Made by a program: the position numbers and the translations under genes. A stretch of 63,663 bases of DNA, the filler included, from Klebsormidium nitens (taxonomy: Eukaryota; Plantae; Klebsormidiophyceae), in assembly GCA_000708835.1 (NCBI GenBank). It is 7 parts of 7 records of this genome, joined end to end, with 100 filler letters (N's around TTAATTAATTAA, not from the genome) between each part and the next. Parts side by side here need not be neighbours in the genome. Positions count along the whole stretch, not along the records: positions 47,636 to 53,045 come from DF238472.1; 6 more parts are not named here. The stretch is one strand, 5' to 3'. Below, piece by piece: positions 1 to 63,663 of this stretch; position 1 is the stretch's first letter, and every line of letters starts with the position of its first letter. The notes beneath the pieces are model-generated. The model ran no database searches. It had not been told where the DNA came from and was given only the letters and a program-made list of their open reading frames with translations.

Positions 1-38
1 AAAGTGCCGACAGTTTTGCTGACGTCACATTGCGCGAG

Positions 39-119
39 AACTTCGAGAGTTTCGCAAAGTTCGAGAGTTTTAGAACTCTCGAAAAACGGCCGAAACTCCC
101 GACCGAAACTCTCGAAGTT
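39..119. repeat. Small foldback: 16-bp perfect inverted repeat enclosing a second hairpin
   Basis: AACTTCGAGAGTTTCG (39-54) is the reverse complement of CGAAACTCTCGAAGTT (104-119). An inner hairpin TTCGAGAGTT...AACTCTCGAA lies at about 60-83. Confidence 0.8.
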
Positions 120-1048
120 TCATCACTGCTAGCTTCGTGGCTCCAGAGTCCAAACACTCACTGTGCAGAAAAGGTTTCTTCAGAAGCTTGATGACATTGT
201 GGTGGGTGACATCACGTCATTCTTGATATAGCTTCTATCGCTCTGCTGGCTTGAAAAGACTAATTTTAAGGGGCAGCGTCCAGCTTTGGGGTCCTGAGAG
301 GTTGACTTATTCGGCGTGATCGTATACAATTGGCAGCCGCTTCTGTGATAGTCCATTGAGGATGGCCTTGAGGATTGCTTTCACAACCTTGCGCAGGGTT
401 ACAAGGAAGCTTCCAGCATTCCTGGAAAGACTGGAGGGTTACACTGCTGGGACCACATTTGACCCCAGCCATTCAGGTGACCCAATCAGCTGCGATTGCC
501 TGATGCCTTTGATTTCCCATTGTGCGGTGATTGACAGAAGCATATGGGGTGGGCCTCCTTTTGGTGCAAGATAGCTAGTGGCAGCTGGCACAAGGAAATG
601 TTATTTAATAGTGTCAATTCTGAACAATGGACAAAGAAAGACTCCAGCACGTCCAGCTGGGCAGCCCGGTCTCTTGCAAGGGTTGTCGCAAAATTACATC
701 GAGCTAAATATTGGCAGAATATAGGTTGTTGTGGTCAGTGTGACACGCAATCTGCTGCCTACTGCAATGACCACTCCCAGCTCTCTCCAGGAGGGCGTCC
801 AACTGTTCCTTTGCTCCTAATAACTGCGTACCCACCAATTTGTTGGCCTGCTGGATTCCCTTGCCTGATGGCTAACCTTTCCCCATCTCTTTGCAGCCCC
901 CCACTGCTCAACTTGGCAGCGCCAAACCCCCTGTCGCTGGTTTCAGTTGTCCGCCCCCGCCCCTTACAATCTCGCTACCCATGTCCCCCAGCCAAAGAGC
1001 AAGTCAATCCTTAAACCTTCCAGGCCTAGAAAGCCTCCGGAGTTTGAC

Positions 1049-4000
1049 ATGCGGGCATACCTGGCAGAAGGGGGCGCAAAGAAACCCTGGTATCAGATGA
1101 TGGTTGAGCTGGCGGTCGCGGAGGACCAGGGGTTCTTCCTACATCCGGCCGACATCAACCGCCTGGTGGTGCACCACTTTGCCCTTCTGTTATTTTTTCG
1201 CATGCCCCCTTTCTGTTTTCGAATTCCCGTTCTAATCTCTGCTCTGGAAATTCTCTTTTTACCCTAGCTTTCGAGGCAGCTACTAGACCATTGGTACACC
1301 ATTAGAGAACCGTTAAGGTGTTGACTTTACTTTGCATTGGCTGCTGGCTCGACCTGTCTCTGCAGTAATCAGCCGGGGCCCCAGGGGAGTTGACTCGTTC
1401 GTTATACTTGCCTTTTGTGCTGTGAGTGTGTTCGTCGTAAGACACAGGGAATCCCTTGGACTGAGAACAACAGCTGTATCTCCTGAAACAGCGTTCACAA
1501 TTCCCAGGTTTGGTGTCCCTCTCCCCGGTCTCTAGCAATCTCCCCAGCATTGCCTCAAACCCTCCTAATCTCCGCTGATCACCACTTGCATCAAGTGCCA
1601 TCTTTTGTAACGTGTTTCCCTCTACTTTGCTTCTGCAGCGAAGGTGTGCAATGGAGGACAATCACGAGGCCGCTCTTGAAACCTACGTCAACTACCAGGA
1701 CGCCAAGTTTTGGCCCGGCCGCTTTCTACCGTCGAGGCAAAGGACCGACATCGCGCTCCGGGCTACAAACATTTTGTTGGGACTCTTCTATCACAATCGG
1801 AAGCAGTAAGTCATGGCAATCTGACTCCCAGACTTACTACCGGCTGGAGGGTACTTGAGAAGCTTATACAGCTGTCTGCTGCTTACTGGACGTGACCATT
1901 TTGAAAGAGCTTGTTTGACTCGCGTCCATTAAATCTGTGTGTGGCAATACCCTTGATTGTGAGCTTGCGCCCGTTGCGGTTTGACAAGCCTTCATGTACG
2001 CCAGTGAGAAGCTGGAGGGTCTGCAGGCGCTAGCGAGAAAGATAACGATTTCCTTATCGAAGGACTGACGACACGGCTTCTTTATCAGTGACTCCTCTTG
2101 ACACGACTGCACCGGCTCAACCACGTGCTTCTCGACTCGGTTTAGCAATCTGTTTGTTTCTCCAGGTTTTTGAGCTTAGCGATCTGTTTGTCTCTCAAAG
2201 TTTCTGAAGGCATCCTTTCAGCAAACTTGCAATCTTCTGGAGATTACCGTGAATTTCTTTGAGATTCTCTCATCCGAAAGTTGATCTCAAATGTCGCAGA
2301 GTTGATTGCTGTCTGGTACTCCCACAGGCGATAATTCTCCACAATACTTCTAAGGAACTCTTTCACAAGAACGAAGTTAACAGTGACAACGTACACCCGT
2401 ACATTTCTCTGCTCTGCAACCATGCCCACCCTAAACACCCACCCTATACCACTTGTTATGGTCTCACAATGTGAGCTCATCGTAAGTAAAATAGAGACCA
2501 ATGTACAGGCGGGCATTGGACCTCGTTGCGGAGCTGAGTGAGGACGTGGGCAGCCGGCACACCCTCTTTGACCTGGTGAGCCAGACCTTCTCTGTGCGTG
2601 TTACGGCTTTTGCTCATGATTCGAGTGACTCTTACTGGCTTCGACTCTATGGGGATTGTTTGGTATCACAAAAGTAAATGAATTTGTTCCTGGCTTGCTC
2701 GTAGAGTCGGGTCGTTGGAAGTCATTACGCGGAGTTTGCAGTTCCGATTGCAGTCGCTTTTATTCGACCCCGTTCGTCAGTAGCACATTCCTGCCGCTCC
2801 ACCTGTCACGTGAATCGGGTTTGGTCACAGTAAGCCGGGTATTAGGACGCTCATTTAAACGTAAATCGAATTCCTGTAAGAGTGGAGACTCAGATATTAC
2901 AATGCAATTCCATTTGTGTCTCCCCTCCACTAGGGAGGCGGTCTGAACGGAGTCTTTACAGGCTTTCTGTTGACTCCCGCCCTGACTCTGTTGGGCGGGA
3001 CGTAGATTCTAGGCCCTCTTTAACATATATTAAATCTCTCCTCGGAGAAGCAACTGGTCTCTTAATCTGCCTGAAAAGTAGTGCACGCTCCTCACATCTC
3101 TGCCGTTATCTTCAAAGAAGCCGACGTTTCATCCCGCCTCCTCAAACCCCGGACGCCCTGCCCCTCGCCACTAGTTGCCAATCCAGAGCGCCCTGCTCGA
3201 CTTCAGCGGTCGGTGCTATCGGCCGGGCCCTTTCAACATCAAACTCTGAGTCTCCTTCCTATTCCTGTTCGATTGCGGCCCCGATCGTTACCAGAAGCTT
3301 GTCCGCTGCCTTTCGTTGGCCAGGAGGTTTCCCTGCCACTCTTACACTACTGCTACTTTTCCATCACCTCCTTTGTACTCTCCTACGACGCCCCAGTACT
3401 CCAAAACTCTCTGCCTTTAAGCGGCCGGGAGGCTGCCCCGGACACTCCTCGACTCAGGCCTCTCCTCTTTCTCGCGCCCCTCGTTGCCAATGTGAAAGTG
3501 CGCCCGACATCTGTGAGCGGTCGGTAGTCTCTCCCGGGCCCTCTTCCTGGTACAGTAATAGGAGCTTGTGGCAGCTGACCAATATGGTCGTCTTTCGCCT
3601 CTTTAGAAGCTGGTTCAGCATCTAAACAACCATACTCAAGCAGCTCCAACTTTGCTGCCCGGTTGCGCCTCTGATAATCTGGGCTAAGCAGTTGGGTAGT
3701 AGCCACACCATGTTCTGATTCCTCTCTATCGCCCCCCTAGTTACTCCTCCAATGCGCTCGAAATGGCGACGAGTCCGAAGACCAGCGCGGCGACGGGGTC
3801 CGGCAGCTCACGGTTAGGGACGGCTTAAGCATCGTCGACAGCATGGTTAGCATCGGGTTACGGCCGACCCGGATCGGAATGGAGGCGCTGATCGACTGCT
3901 GCGATGCAGCGCTGGACGCGAAAATGGCGGAGGAGATTGTGCGGCGGATGGAGAAAGAGTACGGGCTGCCGCCGACGATTATAACGCTCGTCAGGTGAGG

Positions 4001-4883
4001 GGCCGAACTAGAATCGGAACGGTCTTCTGAGTAGGGACGTTGTGAGATGGTTGGTCGTTATGACCTGCGTTCAGCAGAGGCCTGCAAGCTTGCAGCCTTC
4101 TGTAGTTGCGTCCTGTTTGATGATGAAGACCTGTTTGCGCAAGCGCCTTCAAAAAAGCGAAGCCGTTGAGAAGACGACGCTTCTGTAGGCGACGACTTTG
4201 TCGAGCAACGCGTCCTGTTTTTTTGAAATGTCGCATCTGGTCGTTGAAGCTGTGCATGAAAGGAAACCTTCCCCTTTCATTGCGCAACAAAATGTCAGAC
4301 TCGACAAAGTCCAATGTCAGACGTGCCCGACTCTTTCCTGGAGAAAATGAAAAAAGAATCAGGTTGCACGCTTTCAGACCAGTTTAGTCCACCATTTCAA
4401 CTTTTGCCTGTCGAGCTCGTGACCCCGTCCGCTCTGAAAAGGACGTCTGCGAACTGGATCTGCGGCAGGACTCGACTTCATGATCACAAAGAGCAATCAG
4501 GTGACTGCAACACCTGTTATCAAGTCACCGCCGGCAGACTGGTCCTCAGCGCTGCCTTTCGCGACTGATCGACCTCAGAAGACTATTTTCTCGATCTCAG
4601 TTGCCTCTTTTTTCGCAGGCTGCTGCGAGCCTGTGTGAACGCCGAGGACGAAGACCGGGCGCTCCGAGTGCTCAACAGACTCCCCCGGGAGGACGTAAAA
4701 ACCGTGGACATGCAGCTGTTCGTCATGCAGACGCTTCAGCTGCAGTACGAACAGGCGGCCGAGAGCCGGGAGGCCGCCGAGGCGCCCGGGAGTATGCCCC
4801 AGCTGCGTATGAAGTTAGACGAGCTTCTGCACGAAGTGCCTGTCAGCAGTAGACATCACGTTCAGTGCAGTAATCTGAGGTAA
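1049..4883 (+). pseudogene. Multi-exon PPR-like (helical repeat) gene, probably decayed in its 5' half
   Basis: Candidate exons join in phase at GT/AG sites: ~1049-1168, 1639-1805, 1832-1890, ~2005-2140 (needs one frameshift and has a stop), 2509-2575, 3741-3994 and 4619-4883. They give PPR-like helices such as INRLV|RRCAMEDNHEAALETY, TNILLGLFYHNRKQLTTGWRVLEKL and TLFDL|LLLQCARNG. The 5' start is uncertain. Confidence 0.5.
3741..4883 (+). CDS. Last two exons of the PPR-like protein (3741-3994, 4619-4883)
   Basis: Intron 3995-4618 (GTGAG...TTTCGCAG) joins in frame as ITLVR|LLRAC. The translation GLRPTRIGMEALIDCCDAALDAKMAEEIVRRMEKEYGLPPTIITLVRLLRACVNAEDEDRALRVLNRL has P-type PPR spacing. Confidence 0.75.
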
Positions 4884-4950
4884 TGTTTTCGGTGAAGACA
4901 AACTGGCGGGGGCAGCGACTTTGATCAGCCTTGCCCTTCACTCTGTACAT

Positions 4951-7900
4951 TCAAGATCGGCACAACTCTTCTCTGACTCCGTGCAACCTCAACGCTTTGC
5001 AGTTTCTGAGAGGTGGGAGCCTTAGATCCGCATTCGAAACATGATGGGTCATGGCTCTTGAATGATAGACTACCAAGCCTGCGTTAAGGTCATCCATGAA
5101 CCCGTTTGCAAGACTATCCGTGACCATGACATGATTCAGTTGGTCGACTCCGAAGAAGCTGTCACTGAGGTAAAAGCACGCCAACTACATGTAACTACAT
5201 GCAAGCCGTGATTACGCATCGCATGCAATTGTTGCTTTAAGTGACATGATCCATCGGCCAGAGGATCGAACGCGGAGATGGCTACACAAGATGCATGCAG
5301 TTGTTCATAGCATGCATGCACTTCTACAATGATTTGCGGGTGCGCGGCGAGCATGCTTCTCTCATGCAGTTGCAAAGCATGCAGGCGTCATTGAAAATGA
5401 TTTCTATCTCGAGCCACCGACACCGTGCCCGCCTGCCGGCAGATGAGATGCAGAACAGTGATACTCGGAAATCAAGCTGTTGCAAACCGGCATGCGCAAT
5501 ACATATACACAGCCTGATATTGCAAGTCCAGTGCGTTCCGCTGCCAATCCTGAAATCAAACAGCTTTTCTGACGAGCTTGACCACGATCACGGCCGTATG
5601 AACGTGATCACTCGATGCAAAGCTGTCTACTCAAGTCGCTGTTCGCGCAGCCTCGCAACAGAGTGATAAGCTGGATTTGATACCCAGCGCTTCGAGGATA
5701 TGCCGCAGCCGGCCCCATGCCTATTCGAACCGGGGGCTGACTCCATGCCCATTCCGAATGGGAGCTAATAATTGGCCAGCTGGTTCCCCCACCACAGGGC
5801 TTCCCCGCTGGGTCCCCCGGGTCCCCCGGCTCCCCCTTAATTCTCCCCTCCCCCGCTGGTTCCCCCGGCGTCCCCCCCCGGGCTAGCCCCCATGAGAAAG
5901 TGCCCCAGCTCTTGGGTATCGTCTTATTCAAAATCCAGTCCTCCGTGGTCAAACACACTGGCTTCCCACGGGTCCAGCTCAGAACCCCCATCGCCGTCAA
6001 GCTGGGCCACTGCAGTGTTCAGATCCAGGAGCGGCCGGTGAAAAGCATCAAGCACACCCAGCGCTATTCTATAAACGCGGGCCTTAGCATCCCTGTTGCA
6101 GTCAGCCGGCTTGTAACCTTCCAACAGGTCGGCCGTGTTGTCCAGCTTGTCAGACTTGTCTCTGCAGTCCCAGAGGAGGTCTACAATCTGATCCTCCGTT
6201 TCTCGTGAATCGTTCTTACAAATCACCTGCAGGTTGAGAAATCTGATTAGATCTGCATTCCAAAATCGACGAGAACATCTTACACCATTGCCCAACAAAT
6301 CGCTGCCGCTACAGCTTAGATGGTGCCAGATCTACGAGAACACATTGAAACAGATCTGGTAAACTTGCAGCAAATGCCCTCCTCGTTGGACATATGTTGT
6401 AATTACAATGATAACCAATCTATCCTGATAGAGCTCAACACACTGAAGACAAAAAAACCAAAGAACGCCATTACCCAAATGTTCTTTCCGATTGCGAATC
6501 TGGATGAGTCTGAATGTGAGTCAGCTCCCTCTCTCCGATCAATCCAGCTGGAACAACTTGTCCTTGCAACCCCAAATGGGGCGCCCTTGACATGGAACTG
6601 ACAAATGATGCAGGGTGAAACACGAATGTAATACCTTTGCGAAGTCCCTGCTCAGAAGAATGCGCTGCAGTTCTTTGTTGGCCCCGCCAGGTCCCCTCTC
6701 GCCAAAGCGATTGAAGTGTTTGAGAATGACGTCTTTGGGGTCGTCGGAAACTCGCCGCTCCAAAGCCCTCCGGACCGCCTTCTCAACAATGTGCCTATCC
6801 ACTTGAGGGTAGAGGGTTAACAGCGGACTTGGAGGCCTTATAGCACACTCTGCCCCGCTCGAAAGCATCCTGGGGAGCCCTGGCTGCAGCACACTGCTGA
6901 CACCTGCAAAGGCAGTAACATATCGTTTGTTGAGAAATCAAAGGTCCAAGTTCCAACCTTTATTAAGCCCCAAATCCATAAACCTGGTGGAGAAATGTTC
7001 CAGCCCATGCTTTGCTGCCTATCCAACTACCGATGCCCCTGCCCTTGGAAAGCAAACCAGATTCCGACTTAAGCTTGAGCGGAGGCATCCGCTCTTTGGG
7101 CAGCACTTTCACAACACTGAAATCTATCGAAAGGCCCTGAGGGATCCCTTCGCCGCCCTGCTCATAAACATATAAGCCTGAGGTGAAGGATGGCAAAGGG
7201 CTATTGGGGCCCTTTCTTACGAAGCAACTCATCTTCGTAAGAAAGCCCTGAACTGGGCTCACTTTCAGCAGGCGGACTCCTGCCCAGATTTCGGCCTCCT
7301 GCCTCAAGCTCCATGCCACCATTCTCCAATCTGGACTCCACCTCCATAGCCTCCTCCTCCGATCTCCTCCTCTTCTGGGAAGGGCCACCCAACCCTGCAA
7401 AAGTCGGAGCTTCCAACTGCGCACAGGAGATACATTAGACATATATAAGGGTGCCATCATATAATACATAATTGAGGCAAGGAAGTCGGAGCTGGGCCAT
7501 GTATTCGCATGCATGTGTCTTGTTGGCCTTGACCCAAATTGCTTCACAGCAAGTCGTTTGCCAAGGCAAGTGTCAGCGCGTTATGCAGCAACTGCAGGTT
7601 CACATCCATAGTGCAAAAGCAGCGATATTTAATGTTCAAACCCTGCACAACAAGAACACGGAGCCAACTGCTCACCCTGAGGGCTACATCTGGTTGCTGT
7701 TGCGGGGCCTCCTGCTCACTGTCACGTTGCTCAGAGTTACTGGTAGCAACCTGAAAATATGGTTGCACTCGTCAGTAGCGAAACCTGCACCATTTTGACC
7801 GAGTCCCTTGAGCAGCTAACAGCAATGGTCCTTTTTCCTTGCATATGGCAAGCGGTCAACTGGCAAAAAGCAGGCTGCTAGTCACAACTAAGGGGTTCCT

Positions 7901-9772
7901 TGATCAGACATGCCGCATATGTTGTGCTCAAGCAGCCTTGAAGTACTCCCAATGCAAGGAAGTTCACTGAGGGGAGATCAGGAGGAGAGACTGGCAAACC
8001 AAATCATCTTTGTTTGGTTTTAGAGCGTTTCAAAGCAAGCACTGATAGAGCATTGGCATGCTGACCACGCCGGGTGTTGTCATGTTGACGTCGTTTGCTC
8101 CGTCTTCTGGTATCAAATTTGGTGCTTTATCCGGTGCCGACTGAAGGAGGTTCGACATGGTTGGATATGCAGAGCTGCCTCTTAAGTACCTAGCAACATT
8201 CCCCTCGGAAATGGAACAGCCTGAAAAGCAGAAACTGAATAGTCAGGCTGTCAAGAGAAGTCACTTCTCCATGTTCGCAAACCCTTGGGAGAACTTAAGT
8301 ATGCCCTGCAATGTTCACAAATGACTAAGCCCTCTTAGAAGGCCAACAGAAAGATGTCAAACCTTAAGTGGCTAATCAACCCCTGGTATACGGCAAAGGG
8401 GCTTGGCGCACTTCCTAGAGAACTCCTTCGCACGATGCAATCACTTTTAAGGGGATTCAAGGCATTTATTGCTTTAAGAGCCTTTTGATCGCCAAAGGAA
8501 GAATGGCTTGCAAAGAAAAGCATCCAGACTGGACAAAAATCTGATACAAGAGGGTGCACTAACCAACGAGAAGTCAGCCATCTCCAAGATATCTCCTTTT
8601 CTCCGAGTAACCTACTGACAACTTTGCCGGGGCACTATTCGACCATCAAACCATACCTTCACTACGTACGGGAGCTCGTTCGCTGACACGTTCAGCGTGG
8701 CCCATCGCTGGCAATGCATTAACCCCTTGGCCAGCGACAATCGGGTTCTGTGTCAGTAGACCCGCGGCAAAGATTTGCAGGCCCTTTCCTGCATGTTGGT
8801 TGAATGAAAAAGTGTTGACAGGCTGGTCACTTCAACCGTTTGTGTCGAGTCAACAGATGCCACCTCTGAACGCATCTGGTCTCTATGCTAGCAAATTTCT
8901 CAGAATCCAGGTCACATAGAGGTCTTGCGATCAGAATCTTCATTCAAGACCTTAGTGTACTCCCTATTCCTGAGGAGCAAGTTTTCAATGTCTTCAGGGA
9001 CTTCAACATTGTGATAGCAGCACTGCAAGAGGCATAGAGAAAAGGTCAAACCATTTGTCGTCAACTCACCGTCCCGTATAATCTCCTGCAGTGGGTACAT
9101 TGGGGGACCGGCATTGCCCAGAATTGCCTCTTGCTCAAAAACAGACCGGATGAAGCGTACTCTCAGGACATTCCCTCGTTCCCCCAGCTTTTTGAAGGAC
9201 TCTGGGTCATTCAAAGGCACCTTTTCTGGCCAGCTCAAATACTGCCTGATGTTGCATTGTTCCGAGCACTGCCAATTGCCTAGACACTCCTCTTTCAGGC
9301 CAAGGATGTGTTCGGCAATGTCTTCTCGAATCTTGACCTCCTTTTCCTCCAGAACTTCCCCACCCCCAGCACGCTGCAAAAGCCGCCAGAAGGCTACGGC
9401 CTCCAAACGATGCAGCCTGTCTGAGGGGCTCGCCAGATCAACCAGACCTAGCCTTCTCTTTGATGGATGTTGCATCTTCCAACCTTCATCCCAACGCAAC
9501 AAGACTTGCAGGTCCACAAGCTGTGGCTCGGAGGCCGCAGCCATTGATAGGGGAGCTGATGCTAGGAGGAAAGCAACACTGAAAGCGGGAGGTGGGTCCC
9601 AAACTACAAAGCATTGGCCTGACACTGGCCACAACCGAATCGAGCCCAGAAAACGTCGACTAATATTGAATGCAGCTGGTACAATATTGGATCTGAAGAC
9701 GCGTGAGGTCAGGCTTCTCAGACAGGCAGCAAGTCCCAGCGCCTGAGATTCAGATGAAAAAGTCTCAAGCAC
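4951..9772 (-). pseudogene. Decayed multi-kb coding relic of unknown family, possibly transposon-borne
   Basis: A series of same-strand protein-like ORF fragments (8912-9772, 8335-8559, 7544-7768, 6539-6892, 5924-6298, 4951-5184) is separated by stops and frameshifts. Weak Ulp1/C48-like motifs occur near the 3' end (GTHWT ~5525-5540, FDPL ~5260, ACFYL ~5175). Confidence 0.35.
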
Positions 9773-10219
9773 TAAAAGTATGTATCCTAATTAGAAAGTT
9801 GGAGATGGCAGACCGTGATATGTAAGTGGCAAACATGAGCAGAATTGGAGAACACTGTTGATGCTTTGAAGCAATGGTAGACTCGATTTCGAAGCTTTCT
9901 GAAGTTGAAGGACGAAGAAAGATATCGGAGCAAAAGGCGTGTTGAGGGTGGCACCAGCAGCCACAGTCCACTCGGGTCAGTGTATCTACTATCCTATCAT
10001 GCACCCGGCAGCACACCCCATGGCCCGCCGCCCATGGCCCATACATGTATTTTCCGCCGTGGCCCGTGGGCGCAGTACGCCGCAGTTGCCTACCGGTATA
10101 GTACCGGTACTACATAAGTACGGTACCGTAGGTGCCTGTATGTGACGGTACTACCTACAAACAGTAATGCAAATACGGTATACCTAGGTACGTAGTAACG
10201 TACCTAGGTACCTACCGTA

Positions 10220-10472
10220 CTGCCATTCCCATTCGCACCATGCTGGTGCGAATATTTATTTCCGAAAGTTTTTTGTTTTCGCACCGGCTTCAAATAATCT
10301 TCAAAATTTTCGCAAGAGACCCATTTTTCTTTTTTTTACCACTCGAAAAAGCCACAAATGTGACTTTTCTAATTGTTTTCTTATTTCGCATTTTCGCACC
10401 TCAGTCGCAATTTAGTTTATTCTTTTTCGCAGTGGCCTTAAATAATTATTTTAGTGCGAATGGGAATGGCTG
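10220..10472. mobile_element. MITE, Tc1/mariner-type (TA-flanked), ~253 bp
   Basis: TA-CTGCCATTCCCATTCGCACCA at the left end and TAGTGCGAATGGGAATGGCTG-TA at the right end: a 21-bp TIR with 2 mismatches, an AT-rich interior and no ORF. Confidence 0.8.
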
Positions 10473-10485
10473 TACGGTACCTGAG

Positions 10486-10529
10486 CTACCGTACCTACCT
10501 ACCTACCTACCTACCTACCGTACCTACCT
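10486..10529. repeat. (TACC)n microsatellite
   Basis: A run of CTAC/TACC units lies immediately right of the first MITE. Confidence 0.85.
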
Positions 10530-10705
10530 CAGATGTAGGTACCGTATATGCACTGAGGCAGCCGCCGTGACATGATTGAACACTTCAATGGAGCCTCGCC
10601 CACCGTCCGATGAGTTCGGAGGGACAAGTTCCAAGGGCGAATTATCAATCGCAAAAAATGGCAATGCAGTCGCTAATACCCGATTGCTGGTATTTGTTCG
10701 ATATA

Positions 10706-11015
10706 CCGTAGTGAAAAGGTATGAAGCCGAAAAAATAAATAATTGTTTACCATTCGGCAAGTTACATGACCTGTTTTTCATTCGGCAATTGGTTTTCGAA
10801 TTTGATAAATAATTGCTCAATTGGGGTCGGATTTTCTTGATATTATTGCCGGGCAGCCTCATCAACGCACTTTTGGGGCAAAGAAGCCCTCGGGGAGAGC
10901 TACCGAGCACATTCGGATTCAGGGTCGGTCTCTTTAAATAAATCGGTAAAATAGGTCGTATTTGAGTAAATAATTACCATTTTGAACCATTCGGCATCAT
11001 ACCTTTCCACTACCG
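10706..11015. mobile_element. Second MITE, Tc1/mariner-type (TA-flanked), ~310 bp
   Basis: TA-CCGTAGTGAAAAGGTATGAAGCCGAA at the left end and TTCGGCATCATACCTTTCCACTACCG-TA at the right end: a 26-bp TIR with 3 mismatches and an AT-rich interior. Confidence 0.8.
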
Positions 11016-12080
11016 TAGTTCAAACTTCATAGTTTGTACGCGCGTACCTACTACCCATCCACGTGCCCAATCCGACTCGCGCGCGCAAAATCACCGATCG
11101 TACGCGGCGGTCGACCGTCGAGCGGCTGCCCGTGGCGGGTCAACCGGGCACTATTTTGTTGCGCGGAAGCTGTACTATTAGTGGCCGGGGCAGGCGAAAG
11201 TTTGAACAACTTTGAGAACTTGAATCTCAACTCGGATTGGTCAGAACTCCGAACTTGGAAATTGTGACACTATCGAGTCAAACATGAACTTCTCCGCAAC
11301 AACTCTCGTTGATTTCGGCAACGGTCTGTGGAGGCGGAAACGGGAGAGGACGTACAGGTGCAATACAAGGCAATGCCACGCCTGACGGCGCTTGATGGCA
11401 TTGCCAAAAGCTGTTCGTGCGATTCGGCAGCTCGAGCTTGGAACGGCTGGCCGCTGCCACGTGGTTGCTGCACTTCCGACTGTGTGGACATCCGATCGGC
11501 GATAACAATTCGTGACTCGGAGTCTGCTGTACGTAGAGTGAGGTCTCCACAGTCCAGGCCACAGAGGCCAGGGTTTCCCATTTTCGGCAGCCAGTCATTG
11601 AGCCGGCACTCGGTGGTTTCTACCGGCCAGAACTTCCTCACGGCCTTCAAGGCGGCGGCGGCGGCGGCGGCCTTCAAGTTGTGCCGGCCCGGTCCCCAAA
11701 AAAGCGCATGTATGATGTGATGGAACTCAAGCGATTTATGGCGCTCAGTGCTATTATTTTGGACAAAGATATGGCCGTTCTGGGCTGTTTGGAAATCGGC
11801 AGGGGAAAATGTCAAAATGACCAGTTTATAGCCGGATTTTCATGCATTTGGATTATCAGATCAGCCGGTGGGGTGTGGTTTCTACCGATTGCCATGAGCT
11901 GGCAAGCGAGCCAGCAGGGTGCATTCGGCATCGGCTCTTCTCCAACCGGCCGAGATCGCCACTTATTAAAGCACGCTACGGGAATCCCTACTAGGTACTC
12001 GGACTTCGAATCTTGGATGCTTGCCTTGCGCTGTCGACCATATGCCATCGCCGCATCGATCGGACGTTTGTCTGATGTCT

Positions 12081-12201
12081 AAGGCTCCACAAAGCAAGGC
12101 TCCACAAAGCAAGGCTCCACAGAGCCTTGCTTTGCGGAGCAAGGCTCCACATCCACAGAGCCTTGCTTTAAGGCTCCACAGAGCCTTGCTTTGTGGAGCT
12201 T
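12081..12201. repeat. Mixed direct and inverted array of the 15-nt unit AAGGCTCCACAAAGC
   Basis: Tandem AAGGCTCCACAAAGC copies alternate with the reverse-complement form GAGCCTTGCTTTG(T/C)GGAGC. Confidence 0.85.
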
Positions 12202-12463
12202 GCCGCCTACACCGGAAATTGATTTGAGAGTGATCCGGGTTAAGCTTAACCGTTATGGATGTAGTAGACTGTAGCTGCTGACTGTAGACAGTAGCGCAGT
12301 GTAGCCTGTAGGCTGTAGCCTTGGGCAATACGGTACGCAGTCGAATTCCGGGCCCCGTCGTAGGTATCAGTCTCCTAAAGTGTCGACATCAATTTGTAGC
12401 TCGTGGAACGTCCGATGGCTCCTCCGGTGCCTCGGCAACCGTCAGATCCAAGTCCCTCCCTCA

Positions 12464-12563
12464 GGATTTCACGCCTTGTTTCCCGATCTGGCAGCTAGGA
12501 TTTCACGCCTTGTTTCCCGATCTGGCAGCTAAGATTTCACGCCTTGTTTCCCGATCTGCAGCT
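12464..12563. repeat. 34-nt tandem repeat, 3 copies
   Basis: GGATTTCACGCCTTGTTTCCCGATCTGGCAGCTA occurs three times head to tail with no spacers. Confidence 0.9.
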
Positions 12564-12803
12564 GTGATACAAGCTCGCTCTTTCTGCAGGGCCAAGTGCA
12601 ATGGGCACGAGTTGCAGGATACAAGTAAGCGGAATTCCGCTGAATCAGGGCCAGATAAAAGCAGCATTGCAGCTCACTTCTTGACATTCTCCAGATTTCA
12701 TTTNNNNNNNNNNNNNNNNNNNNNNNNNNNNNNNNNNNNNNNNNNNNTTAATTAATTAANNNNNNNNNNNNNNNNNNNNNNNNNNNNNNNNNNNNNNNNN
12801 NNN

Positions 12804-12971
12804 TTCTCCAGTCTTCTCTGAGTCTCGCTGCCAGACCAAAGTGCTTTTGCGTGACCCCAGACTTTCCAAGTTCGGACCACCTTTCTGCAAGTCGTTCGGG
12901 GAGATGCCATCAGCCGCATCACCCTCATCCTGCCATGAACTTGGAGCCAGCTGGGAACAAGTGAGGCCCAT
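12804..12971 (-). CDS. MGLxxS family paralog 1 (5' part only; runs into a gap)
   Basis: ATG at 12971 gives MGLTCSQLAPSSWQDEGDAADGISPNDLQKGGP, which clearly aligns with the N-terminus of paralog 3 (MGLAFSQLAPQQSRQPADCADGISQNEVHEGAP). Confidence 0.7.
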
Positions 12972-13944
12972 CTTTCGCTTGCTCCTGTGAACTAAGACAA
13001 AGTGCGGCCTGACGGACTTCGTTTGCAATGGCTGGCCGCTACCAGCTCTGCAAGTCAGTGACCGATTTTGATGCCGGGCGCGGCGCGGCCGCGAGCACCG
13101 TCACTAACGAAGGGTTTGCACCACGAGGTTTCTGGTCGACCGTCTATCGACTACCGTACTGGTACGGTCGTACGGTGTCAGAAGTACGTGCTCGCAATGA
13201 TCAGGCGAACTACTTCTGACTTCAACCGGGGGCTCGCTTGACGGAGCATCATGAGCAGAACCGGACCGGGGTTCTTGAATTTGCAGTCTCAAGATTGATT
13301 CGAATACAACAGGATAAAACTGGCTTCAAAATCTGCTTGTGGTGTAGCCGCACCCGATCCGCTCTGCAACAAGCGCCTAACTCTTTTTCGTCCAGGTCCT
13401 CAAAAATCTGCTGTACGTTGCCCGTTTCTCCGTTCCGTTCTGCCGTGACGCAGGCATTTAGGCTTCCTTGTATATGTGTTCAAACTTCAGTCCGCTTACA
13501 ATTGCTTCGACTCGACCAAAGCACTGAGGCCGCCGTTCAAAGTCGCCCTCTGTACACCTATCATTCACTGTGACATCGAGCCCCGTCACTGTTTCCAAAT
13601 TTTCCACGTTAAAAGTGGAACCCCCTGGAGAAGCTTCTAAGAGCAGCCGCCGAGCTGCAGCTTGCCTGGCCGGCCCCCGGGCTCTTATCTACCGGTCATA
13701 TCATTGCTCCCCCTGTGTCAATCCGCCCCTCATGAGCCGTTTCGTTTCCTTCGCTCGTTCCAATTCATGAACCGTTCCGCTTTTGAGAGTCGTTCCGTTT
13801 GAAGAATTGGCCCTGTGCTTGCAGCGCTCCGGCGGAGCGCATCAGCGGAACGTCGCGGCCGCGGCCGCCGCACGGCCACCCCGAGCCCGACTGACCGCAG
13901 CGCGGCCGCCATCCCGGCCACGCGCGCCGCGGCCTCGTCCTCGT

Positions 13945-14400
13945 CTCGAGCACAGCCGCAATGACGTCAGGCGACGTCCTTGTGAGCGTTGCGCTTACGT
14001 TGAGTCCGAAACTGGCTGCCAAACGCGCCCGGCGGGGTGGCCTCGAAATTTGTTCGCGTGCCTAGTTGGTGTACTAAGGTCTTTATCGGTGTTATAATTG
14101 TCGCATAGTAAGGAGGAGCCGATAGAGTGGCGGGCGGAAGAAGCAGTTTGGTCGCGGCGTTCGTGCGCTCGCCACCCGCCAGCAACACCGGGAGGGGCAT
14201 ATACTGAGGTCGACACGTAGAACTGCCCAAAGTGGTTTGTCATTCCGCTTGGTATTTGTTGGACCCTTAGATTCCATTTCCGTTGACGTCGTACACGATG
14301 GGAGGTGATTGTTGAACGCCTGCCCGGTTACGATGTACTCCGTCCCCCCGCTCGGGTAAGCATTGTAAGCGCTGACGCAGATTGCTTTCCCCGGCACGTT
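13945..14400 (-). pseudogene. Pseudogene for a bacterial-type surface-protein module (DxNxNG ... GG-x-...-AP ... ITPxxTLV ... FGL)
   Basis: Read across 2 frameshifts and 2 stops it gives GTEYIVTGQAFN/PPIVYDVNGNGIxGSNKYQAExQTTLGS...VLLAGGERTNAAT...LSAPPYYATIITPIKTLV.../LAASFGLNVSATLTRTSPDVIAAVL. It is preceded by G/S/P-rich linker-like sequence at ~14500-15000. Confidence 0.5.
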
Positions 14401-16188
14401 GAACAGGCTTTCCGACGAAATATTAACGCCCGGGGCTCGCCTGGTGTCCTGAAGCTTTCCCCGACCGCTTCCGCTCCCACTCTCAGAAAATTGCTCGGAT
14501 TGCCAGCGAAATCAAAACGCTGTCAACGGAAGGATCGCTGGCGGGGCCTTTCGCGATCGACGTTAGGGGCGCTGTCCACTCCTCAGGCAGCGCCCCTGCG
14601 CCCGGTGAGTCGGTCGGGGGCCTGCCCGGTGGGCTGTCAGTGCCGATTCCCCCGGGCCCGCTTCCACTTCCCGGGCTCCCTGTCACTCCCAATCCGAGGG
14701 CAAGTTCCCGGAGCCACTGCCGACGCCATTTTCACTTGGCGCTGGGCTGCCACTCTCCCCTGACACGCCCCGGGGGGGCCAGTTCCCGCCCGGGGGCTTT
14801 CAATCGCCCCGGTCAGTTTCCTCCGGGGGGGCTGCCATGCTTCCCGACGGTTCTGGCCGGGGGGCTTCCGCTGCCGGGAAATCTGTCCCAGCGGGAGAAC
14901 TGCTACTCTCAGGGCGAGCTTCCCCTCCCACCAGGGGGAGTGCTGGTTTCAGCTCCCCCTTGCTCCGGACAGATTTTAGCGGCCCCCTTGTGGCAATTGC
15001 GAAAAAGTGCTGCCGGGACGGTGCCTGCGAACCGACGGACAGGCGCTCAAAGGCTCAATTTGATTGTTTCGCAGTTCACGGATTCATCGTTTCTGTACGA
15101 AGTTGACAGGGCTGCTGGCCAAATGTCATTTGCAGCTGCGAAAAGAAGCGACTTGGATGTCATATCGTCAATCTCAAGCTGGTTGCCTGGGCGTGCATAA
15201 AATCCGCCGAATCACTGATGGATGGATGCCTGTGAATGATTATTACATATGACCATCGTTTAGGAGCTAAAGAAGGTCAAAAATCCAACCGAGGAGGACC
15301 ATATGAAAGCAATCCCGTTAGACAGCCCTCCGAATTATCTGGAGGGCGATTAAACCAATCATTCGACGCGGTATTTTGTCTTGTAACCACGTAAAACGTC
15401 AAAGCGCACACATGTACACTTCGCGAGAAAAAATCGTCACTCAAACGTTTGCATAAACTTAGAGGTCGAATCAACTGAGGACATTTCAAACGTCAAGCAA
15501 CGATTCGAAGATTGAATCCAGGCATCGATTCTCTTCTGGTGCAAAAACGCGAAATCTTTCGAATATTGAAGCTTTCTGTAGTTTTTGCGATATTTGTGGC
15601 TCCGAAATCGACTAGAGAGTATCTTTCGCTATGAGGCCTCATACATGTGCGTCCAGTCTTTCTTCGAAGATTCTCATCAATCGCATTAATTTGCCATCTC
15701 CTGTTTTGGCAGTGTAACATATAACGTCAAATGGTCCTACCAGCTCCAACACCTACAACATCATCACTTTGCTGGGCGCCGTGTGCGCAAGTGGGCGGAA
15801 CGTACAGCAAGCTGATGCATTCTCCGCACCCGCTGATTGCTTAAAGAAGCAACCATTCTGGCGGACCATACGGTTTGCAGATGTTAGGAAGTGACATCAA
15901 AGAAGCTATGAATTGGAAGCGACCATCGAGCAGACGATATAGGAGCCTAGAAGCTCCCTTTTGGGACAGCGCCAAATGTTCCTTGTGACTGACACGAACC
16001 TTGAGAACAAATCATGAAGGACAACTCATCACGAAAACAATTGGTGAATACCAAAGCAAGTTGTTCAGAGTCGCGCAGGTCTGCTTTAAACGTGACGGCC
16101 ATTTTGATACTGCCCTTTTGGAACACCGCACCAAGCTTTTTGAACACTTTCACTATTGAGAATGTTCCTCTTGAACCTATACAAAAAC

Positions 16189-17013
16189 TTAAGCCTCTGC
16201 TGCCTTCTTTGCCTCAACCTCCCACGGAGCTCTCTTCATTGCAGCCCTGAGAGCCTTCTTTTTGGCCTCCTTCTCCGCCTCTAGTTGTTTTTCGTATCCC
16301 TCGGCTTCCATGGCTGACATCTCTTCTATGAGGGTTCTGAAAGCTTTGGCCATGTTCCCGTAGTTTTCGGTTGTAATAGTGATGTTCTTGGCGGAGTTCA
16401 ACGTTTCCTTAGGTAGGTTTGAAGGGACACACTGAAGCATAATTTGTGTCCTCCCTCGCCATTGCTTTGCTTCTGGAGCCGCCCATTCCGCTCCTTTGGA
16501 CATGTCCTCGAGATTCCGGCGGAGCTCCTCCAGAACGGAAGGCCAGAGCTCCTCCGACCCCCTTGTCACGTGCATGGACGCATTCACACTTGCAAATATC
16601 TGCGCCAAGAAAGTGGCCACCTGAATGACCCTGTCACCATGACCTTTGAATTGTTCATCTTGCAAGCCTTGCCAAAATGCGGACAGCTCCATTGCGAAGG
16701 CCTTCGGAAACGCGTCTCCATGTTGCTCCCAGCACTTGCGCAGCCTTTCGGCATGGGCCTCCGTTTGAGCATCCCTTTCCAAGTGATTTTCCTCTGTCAC
16801 TAGCAACCTCTGAGGGATCCCCGAGTTTGCTACGTCAATCAACACCCAGGAGGTAACGACAGAAGGTGCTGGCATAAGATCTTCAAACCGTTCCGCTTCC
16901 AGCGCTGACGTTTTTATCAAAGACTCGGGGGGATCTTTCGTGTGCAGGTTGCTGGAGGAAGTATCGTCCGCAGGCGCAGGGGCTGCGGCGCACCGCGAAA
17001 AGAACAGACCCAT
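16189..17013 (-). CDS. MGLxxS family paralog 2, 274 aa, unknown function
   Basis: Intact ORF from ATG 17013 (MGLFFSRC...). It shares the blocks ExHxxRLxxCWxxHGxAFPxAFxxELS, SxHVxxxSxELWxSVL and RAPWE with paralog 3. Confidence 0.8.
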   Translation of the reverse strand: MGLFFSRCAAAPAPADDTSSSNLHTKDPPESLIKTSALEAERFEDLMPAPSVVTSWVLIDVANSGIPQRLLVTEENHLERDAQTEAHAERLRKCWEQHGDAFPKAFAMELSAFWQGLQDEQFKGHGDRVIQVATFLAQIFASVNASMHVTRGSEELWPSVLEELRRNLEDMSKGAEWAAPEAKQWRGRTQIMLQCVPSNLPKETLNSAKNITITTENYGNMAKAFRTLIEEMSAMEAEGYEKQLEAEKEAKKKALRAAMKRAPWEVEAKKAAEA

Positions 17014-18286
17014 CTTCGACCAGGCTGCCAAGTGAACAAACACACCTCTGCTTCTCTGCCGATCTCCGAATGAACAAATCCTGAGGTCCGAGTTTACCTT
17101 CCAGTCGACAAGCGGCCGGATGGACACGCGGTCACGATGTCTCGAGGGTTTGCAGGGCTTGATTGGAATCAACCGCTCGCGCGCGCGCGCACTACTCTCA
17201 GGCGCGCCACACGCGCGGCCAGACTCGCACGGACGTCCGAGTCACCTCGCTCGGCGACCCGGCGGCCGCAGATTGCAGCCTATGCGACGCGCTCAGGCTG
17301 GCAACGTCGACGTCCGAACAGCGCTGCCGCCCATCTGTCACTCAGATTCATCGCATACATTCGCTCCACGAGGCAACTCATCGCTGCTCTAGTTAAGCTA
17401 CGTACAACTGCACCGAGAAATCTTGCTTGCTGCACAAGCGACGTCGCCATACTTCGTGGAGGTTTCGTGGCTCGTCATTTTCGTGGAGGTTCGTGGGCTG
17501 GGACTCATAGTCGAGATGGTTGCAAGTAGTCTCTCACAATGACCAGTGATCAGTCCCGTCGAAGGACGCGTTTGTTTCGGAATTAAGCCATTTTATTCAC
17601 AGCCAGTAAACATGGCGGACAAAAATCTCGGTGGGGGAGTATGTTGGCTTTCTAGATCTTACGTACTTGAGGTGACCTTGCTCTGGAATGCCAAATGTAA
17701 TGACAACTCGATGGTGCATATGATATCGAGGCCAGGTGGAAATCCCGAGAGGCTTCATCTTGGATGTGAGCATTAACGGTTTCACAAGCTTGCGGGCATA
17801 TATCCTACAATTGCCAGTAAGGTCAATTGTAAGATTCTAAATAGGGCCGATGATGCTTTGAATTCAGACGGTCTGACAACTATTAACCAGTGCGTACTAG
17901 TCCATAACACAGTAGTTGCTCCGAGTCAGGGAAGGTATTCATGCAGTGGGTCACACGGATACCGTTGGTAGGTTCTGCAAACATTGCGCTATCGTATTAG
18001 TCTCCTGCGCACCGATGAGCTTTCATATCCTTCAGAGTGTACAAAAAGCCATGCTTGGTAGAAATTACGTAAAAGAAACTCACACTTCGGAAAAAGCTGC
18101 AACGGTTCTTACCAATAAAGAGAACAGACCAATAAACGATTCATGAAGAAGGCGCTGTTGTTGTGCCACTTTGGATCTCATTCAACTCCGGTCCCTAGAC
18201 GACGTTGGATTTTGCCAAACAGCACTTGTTCCTTGTGTGCCCTATCTGCCGTATCAACTTCGAGTGCGGCCTAACCTCTGCTGTTA

Positions 18287-19153
18287 TCAAGCGAAGTCCT
18301 GAACCACAACGAACGCTTCATTTTCCCAAGGCGCCCGGTTGAGGGAAGCCTTTATGCTCGCAAGTTTTCTTGCTTTGCTCAGTGCCGCAGACATTTTATA
18401 TGCTTCAGACTGCACCTTGTGAAGGTCTACCCACAGCTTATCAAGTTCGTTGTACAGGTCACGTATGTTGTTCGTATCAGCTACCGATTCCGTTGCTAAA
18501 TGTAACCAGCAGTCCGTCTGCAATAGGCTGAGCAGACTCATAATCCTCTCACGCCAAAGGATCGATGCCGCTTCCGCCCACTCCGGACCTTGATCAGACA
18601 TCTGGTCGTGTTTCCGGCGGAACGCCGCCAGGACGGACACCCAAAGCTCCTGCGAGTCCTTTCTGACGTGCACGGAGTCCTCGCTGCTAGCAAAGACGTC
18701 TGCCAAGAAGCTTGACAGCTGACCCAGCTTGTTTATGGGAAAGCAAGGACCTACTTTGCAGTCTTCTTCCTGAAAGCTGGCCACAAGCAGGGACAGCTCC
18801 TCGACAAAAGCCTCAGGAAACGCTTCCCCGTGCTTCTTCCAGCAACTGAGCAACCGAGCTACATGCACCTCAGTTTCAACCTCTATTCTCCCCTTTTCTT
18901 CGTCGTTAGTTTGCCACGTGGAGGGCCAGTCAATAACCTCGCGCAGAACCCACCTGATCACCACCGGAGGAGCCGCGGTCACTTCTTCATCTTTCTCTTC
19001 TTGCCTTGAGGAAAAAGTGCTTCTGCACGACCCCATGCCGCACTCCAGGTCATAAGGAGCGCCTTCGTGCACTTCGTTCTGGGAGATGCCGTCAGCGCAA
19101 TCAGCAGGCTGCCGCGACTGCTGTGGAGCCAACTGAGAGAAAGCGAGGCCCAT
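18287..19153 (-). CDS. MGLxxS family paralog 3, 288 aa, unknown function
   Basis: Intact ORF MGLAFSQL...RAPWENEAF..., colinear with paralog 2. Confidence 0.8.
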   Translation of the reverse strand: MGLAFSQLAPQQSRQPADCADGISQNEVHEGAPYDLECGMGSCRSTFSSRQEEKDEEVTAAPPVVIRWVLREVIDWPSTWQTNDEEKGRIEVETEVHVARLLSCWKKHGEAFPEAFVEELSLLVASFQEEDCKVGPCFPINKLGQLSSFLADVFASSEDSVHVRKDSQELWVSVLAAFRRKHDQMSDQGPEWAEAASILWRERIMSLLSLLQTDCWLHLATESVADTNNIRDLYNELDKLWVDLHKVQSEAYKMSAALSKARKLASIKASLNRAPWENEAFVVVQDFA

Positions 19154-20676
19154 CTTTACAAGAATTACGTCTGAACAAAAACGAGCGCTTGCTGATTGAT
19201 ATTTTGTTGTTGCGAAAGCTTGAGAAACTTGGGCTACAGGCGGGGCTATACAGGACGCGAGCTAGCCGCGCCCAAGCGGACCGCGGCCGCGAGCTGAGCA
19301 CCGTCACCTATGAAGGGTTTCCAGGTTCGACTGACTGTCAATCGGTCACCGTACAGCACGATCGCACGACGTCAGAAGTTAGTGCCGCCAATGATGAGAC
19401 ACAGGAAGTTTGAACTGGGCGCTCGCTCGAGGAAACTTTTGAGTAGGACCGACGTACCGGGTGACCGGGCCGGCTCGACGAACAGGTATCTCCCGCCGCC
19501 AATCATATGCCGAGCTTCGAGTGCCCAGCACATGCCACACGGCTGCTGTGCTGACGCTGGACGGCCCGTGGGCCCTTGTATCTCTTGTAAAGCCTCAAAA
19601 GTTGCTGAGTTCAGATGCGGCGCTGTCGCTTGATGAAAGTGAGGGATCCCTGGTAATCTGGTATCACTGCAAAATGGAATCCAGGAATCCAAGAATCTTT
19701 TCCAGCTTCGACGGCTCTCAGTCATCACTACAAAGCAGCAGATTATAATCTCATCCTCATCCGGATCTGTCTACCCGACGCTTCAATCAACATCATCAAA
19801 GCTGCAACGTACAGGGGCGTCGTGCTTACTGCTAGCACCTAAGAAGGGGGTGTGCCGAATGTCAATTGCATGTGCATATTCCATTCTCAATGAGCATCTT
19901 GTGACCGCGACAGATTCATGTCGATGGCATGGACCTCTGTCGAAGTATGTAATACGCATGATGGGTCTTGCCGGCGGGAGTGGGGTTTATTTGCCATATA
20001 TTTGATTGGAGTCACGATACGAATCGGATTGTCGGCTACATACAGGTGAACATCTTCACTTCTCAGAGGTGAGTGCGGCTTGCGTATCAGATCAATAATG
20101 GATAAGTGAATTCCGCGTTCCTATACGTGACCAGAGACCGCGGGGGCACCTATTACGGGCCTGTTGATCTGTTGACGCCGGCCCGCTGAGCAGTATAGTA
20201 TGAAAGCTTCTGACACCCCAACAAACACAAAACTAGAAAAGGCAGGATGCACTATCGAGTACTTCCTTGGCTCCTAATTCAGTACTTCCTAGTCTCCTGT
20301 TACAATTCTTCTGAAGCGATTCACGCGCGACAGCACTGAAGCCCTCTAGGGCCGTTCAGCTGCTCGTCTCCCGCCAGACGGCTGCTTTGCTGACGTCCTG
20401 TTAGTGGCTACTATCTCAGGCAAGGGGGCGTGGGGCGAGCGGTCCGGATGCGGTACTGCCGGTACGACCAGAAGAGTCTGCAAAAGGGCAGTCGATTGTA
20501 TCGTTTCTCATCTGCATCGGGCTTAGCGACTTTGCGTTTGCATCATGAGTACAAGGAGGCACAGCTGATTCCTGGACCGATCTCGGAACCAGCTGTCCGG
20601 GGAATTTTGCGGACTTCATGTCTCCTGTACTTAACCATTCGTTTCAGTATACGTACGTCGATGTCCGTGTCATGGT

Positions 20677-23600
20677 TCAACTGACCTGCGCGCAGATCGC
20701 TTAGCACGCATGCGACAGACGATCCTTGCGAACAAAGGTGACATCTGATATACGTTTGCGCAGCTCATTCTTATGTCGAGGAATGTATCCAGAACCAAAC
20801 GAGCCTGGTTATGCGAAAAGCGTACCTGCGAAAGCGCAAGCCGTCGGTATGAATCCGCTGAACACCGCTCCGGCTCTTCCTCGCAAGCCACGAGCCCCGC
20901 TTGCACGGAATATTCCGCGCCGGAATCCGCGAATCGGGACCGGAAACGGCCTTCTCCGACCGTTGCCGTGACGTTGGTCCGCGTAACGGTGCCGTTAGAG
21001 AGGGCGACCAGCACGAGCTCCAAACGCAAGCCGTCCAGCCCATGGCACAGAGAACGGTCGCCGCCAAAAGTGGCGGCGAAGCGGCTGCAGTTCGCGGTAA
21101 TCTGGAACTCGACCTCGTCCCCGACAGCGGCAGTGAGGCCGTCGTAGAAGCCAGGTGTGTGCTCGCAGGAAGGCTTTTTCCTGTGCCGAGAGTCCTGCAA
21201 GGAGTCAGGAAACGACGAGAGTCATGAAAAGACGAGCTCGTTCGTGGGGGACAGTTCTGGGTAGGGCAACAGCTGGCAACAGAATCTGGCCGTACGCCTT
21301 CACAAAACCCTGATAATCAAGGCCGCTCCTTCTTCGCAAGATGTCGATTCTTGGTTTTGGGTTTGCGACTTTTGCGACGGGCACTCGCCTCAGCTTTACA
21401 TTCGGAGAATAAGCGGAGTGGCAAAAGGATAAAGATGATATTACTAGCCGCCGGACTCGCCAAACGGCACGAGGAGTAACTACCGGCCGAAGGCAGATTG
21501 TTTTAAATTTCTGCCACTGGCAAGGACATGGATTCGACAAGCCGAGTTTTGAAACTCGAGCCGCAATCTGGACATTTGCGTCTATTCGACGCACATAGGG
21601 CGATGATGCGATGACAATTGAAGACTGCTTAAAATGGTCACAGCAGAAAACGAACCATGAAGTCCTTTTCTTGGACTCTTCCTTACCTCGAGGCGGCTCG
21701 CTTTCAGATCCAAGAACGGCAGCATCTCGTAATCCTGTAGGTGCACCGTATCGATCTCGTACATGTTTCTCGACCGCTTCCCTTGCGCGTTCTTCACGTC
21801 GATGAAAACAGTCCCGGCATCTGCCGGGATCTCTGCCGCCGTCACGTTTTCCGTTCCCGTGACGTTCACGCCCATGTACAGGATGCTTGCCGTCGAATCG
21901 TTGCGAAGCGTCCACGTGGCAAGAGTGAAGTTGTCCACGTGGCTGGGCAAGCGCAGCTTGTAGAAGTAGACGCTTGGAGAGAACGGGGGTTCGAGCAAGC
22001 CAGCCGGGCTTACTTCCACGTCTTTCAGTTCCGTTCCGGCGACCGGAACCCTGACGCTGACGGAATACGACGTAGCGGGCGCGGCCAAACTGTCCTCGGG
22101 CGTCACTTCGAGGGTCACGCTGACGTCGGCTCCTTTCGTCAGCGCCAGCTTGTAAGACGTGCCGCGCCCATAAGCGATGAGGTCCCAAAGCACGGGGTCG
22201 TATTCGCGATAGGTCGTGAGCGCGGCGGAATCCGACGGCGTCCATTCGAGGAGAACGAAATTTGTTGAGGCTTGAATGCCTGGGACCTGGTGAGACAGGC
22301 AGTGAAAACAGAGGGTCTGAAGCTGATACGAAACGTTAAGATAGCCAACTCAACTGTTCTGAGTGATAGCAGCATCAGACTTGATCAATGTAAGGCCCGG
22401 GAAGAAGCTGAAACAAACCGACCCCACAGTGAAAGGGTCGTTAGCTGACCGACTTTGTCCTTACAGGCGGAGCACTACAAAGAAAGACGTGAACGAGCGT
22501 TGAGCTGCTCTTGAGACGCTATTCCTGGTCTGACGTTGAAGCTTCTGTTCAGTACATCCCCGAGGCAAGCAGCAGCGCAGGTACTGGAAAAGTTTCCATT
22601 TGAAAGTTTTCAAGAGTTTGATTACTGGGCACCTTCAGATCTCATGGGGAGCCCTGCACCGTGCCCGTACTGGAAGAACCAGCCTAAAGCCTCATGTGGC
22701 CTTACGCTGCACTGCTTCATAGCACAGACGGTTTGCCTCACCTGCACGTATTCCGGATCTTTCAGGCTGACGTCAACCTTGCGTCCGTCGAAGCTGGCCG
22801 TCAGCCGCCCCAAGGTGCTGAGCTTCCCTTCGGCCCGCGTAACCTCGACGACATAGATCACCGGCACACGGCCATGTCTCGACGTAACGCTGATGCTGAA
22901 GCGCGCTGGTTGCGTTACGTTTGCCAAACGGAAGGCGGAGTCGCTCCGCCACAGGAGGGGATGGAAAGGGAAGCTGGGCGGCAGAGCGGACGTAACCGGA
23001 GCTGCTGTGGTGAGGGTGACGTTACAGCGATTGTCTTGGGTGACTGCGAAGAAGCCCAGTTCAGTCGTCTCTTTGTCGACGGTCAGGTTGAAGGAGAAGG
23101 TCTGCAGGACCCAATGGGAAACTCTGAGCTCTCGTATGGCTGTTGAGCACAGGCTTTCTGCAGCTTGAGGATTCAATTTCCAAGTCAGTCTCAAGAACTT
23201 AAGCTGCCTGTGCTGCTTCTGAAGCGGGAGGGAGCGAAATCTTGGCTCGTTACTTCTGCTGCAATCGACTAAATCTTCCTTGTAAGAGAATTGTTGCAAA
23301 GCAAGGCCGATCGAGGTCCCAATAAAGCTCGTAAAGTACTCCCACTTACGAAGTGCATTTTGACGGAAGGTAGGCTTACCTGCCCACCTGTCCCCGATTG
23401 GAAGTCCTGGAGAGGAAGCGCGACCTTCGTCCCGTTTGCAAGCCAGTAACGAAGCGTCGAAAGCCCCGCCACTTTGGTGCTATGAACCTCCGGGCCTGAG
23501 TAAAGAAACGCAGTCCCCTTAGTTCAAGGAGAAAGAAAAGCTCAGGAGAGTAGTGTTTCTGCATATTGTGCATCTCAGGGTTCAGCTAGCTGCAAAGAAC

Positions 23601-24283
23601 ACACATGATGTGAAGGGGCCCCAATTGACGTCCCCAAAGCTCACGCATGAAACGGCCTTGATCAAACACTGTTCTTGCAGGTGTTCTGAGAGTGCTGATT
23701 AGGAGAGCAGTATGTGTCGCGGCTGCTGACTTTCGCATGAGGTCGCGTTCCAATGCGTGCCAGTGCCACCTGTGGGAGTAAGCAAACAGTAGATCGTACA
23801 AAGTGGTTATAGCTTTGCCCCCACATCATATGATACAAGCTCTAGGCCTAGAAAGAAGCTTGCTCGATACGCAAAAGAAGGGCGTGATCTTCAATGGTGA
23901 TGCAGTTGCACCACAACAGACTGGGCTCTGAAAATCTGGATAATGTATGCGGTTCTTGTGAAGAAGCAGGCTTTTCGAAACTAGGTAAAATCAGGAGACA
24001 ATGTCTGAACACCTAGCTCTAGCCAAACTGTTCAAGAAGGTCGTGAGCGATTCCTGAAACTCCTTTTTGCGCCGGGCCTGACCCTTCTCTTTGATTGGTA
24101 TATTGCAGCTCGGAGTCCTGACCGACTTTCCTACTACTCGGCCCTCTTCATTCTCCTTTCTGCGAGCTTTAAACAGCCGGCAGGCTTTGTTAGGAGCTTA
24201 CCCTCTGTTCGAGTGGCATCTCCGCCGCTAGGAAACACGACTGCCAGCAACAGCACATTGCCAAGAGCTGCCACTCTCCGCAT
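20677..24283 (-). CDS. Secreted protein with repeated cadherin-like beta-sandwich domains (spliced; 3' end uncertain)
   Basis: Exons 24283-24202 (signal peptide MRRVAALGNVLLLAVVFPSGGDA), 23495-23380, 23218-22742, 22286-21687 and 21194-20826 join in phase at GT/AG sites. Motifs LEPPFSPSVYFYKLRLP...IDVKNAQGKRSRNMYEI and SISVTSRHGRVPVIYVVEVTRAEGKLSTLGRL match the cadherin-like beta-sandwich pattern. Confidence 0.7.
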
Positions 24284-25967
24284 CTGCTTAACACGAGCCA
24301 GTCCCTGCAAGGGTAGGGGTCGGACACCATGTCACATTTCAGCGTCTTGAGAGCACAACACCAGGTTGTGTGTGGGCATCGACTGCTACAAGTTTCCCTC
24401 TTTCCCTAGACGCCATTTCAAAAGGAGGGTAAATAATTAAGGAACATGCAGAAAAGGTATGGTCGACTGCAATAACCATAGCTATGTTTTCTTGTATGAA
24501 AGCCTGAATCACTCACCATTGTTGTAAAAGGGAGCAATGTCTCGTTCACTGTCAGCACTTTTGCTGAGACGGACAATTGTCAGCTGACGTTGCGACAGCG
24601 AATCTGACGACTGAGCACCTTGCGATCGTTGAGTGCCGCTCAAGGTCGTAACTTCAGACAAAGCTCTGACGCATCCGAAGCAGGGAGTGGAATGATGTGC
24701 AGATGACTGCAATGCCACAAGCATACGCATGCAAAACGAGCTTGACCCAGATCATGCCGTTTACAAATCTACATACTAATCCAAAGTTGTATCACAGGGC
24801 CGCCAGCGCTGTTCATGTTTGCCTCATCCACCTGTGCGAATTGGCAGACACTGCTATCAAATTTAGGTTGATAGCCCTAGAAGTCGCATTGGTGAATCGA
24901 ATGTCAGTTTTCGGAAATATCATGTTGCCCGGTCAAAAGCCGCTGAATGCGTCTTCTGGTCTTCTGTGAATTCTCACTTAAAAGGAGCCCAAGTCACTCT
25001 GCAATACTACAAGAATGCAACTGTAGATCCTTCCAAATCAGATAGCGGCACACATTACCCGCGTTCAGTTGAAACATCGTCACTGTCGATGTCATGAATG
25101 CGGCTCAGAAAAATTCAGCCCCGAAACTCAGCGAATTGCAAGTCGGTCTCCGGCGAGATCACTTGTAATCCCATGTCGACATTTCGCGTGAACTTTTCAT
25201 GGCTCGGCTTCTGATCGTCGATACTAATTCAGATCCGTGTTTTGGATGGTCACGATGAAACAAGTTTCGAGATGTGCGCCGGCCGAAAGCGGTCGGGTGA
25301 TCCACGTAGACTCGGCCGGTTGCCAGCCTTTGAGGAATCCGCCGCACGCGGCCGGCCCCGCGACGGCGCGCTTCGATCAGCGAAATTCAGTTCTAGATAG
25401 GTTTTGTTATAGGCAGCTAATGTGCACGGCTTCAGACATTGTAATTACAGCTAGAATGTTGACTGTTGACCAAATCTTGCGAGCTGACTGCTGCTCGCTG
25501 ATGCCACTGTGGTCCACTAGTATGCTAAGGTGTTCAGGGGGTGTTCAGCTTTCTTCCTTCATGTGCAGCTGAATATTCTAATCAGCAGATTGTGCGCAGC
25601 GCAAATGCAATGACAGGCTTTCCGAAATTTCGGGCACAAGGGGTCCGAACCGAATCTCGTGCACAGCTGAGCGACTCGCGGAGTCTTCTGGCTTAACCAA
25701 ACGTATCGTTTTTCAATGTCTGAGCAATATTGTCTCAATTCGACCCCAATTCGACGCAGACCTGCATCCCCGCACATCAATATTGGTGACCTCTTTTAAC
25801 CTATCAAAATTGCCTTTACATCTTGGGGGGATCCCTACGAAACGAGCGCTAGGTTCCGTCAGGCTCTGGGCCGGCCGGGATCCATGTGGAAACAGGACCC
25901 TTCGGCTTCCATCCTTCCGATTCCAGCATTATAAAGCGTCCGTTACCCATTTCGTCAGCAAAGCTTC

Positions 25968-28900
25968 TCATGGTGTGGCCGTCTTGACGGCCGTCCCGTT
26001 GGTGCCCGTTCCGTTCCCGCCAGCCGCGGCGGGAGCGGCAGGCCCGGAAGCGGGAGCTTGTGCGGAACTCGCCAGCACGTTTGAGAAAGCCGGGCCGGAA
26101 ACGTTCCGGGGGGGTGCGATCGTCTCGTGCAGCTTGGGAAGGGAGGAGAACACCTGGGGGTTGACGCCGAAGGCTTGGCCCAGGATTCCGCTCGAGATGA
26201 CTGCAAGCGGAACACGAGAAGTTCGCTAGTGGTGGCGGCCCGGTGGCGGAACGGACATCCGTTCGGGCATCAGGGGATGATCGATTGTTGATTCATTCTC
26301 GAAAAATCCGAGCTCGTTCCAGTAGCCGACTTGAACCTCACAGTTTTTCAGTTGCGACTCACCTTCAACGAAGCCCGTTCACCTGACTGCTCATCATCAA
26401 AATCAATCGACCGGGAATTGGCGGTCAAAGTGAATCGCAATGAGCTGACGGTTATAACGAAGCACATATCAGGGACATTGATTCGACTTGGATCCCTTCA
26501 GACGGGGTTGGATACTAAATCTGCTCGCTCATAACTGCAACTTCCGTAGAGCGGTTCAACCTAAGACAGTCCTAGTCTTCACATGTTTCTTCAATGTTTC
26601 CTGCTAATCTGTTGGTTCCACGAGTAGAAAGATAAACCGAGCAGTTCGTAGCTACTGAACACGAGAGTCATATTTATTTCTCACCGTCGAACGACTCCTC
26701 AAGATCAACGGACTGGAGCTCGTCGCTCGTGGACCACACGATGAAGAGGGTGAAGTTGTCCGTGTTACCCGGAGGGTTGCGGATTGTGTGGGAATACCTG
26801 CCCACGAAAACAGAGAAGATTGCTATTTTGAAGGCGACAACGCTGTCGTCGCCTACAGAGATCCCTGACTGGATGAAATATAGCTCGACTTCATGTGTGT
26901 ATCGTGGGAAGTTGCGGGAACGCACGCACGGGAAGTTTTTGCCTTCGGTTTGAGAACACTCAGCCGCTTTTGGGCAAAAGATTCAGCTTCGTAACTCCTG
27001 CTATCTGAACGTTGTTAGATATTTGTGACTTGGAAGCGGTCACCAGTGGATTCAGCAAAAGAGTCAGCGATCGAACCAAGAGTCCTTTACGTGCTCCTGG
27101 AAACGGCTAATGTACGACAAAGCTGTACAATCTGAGCTGCCAAGGCAAAAGTACAATCTCGAAGCAGACAAGGTGACGCGCGCGCGCACCCGGTGGGGAA
27201 GAAGAAGAGGTTGCCTGGTACCGCGTCATAGCTGTACGTGTCAGCCCCGGTGGGTCCCACCGTCTGGATGGTTCCTTTTCCGCCCGTCACTGCAGCCGGA
27301 ACGAAATTCGAGCTTGAAAAAGTTGCTGGGAAAGCCCTGAAATAACAAAATTGTGCTGCCGGCGCCGGAAGTGAAGGCTCTGATCGGACGTACAATAAAG
27401 AAGCCAAGGAAAAGGTGTCAAAAAGGAAACCCAGAAGGATGGCGGTAAGGAAAAGCGTCATTTGCAGCCAGCTTTGTGCCAATTCGGGAAAACAAATGCT
27501 CATCTCCAATCAAGACTCCAATCGCTCTTACGAAGGACTCGAACGACACGTGAACATCAGATCCGACCGAGCAAGTAACATCTGAAACCATCCAAGAGCC
27601 GTCCCTCACCGTATGCGAACTCGTTCACCGTATGCCAGTGCGGTTCACGGACCCCCCCCGGAACCACGAGCAGGCTTCCGGCCGTGATGCCGGCATTTGT
27701 GTTGTGGAGGGTCTGGCTGAAAGCGGTCTGCTGGGCGGTCAAGTTTGCGGCCGTCGCGTTTGCGCGATAGCGCGCCCACTGCAAAGAAACAGGTGTTACG
27801 GCTTTCAGACTTGCTAGAAGGAGATGATTGAGCAATTTTGGATGGAGACCTGTTCTCATGGCTGGTGGTGTTGATGACGTCTCCCAACGCCAAACACTGC
27901 GCGCCTTGTTTTAGCAAGAAAGGGCTTTGTGGCTACTGTTTGCTCGAGAGTGCCGCAAACCCGGACGTATACATGGTAGACCGCCCTCAAGGGCGGTGGG
28001 GGCTTGCCTATTATGTGCCGCAGACGGCAGGAAATTATAAAGTGGAGTCGCGAGGAAAGTTCAAGGCGTCCAAGTATCTTTGAAGGACTCAACGGGGTCC
28101 AGATTTTCAAGGGATTTGTTGGATCCGAGCAGATTTTATTCAGGGTGTTTGAACCCAGAATTCCGTACAAACCCATGCGGTGCGTACTTCAAGTCGCTGC
28201 GCAGTGCATACCAGGTTACCAAGCTCTCGTCCTCCCGGGCACTTTGACGCATCTTTAACAGACTTTGGGTGCAATACTGAGGGAGTCGATCGCAGTTAAG
28301 GGTCTTTTGAATTTTAATTTGTGCACTCAATGACCGGCTTACGTCGTAGTGTCAGGCGCTTGGCAGAGGTACCAACTTATACGTGGCAGCTTCGCACAAG
28401 TTCGTGGTATTCGAAATCTTACCACGTGGCAGTTTTGCATGAACCGTGTTTGGAGAAATCGAGGGTGAACGTTACTTCGTTACGGTATTTTCCGTCGGCA
28501 CACTCGCGCTCGCGTTCGATGCGTATAGGTAGCAATAAATCACGAAGGCGCGCGGCACAGTCTGTCCTTGGCCCCCGCCCAGGTGTGGATCTTTAGGGGA
28601 ATTTTGCGTACGTTTTCGTATCGAAGCAGGGCCAAACGAGAAACTCGCCAGTCTCATACTTGTTATCTTCCGCAGAGCGGCGTCGTACAGCGTCGCCCGA
28701 AGAGCGGTTCCGTGAAAGCAATGGTTTTCATATTACTAAAAGTAATAGGCAAGCCAATATACGCCCTGTTCGGCTCCTATTGAACACCCTCGAATCGCAC
28801 ATGCGTTGCAGACCAACAAAAAATTTCATCGAACCGTTCAACACCACGGCGAGCTTGCAACAGCGGATGCTGCGAGGATTTGTGTTTGACTCCGATGGAC

Positions 28901-31282
28901 GTATGAGAGTCGAGAACATTCAAGGCCTTGGGAATCAAACTTGCCTGGATGACTCCCCCGGGATACGTGAAGTTTTGGGAGCCCTTGAGATTGTAGAAGT
29001 AGTTGCTCGCGTTGAGGTTGTCGGAGCTGACGATTGGGCCGTCCAGCGGGGATCCGATCTTGTTAGATCCGGCAGGTCCGGGCACCAGAGCCTGCCGGAA
29101 ACGGAACCGGAGCGGAAACACTGTTTGAGTTGAGTCGGCAGCTTCTCCGCACGAACTACTTATCAGCAATGAAGGGCTGAGGAATCTGTTCATCTGCGAA
29201 TTCTACCGTCTCGGGGTTGCTTCTTATTAAGTTTGACGTGGGCGGACAGTCTTTCATCAAAAGCAGAAGCTGCGTCCTTTGCGAACATAGGATCTTACCT
29301 TTGAACCGACGGCATAAGCGGGGAACTGAGCAAAGGTGGCGCTTTGGCCGCCTAAGATTTGGGCGGTGACTGATGGGTCTGACACTGCGAAGTTGACACC
29401 AAGCGAGCAGTTAGCGTTCACTCGGAGGTGCGAAGAAAGTTTATCGAGAAATCGAGGGCTGTCTGCTGGCGCATTCAATTGAAGAACGCAAATTTTCTTC
29501 CGTACAACGCTTTCAGGCACCTTGGGCAATCTTCGGTCATCCAATTTCCCCTTAGCGTCCAAACGTCGCACGGTGTGAGGCAATACCGCTGAAACTCTGT
29601 CCATGTGGGGACTTGCGGAGAATACCAAATTTGACTGCTTCAATTTGTCAACACGAGCCGCTCACAAAGTGGAATCGATTCATTCTAGCAGTGTCGACAA
29701 AGCGCGAAAGTTCGCCTCTGAAAAGGTTCTAGCGTCTTCTGAAATCAGGAGCTGATGGGTTGAAAGGGTCTGAAACTCTTCAGTTGTAGTTGAAATACTT
29801 ACAAAGCAACAGGTCGTCGAGCTGCAGGGTCTGAATCTGATCGACGGTGCTGAACGCGTTGAGGATGGTCAGGTTAGTCGAACCCGAGTTCCTGCAGGCG
29901 AAGAACCCAAAACATCAGATCGCACCTCGTCTCCTCTTTTGGTGCAGACCTCTATTATATCTGCTTTATTGCAAGAAGGTGCACATCCTCGAACTCATCC
30001 GTTGTCTCAAGGTTCAACAAGCCAAGATGGATACCTGGCCATATGTTACCTGCTATCCAGCTGACGGGCGAATTGAAGCACAATCCAGCTGCGGTGTTGC
30101 ATGTGAGCCTGGTTTCGTAACCAACCGGATTGGGTAACAAATGTGGGGAAGTGAACTGCACTCACGCGATGTAGTGGTTGTTCCCTTGGGGAAAGAAGAA
30201 GATCTGTCCCTGCTGGACCGCAAACTCCGCGGCGGGAAGAGTGCCCGGGCCAAAAGCCCCGACCTGCGAAAATTACCTTCGTCAAGTATTAGTGACGTGT
30301 CGGGTCCCTCGGAAGCTCAACTTCAGCCTGAGCATTGCTAAGTAGCAAAGTACAGCTGTACTTGCATAAGTCAAAATCGTGCCCCATGGAGTCGACTCGG
30401 TTCGACCACCCCAAAAAACCTTCTTTCCGAAAATTCAAGGAAAGCTCAAGATAGGACACGGAAAAAGGCTTGGCCCGAGCAGCTTCACACCAGATGTCTT
30501 TTCGTCTCTGCACCTTTAAGTCACGCTCAAGCAACGTGTCGCACGTTCCGGTCACCTGAGCCGTTCCGCTGAGGACGTAACCCAGTTCCGCGGTGTTGAA
30601 GTGCCAGTGTGGCTGGCGTAGGCCGCCGGGGGCGATCGTCAGAAGCGCCAGGGAGATGCCGCCCCAGGGCGCGGTTCGCATGTGGATCGAGTCGCCAAAC
30701 GCTTGCTGGAATCCGTCCAGGTAAGCGGAACCGTTCGAGCGGAAGCGGGCCCAGCGGAAGACGCCGAGGCCTGTACGTCAGATGATCCAGGGAAGGCACG
30801 GGTATGCAGAGCACATTGTTATTGTGTCCAGATGCGGGGCTCTAAATTCTCTGCTTTGATTGCCTCAATGTTGGAAGGCATTCGCACGGGAGAGGGTCAG
30901 AAGAAGCACTGCACTGCAGTTCTCATCTCTAGCTAGCTGAAAGAATCTGTTTTGAAATTTCTGCTAGGTCACTCTGGTTTAGTAAGACCCAGCCAGGACA
31001 ATCTTGGTTTACCACCCGAATGGTAGGACCCGGAGTGTCCTTGAACGATCCAGCTGCAAAAAGTTAGACTCAAAGAACCATGCGCAGCAACGTTGAGATA
31101 ATACGAGGAGCCTGGATGCGGGTCTCACCTGGGAAATTGTCACCCTTAGCGATAGGCGTGTTTGCCAGATCGATGAAGAACTGGTACTTGGGATCAATGC
31201 CAGGCGCGAGAGTGACTTGGGAGGAGACGACAGCCAAGGCACCCACAAGCAGTACGACGAGGAAAGCCGGGTGGAGAGCCAT
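25968..31282 (-). CDS. Secreted bicupin, oxalate decarboxylase (OxdC) family, about 10 exons
   Basis: Signal peptide MALHPAFLVVLLVGALAVVSS. Cupin 1: IAPGGLRQPHWHFNTAELGYVLSG (~30560-30640) and GQIFFFPQGNNHYI. Cupin 2: VVPGGVREPHWHTVNEFAY (~27610-27670), GNLFFFPTG and HTIRNP. C-terminus LGQAFGVNPQVFSSLPK followed by an Ala/Pro/Gly tail. Confidence 0.85.
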
Positions 31283-33680
31283 CGGAGGAGGTCGAAGTCC
31301 GTTCCGAAGCAGGCAAAACTTGCTGTAGACAGCAAGAATACTTCTGCAAGATCAATGGCGCGAGCAAGGCTCAGGGGCCCTGTTGAAGTGTGTTAGCGCT
31401 CAGCAAGAAACGAGAAAGTCCTTGAAAAATAAATCTCCGTGTAAGTAAAGGTTCAGGCTTGATCTTTATCTGATCAAGTGAGTGAGCAGAATTTCTCAGC
31501 AGAGTGTCCTGTCTTTGGTCCACCTGTAATTTTGCATGTTGACAGCGGGCAGCGCAAGCTCTGTTGAATTCACTTGATACTGTAGAAACAGATGCTGCAT
31601 TTACCTCACAGCTTGCGGTCCAAACGGTCTGAGCGTTGGGATGAACGGAGCTGCCCGCAATGAGGCGTCTGTTTGACGGATTTGAGGGCGCAATTTGTTT
31701 ATGTTGCTGCTCTGACCCACTTTGGGATTGAATAACCAGCGTATCAGCTAGCTGCTTTCGATGCATGGCAGTACATGCTCTATTAGGTCTTTAGAAGTGA
31801 AGCAGATATTTTTGACTCAAATACTGGACTGGCAGCTAAACAAGTTTAATGTAGTACTGGTCCGAACTGGTGCACAATCCCCAGAGAATTGGCATAGACT
31901 GTTGCAGAGTGTTGGTAAAATAGCTATTCATTACCATGTGCGAGGGTTGCGAAGGAGCCCTGTATATTTCCGGCAACTGACAGGCGTTCACTCTTGTTAG
32001 AGTGGGACTTTACAAGCTCAGCCAAATCACTCAGAATGAGCAGTGGGCAAGGTCAGGTGCAATCAACCTTAAAGTGTGTGGAGAGGAGTGTCAAAAGAAC
32101 GTCAGCAGTGAGCACAATCCTTCGACGAGGTTCATGTATCGTCAGCACATGTCTGACAAGGTTCAGTGCATGTTCAAGAGTCGGCCCCAGCGCGGGTGGT
32201 CGAGAGTTACTGTCGCCAATGATTGGAAGCGGTGTTCACCGGGCGATCGCTCTGATCTGGATACCCTACAAGGAACTCAACCGGGGACTCGATGGACTCG
32301 GACCGTCTTGTCACAGTGGTTCGCATACGGCGTGCGGTATTCGGGTACGACGCCCGTTAGTATGATCGCGCAAAGCTTATATCTCTTCGTCCGATGGTCC
32401 ACGTTTATAAGTTGCATCCGGAGTGGACATACGAATGCTGCATGTTGTCCCGCGCGGCAATCATGCAGTCGGGAACAACAGGCTTGATTTGGAGGTTTTC
32501 TCGCTTTTCACAGGTAGCAAGGTAGGAGGAAGGAGAGAAGGGCCACCAGTGTTCCAAATAAGACTGTAAGACCATCTTAATTTGGTCCCTCATATTCCCT
32601 TTCAAAATCTTAGGATCTTACGCTGAAGGTCACTTGCCAGCCCCACTGCTGTTAGCTCAGAATATACCCGCTTTGCATTCGCTGATGGCGTTCATTGGGT
32701 GTGCCGCTATGAGGAACACTCTTGAAATCTTGGCCCGGTGCCTAGACTTTTGAGCTTGACATGCATATGGTAGGCGGAGGTTGCAAAAATCCATGCACTC
32801 ATGCACGACTCAACATTTAGCCATACGAACCTACATGAAGCCTGTCTCGCGAGCGGCGCGCTTTACAGCTAGAGGAGGCCCCTATAATCACAGACCGCTA
32901 TTGTTTTACTGGATCACCATGATCATCCGGTCATTGCATGCGCCACCCATGCAACTGCGAGTAGATAGTCTTGTGGCTGTCGATGGAATTTGCTTGCCAG
33001 TGATTCAATGGCCTTTCAACTCGCCAATGAATTGGAGGCCGGCTAGTGGGCAGAGCTTTGAGCAGAATTGCGTGGTTTCAGGCGCGACGGTTGTTCATGT
33101 GACCCTGAGTCATATATCAGATACTTCTAATGACCACCCCCAGTTCAGAACGTTAAGCTGACAAAGGTGTACGTACGGATCGACATATCTACAAGCATGG
33201 TACATGAAAAGGACTGACTTCTTGAGCATCAGTGGGATCGATATCGCGCGCTTAATATGACAAACAACCAGTGACTGATTGACAAAGATGTCCAGCAAAC
33301 TTTAGGTACAATCGTCCGCGCACCACGTTGGCTTCAGCTAGCTCGAAAAACAAAAGTCGTAGTAATCCTTTGACTCTCCGACACAGATGGCCAGCTTCAT
33401 GATCTCTTGCGGGAGAGTATCCATCTTAACCAACTGCTAGTGAGCTAATGATGCTACAGTCTGTAACAAACATGAGCGCCAGTACTAACAATCCTGTGAG
33501 CTATAAAGCTAGTCCGTCTGTCAGCAACCGTCTACCGCCTATGCTGACAAATTTACTAGCTAACTAGCTACTCTAGCTAGATCCACGAATCACTACTTGA
33601 CATATATACAGCTGCCAAAATGTTATTACACACACGGTCCGACCATGTGTCACAATCTATATACAAGATGCCGAGCGCTC

Positions 33681-34878
33681 TCAAGGCACGACAGTCGGCC
33701 AAGGGCTTCTCAATTGATCTAGCAAGAACTCCACACGGCGAGGCATCTCGTTCCTGTAGACTTTTCCATGGTACGGACAAATTGTGGCAATGCTAGGCCT
33801 CGCACTATTGTGCAGAAAGTCTGACCATTGCCTCGCTGCCTCTCCGTCGTCCTCATTAACAGGGACGGGGGCTCTGCACATCGCATCTCGGCCGGGCTCA
33901 GAGCGATGCATCGGTGCGCCCACCGCACTATCTCCTGCGATGTTAAGGGCCATGTCAAAATATGAGCGGCTTGGTTGTTTGGAGATACACAAGGCGACAT
34001 GATCTGGCCAGACCGATCAAACCGTTTGAGACTACAATCGGCATGTAATTCGCTATCACGACCTTCGTCTTGTCCGGTGTGCTGCTTCAATCGCAAGGAC
34101 TCACCAACAAACAACGGAAGTTTCGATCTCGCTTCCACATAAATTTCTGGTCAAAGCAGTTGCAGGCCCTCAAGCTTCCAATCAAGGACTCCTGCTTGAG
34201 CTGCTTGTTGCAACAAAAGCAGAAGCCCACTGCAATACCCTGAATTTTGAAAACGGAGATACGTCACCTTAACTTTTTGACATTCTTAAACCCAGTCTAG
34301 GCTGTGTGCTTCGACTGGGGCATGGAAACAACCTCACCTGTGCATAGAACGCCCCCTGACCTGTCCAGGTAGTAATGCACGTGTCCCCGAGTGTGCCCCG
34401 GAAACTCCCAGGTCTCCACACCTAGTGCACTCAGGAGCGCACTCCCGATAGGATTGTCGTACACAAACCCGCTGACCTTGCCTTCCTCATGCTCTGCATC
34501 AGAGGGGTGCAGAAAGACAGGGGCTCGCGGAAAGGCTCGCTTGAAGTCCCTAAGGCCCTGCCCTTGTGGCTTGCCCGCCAACGCAATGTGGCGGTGCGTC
34601 AGAAGCAGCGCACTCAAGGTGCACTTCTCCTCCCTCAGGATGCTGTGTAACAAGGGGATGATGAACGGCGAGGTTGCATCAACTGCGACAGCCTGGCGCC
34701 CCAAAAGGAGAAGGTAGGCATTCGCGGTAAGGCCTAACAGGTTGTAAGCCATGGGGTCTTCCTGAGCGCAAGGGAGCCAGATCACTTCCGGGGCTATTTT
34801 CCTTGGCCGAAGATTGACAGTCAGAGCTGACCGGCCGGGAGTGGCAATGAGGTTCAGAAGACTCGGAGAGGGGGCCAT
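33681..34878 (-). CDS. Metallo-beta-lactamase-fold protein (two visible coding exons; start may lie upstream)
   Basis: Exon to 34338 and exon 33934-33681 join in phase (LCTG|DSAVG). Motifs NAYLL, AVDAT, LLLTHRH, FPGHTRGH, TGD and CPYHG are present. Confidence 0.85.
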
Positions 34879-35867
34879 GCCACCTGCTGCCCCATGGTGA
34901 CCTGTTTCTTTCTCTATCAACTCCTGATTCCTTCTTGCCAGTCTACCTTCCCGTGGTGGTGCACTTGAGGGAGGGGGCTCCTGAACGGCTCCCCTCGTCA
35001 CCAGAACCTTTCTGGAAGTAGTCGCTAACTCGCGCACTTCTTTACACCGCCCTTCTCAAAAAGTTACTGGAAGTCTATGCTGACTAATTTGGCCCCAAGC
35101 TAAAGAACTACATGACTGGGACTCTGATTTCCCCCAGCTTACTCGACACGTCACTGTATAAGATCTCACAGACTGATGACTCCAACATTTGCTCTGCTGG
35201 AGTGTGCGCTTCCATGCTGAAGACTGCCTCTTATTCTGAACTGACGCTATCTGCTGTCTCTTCAAGTCCAATCTGGGACAGCCTTGCAATTGAGCCAGCC
35301 CCTGGACAGCAGCCATATTGGTCAAACTCACTCAGTTCTGCATGATCTTACAGCACTCTGGTACCACCACAGACCCCTTGAAAGACTGATTGTTGTCTTG
35401 AGCTTCAGCAGTGCAGCGTAGACTTGACAGAACAGATCAGTCAGTGCATGCCATGCCCAGACCTTCATCAAGCTGGTAGCTGAGGCTGCTGATCGCCATG
35501 CAGAGCTGCCTCCATCTACTCACTTCTGCCACCATTTGCCAGCTCGTTTAGCAGCTGAAACAGCAGCTCGCTCCTGCGCCAACCCCTGTAGCAATGTCTC
35601 CATGCCCGTTTTCAACCCTGGCAGTCCCGTGTCACCTCCTCTCGTCTTCTTCCTTCGCCTTCAACTCAAAAGCAGTGGCGCCATCAAAGCATCACTTTGC
35701 AGGCTCTTTCAGCAGCGCTTCATCTGCGCTTGCACAAGCTGTTCTCCCAGTGTTGCCACGCGGCTGANNNNNNNNNNNNNNNNNNNNNNNNNNNNNNNNN
35801 NNNNNNNNNNNTTAATTAATTAANNNNNNNNNNNNNNNNNNNNNNNNNNNNNNNNNNNNNNNNNNNN

Positions 35868-35924
35868 TACATTGTGTGAACTTGATTGATTGAATATCAC
35901 TTCCAACAACGCTGTGTTTCAACA
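35868..35924 (+). mobile_element. 3' end of an LTR (family A), rest in gap
   Basis: Nearly identical to the end of the 37284-37638 LTR (...ATATCACTTCCAACAACGCTGTGTTTCAACA). Confidence 0.85.
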
Positions 35925-37283
35925 GCATACACGAATACACAAGAAGGCCCAGCAATTTCAAGCCGGCCAAAATACGGCCTAACTCTGCAATTCGTATCTC
36001 ATGACTTTTGGAGAAAGCAATGTTACCCGTGCATGTGCGGGGGAACCATGGTGCTATAGTTGATAGACAATTCCAATGATGCAGTTTGATAACGCCTATG
36101 ACATGAGCGCCTGCGGCACAACAACATGTCAGACAAGAAACTTGCTTTACTTTTGGGTTGAAAGCGTAAAATTTCTCACTCATCGACTGCTGTCGAAACT
36201 TTTGCAGCAATTCAGCGATATTAACGGTATCTACAACGCCCAATCCCTCCTGCAATTATGTACCGTTAATGTGCTCTAGTAGTTTTCAACTTTGCCCTAA
36301 TTTGCACAAAATTACTAGGGTTCTTCCTGGACGTATTTATAAGCGGCTATTCAGCTGGTTGGGAGTTCTAGACAACAAAAACCTCTGGATCCGGTCCAGT
36401 CGTATTCGGTCTCTACAAAAACATACAGTCAAAGTCGCTCTGGCCTTGCTCCCTGTCGTGCCGTCCAAACCTGCAATTGGAGACATTGGCTTCAGCTCTG
36501 TGGTCGGAGATAAACGGCTTCATTGAAAGTAGTCAATGCTATGTCCGTGCTATGTATACATGGGAACCGTTTGCAAGCATCTAAGCAATTCGGTGACGAA
36601 AATGAATGTATGATGACGTCACGAACAGGGAATCGTGAATACTTAGATGCATTTTTATCGCAGGATCAGGGAAATGATTGACCTGTAAGACAGATCTGAG
36701 CAACCTTGTGCCCACTTTTGGTTGCTCCCACGATTAACATCGGCATAGGCTCGGATCGTAGAAGACTCGACTTCCCTAAAGCAACGAGATTAAGCACTCA
36801 CCGTGATCTCAACCCCCGTACTTGTTAGCACCTTGTCGGTGCGTTTTCCCCCTGACCCGTTTTGCTGCCTACTGGTGCGCTTTCACCCCGGTTGCGGCCT
36901 GCTGCTGCTCTTCCCCCCTGTCCTGGGTTGTGGCAGCGTGGTTCGTTCCTGCCCCGTGCCCCCTGCTTTCCGCTTCTGGCTGCGCCGCCATATTAGTTGG
37001 TGGTCCCAATGCAATGTACGGCTCATCTCCTACAGCAGTGGAGATACAAGCAATAGTCGTGATGGGTTGGCAATGTACAGGTAGTTGGAATGGGTGAATA
37101 GCATTTTCGGCAGAGGAGGATGGGAGCTGGCAGCATTAGCGACAGCAATGGCTGGTGCCCAAGGTCTAGAATGCATGACACAGGCCATCGATGCGCGCCA
37201 CCCTCCGACTGCCTCTTCGCTAGAAATCCTCTGCCACTCTTACTCACCTACCAGCCCACGTGGATGTTCCGCTCCATCCTGCC

Positions 37284-37638
37284 TGTTGAGATACGGGCAT
37301 TTAGGGACCGAATCTCTGGGTGATTCTCTAGGGTTTTAGGATCACGACGTCGACGGCAATTCGATGGTAACTAGTAGTTACGGTTACACGGTTAAATGCG
37401 CGCGAGTTACAGCCTTACACCCGAATGACCTGGCGATAACCGTCGATATCGTGTAGGTTCGGTATTGGCCGTCGATGTACGGTATAGAGTGAAATTTTCG
37501 GGACTTACTAGGTGACGGTCCACTGAGCCTACGAGGCTAGAGTGTAGACCTTGAGATAGGCCGTGACTCCAAAAATCCATATTCATTGTGTGAACACGAT
37601 TGATTGAATATCACTTCCAACAATGCTGTGTTTCAACA
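37284..37638 (+). mobile_element. Solo LTR, family A (Copia-type)
   Basis: TGTTGAG...TTTCAACA termini and a near-perfect 5-bp TSD (CTGCC / CAGCC). It is homologous to 59219-59567. Confidence 0.85.
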
Positions 37639-37949
37639 CAGCCCTTCCAGCCCTTCCCGCCCCCCGTGAGCTTCTAGCGGGTTCTGTCGCCGGCCCACGC
37701 GCCTACTCCAACCACCCGAAACTTCCTTCCCGCCAAACTGTTCCTGTTTGTTTGTCTGAGCGCTCCTCTCGCCGAATCCTCTGCAGCCCAGTTGCGCGCC
37801 TCTCACCTCTGGACCCCGCTTCAAAGCCCTGCAGCCCACCCGAGCCTTCTGGGCTGCCTCTGCGACCACCCATGGCTTCCTCTCCCCCGCGCTTTCCCTC
37901 TCTAACCCCGCACCCACCGCCCTTGTCGCCCCCGCCGCCCCCGCCACCC

Positions 37950-38339
37950 GCGTATCTGAGCACTCTGTAGCTGTTCAGGGCCTCCTCCCCTGCCTCGCAA
38001 ACTCTGGGAGTCACTACGAACGCCACCCCCCACTTAGTTACAAGCTTCACATTTTGCGGCCTCTCGGTCCCCTGGTTCGAGTTGATGGAACCCACGACGT
38101 CTAGGTTGCTCTGCAGCCTAGTCAAGCACTACATCTGAGTATCGAGAACAGGGGACTGCGTACTTTCCAATGCACCTCTCCATAGAATACCACCGCCCCT
38201 CCTCGGCTCTGTTCATTCCCGTAGCAACCGCTATGGGAGCATCACTTATGGCCACCAACTTTCCCTCCTCAAACCGCCATCTGAAAAAAACCCCAACCCC
38301 TGCTCTTGGTATGCTGGAGGGACCCAAGTCCAGACCCAT
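37950..38339 (-). pseudogene. Intronless SET-domain pseudogene (one frameshift)
   Basis: LDLGPSSIPRAGVGVFFRWRFEEGKLV (SET N-terminal motif), then after a frameshift VVGSINSN...PQNVKLV...VCEAGEEALNSY (SET C-terminal motifs; the NH motif reads NS). Confidence 0.6.
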
Positions 38340-39024
38340 AGCCTCTAACCCCGGCGCCCCTTGCTGGCATGATCCCTTGTTTCCTTGGTCAATAGAAGCT
38401 TCTCGTTGTGATCCCTCTCTCAGGTGTCCTCCCGGGCCAGCATCAACTTACTGACCAAGATTGACTGCTGGCGCTCTAAGGCGCTCTGCTGCTTTGCTAG
38501 AGCTGCGGGGGCCATCTTTGCGCATTTGGAACTTGAATGTCCTTCTCCGAATCTTTTTCTCCTCCTCCCTTCTACAAAATACCAACAAAAAGGCAATACA
38601 AATGTGCTTCTCCTTCTCCCTTTGAAACAGTCTGCGTTTCGTCGCTCGATTGTCGACACTCGGTCTATGTGATTGACTTGTCATGAATTAGGACCTGTAC
38701 GTAGTGTAAGGTCCGGCCCGTCGCATAGTCAGCGAATCCTACACATTTTTGTTACTTTACATTCTACTTGTAGGCAAAAGTGGTGGAGCGGTTATCATTC
38801 GCGCGCTTTAGCACGCGCGCGCACATGACAGTGTCCATATTATTAGGTTTAGGCCACCCTAGTTACACAAAGCTGCTTCCGCAAGTGCCATCGATATATC
38901 GCCAGGTACGATCGACGGTCAAATCTGAAGACAGCTTGACCTTTGTAATTTGAAAAGTTCCGTTTAAGTACACATTGCAACAGATTCCGACCGATCTGTG
39001 ACAATCTGAATGCCTGGGCATGAC

Positions 39025-39527
39025 TATTGAAACTCATGGTAGGGAGTCGTAGTGTAGTTGAGTTACTCGTCATCGGGTCTTATCGTGTTGCCCGGCACCC
39101 ATGCTCATCACCCATTGATGGCAGCCATGCATCCTAAGAGGAACACACGAAGCGCCTCACAAGCGGCTTCCTTCTCTCTACAAATTTCTCTTAGAATGAT
39201 GTATCACAATAGTGGTTTCCACCACCATATATCTTACGGGTCTCTCCCGTTCCACTAGGCTCACTAGCCTACTAGGCTTACTAGCCTAGGTCACACACTA
39301 CTAGGCTCATTAGCCTAGCTCACAGTCACACTCAATCTTAGCCTTCGATATCCTCATCTACGGCTAGCACTGACGGCCGCTCTCAACCGTCTAACCTCCA
39401 AACCGCCTAACGGTTTAATCGTCCAACCGCCGTACACGCATGTCGACGTTCACTAGTTCAAACCCCTAACTCGGGCCGAACCCTAATCACAGTAATTCGG
39501 CTGACCTATAATCACCGAATTCTAACA
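39025..39527 (-). mobile_element. Solo LTR, family B
   Basis: Reverse-complement homolog of 44196-44685, with a perfect 5-bp TSD ATGAC at 39020-39024 and 39528-39532. Confidence 0.9.
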
Positions 39528-39789
39528 ATGACAATTCAAGAAGGGTCGAAAAGAACCAAGCACTTGCTCCGCATAATCATCTAGACGAAGCACGATCAGG
39601 GCAAGATGCGGGGCAAGGTCGCGTTCGAACATGCACTTTTTCCGCGCGCTTCGGCTAAGAGAAGCAAAGCCACTTGAAAAGCAAAAGCTGACCGTCGTAT
39701 CGGACGCTCTTCGCTTCCTCGCACGCGCTTCCAGCAATGGCGGATCAAGCGGCATTCATGATCGCGGAATTGCAGTGCGAGAGGGCAGA

Positions 39790-40560
39790 GACCGGCAATT
39801 GGAGCGAGGATGTGTGCAAAAAAGCTCCTGAAAGAGGGCATTTGGCCGTCCTTTAGTGGCTCCGGGATCGGAGCTGCCCCTGGAACGGTCGCGTTTGCTG
39901 GGTCGCGGCTGCAGAAGGCCACCTCGAGGTGCTTCAATGGGCGGATGCAAATGGGTGCCGTTGAAATGTGGGCCTTGCCAGCAGGCAGGCTGCCGGAGGA
40001 GGGCACATTGCGGTGCTTGAGTGGGTGCGGATGTAGGGCGCCCAGGAGCGGTCGTCACTCAAAACGGGCCGGCAATTTGCGCAGCAGCTGTCGGAGGAAG
40101 GCAGCTAGAGACTCTGCAATATCTGCGGGGATTGTGCATGGGATAGTAAAGTTTGTTGGGACGTTGCTGCTGGAGGGCACCCAAACGTTCTTCGGTGGGC
40201 GCGGGCTCAGGTAAGCCCATGAGACGGAAGTGAGTGCAGGTACATTGGAGAGAAGGGAGACCTGGAAATGCCGAAGTGGGCGTGGGGGCAGACTTGATCC
40301 TTGAGTCGCAAGGTGACGGAGGCGCGGCGTGTGGTGGACACCTAAAGGTGCTCCTTTGGGTCTGCGTGCACGGTGAGACATTCCGACAGGACTCCGCCAA
40401 TTGGAGGAGAGAGCGGGTTTACCAAGAAGCTGAGCTCGACCGTAGCTGCGGACGTGTTGTGCACGCGAACGGAGGGTGCGAGCTGACTTACGAGGAGAGG
40501 TGCAAGATTGAGGACCAAGTGAAGCGCCAGGAAACGCTGGCTCTGTACCTGAGGGCTTAC
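39790..40560 (+). pseudogene. Ankyrin-like repeat pseudogene of the GHLEVLQW...GCPW type
   Basis: Reads WSEDVCKKAPERGHLAVL*WLRDRSCPWNGRVCWVAAAEGHLEVLQWADANGCR*...AAGGGHIAVLEWVRM*G, and later CAWDSKVCWDVAAGGHPNVLRWARAQ. It has several in-frame stops and no introns. Confidence 0.85.
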
Positions 40561-40881
40561 GGCACAAGTCTTGAAGTAGCGGCTGCGATTGGGAGGCGGG
40601 CAGGCATGCCGTGGCTGTGTGTACTGGTCAGCTTCTATATACGTTAGTAAAGACGGGATCGCTGTCTGGTTCGACCTAAAGTCTAGAGGATTATGGACAA
40701 CAAAGTGCAAAAGAATAGTACAGAAATTTGCGTGGCTGGCATGTCTACTTGTAATATTGAACCGAGTTGCTTGGAAGTTTGTGGCGCAGACTATGGACAT
40801 ACATAACATGAATAAATGAATGATTGAATGAATGTTCCTTGTTCCTCAGTAGAGAACCAAGCAACTTCGGCATTCCCTCTC

Positions 40882-41506
40882 TGTTGAGATTAAGGTTGGT
40901 TGACGGCCAAATTGTGGACATTCAGGACAAAGAGAATAAATACTTGTGAGATTAAGATGAAAGAGAGTGAGGGCTTGACACATTAAGATGAAAGAAGTTG
41001 AAGACTTGGCAGATTAAGGAAGAAGGGATTGAGGGCTTGGCAGATTAAGATGAAAAGGATTGAGTGCTTGATAGATTAAGAGAAGAGGAGCTGAGTGCTT
41101 GGCAGATTAAGATAAAAGAAGTTGAGTGCTTGATGGATTAAGGTGAAAGGGATTGTGTGCTTGGCAGATTAAGGCCAAATAGCTCAAGTAGTTGGCAGAT
41201 TAAGAAACTGGAAAAGGTAGATGCAAGAGATTAAGACCGGATTTGTGTGGATCACTCGATGGTAGTTGGTTGGAGTGAGTGAAGCTAGGCCGTCGATTAG
41301 AGTATCCACGTATCTAAGGATTATGCTAGATTTGGTTGGAGTAGACCTAGCTACGGGATTGAACTTGACTTGAACCATTGTCATGTGATTGATATTCATA
41401 CCAATAGATGCTTGGTGAGAGTTACAGCGCTCCTTTTGTGAAGGCGCTTGTGAGTGAGGGTGGTTGTATCCCTCGTAGGTTCCAAGCATAAACGCTGATT
41501 TCAACA
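40882..41506 (+). mobile_element. 5' LTR, family C
   Basis: TGTTGAG...TTTCAACA, directly followed by the PBS. It is homologous to the interrupted copy at ~60143-62173. Confidence 0.85.
40947..41240 (+). repeat. 31-nt degenerate tandem array (~9 units) inside LTR-C
   Basis: Consensus AGATTAAGATGAAAAGGATTGAGTGCTTGGC. The same array occurs at ~60240-60440. Confidence 0.85.
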
Positions 41507-41523
41507 GGTTATGGGCCCACCAC
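41507..41523 (+). promoter_or_regulatory. Primer binding site complementary to the anticodon arm of initiator tRNA-Met (half-tRNA priming)
   Basis: GGTTATGGGCCCACCAC lies immediately after the LTR. It is the same type as the Drosophila copia PBS GGTTATGGGCCC. Confidence 0.85.
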
Positions 41524-41635
41524 AACGCTTCCCAGGTAAAGGGGGTTGATGAGGTTGTTGTGAAGTTGAGGAGGAGGAGCTTTATGTGAAGCTTAAGTTG
41601 GGTGTAGCGCTAAGAGAGGCGTTACCGCAAAGGAG

Positions 41636-43110
41636 ATGGCAGGAATTGACAAGATTGTCATCCCGCAACTTGGAGGTGAGAATTGGTCGGTATGGAGGGC
41701 CAAGTTCCGAGCCCTTCTTGAGTACAAAGGGTTGTATATTGCTATTGAGCAACCGGAGTCGGTGGAAGGAAGAAAAGCATTGGGGCAAGCAAAGGCTTTG
41801 ATGATCCTCCACACTCAAGATGCCGATGTAAAGTTGTTCATTGGGAAGTCCGCGGCTGCCAAAGCTTGGAAGAAGCTTGAGGAGAACTTTGAGAAGACAA
41901 GCAACGCGAGGGTTGTCCAACTTAGGAAGAAGTTGACAAGCTTGACGTTGACCCGAGAGAAGAGCATTGCGGAGTACGTGGGAGAGTTCCGCGAGATTAA
42001 GGTGGATTTGGAGACAGCGAGCCAAACCGTTTCCGAGGTAGAGTTGGCAATCCATGCCTTGATTGGTTTGCCAAAGGAGTATCCAACTCTTGTTGAGGTC
42101 CTAGAGTTGAGTGAGGAGGAGTTGACGTTGGACTCAATTTAGCCTAAGCTCATGCAGAAGAAGCAAAAGTTGAAGTTGGAAGAGGAGCTCGGAGCTCCGG
42201 AGGAGAAGGAGGAGGAGAGTATGGGGAAGGCGTTTGTTGCCAACCGGGAACGGTATGAGACCGTTAACAAGGGGTCAAATGAGCGGGGTGATTTTACCGG
42301 AGGGGTGAGGCGTGAAGGTGGTCCCGACGCGAGGACGTGCTATGCTTGCGGAGAGAAGGGCCACGTCCGGGCCCATTGCCGGAAGCGGAACGCGAAGTGC
42401 TTCAATTGTGGGGAGAGGGGCCACATAAGCTCGGTGTGCAGGAAGCCCTGGGGTGGTGCAAAGAGCGGCGGTGAGGACCGCCCGGACGGGAAGGAGTTTG
42501 CCGGTGTGGCGTTTACAACGTGGCGCAAAGAGGCGCGGGTGCCGGCGAATGTGTAGCTTGTTGACTCGGGAAGCACTCAACACATTACGCCGGATAAGAG
42601 GCACTTTGCAAGCTACGAGCGGCTTGCGCGTGCGGAGAAGATTGAGGGGTTTGGAGGAGAAGCCTTGACGGCGGTGAGGATTGGGAAAGTGGTCTTGGAG
42701 TGTGAGACGCCAAACGGAGCGGGCAAGGTGACCTTGAACGAGGTTTGGCACGTTCTGGGAGCGGGAGCAAACTTGTCGCAATGCGGCGAGCAACGGACGC
42801 GGGCGCAAGGATCTCCTTTGAAAGGGGGATTGCCCAATTTGAGATTGGAGGTGTGGTGAGCATGGAGGCGGTGCAACGCGGCGGATTGTCGGAGATTGCA
42901 ACGGTTAAGAAGGCGAGAGCGTTCTTGGCGGTCAAGGGGCCGGTCAAGACGGAGCGTCGGTTCAGGAAGGTGGCAGCATTGAATGGGTGTCGTTTACCTG
43001 ATAACGCACGCGCGTTTCCGAATCCGTCGGACAGGCGCCGCGTGGTCTTCAATTGCGGCAGTATCTGTAAAAGTGGCAAGATGTCACACGTTGACGGGGT
43101 GTCGTAGCCC
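41636..43110 (+). pseudogene. gag-pol: Copia gag (two CCHC knuckles) and aspartic protease
   Basis: GENWSVWRAKF...AWKKLEENF, CYACGEKGHVRAHC, CFNCGERGHISSVC, then V*LVDSGSTQHIT. In-frame TAG stops occur at 42140-42142 and 42554-42556. Confidence 0.9.
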
Positions 43111-44195
43111 GAAAAAGAGCGCACGTGGTCCTTAACCCGCCGGGAATGGAAGGTGTGGCAGTGACTTTGCAACCTACCGGGCACTACTCTTGTACCCGAA
43201 GCTTACGGGTTGGGCGTGGCTGGTGGTTACGTACTCTCTCAGTCTGCATACAGTTATATAGAGTTAGAGACTTGTCTCCATTTTTTAAAATCGAATCTCT
43301 AAGTATACCCCCGGGGCCCTTGTAGGTGACCGTGACAACCAATGTCTTGGAGATTAGATCGAGTCAAGCGGGCTAACTTCTATATGGCCCTTCCCCCCGC
43401 CAGGGATAGGTACCCCCGTTTGGCAGGGCCAATGGACTCACTGTGCCTTCCGAAGCGGTGCAGTTGGGGTCCTATGATCGGTGCCAAGAAACTCGCCTCA
43501 CGCTAGTGTTGGACCCAAATGTCGAGGCCACGCTTTCGGAACAGGATCCTAGATGTATATTTGGAATTTGAGGAGGCCCATCGTCTTAGCAGTGGACCAG
43601 AGGGTGTATTTTCGATATTATATGTTTTCTGCGGATGGCTCGTTTTGCCGCAAAGGTCGCCGTCCAAAATCGAATCATTTTGAATCATCCCAAACCAAAA
43701 ACCGGTCAACGCCGCCTCGAAGGCCGCCTCTTTTCCAGCGCGTCCCAAGCTACCTTGGCATTCTTAGCTGCTGAGATTGCCCCTAGGGGCTGTTGTGCCT
43801 AATGTGCGAGCCTATTAGAGCCTTTGCTTTGCGAGCCTATTAGAGCCTTTGCTTTCTCGATCGTCCTCGCATTACCGGCCGGGTCCGTAATCGCTTTCCA
43901 CAACATTTTGTGTGTCAACAAAGAGTTGCATCCTTTGTGACCACTACAAAATTGTCAACATCCAAAGGCTCTATAAAGACTTTGAATCCCTCTTCCATCT
44001 TTATCGCTAGCCAAACAACGGTTTTTGGGTTGGGCATTCCTCTGTACCGAAAGGCTTTGTAGGTATTTCTGGTGGCGTCACGAGATCGAGTGCTAGTCTA
44101 CTCCTTTAGCCCGACCGAATACCTATCGCCTTTTTAAGTCGAGCAAAGCTGCCAAAAATGGATAACTAATACAAGTCAATGGTTGGTCATGCGTC

Positions 44196-44685
44196 TGTTA
44201 GAAATCGGTGATCGTGGTCAGCCGAAGTACTATGTAATTAGGCTCTTGCCCGAGGTAGAGTTAAAGTAGTGAGCGCCGGCGTTCGTGTACGGCGGTTGGA
44301 CGGTTGAATCGTAGGCGGTTTGGAGGTTAGGCGCTTGAGAGCAGCCGTCAGTGTGAGCCTTAAATAAGAATATCAAAGGCTAAGATTCAGTGTGATTGTG
44401 AGCTGGGCTAGTGAGCCTAGTAGTGTGTTACTTAGGCTAGTGAGGCTACCAAGCCGAGTGGAACGGGAAAGACCCGTGAGACAATAGTGGAGAAAAACAC
44501 TATTGTGATACATCATTCTTGAGAAGTCTGTGGAGAGATGGAAGCCGCTTGTGAGGCGCTTCGTGTGTTATTCTAAGGATGCATGGTTGCCATAAATGAG
44601 TGACGAGCATGGGGACGAGCAACACGATTAGACCCGATGACGAGTCAGCAACTACACTACGAGTCCCTTACCATGAGTTTCAACA
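44196..44685 (+). mobile_element. Solo LTR, family B
   Basis: TGTTAGAA...TTTCAACA termini. The flanks GCGTC / GTGTT fit a TSD with two C>T changes. Confidence 0.85.
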
Positions 44686-45182
44686 GTGTTTGTAGCTAGG
44701 TCTACTTTAGCCTTGATTAAGTCCAATTCTACCCCTATCTGGGTCAATCCAAACATCAGCGACCAAGCTCCTCAAGAGCAACCTAATCCAGCATATGGTC
44801 GCATTTTGAGTGTCAAAAGACTTATCGACGGCTCATTTTGTGCCAGCATATCTGTGCGCGCCGATAAGGCGTCATGTCGCTTGACTACAATCCATTAATT
44901 TGAGACTTTTCGACTCGACGATTACACACATTCTTGGGCGTACCGTTGCTAGTTGTTACGCAATATGGCGTTACATTAGCACAAACACTACATTGAAAAC
45001 GATTTGCATTGATCAATGAATCCACCGGGAATATGTCGACGATACGTAGCTTTTTCTTGTAGTGTGACACGAGACTCCGTTACATTAGTGCGTTTTGCAC
45101 CAAAAAGGAACTTTGTAGACTCAATAGACATGAAAGAATTTGAACGCCATTTTGCGATTCTTTCTGCAAGTGGTGCTCTCTC

Positions 45183-47426
45183 TTGGCCCTTGCAACTGAG
45201 CTTCTTGCTACGTCCTCATGCAAGAAGCCGAAAGTGGGGCACATGCGGGTATTTGAGGCCCGGCGTTTCCGCACATGCCAAAGCAACCGGAGACGGAAGT
45301 TAAATTCGCTCAGCAATCGAAGAGTATCCCTTGAGACATTCCCAAACTCCAAAGCGTACTGTGTGCTCCGGAAGAGAGTTGGCAAGCTCATCATCCGCCG
45401 AAACGTCATTTTTGACGAGGGAGCGAGCGAAGAAGGGGTTGTCAAGCTTAGCTCCGAACTGTAAAAGGATTCGCCCATGGCGGAGGAAGATGGCGCACGA
45501 GATCCGGTGGTGGTCAAAAAGGGGCCCCTATTGGGACTCTTGGGAGCGAGTTAGCACGGCAAATCCAGGACCGGCTAATTTGGGGAGGTTTAAGATCTTG
45601 AGCGCCAAGCGGAGGCAAACCGGAAGAGATGGAGGTGGACCAAGAAATTCAACCACCGACTACCAAATGTACCTCTCCCGCGCTCGGCGGGCAGCAGGGT
45701 ATTGCGCCAACTTGGAGGCGGACGTGAAAGCGGAGGAGCAACCAACGCGACGAAGGAGCATCCAAAACCGCAAGGTATTAGGAAGCCTTGGGGGTAGAAA
45801 AGAGTGACCTTCGGCGGATGGTCCATAAACGAGAAGATGGTTTCCGTATTGGGGAACAAGATTCGGAGATTGTCGAAAAACCGGAATTGGGAGAAGCGCG
45901 CTCCATGAACTGACTATACAACGGTTGAGAAACGGAGTTGATTGACGGCCACATTGTTGAGTTAGGCTCGATAGATTTGAGCCGTAGGATCGTGGATTGT
46001 GTCGGGTAATATTGACCGTCGGATTGCGATTTGTGTCGTTTTATATCGACCGTAAAATTAGAGAATTGGTTGAGTATCGACCGTCGGATTGCGTTTATCT
46101 CGGATGGTGGATCGTTAGATGTGAGTCGAATCGAGTAGTGTAATACCCCGACCACTAGAAGTTTGGTACTACCGACCACTTGTAGCATAGTGCCCCGATC
46201 ACAAGTCCAAGCGGACTATAGGCCATATTGTGAGTGATAGAGTAACCGGTTGATGGAAAGGAGTCCATATAGTTGAACCGACTAATGGGTGGTGGAAGTA
46301 GACCCGACCTAGGCTAGAGTACATCTAGCTACGGGATTGGAGCTACTTCGGACTCATGTCCGTGATGATATTCATTCTAAGAGATGCTTGAGGGAAAAAA
46401 GGCGCTTCTTTGTGAAGGCGCTTATGTGTAAGGGTGGTTAGACCCTAGCTTGTGACAAGCATGAGTGAATGATTTTAACAAGAAGATCAAGCGGGGCGCT
46501 CACATGATTGTGGAATTATGGTTGGTGCCAAAGGGCTATTTGCGGAAGCAAAGGATTGACTTCGAGGAGGTCTACACTCTCGTGAGCAAGTACACAACGT
46601 TGCGTGCGATGGTGGCAATGGTCGCGCAATACGACTTATAGCTGCATTATTGGATGGCAAGACGGCGTTCCTTGACGGGGAGCTGAGGAGGAAATCTACA
46701 TGCAACAGTCGCAGGGGTACGAGTAAGGGGCCCGAGATGGTCTGCCGCCTCAAGCGCACCTTGTACGGGTTGCGCAAGGCGAAGCGGAAGGCGAAGCGGA
46801 AGCGGTGGCACATGTGCCGGAAGGTTTTGTGGCGTCCATGGCGGACGCAACGCTCTTCACGAAGATTATAGCTGAGGAGCGGGTCTATCTCGTGGTACGA
46901 GTGGACGACAATCCTCGTGGCAGCCCGGGGAGCGGAGTGCATTGCAAAGGTAAAGACGCACTTGGCGCAGAAGTTTGACGTGCGCGATTTTGGGGCGGCG
47001 ACGTACGTCGTCAGAATGGAGCTGACACGCAGTAAAGAGGCGCGCACCTTTTCAATGACGCAAAAGAAGCTAAGGGGGAGCTCGCCAGACGTTACCGAAC
47101 ATGCGAACGTGCGGGCGTGGAGTTCCTCTCGGGACGCGCGATTGATTCACGGGGGAGCCTCGTCAAAAAGCGATTGCCATACATCGAGTGTGTGGGAAGC
47201 CTGCTGAACCTAAGTGTGTGCACAAGGTACGACATCACACGAGTAGTGGGCGCGCTTGCGCACTATATGGCAAGGCCAACAAAGCGCACTGGCGGGCCGC
47301 GCTTTGAGTGCTGCGCTACGTGGCAGAGTGACCTAGTGGGGGAAGCAATGAGCAGTCGTCGATTACTATGACCAGATTACGCGGGTAGCATGGACACAAG
47401 GTGGTCCACAACAGGGTATGTCTTTC
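45183..47426 (+). pseudogene. pol: Copia pol remnants: integrase C-terminus, reverse transcriptase and start of RNase H
   Basis: KPKVGHMRVF...KAYCV...RRNVIFDE; LVPKGYLRKQRIDFEEVY; KTAFLDGEL; VRVDD; YIECVGSLLNLSVCTRYDI; DYAGSMDTRWSTTGYVFLL. There are many frameshifts. Confidence 0.85.
45871..46480 (+). mobile_element. LTR, family D (related to C at its 3' end), inserted in the RT region
   Basis: TGTCG...TTTTAACA termini. The 3' part (TTGTGAAGGCGCTT...AGGGTGGTT...AAGCAT...GATTTTAACA) parallels LTR-C. No TSD is seen. Confidence 0.7.
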
Positions 47427-47535
47427 TGTTGAACCTCATGGTAGAGAGTTGTAATGTAGTTGAGGTACTCGTCACTGGGTTGAATCGTGTTGCCCGGCAT
47501 CCGTGCTCATCACTCATTGATGGCAGCCATGTATC
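47427..47535 (-). mobile_element. Partial LTR, family B, inserted in RNase H; runs into a gap
   Basis: Matches 39025-39135 (TGTTGAACCTCATGGTAG...GATGGCAGCCATG). Confidence 0.85.
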
Positions 47536-47635
47536 NNNNNNNNNNNNNNNNNNNNNNNNNNNNNNNNNNNNNNNNNNNNTTAATTAATTAANNNNNNNNN
47601 NNNNNNNNNNNNNNNNNNNNNNNNNNNNNNNNNNN

Positions 47636-47971
47636 GGCTTCTTCTGCCCTCCAACGTGCTGCGTCGTTCCGATTCCGTTGTCTGGCAGCTTCTTCTGCTC
47701 TCCAACGGGCGGCATCGTTCCGATTCCGTTGCCTGGCGGCTTCTTCTGCCCTCCTACGATTGGCCTCGTTCCTTTCCCGTTGCCTGGCGGCCTCTTCTGC
47801 CCTCCTACGATTGGCCTCGTTCCTTTGCCGTTGCCTGGCGGCTTCTTCTGCCCTCCTGCGATTAGCCTCGTTCCTTTCCCGTTGCCTGGCAGCTTCACTT
47901 GCCCTAAATTCATCATTGAGCTCTGCCAGCCTGCGTCTTTCCTCGGCCTCCTTTTGAGCCTTTCTAGCCAT
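47636..47971 (-). CDS. E/R/A-rich 17-aa tandem repeat protein (charged single alpha-helix-like); 3' end in gap
   Basis: A 51-nt unit is repeated at least 5 times, encoding EAARQR(E/Q/N)RN(E/D)A(N/A)R(R/W)RAE. Confidence 0.7.
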
Positions 47972-47994
47972 GTAACGTCTTTCTTCGACAGGAT

Positions 47995-48423
47995 CTACAA
48001 AATAATAATACTCGTTATCTTGGTTTCATTATGCAAACATACCTCAATCCTCCAATACCGTCTGGTTTCTAGCCATCTTCGGAGATCTCTTTCGATCTGG
48101 GCCATGACCTCGTCAAGTGTTGGTTTGTCATGAGATGTCCAGTCCTTATTTGGCCACTGCTTCTGACAACTCCAAACTCGCGGTCGCGGAAAACGATTCC
48201 ACGGCTTAGTCCACGGCGTAATGTGTGAAGTAGGGACTACTGGATTCTCTATTGACCACTGTTCTGCACTAGCATGACCGTCAGAAACATAGGCTCTAAA
48301 GAAGACGCAGACACGCAGAGGCAATTGTGTGTCCCGTACTATCTGCGTCGTGCTCCATTGAAGGAACCTTCGTACTTTTGGGAGAAATGCCAAGATTTCG
48401 TCTTTTCTTTTCTTGACCTCCAT
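47995..48423 (-). CDS. Hypothetical protein, 142 aa, Trp-rich ORFan
   Basis: ATG-initiated intact ORF packed between the AAA gene and the repeat gene on the same strand. Confidence 0.6.
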   Translation of the reverse strand: MEVKKRKDEILAFLPKVRRFLQWSTTQIVRDTQLPLRVCVFFRAYVSDGHASAEQWSIENPVVPTSHITPWTKPWNRFPRPRVWSCQKQWPNKDWTSHDKPTLDEVMAQIERDLRRWLETRRYWRIEVCLHNETKITSIIIL

Positions 48424-48509
48424 TGAATAGCGTAATCTTACGTGAGATCTTATTCCTGGATCTGCATGAATGCCCAGAGGCCTCTGGACGGCATCCGGTT
48501 GTACGCAAC

Positions 48510-49690
48510 TCAGTCCAGCTCCTTGTTCGGAAAGGATCCAAAGTCAGCGTTCCACTTCTCGAGAGCGTTCAGGCTCTCTCTCTTGACGCTGGGTTTGATG
48601 ACATCCTTTGCCTTTTCGAAGTGTTCGAACTTGACCGGTTTTATTCTCTCTACCGGGACATCGAGGATCCCTGCCCCGAGGGCACGGAGCGGCATCATCG
48701 CTGCTTCTTTGCACAGTGAATTCAGATCGGACGCGGAGTAGCATTTCGTGAGGGCGGCGATGCCGTGCACTTGATTGACACTCAGCTCGTTCGGTAGTTT
48801 ACGTGATCTAGGATTCGGAATGTTTGGCTGCAGATGCTTCTCCAGTAACTTCTGTCTGGTCGTGAGATCTGGTAAGCCGACGTAGATCCTCTTCTCGAAC
48901 CGTCGCACAGCTGCGTCGTCCAGCTCCTGCGGCAGGTTCGTAGCCGCTATGACGGTGACCCTGTCGCTCTTGTCGGTCGCCACCCCGTCGAATTGGACGA
49001 AGAACTCGGTCTTCAGCTTGCGGGTATACTCCTGGTCGTTCTCGCACCTCTTCGTGAGGATGCTGTCTATCTCGTCTATGAATATGAGAGAAGGTTGTTT
49101 CTTCCGAGCCACCGTAAACAGAGCTCGAAGGAGATTCTCCGCATCGCCTACCCGGGAGGACGCGAACGAGGTCGCACTTATGGAGAAGAAGGTCGCCTTG
49201 ACTTCGTTCGCGACGGCGCGTGCGATGTACGTCTTTCCGTTGCCAGGGGGACCGAACAGGAGCAGACCCCTCGGGGGAGTCCTGAGCCCGGTGTAGATGT
49301 CGCTCCGAACGGATGGCAGTATGACCATCTCGGTGAGAGCGATCTTGACTTGCTTCATACCTCCGATATCCTTGAACGTGGTATCATCTCTCGCTTGCAT
49401 GATCTCTCCTGTGATCTGCTCTTCGAAGCGTACGAGGTTGCCCTTGGGAGTCGGATCGGATCGTCTCAATATCTTCTTCAGATATGCCTTCCACCTCTTC
49501 ATATCTTCGACCTTCGAGTGCACTTGACTCATCTGAATTGCTGTCAATGCAGAGGCGTGCAACAATCCTTCGTCTACGAGAGTCGATACGTGTTCGTAGT
49601 ATGTTTGCGCCGTGGCTTCATCGCCTCTCCGATCGTGACCTATGCCTTTATTATAGAGGTACTCTGCCGCTTCGTACAGTTTGTACAATC
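48510..49690 (-). CDS. Spastin-like MIT + AAA ATPase, intronless; 5' end in gap
   Basis: An MIT-like region (AEYLYNKGIGHDRRGDEATAQTYYEH), Walker A TGLRTPPRGLLLFGPPGNGKT, Walker B IFIDEIDS, KLKTEFFVQFDG, AATNLPQELDDAAVRRFEKRIYV and the C-terminus IKPSV...LEKWNADFGS. Confidence 0.9.
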
Positions 49691-50344
49691 NNNNNNNNNN
49701 NNNNNNNNNNNNNNNNNNNNNNNNNNNNNNNNNNNNNNNNNNNNNNNNNNNNNNNNNNNNNNNNNNNNNNNNNNNNNNNNNNNNNNNNNNNNNNNNNNNN
49801 NNNNNNNNNNNNNNNNNNNNNNNNNNNNNNNNNNNNNNNNNNNNNNNNNNNNNNNNNNNNNNNNNNNNNNNNNNNNNNNNNNNNNNNNNNNNNNNNNNNN
49901 NNNNNNNNNNNNNNNNNNNNNNNNNNNNNNNNNNNNNNNNNNNNNNNNNNNNNNNNNNNNNNNNNNNNNNNNNNNNNNNNNNNNNNNNNNNNNNNNNNNN
50001 NNNNNNNNNNNNNNNNNNNNNNNNNNNNNNNNNNNNNNNNNNNNNNNNNNNNNNNNNNNNNNNNNNNNNNNNNNNNNNNNNNNNNNNNNNNNNNNNNNNN
50101 NNNNNNNNNNNNNNNNNNNNNNNNNNNNNNNNNNNNNNNNNNNNNNNNNNNNNNNNNNNNNNNNNNNNNNNNNNNNNNNNNNNNNNNNNNNNNNNNNNNN
50201 NNNNNNNNNNNNNNNNNNNNNNNNNNNNNNNNNNNNNNNNNNNNNNNNNNNNNNNNNNNNNNNNNNNNNNNNNNNNNNNNNNNNNNTAGGGCCTGGACAT
50301 CCTTTAGACTCCGCAAGCCAAAAAATCAGAGCTTAAATTACACC

Positions 50345-51607
50345 ATGTCTCTTCGAGAATGGAGAGATTCTGCGCTCATGACGGCACCGAGATTCCAAAG
50401 CGATGACGGCTGGTATCCCATACTCGATACCAGCCCCATCAATCGTTCGAGGAATCCCAGACTCGCCGATGCATCTGACAGATGGATGAAGCAAAAACAA
50501 TTCTTGGAGACAGAGTACTCCGACGATCTAGAGTCGTTCAAGCGGAACGTGAGAGGCCTTTCGCCGGACGAGAGACTACGCCTGAGGCGAACGCTGAGGG
50601 CTCACGACAGAACGTGCCAAAAAGATTTCGGAAGGGTGAGTCGTTACTATCCCCCTCTCTTATCCCTGAGCGCCCGTGACAGGAGTGCCTTGATCAAGGA
50701 TCTCGCGAGCGATCGGCCACGTCATCGCTTCGATAGAGCACATTGCGGAGATCATTCGCCGTGGGCAGGCACCGGCTACAAAGTCAGAGGGAATCCGGGG
50801 CAGGAAATTCCGGCCAAGCACGACGAAAGATCGGTGAACATGCTCATGCCGCAGGAACCGAGGGAGCAGATGGAGTGGTTGACGAGAAGGAATGCGAAAA
50901 ATTTCGCTTGTAAGCGGCTGTACGGCGATGGTCGCGTGTACGACAGAGGGGATAAGAGAAAAGTTCCAGACAAGAAGGAGCATCTGCAGCGAGATTGGGG
51001 TGACGACGAATTCTACGTAGAATCATGCTTGTTGCGAGATGACCAAAAGAGCCGAACGGTCAGGACGGCTCAACTCCGGGACAACATGTTGCACGGCGTA
51101 GATCCAGCGAGGCAACAACAGCTCAGAGATTTACGAAATGTTGCATCGAGGTTGACTGGAGTCAGACGGGAAAGGAGGGGGAAAGCAGTCCTCGATCCAC
51201 GTTATGTCGACACCTTCAGACGGGAGGCAGAACGAAAATATCTGCAAAAGTTGATGTGGCGACTTGCAAAAGTGCCAGTAGGCGATGTGCCCGCATACCG
51301 TCGATTAGAGAACAGGGATTACCAAGACTTAAAGCCGTTGCAAGAGCACGGCTTCCGACTCGAAGAGTATAAATTCATGCATGATAGGGGGGGTAATCAC
51401 AAAGATTACTTTAGAGGTCCGAGTCCACCCACATCGCAGAGCGGAGGCTCTTCGCGAACCAGCTCTGGCTCGACGGTGACGACTAAATCGAGCTCATCAT
51501 CTTCGAAAGCATCGACGAGTTCGACAACTGGACCTAGAAGCAGGCATGCAGCGTGGATAGGACCATTGTTCGAAGCACATTGTGGCGGCGAAACGATACT
51601 GTTTTAA
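50345..51607 (+). CDS. Hypothetical protein, 420 aa, Arg/Asp-rich with a Ser/Thr tail; ORFan
   Basis: A long uninterrupted ATG-initiated ORF diverging from the AAA gene. No motif was recognised. Confidence 0.7.
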   Translation: MSLREWRDSALMTAPRFQSDDGWYPILDTSPINRSRNPRLADASDRWMKQKQFLETEYSDDLESFKRNVRGLSPDERLRLRRTLRAHDRTCQKDFGRVSRYYPPLLSLSARDRSALIKDLASDRPRHRFDRAHCGDHSPWAGTGYKVRGNPGQEIPAKHDERSVNMLMPQEPREQMEWLTRRNAKNFACKRLYGDGRVYDRGDKRKVPDKKEHLQRDWGDDEFYVESCLLRDDQKSRTVRTAQLRDNMLHGVDPARQQQLRDLRNVASRLTGVRRERRGKAVLDPRYVDTFRREAERKYLQKLMWRLAKVPVGDVPAYRRLENRDYQDLKPLQEHGFRLEEYKFMHDRGGNHKDYFRGPSPPTSQSGGSSRTSSGSTVTTKSSSSSSKASTSSTTGPRSRHAAWIGPLFEAHCGGETILF

Positions 51608-51687
51608 AGGGAAGCCTCCTCCAGATTATCTACACACAAACATTCAGCCTAGTGTGATTATGGATCTCAGAATAGTCCGTATATTTA

Positions 51688-51714
51688 CAGTCTGTCCAGA
51701 GTAAAATGGCACAC
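51688..51714 (+). mobile_element. Left end (TIR) of the IS630/Tc1 element
   Basis: TA-CAGTCTGTCCAGAGTAAAATGGCACAC lies 30 bp before the transposase ATG and recurs at 52860. Confidence 0.75.
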
Positions 51715-51744
51715 CTATTTTTATCCGGAGTATACTAGGACGAG

Positions 51745-52662
51745 ATGACCTACGTTCTTAGTATCCGACAAGCTGTCCTCCGCCTACTCTCGTCCACGGG
51801 CATGAGCATGAGACGAGTGGCTTCTGCATTTGGGATCGGTGCAAGCACAGTGAGCCGTTGGGCGAGGTGTGGCATCGCCATCAAGAAGAGGACTTACTCT
51901 ACCAAGATCAGCTCGGACATAGTTAAGACTATCAAAAGCATCCTCATGCACGACCCATGTTTGGGATTGCGATGCCTGTGTTCGAGGATCTTTGGTGCGT
52001 TCGGAGTTCGCATCTCCAAGTCGTTGGCAGTCACTGCTATCAAGAAAGCAGGATATACGCGCAAGAAGGCACGATTGCAATTCGTACCTAAAAGTCAAGA
52101 GGTCCTGACATCCTTGCGAAGCGAATTCACCACGAAAGCAAAGTCGTACGCCAATAGACATATCGTCTTCGTGGATGAATCCGGATTCTCTGTCCGGAAT
52201 GCATCCCCCATGTTTGGTTATGCACCCAAGGGAATACCACTCCGTGTCTCCTCCAGTCCTCCAAGTGGAAAATCCGTAACACTCGTCGCTGCAATCTCGA
52301 ACTCCGAGTATCGAGCTTGCATGACACAGACGGGGCCGATGAACTCACAGAATTTTGCAACATTTCTATCGACCGCAGGGATTCCTACCGGGAGTGTCAT
52401 CGCCATGGACAATGCTGCGATCCATAGGACTAAGCAAGTGCGTGATGCAATCGCAAAACTGGGCTGCGAAGCCCTCTTCATCCCTCCATATTCACCAGAT
52501 TTCAATGCGATCGAGAACATCTTCGGCATCATGAAGGTCGGAACGTGGAAGAATCGTGCATCGATGACAGAGAGAAGCGTCCGGACTGCGTTCCTCGATC
52601 TGGATATCGATGTGTTGCAGAGAACCAGCCAGCGCTGCTTGAGAACTTTCTGGAGATTCTAA
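51745..52662 (+). CDS. IS630/Tc1-mariner DD34E transposase, intact, 305 aa
   Basis: An N-terminal HTH (MSMRRVASAFGIGASTVSRW), GYTRKK, VFVDESGF, IAMDNAAIH and PPYSPDFNAIE, with 34 residues between the second D and the E. Confidence 0.95.
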   Translation: MTYVLSIRQAVLRLLSSTGMSMRRVASAFGIGASTVSRWARCGIAIKKRTYSTKISSDIVKTIKSILMHDPCLGLRCLCSRIFGAFGVRISKSLAVTAIKKAGYTRKKARLQFVPKSQEVLTSLRSEFTTKAKSYANRHIVFVDESGFSVRNASPMFGYAPKGIPLRVSSSPPSGKSVTLVAAISNSEYRACMTQTGPMNSQNFATFLSTAGIPTGSVIAMDNAAIHRTKQVRDAIAKLGCEALFIPPYSPDFNAIENIFGIMKVGTWKNRASMTERSVRTAFLDLDIDVLQRTSQRCLRTFWRF

Positions 52663-52859
52663 CTCGAGAGAATGTATCCATCATCGGACGCTGGCATCCG
52701 AGAATCCAGCTCCAGAGGTTTCTAGATCGCCACGTGGTGACCACAGACGTCCGAACTCCGAGAGCTTCAAGCTTCGGATCGCCACATTGCAAAGTCAGGC
52801 GTCCGAAACGACTTCAGCCCGAAAGTTTCTTCGCTTCGGACGACCTCTCTCTGAGTATA

Positions 52860-52886
52860 CAGTCTGTTCAGAGTAAAATGGCACAC
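52860..52886 (+). mobile_element. Second copy of the same TIR in direct orientation
   Basis: TA-CAGTCTGTTCAGAGTAAAATGGCACAC, 1 mismatch to 51688-51714. Confidence 0.8.
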
Positions 52887-53145
52887 TCGCCATAGTACTC
52901 AGCCGTATCTCGGGTTCTCACCGAGGTGCCTAGATGAACTCGTTTCTAAGCACATGCTATGTTTTATCACCTCGAACTAAGGTCCTAGAGGCAGAGTCCT
53001 TACGCGCATCGACCTCGGGAACCGGATTATTCGACGGTTCTCCTTNNNNNNNNNNNNNNNNNNNNNNNNNNNNNNNNNNNNNNNNNNNNTTAATTAATTA
53101 ANNNNNNNNNNNNNNNNNNNNNNNNNNNNNNNNNNNNNNNNNNNN

Positions 53146-55030
53146 CATATTCCACAACGTTCTTATATAAGTGCCTGGCTTGAATCTTGTCCCGACCGGA
53201 TTTCTTCTTGAGTTCCGCGGTATTAAATTTGTCGTCGGTACCGGGTTCAGTCATACACCATAGCCTTTTCCCCTTGCCCTTTGCAACCTCAGAATTAGCG
53301 GCACTGCTACTCTTCTTGCTACCGATGAAAATGCTGACATCTGGTTGGTAATAATAATCGCCCAGGCAGGCATCATATAACTTGTCCATAATACCTTTTC
53401 CGTTGCCTCCTTTTCCGACCCAGAAATGGATGATCTCCTCGGTCTTAGACCCGTGGAGGATATAAGCACCAAATTGCATCATATATTTGACCATTTCGTC
53501 TGTTTGGTAGATGCTCTTGTTCAAATCTTCAAGGATCGTGCGCATTTGGGGGTCAGATTCGGGAGTGTACTTATAACCAGTGCTGAAGGTTAAGAAGTCG
53601 TTAGGTCTGCCAGCCCTGAATTCCATGGCGTCAAGATCGTAAACCCCGTTCTCAAACCCAAGAAGATGCGGGAACTCGTCCAGTTTGTTCGTGAATTGCT
53701 TGTCGGACATATAGAAGATGTCCGCACACTCCTTCATGATTGCACTCTTGAACGTGTTATTTTTAAGTCGGCGTCCAGTTTTCTTGAACACCGAGCTGCT
53801 GTCGTCCTTGTCATCATCATCATCTGACTCCTCCACGTCAGCCTGTGCCTTCTTGCTGCACTCCTTGGACATCGTAATGTACGCTTTGTACACGTCCGTA
53901 CTGAGTTTGTTGCGGAGGTCAACACCACCGACGCACTCTTCCCAACGATGCCCGCCGAACTTGTACCATGTAGTGTTGTTTTTCTGGTCTTTGGTACTAA
54001 CATAGTCAAACTTGTACATGGAGTACACAACCTGCGCAACGTCATAATGGCTGCCAGATAGTGACGTCATCAGAGCGGTTTGTAGGCTGGTCTCGTTGTA
54101 CTTCTTGTACGCGTCAGGACTGTCCAACTTAGCCCAATAGTGCAGACTGCGGATGGTGTTGTTCGGTTTGAAGTCGTACCACAACTTTTCACATTCGCCA
54201 GACTTGTACTTCGATGAGAGTTGGCTGAATGTATCCCAGACTGGCAACAAACTTTCGTCGATGCTGTGCAGGCTTGAACCGAGTGCAATCCAGTCAGAGC
54301 GGTTGTCCGCACGTGAGGGAGAAAGCATAGCCACAAGCTGTTGTACCTCGCCAAGAAGTACTATGTTACACTTGGGCTTGGTTTCACAAACAACCTTGAC
54401 TTCAGCCTTGGCACTTACACGCGCGGCATATTCGGCAACCTCCGCCTTTTTCTCCTCGAGTACAGGCAGGGTAAGCGAAGAATACTTGTTTTGAATCGAA
54501 AGGCGGTCAGTCAGATCAGATAGTTCATCTTCACAGTCTTCTCTTTCGCCGTCCTCACCCCACAACTTGTACGAGCAAGTGTACGCAGGACCTGTACCAT
54601 CTTTAGTGCTACCGTACAGAAGCAGTGGGTTCTTGTCGATAACCGCTTCGTCGTACATACTCTCGAAACTGTTGCGAAACGTGACGTCAGCAAAAATTTC
54701 GGCGATCGTGCCTGATTCCAACAGGTTGGTACGGATGATCTTCTGGACAGTTGGACACGTGACCAGATCGGGGAAGTGCAGGTGAAAACCGTCTTTATAC
54801 GGGTGACTCTTGTCCTTCCTCGGGGCAGGCTTCTCGAGCACGAAACACTCCAGGGCTTCCTCGTCAAATTTGACGTAATTAGAGGCTTCCTTGGTGACGG
54901 CGTCATACAATGCCTTGATGTGGTCGGCAGTGTAAATACGAGTAGCCGAGTCCTGCTTAAGATCGAAATCAATGAATATGGGGGACTGCTCCAAGTGCTT
55001 TTCAATTAACGACCACGAAGTCGTAATGGA
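53146..55030 (-). CDS. NCLDV-type D5-like primase-helicase (AEP + PriCT-2 + D5_N + SF3 helicase); 5' end truncated, 3' end in gap
   Basis: LIEKHLEQSPIFIDFD, KDGFHLHFP, LLYGSTK, RADNRSDWIALG...WDTFS...SLHYWAK, LLGFENGVYDL, HFWVGKGGNGKG and CMTEP. No introns over ~1.9 kb. Confidence 0.92.
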
Positions 55031-55225
55031 GTTGTAAGTTTTACAAGATTTGACTTCATCCTCATTCTCCTCACTTCATCCTGGCCCTGGGTGAATTCAC
55101 CCAAACTCATGATGAAAACTCTCATTTTCCTCATCTGTTTCATCATTCCGCTCATTCTCTGAGACTACGATGAGGGTTCGAATGAAGAGTCCCTTCATCC
55201 TCAACCTCATCCTCATCTTCATCCT

Positions 55226-55575
55226 CATCCTCATCCGCCGGGGGCCTTTACCCCCGCCTTCATGTTCCTCCTCCGCCTCATTCTGCTCACCGAGGAGAAT
55301 GAGGATGAGGATGCCAGGTGCGTATGAAAAACGTATGCATTCATGCTTCACACTCATCCTCATCCGCCGGGGGTCTCTACCCCCGTCTTCATCTTCCTCC
55401 TCCGCCTCATTCCGCTCACCGAGGAGAATGAGGATGAGGATGCCAGGTGCGTATGAAGAACGTATGCATTCATGCTTCACACTTATGCCCGGCGGCCGGG
55501 GGCCTCTCCCCCCGCCTTCATCTTCCTCATCCGCCTCATCCCGCTCATCGAGGAGAATGATAATGAGGATGAGAG
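55226..55575. repeat. 129-bp minisatellite (~2.7 copies) with internal inverted repeats
   Basis: Units start at 55226, 55355 and 55484. Each has CCTCATT...AATGAGG and GGATGAGGATG...CATCCTCATCC stems. Confidence 0.85.
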
Positions 55576-55811
55576 AAACTTACAAACATATACCGGGCTC
55601 CATTCTCGCGTTGAACTGGCCAGGTTTCGATTCATCATGTCAATTTGTTGCAACTTTTAGTTTACCCGGCTTCATCGTCTCTTTGCAAAGACAGAACAGT
55701 GATGTCTATCTTGCCTTTTAGCTTATTGACTCTCAACTTAGTATTGCTTTCGAAAGACGGAATGTTGAAGTCTGTTCTGCTGTAAGTCTCGAAGCTGTGC
55801 TCGGATGAGGA

Positions 55812-58800
55812 CTACTTCGCGTCGCCCTTCCCGCCCGCTGCGCCTTCCCCGGGCGTCTCCTCAGCGGCCCCGGGCTGCTCGACCGGTTGTGTGTCGCCCC
55901 CCCACTGCGAGGGCTCTTCGCCGAAGGGTTCCATCTCGCCCCCCTGCCCCAAGGGCTCCTCTTCGTCCCGCTCAGTGTCGCTCTTTTCACGTTTCCCGTC
56001 GGTCGGAATAGCAATCGACAGCCCTTGGTCTTCTGCCGGTGAAGTGCTGGTGCTCTACAACAACAACCAGGAAGCAGACGATGAGGGAAACAGGGACGTA
56101 GCCTGGTAACGTCCGACAGTAAAGCACAATGCAATTGATACTGCAGATCGTATAGTTCTTTCCATCCTTCGCAAAATTACATTACCCTTCAAGGGTCTCG
56201 GTTCACAAGCGAAGTTCTACTCACTGGCAGTCGCGAGGGAAAGCCGAGCTCCTCTGGAGTCTTTGGCATCCAGCTGACGGGGTTGAAAGAAGCCGACTTC
56301 TGGACCTCTAGCTTCGAGAGAGCGGGGAGTTTCATCTGCAGAGATTGTAGATACGACTGAAGAATTCTATGATGCAGGAGGCACATCTGAGACGTGGCAG
56401 ATTTGCGCATGTGACTTGCATGTTCTTTGAAGAATCTGAACCACACCAAGGGCTATAACGGAGGCGCAAGTTCTTACCTGGCTTTCTGTAGCCGATTCTT
56501 CTTTTTCTTTTTTTCTGAGGGGTTCTTCGGCCTTTTCCAGGACCTTCAGAGCCTGTATGCAGAAAAGGATCGTGTTTCAACGGTTGAATTCCGGTTGTAA
56601 GGTACAGTTGTCTGCAGCTTGTCTCTGGTCCTTTGACGCTGATCAACGAAGAAGTTTACTATGCTGAGATATACAAACAGAGGTTTCGTTGCAGATCACC
56701 TCGTCGACGAAGTCCGGATTGATGTCTTCGAGCTCTCCCCAGGCTCGACCTTTCTTGGTAAATTTCGGCGCAGTCGCTTCAAGTACAGCCGCCCTCGCTT
56801 CATTTAGCAAACCTTCTGGCAGCTTCGTGTAGGGGAACTTGTAATTCATTGCTGCAAGCCAGCTGTTTTCGTTTCAGTACACCGGATGATTTGCTTCGTC
56901 ATAGACCAAGAAGTGAGCTGGGGATGCAAGTTGAGTGCTTTATATGTCGGTCATCTTTTGCTTGCAGCATCGGTCGACGAACTTTACCTTGGCATACATC
57001 GTCGTGGCACTTCTGGTAGTAGGACCCGTGCTGAAGGTCCACCACGATGTACACTGCGGGAAGAGTGTAAACGTTGGGTTTGTAGACTGGGAGAGAAACT
57101 AAGCGATTGTGCAAGTGACTACGAAGCATAAATTTGGCCTAAACAAAGGTACCACAAACCTGAAGTTTGGTTTTGGGGAGTTTCCTGAGGCTCACTGTTA
57201 TTTTGCGTGTGGTGTCGGTTTACGTTGGCGCAGAACTTCGTTCCCTTGAATGAGTAGGAAAGAAAGCCCTCGTTTACGATGATGCGTGAGGAAACGCGAG
57301 CCCCTGCGTGTCCAAAGAGTGTGGTTGAAACGAGAATTTGATCTGCGTTTCTTTCTTTTCAAGCTGTGTCGGACCATGTCAAGGAGGGAGGCGTCAGCGA
57401 CTGGAAGCATGCGAAGATGTTGATTCAGCGTGGTCTTTGCGTCGGACCTGTTGCCTTGTATCTTTCTCGAACCGCGGCCGTCAGGTGATCCTCCAGGCTT
57501 TTGATGAAGACCGTTCCCTTTTTGTTGTTTGATGGGGTAGGTTTTGTTGATGCTGCCGGTCCGTCTTCTGGTGAAGCGGCCTGCAAGGCAGCTCGCGTTG
57601 ACGGCCCTGGCACGACTTTCGGATGCATCATTCTAGTTGCAGGCTTGGAATGGAAACCAGCACCAATTTCAGCTGATTCTTTCTAGTTACCGTACATGGA
57701 TTTCGGCATTACCTCACGCCGGTGTAGAGATGGAAGCGGCGTACTAGAGACGGACACCAGAGAGGCAAAAGACCAGGTGATCTGCTGCGTTATGTTCTGC
57801 AAGACAGGGCGAAGGAGAATGAAGTCAGTTTGATGAGTTGCTTTCAAAAGCTTCCATCGTTCTCTTTTTTCTGTTCGCTTAAGCCCGAGGTATCGTCAAG
57901 CTTTGTCTTTAGTAAGTTACGTGTTTTACCTGTTCCTTGAAGAGCCTGCACGTGGGAGTGAATGGGATGCCGGGACCCTGTTGCTTCGTGGAGAAGATCG
58001 TCCTTAGGTGTCGTGTTTTTGTATAGACGCCTTGGTCTATGATGAGGGTTTGCCCCAGCCCGGAGCCCTGATTGACGATGAGCGTCTTCGCAGCTTCGTC
58101 ACCTGATTCGGCCCGCCGATAAATCTCCGACGAGATCTGCCAAGGAGCGGTAGGTTGATGTTCATTCAGAGGTTTCACAGTGATTGCGCAGGCGAATGAG
58201 AGTGAACGGAATGAACCTTTGGGGTGGGCAAGTTGTATAGTCGAGGAAACGGTTTCTGGACTGCAATCTGAACTCACCTTCTCGACGAAGTACCTCATAT
58301 CTTCGTGAACATTTGCAAAGCACCTTCCGTATATGTGAATAATGAGGTGTCGGCTAAACTTTCCTGCATGAAATCAGTACGTGCACTTCAGTGTGACGCA
58401 GATACTGGTTCTAGCTGCCAGTGAAGCCATCTTGTTGCTAATGTCCGGAATGAAAAAGAGTGACGAATTGAGCGTTGGGACTGACAGATCTTTGCATTTG
58501 AATAGTTATTCGATGGTGTTATTTGAATGCTTACTTGCGTACGACGCATCAAGTTCGACTATCTTTTCTCTCCAGATTCCCGTTCCGAACGTCGACCTGC
58601 ACACGTCCTCGGTCACCGAGAGGAGCGTGTCCACAAGAGTGTCTGCCGAAAGTCCGGGATTGGGGCCCTTCAGATACTCCAGGTCAAAGAAGAGGTTGCA
58701 CCGGCGCCCCTGTTTGAGAAGAAAAGACTGAGCGAGATTGCATAAAGAGTACTGGCAGTGAAGAAGTCTTCAACACTGAGTGACATGCTCAATAGACGAA

Positions 58801-58882
58801 AAGCTGCAAAGTGCTTCAATCTGCTACAGACAGATTCTAGATAGGCTGGAGAGCTCACCGTACGGAAGATTTCGTAGGTGTG
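55812..58882 (-). CDS. PRIMPOL: Host PrimPol (DNA-directed primase/polymerase), spliced; 5' exons lost at or beyond the 59089 gap
   Basis: In-phase exons give HTYEIFRT|GRRCNLFFDLEY (motif I), KFSRHLII (motif II), IIDQGVYTKTRHLRTIFSTK (motif III) and the zinc finger FCANVNRHHTQN...VVDLQHGSYYQKCHDDVC. The C-terminal exons and stop are tentative. Confidence 0.9.
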
Positions 58883-59205
58883 CTGCCACTGAATCTTATT
58901 TGCAGCAAAATTGCGACAGGACACGTACTGTATGTTGTCAGCTTCTCATTATTGATAGATCTCTTTACCCTGTTTGTTCTGGCAGCAGAAGCAGCAGAAG
59001 ATGGGATACTGTGACGGTTGGACAGGGTTTACACGCTGCCTGTCTACTTCACATGTGCGGAAACCATGCGAAGCTTTTCAGCACGCCTTNNNNNNNNNNN
59101 NNNNNNNNNNNNNNNNNNNNNNNNNNNNNNNNNTTAATTAATTAANNNNNNNNNNNNNNNNNNNNNNNNNNNNNNNNNNNNNNNNNNNNAGTCGCATAGT
59201 CACTA

Positions 59206-59567
59206 GTGTGTGGGGGAGTGTTGAGATACGGGCATTTAGGGACCGAATCTCCGGGTGACTCTAGGGTTTTAGGATGACGACGTCGGCGCAAATTCGACAC
59301 AAACTAGTACTTACAGTTTCACAGTAGAATGCGCGCGGGTATAGCGTCACACCCGAATGACTTGGCGATAACCGTCGATATTGTGTAGGTTCGATAATGG
59401 CCGTCGATGTACTGTATAGCGTGAAATTTTCGGACCTTCTTGGTGACGGGTCCACTGAGCCTACTAGGTAAGAGTGTAGACCTAGAAATACGCCGTGACT
59501 CGGAACACTCCATAACATTGTGTGAATTTGATTGATTGAATATCACTTCCAACAACGCTGTATTTCA
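59206..59567 (+). mobile_element. 3' LTR of family A with a polypurine tract
   Basis: GGGGGAG (59212-59218) directly precedes TGTTGAG (59219). It is homologous to the solo LTR at 37284, and the element body would lie in the gap. Confidence 0.8.
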
Positions 59568-60142
59568 TTAATAGGACGCAAGGCGGCGATCTGTCCGGCA
59601 TGGCTTTGGGCTAAAGTCGTTCGTGCAAGACTGGGAGTTGTGCCTTTGGGAGCGCGCATGACCGAACGTGCGCAAGCGCTGAGGCTAATGCCGTCAATAA
59701 GGACAATCCTAGTCAACGGGAATGTGCTAGATGGACCTCATATGGGCCGTGGTTAGTAAGCAGGGTCGGAAACCGCGGGGAATTTGCGGTGGACATATTC
59801 ATTTCGATTGTATAACTTGAAGAGATGCTCGATGAGAGTCAGGGCGCTCATTTTTCAGGCGCTTGTGCGTGATGGTGGTTAATTCCAACATTCCAACATA
59901 GAATGGGCGTCCGGATTCCAATCGCATTTTTGCGACTAGTATTGACATCCGGCTATGCGAAAATGTGCAACTTGACCGAACCGGCACGCGTGCTCGCCTT
60001 AAGATCCATCGTTTCTTGTCGAGTCGATCATAACTACAAGAAAAATTGTTGCTCGCTTTCCCCTTGTCCTTATAATGCGGCCTTTTGCAGCTGAAGCATG
60101 GTCGACGTTGACGCATCCGTGACCGAAGGAACCTGCCGTACA

Positions 60143-62173
60143 CTCCGAAAGTTAACATTGATTGACGGCCAAATTGCCAGAATTAGGAGCAAGGAACATT
60201 GGCACTTGTAAGATAATGATCAAAGACATGAATGTCTTGGCAGATTAAGATGAAAAGGATTAAGTGCTTGATGGATTAAGATAAAAGAAACTGAGTGCGT
60301 GGCAGTGTAAGATGAAAGAAGTTGAGTGCTTGATAGAAGAAGATGAAAGAGATCGTATGCTTGGTAGATTGAAATAAAAAAGCCCAAGTAGTTAGCGAAT
60401 TGAGACCGGAACGATTTGGAGGAACTTGGGAGATTAAGAACCCGAGAAAGGTGCATGCACATGTCATGTATCGGGATTCTGGACCGCGGAGTTGAGTGTC
60501 ATGTATCGGGATTCATGCATCGTGGTGGTACCTCGTCGGTACCCTAGTGCGACCGTGGTGCGTACAAGGTAGCACCACGAACGATACGCACTGTCGAAAA
60601 TTTTAGCTTGTCGTTACTATGGTACACTTGAAACGAATTTGGGCTCCGCTATACCAGCAGGAAGAAACGGCGATGGTACTCAATTGCTACACGATTTTGA
60701 CATGCAGTTCTGTAAAAACCGGGGATTTTGTGGAAGATATGTGGCTCGTTGCAGATGGCTCCCCGGAGCTTTTTACCATCTGTCCGGGCATCCCTATACC
60801 CTTGAGCTTACGCTCAATCGCGCCCGGTATCTAATTATCAGTGTACAACCGGGCTGTACGAGGCCACGGTGGGACCTACCTCAGCCCAACCTTCGACACT
60901 TTTTAGAAGTACGGTACTTGAGTTGGGTCATACAGTACTCATGTACCTAGCTAGAATCTTGAGTACCGGTCAGTTCTGACATGGGCAGAAGTGTTGGGCT
61001 GTGATTGAGCTGCGGTGGTTTGGGTACCGGAACCTAGGTTTACCAGGTACATCTACTTGTACAGTGTTGTACTATGTATACCGTAGTACGGCACCTACCG
61101 ATACGTACACGACCAGACGATACAATTTCAAATCTGTAATCAACGCATTTTTGAATCTGACTCGCCTCGCCGAAAGCCTGACAACCGACCATTTCCTTTC
61201 GGGTTTTGCGGATCTGCGCCTGATGTGGATGCTCCACGAACTTACCCCACAGTCTGGGACTCCGCAGGTTGAACTTGGTTGCTGAGAAGTCTGGAACTTG
61301 TCAGGCCATTTGAATGAGCTGAGCTTCCGCTCCCCTTCCGCTGAGCTGGACACACCTGAATTGAGCTCAGAATATCTATTGAGCACCTGAGGGGTGGGCT
61401 CCCTGCAACTCCTAGCACAAGATAAGGGAGAGGGGCAAACCTCTTGATGGGACCCTAGATTCACATCCTTTATGAAGCATTATAAACGATTTTCTTGGGC
61501 TCAAAGGAAAGTTCCAATGCAATAAAGAATGTCTTTAGAGGCTGGTTGCAGCTTTTGGAAGACCCTCATGGATGGACGCATGGCCCCTATCGCAGCCATG
61601 GTTGGGTTCATTGAGAACAATTTCAGGGCTTGGAAACCACGTTTGCTTGCAGTCTCTCAATTCCCTGTGCGGAACCCTAAATCTATACGTACAGCCAGCA
61701 CAGTGCCAGTATGGTCCCACTGTACTAGCACCGTGGTACGACCGCGATCCAACTCCAGATTTTGAAGTTCCGTACGGTGATTATCGTACAGATACCGCAG
61801 TGACCTACCGCGGTGCCTGTACGCTGACTACGCGGAGTTCAGGCTAGCAAAATCCGCGTACATGACATGTGTGCAAGATATTAATAACGAATTTGTGTGG
61901 ACCGTTCGATGATAGTTGATTGAAGTAATTGAAGCTAGGCCGCTCAATTATGATATCCACGTATCTAAGGGTGATGCACGACTCGAACTAGGTTGAAGTA
62001 GACCTAATTACGGGATTGAAATTGACTTGAAGACTTGAACGATTTGTCATGTAATTGATATTCATACGAAGAGTAGCTTGGTGAATAGGGCGCAGGCTCA
62101 TTTTGTGAAGGCGCTTGTGAGTGAGGGTGATTGAATCCCTCGTAGGTTCCAAGCATGAGCCGTGATTTCAACA
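60143..62173 (+). mobile_element. LTR-C family copy interrupted by a 1.4-kb insertion
   Basis: TTGACGGCCAAATTG and the 31-nt array lie at 60160-60450. Homology to 41220-41506 resumes at 61872 and ends at TTTCAACA (62173). The left boundary is approximate. Confidence 0.75.
60458..61871. mobile_element. Non-autonomous DNA transposon with CAC...GTG ends (CMC/EnSpm-like)
   Basis: 13-bp perfect TIR CACATGTCATGTA / TACATGACATGTG with further partial matching. A 2-bp TG duplication restores the LTR sequence GGTGCATGCAAG. Confidence 0.65.
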
Positions 62174-63282
62174 TCTGGTACCGGACTACCAGACAGCATC
62201 CGGTCCCTGCTTAACAGCCAGGCTTTGCTCGACCGATACCGCATACTGGCTGGCTTTTGGGGAGCCGCCGAAGTTCTTGCGCCNNNNNNNNNNNNNNNNN
62301 NNNNNNNNNNNNNNNNNNNNNNNNNNNTTAATTAATTAANNNNNNNNNNNNNNNNNNNNNNNNNNNNNNNNNNNNNNNNNNNNCCAAAAAAAAAAAAAGC
62401 AATGATGGCATCATCCAATAGCTGCAAATGCCAATGTGGACTTTCGCCGATCCGCCCTTTGACCTTGGACAAATTCATTACAGAAGACAGGCTGGTGAAG
62501 GGCGCTTTCTGGCCCAAGGTGGCGCTTCTCAGTCATATTAATAAGTAGACCTAGCTCGAGCTGTCTAATAGCATGGTAACCGTAATAGAGTGCACCTATC
62601 AGGGGTTGCCTTCTTCCTGGTGAAAACGATTGATGGCATGTAGCCATAAGATCTCACAACACTTGTTGCATGAAGTTTGAATCGTAGAAGGGGGAGATTA
62701 GAGCAAGAGCGGGGGCAGGCAGGATTCGCATCACAGGAGAAGCTTTCTCAGCGGGTACCTAGTGGTGCGCTTTAGGCGTTGACATAGAAGCAATATTATG
62801 CTTGTTGGAACCAGCAAGACAGTGCGCTACTGAGAGTCGCGGTGTCCCTTGCATCTTGCAGGGAGGATTCGTTAGTAGCGTCTAGTGTTGGTCGAGCTTC
62901 TATATTGCCGTTAAAGGTCACAATTGGAAGGAGAGTTGATAGGGACTCATTGTTGCTGGTTGCCGAATAGTGCACAGCAATAAAAACCCAGGGCGCGAAT
63001 GCTCTAGGACATGGAAGAGTAGTCGCTGCAATTGATATCACCAACAGCTGTAGCTTGTCTCTGTTGACTCCAAACTTCTGTGTTGAGCGCTGGGCGACAG
63101 GCTATCAGCAGCATCACTCTGCAGTGTCGACACTCTGGGGACGTTGTGAATTCTCAGAAAGTGCCAGACCACAGCCTGGCGTTCATTGTCCAAAGTTGGC
63201 CTGCGGTGTCAAAGGGGCACTAGGGACACTGCATTGGAAGCCTGATTAACACTGACATCTGGCGCATGCGACCAAGACAACA

Positions 63283-63663
63283 ATGGGGACTGGTAGAAAG
63301 GGGTCACCGCTAGTTACACTTGTTCCCCTCTTCCTGTTACTCCTTAGCCATGTTTCCGCTCAACCCTTCTCTGCCCCAGTCTTGAATCCCACCACGGCCC
63401 CTGTAACAGTTACTCCTGCAACAGAGGCGCCTGTTACGGTTGCCCCTGTAACAGAGGCGCCCGTTACGTTGGCGCCGGTGACATCAGCGCCCGTGACAGC
63501 AGCGCCAGTCACCGCTGCTCCCGTCACCCTTCCTCCTGCTACAATCGCTCCGGTGATCACCCCCGCCACCACGCTCCCCCCCGCAACGCTCCCCCCCGCT
63601 ACAATTCCTCCTGCAACGCTCCCCCCTGCTACAATTCCCCCTGCAACGCTCCCCCCTGCTACA
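63283..63663 (+). CDS. Secreted Pro/Thr/Ala-rich arabinogalactan/mucin-like protein (open at window end)
   Basis: MGTGRKGSPLVTLVPLFLLLLSHVSAQ (signal peptide), then xAPVT and (L/I)PPAT pentapeptide repeats with no stop. The ORF track omits it. Confidence 0.8.
   Translation, partial: MGTGRKGSPLVTLVPLFLLLLSHVSAQPFSAPVLNPTTAPVTVTPATEAPVTVAPVTEAPVTLAPVTSAPVTAAPVTAAPVTLPPATIAPVITPATTLPPATLPPATIPPATLPPATIPPATLPPAT

Follow-up and report, generated by a model that had tools for sequence, protein, structure and literature searches.

The window, by which we mean the whole 63,663-nucleotide stretch of Klebsormidium nitens DNA analysed here, consists of pieces joined by six 100-base spacers, and the gene of interest (P0001) sits on the 5410-base piece at 47636-53045. 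The spacer bounding this piece at 53046..53145, one of the six, reads 44 N + TTAATTAATTAA + 44 N and acts as a six-frame stop. P0001 is a compact MIT + AAA spastin-like open reading frame on the minus strand (48510..49688; 392 open codons and a stop) whose 5' end enters a gap of 596 N at 49691..50286 that covers the gene start. The initial annotation called the gene intronless, which holds across the visible 392 codons but goes no further, because the start of P0001 is hidden in the gap. Manual reading of the loose ends of related copies from runs X1 and X5 extends the frame by ten codons with neither a stop nor a Met, and since this extension has a pyrimidine-rich tract ending in AG four codons ahead of the visible frame, the sequence leaves room for a short 5' intron that P0001 may also hold. 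The top homologue, GAQ93431.1 (P0002) of K. nitens, is the same gene, letter for letter apart from differences in the model, which begins at Met53 and drops residues 297-340 (44 residues) as an in-frame intron. We rejected this intron, as it would delete an AAA lid helix seen in full-length relatives; because the excised residues include the AAA lid match of P0001 (residues 309-336), the annotated intron most likely reflects an artefact of the gene model.

Beyond the gap, on the same scaffold and pointing away from the AAA gene, lies an orphan ORF of about 420 amino acids with a Ser-rich tail (50348..51607, plus strand), for which no homologue was found, including among proteins of 230-734 aa. 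The scaffold also carries an intronless IS630/Tc1-type transposase (51745..52662, plus strand). The two Atlas clusters nearest to it are 100% viral, with Nucleocytoviricota as the most frequent group, a likeness that we treat as a pointer to viral context and as a lead only. A 29-base direct repeat (51686-51714 and 52858-52886), which starts TA-CAG, has one mismatch and would be expected 0 times by chance, brackets the transposase; no terminal inverted repeat was found in 50287-53045, and the direct repeat may represent either a left end in tandem or an atypical boundary of the element. Downstream of P0001, an ORF with 51-bp repeats (47636..48025, minus strand) may belong to a duplicated unit, since similar text follows the paralogue P0007, a likeness judged by eye and unscored by tblastn. 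Coding-like tandem repeats are present at 47636-47896 (51 bases, 5.1 copies) and at 55213-55571 (129 bases, 2.8 copies), and one contig from a soil metagenome (X5) spans both the ORF with the 51-base repeats and the 3' end of the AAA gene, arranged in the same order. Other parts of the window hold a degraded copia-like retroelement (41597-47370, plus strand) with gag-like ORFs, a Pol_BBD match at 42557-42856 and RT-like fragments; two similar single-exon ORFs of 274 and 288 aa on the minus strand (16189-17013 and 18287-19153), which look like tandem paralogues and match no Pfam family confidently; and exon-like stretches with cupin-type HWH motifs (27560-30780, minus strand), presumably resembling an oxalate decarboxylase-like gene.

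The protein begins with a predicted MIT-type three-helix domain (residues 1-75; 49464..49688, minus strand; helices 2-20, 24-46 and 50-75, block pLDDT 84-93), followed by a linker of about 17 residues with net charge 0 (49413..49463, minus strand) and by an AAA domain in which Walker A, Walker B, the sensor Asn and the RR motif are all present. Walker A reads GPPGNGKT (146-153; 49230..49253, minus strand), Walker B is an intact IFIDE (202-206; 49071..49085, minus strand), and the arginine pair R262-R263 (48900..48905, minus strand), aligned to the spastin RR motif, presumably provides the arginine fingers. An AlphaFold2 model (17-row alignment, mean pLDDT 84) likewise shows three helices at the N-terminus, joined by a short linker modelled with low confidence to an AAA domain resembling that of spastin. 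Pfam MIT gave no match in P0001, and a fold search with a single-sequence model of the MIT region (pLDDT 62) returned generic three-helix matches only. A profile of the family's first 80 residues, run against 306 N-terminal regions rich in plant spastins, found 17 at E<1e-3 and reached cellular spastin MIT domains with E down to 7e-10 (best E 0.07 in a reversed control), the Chara and K. nitens spastins being among its top three matches.

The best solved-structure sequence matches of P0001 are spastin AAA domains (E 3e-80), and its best fold matches, with identities among those listed of 44-47% for spastin and 38-44% for FIGL1, stand above katanin (35-36%) and Vps4 (32-36%), the last being set apart by identity only, in that our trees hold no verified Vps4 sequence. 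An Atlas search with the relative P0003 returned general AAA/Vps4/katanin clusters at 0.97-0.98 and was not discriminating. The MIT + AAA layout proposed in the initial annotation is thus borne out by the three-helix prediction and by the spastin matches of both domains, and so is derivation from a spastin, by the closest AAA matches together with the tree position described below. GPPGNGKT is present as described there, but it is no marker of the spastin type, as many unrelated viral AAA loci carry it. Judged by its sequence, P0001 belongs by ancestry to the spastin subfamily, the general domain roles of which are outlined in the part of PMC6279391 available.

Two features absent from the initial annotation, a deleted linker and an altered pore loop 2, are stronger signals than the Arg in pore loop 1 on which it had focused. 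From the N-terminus to Walker A, six family members have 145-151 residues, and the median from the MIT start to Walker A is 212 residues in 26 cellular spastins, so that the family linker is about 60 residues shorter. The basic linker, or microtubule-binding domain (MTBD), ahead of the AAA domain is missing in P0001 (about 17 residues with net charge 0, against about 90 residues with net +9 in the host spastin). According to the available part of PMC2064084, human spastin without linker 270-328 shows neither microtubule binding nor severing.

Pore loop 1 of P0001 reads FASSRVGDA (175-183; 49140..49166, minus strand), so that ASSRVGDA stands at residues 176-183 as first noted, against FASSLVG in the family and LTSK(W/Y/F)VG in cellular proteins. 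The motif F-A-S-S-L-V-G is found in the K. nitens paralogue P0007 (95% identical), in P0003 (69%) and in P0004 and P0006 (63%); P0008 (46% identical) has A-S-L-V-G, and T-K-F-V-G is kept in P0010 (45%). Lys or Arg followed by Trp, Tyr or Phe occupies this site in 257 of 259 cellular relatives, these being the non-family proteins that score at least 230 bits out of 331 proteins. The initial annotation was therefore right that the aromatic residue is replaced, but the Lys is replaced as well and the family residue is Leu (S-L-V-G) rather than Arg. The G-D-A tail that it had also listed is not odd, given that the 259 cellular relatives include E-A 71 times, D-G 12, D-S 8 and D-A 4. The Arg codon (CGG, 49152-49154) is carried by contigs of run X1 (depth 21.5) and by one contig of X6, while contigs of run X3 and another contig of X6 have a Leu codon at the site; run X8 yielded nothing there. 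Because separate contigs carry each, both alleles are real; they occur in two studies, of which X1 and X3 may represent the source sample. We rejected sequencing error at this codon, since contigs of X1 and X6 carry the Arg, nor is the pore change common in plants. On this sequence evidence the Arg is a genuine allele at the level of the copy and not a trait of the family, whose motif is S-L-V-G; the change from Leu to Arg in P0001 is a later allele.

The pore loop 2 region, KRCENDQEYTRK (213-224; 49017..49052, minus strand), departs from cellular spastins at two positions, with Tyr or His at 221 in place of a small residue and Lys at 224 in place of Arg. At 221, Ala, Ser or Gly is found in 254 of 258 cellular relatives and His or Tyr in all five core members; at 224, Arg is found in 253 of the 258 and Lys in 5/5 core members. 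P0001 itself reads Y-T-R-K, so the small residue and S-R-R of severing spastins are not kept. By offset from the Walker B glutamate, residue 221 corresponds to human A457, and by offset from a structure alignment residue 224 corresponds to Drosophila R601. In the portion of PMC2064084 available, A457E abolishes tubulin-tail binding by human spastin, and any one of Y415A, A457E or removal of linker 270-328 is enough to eliminate tail binding or severing, the pore mutants retaining some ATPase activity; Drosophila R601 is described as part of the tail-binding loop in the available part of 10.1101/2024.10.17.618886. Among further AAA proteins of meiotic-clade type, P0126, P0139, P0138 and P0165 also do without the aromatic residue in the pore (S-K-N-R-G, S-K-S-M-G, S-K-N-F-G), the last of these proteins, at 373 aa, being compact as well.

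Relatives of P0001 are whole ORFs of 380-390 aa on environmental contigs of 2.9-56 kb, and several copies of the shortened spastin are present in K. nitens DNA, one of which, P0007, is modelled without the normal C-terminus. A search for a separate host spastin recovered a conventional one from the same species, P0011 (GAQ86208.1; 501 aa, SKWVGEGE, on a 115-kb contig), which is 51% identical to P0001 over the AAA domain. Our trees, quick searches without bootstraps that omit P0002 and P0122 and carry partly guessed group labels, place the family as one long-stemmed clade beside green-plant spastins. The core members group together with support of 100 on a long stem, and P0008 and P0010 join them with support of 74, 90 and 96 across three trees. 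The last value comes from the MIT + AAA tree with pore columns excluded, in which the six members tested are one clade (SH-aLRT 96); in the MIT + AAA tree the family lies inside an SH-aLRT 95 group with green-plant spastins and two other rows. The family was never sister to P0011 in free trees, and an AU test did not reject a grouping of the core family with P0011 (p 0.075). Among the differences listed between X1 and the P0001 ORF, synonymous changes account for 12 of 16 codons, where 23% would be expected (p 2e-5), and one X6 contig differs from P0001 in nine codons, seven of them synonymously. The fixed pore letters, the kept catalytic motifs and this synonymous bias suggest a protein under selection and not a ruin.

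Set beside known AAA systems, the family is closest to spastin (human SPG4, Drosophila 6P07/3B9P and GAQ86208.1), with which it shares MIT plus a single meiotic-clade AAA domain with a C-terminal helix, GPPGNGKT, and 44-51% identity to P0001 over the AAA domain. It differs in the linker/MTBD (about 60 residues shorter), in pore loop 1 (S-L/R versus K-W/Y), in H/Y221 and K224 of pore loop 2, in its one long exon and in its several copies. The compact layout of MIT, short linker and AAA is that of Vps4 and archaeal CdvC, and the CdvC profile aligns with residues 6-383 of P0001 (200 bits, cut-off 650), but Vps4 is only 32-36% identical among the matches listed, and P0001, like the host spastin, matches Vps4_C at positions 27-61 only and does not cover the full Vps4_C/beta-domain region. 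Vps4 keeps the aromatic pore residue. Its dependence on pore loop 1 is treated in the available part of PMC2064084. FIGNL1 (38-44% identity for the FIGL1/FIGNL1 rows listed) is, in the part of PMC7617353 available, a relative of spastin that has turned to a client other than tubulin, namely the N-terminus of RAD51; it keeps K-W and has a long N-terminal region, whereas the shortened spastin family has an MIT-type domain. Cdc48 D1 shows that a ring can work after losing the aromatic residue of its pore (PMC5511170, in part), but Cdc48/p97 belongs to another clade and has tandem AAA domains, so that the likeness is by analogy only. Giant-virus AAA ATPases of the FtsH/CDC48-like kind are likewise virus-encoded AAA folds, but with 12-32% identity in the BFVD rows; the Clandestinovirus protein A0A8F8KRE4, labelled 'spastin' in UniProt, is only 18% identical to P0001, and 80 IMG/VR AAA loci score at most 109 bits against P0001, nearly all with an aromatic pore residue.

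The initial annotation described the gene as virus-borne. Viral carriage of the family is, we believe, probable, and capture of the shortened spastin from a green-plant-type host by a giant virus that left it in the Klebsormidium genome is likely, with the one long exon visible in P0001, the whole-ORF relatives on environmental contigs and the transposase lead favouring such an origin. The claim cannot draw on the D5/C962R-type primase-helicase (AEP + PriCT-2 + D5_N; 53147..55075, minus strand), which is cut by the spacer inside its helicase domain; because it lies on the next piece, across the 100-base spacer, it is no proof of a viral neighbourhood and was rejected as proof of linkage to P0001. 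A scan with the primase found no close viral relative, the best matches among the viral loci compared being 29-33% identical, and no viral hallmark gene is found on the 5410-base piece itself. IMG/VR scans with P0001, P0003, P0008, P0010, the family alignment and two degenerate patterns recovered no family member; two of these scans, covering 26/64 and 38/64 parts, returned only FtsH/CDC48-like matches at 31-44% identity, and the longer degenerate pattern does match the window. JGI metagenomes and GTDB gave at most four unrelated bacterial proteins and no family member, so that none of the relatives was observed next to a viral hallmark gene. Among BFVD structures there was no close viral match (best rows 12-32% identity). 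Giant-virus inserts have been described in K. nitens (PMC5294986, PMC12344493 and 10.1101/2025.04.15.648976, in the parts available), and CHG methylation is described as a silencing mark in this species in the available part of PMC12344493. In run X7, which has an excess of C>T/G>A, the sites listed at 47827-47918 were converted at 8/8 CHH, 1/5 CG and 1/6 CHG, a weak CG/CHG-methylation pattern that lies downstream of P0001 and not within the gene. This copy is probably silenced.

How such a protein would work can be outlined as follows. After capture of a green-plant-type spastin by a giant virus, of which P0001 would be a leftover in the Klebsormidium genome, pulling on tubulin tails would be unlikely without the linker, the Lys and aromatic residue of pore loop 1 and a pore-2 Arg. 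We consider it very probable that the family does not sever microtubules, so that the loss of severing suggested by the initial annotation is likely with the linker and the Lys/aromatic pair gone and pore loop 2 altered. The MIT domain, on a Vps4-like short tether, would dock on ESCRT-III: the human spastin MIT binds IST1, CHMP1B and CHMP3 (available part of PMC9477494), and binding of the family's MIT domain to IST1/CHMP1-type tails seems to us somewhat favoured. A ring with a weaker, less basic grip would then pull a non-tubulin client. With the linker lost, both pore grips replaced and the ATPase motifs and MIT-type domain kept, the whole reading of ESCRT-III docking and a non-tubulin client is tentative, and equally tentative is the proposal, by analogy with Cdc48 D1, that an active ring could remodel ESCRT-III or a viral membrane protein in virion membrane formation.

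We give first place, as a plausible reading short of a probable one, to an ESCRT-III-docked motor retargeted to a new client, although S-L may simply grip nothing, since Vps4 and FIGNL1 also use the K-W pair (PMC2064084 and PMC7617353, each in part). Next comes a viral decoy or dominant negative, the latter already raised in the initial annotation, which would occupy ESCRT-III tails or join host spastin rings and block severing with no client of its own. By analogy, the family resembles the inactive pore mutants in the available text of PMC2064084, having kept the MIT domain and 51% AAA identity to the host spastin and lost the linker and the K-aromatic grip, but a decoy seems unlikely to us: its pore is not degenerate and has fixed new letters (F-A-S-S-L-V-G, E-H/Y-x-x-K) across members only 63-71% identical. 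As these letters are fixed and the catalytic motifs are kept, selection for a client fits better than a pure decoy. A complex prediction of the family AAA domain with the host spastin AAA domain scored 0.25 against a mark of 0.34, which speaks neither for nor against mixed rings.

Less likely again is that the family arose as cellular retrogenes in algae like Klebsormidium, or travelled as the cargo of some mobile element other than a virus, and took on a new role in the cell, in which case the environmental relatives would be algal DNA. The only named members do come from K. nitens, the AU test leaves a grouping with the host spastin at p 0.075, no match appeared in the viral collections scanned and the D5 neighbour is separated by a spacer; but free trees never put the family beside P0011, and the orphan ORF, the viral-like transposase, the extra copies and the methylation hint look like foreign DNA. 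We regard as improbable an enzyme that still severs microtubules or binds tubulin with an altered tail preference. In its favour, spastin is the closest sequence and fold match and P0010 keeps K-F-V-G and E-H-E-A-S-R-K despite its short linker; against it, the core family lacks, in combination, the linker, both the Lys and the aromatic residue of pore loop 1, and the second pore-2 Arg, and in human spastin removing either the aromatic residue or the linker is by itself enough to stop severing (PMC2064084, in part). Most improbable of all is a decaying relic whose pore changed by neutral drift in a dead copy: the restriction of the Arg allele to some copies and the P0007 model without a normal C-terminus suit it, but it explains the Leu-to-Arg change only, S-L-V-G being common to five proteins on other contigs, and the frame is intact with mostly synonymous changes.

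Virus-encoded actin, myosin, kinesin, dynamin and SNAREs are known. It is conceivable, though we hold this less firmly than retargeting itself, that giant viruses of green algae carry a so far undescribed spastin lineage converted stepwise, by loss of the linker with K-F kept (P0010) and then by S-L (P0008 and the core), from a severase into an ESCRT-III-docked motor for a new client, which would make it the first virus-encoded member of the spastin/katanin/Vps4 clade. A literature search with thin coverage of subscription papers found no virus-encoded spastin reported, and the word 'spastin' is absent from the main text of PMC11915834, PMC10583209, PMC12768974 and PMC8383183. Should the family be viral, it would tie ESCRT-III or the control of microtubules to the giant viruses of streptophyte algae, and if the stepwise viral reading is true, nature has run an experiment in retargeting a pore loop. 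Irrespective of where it came from, the family is a naturally occurring spastin whose conserved pore has no aromatic residue and which lacks the linker that binds microtubules, and it allows a direct test of how the aromatic pore residue and the linker each bear on the choice of client in the spastin enzyme clade.
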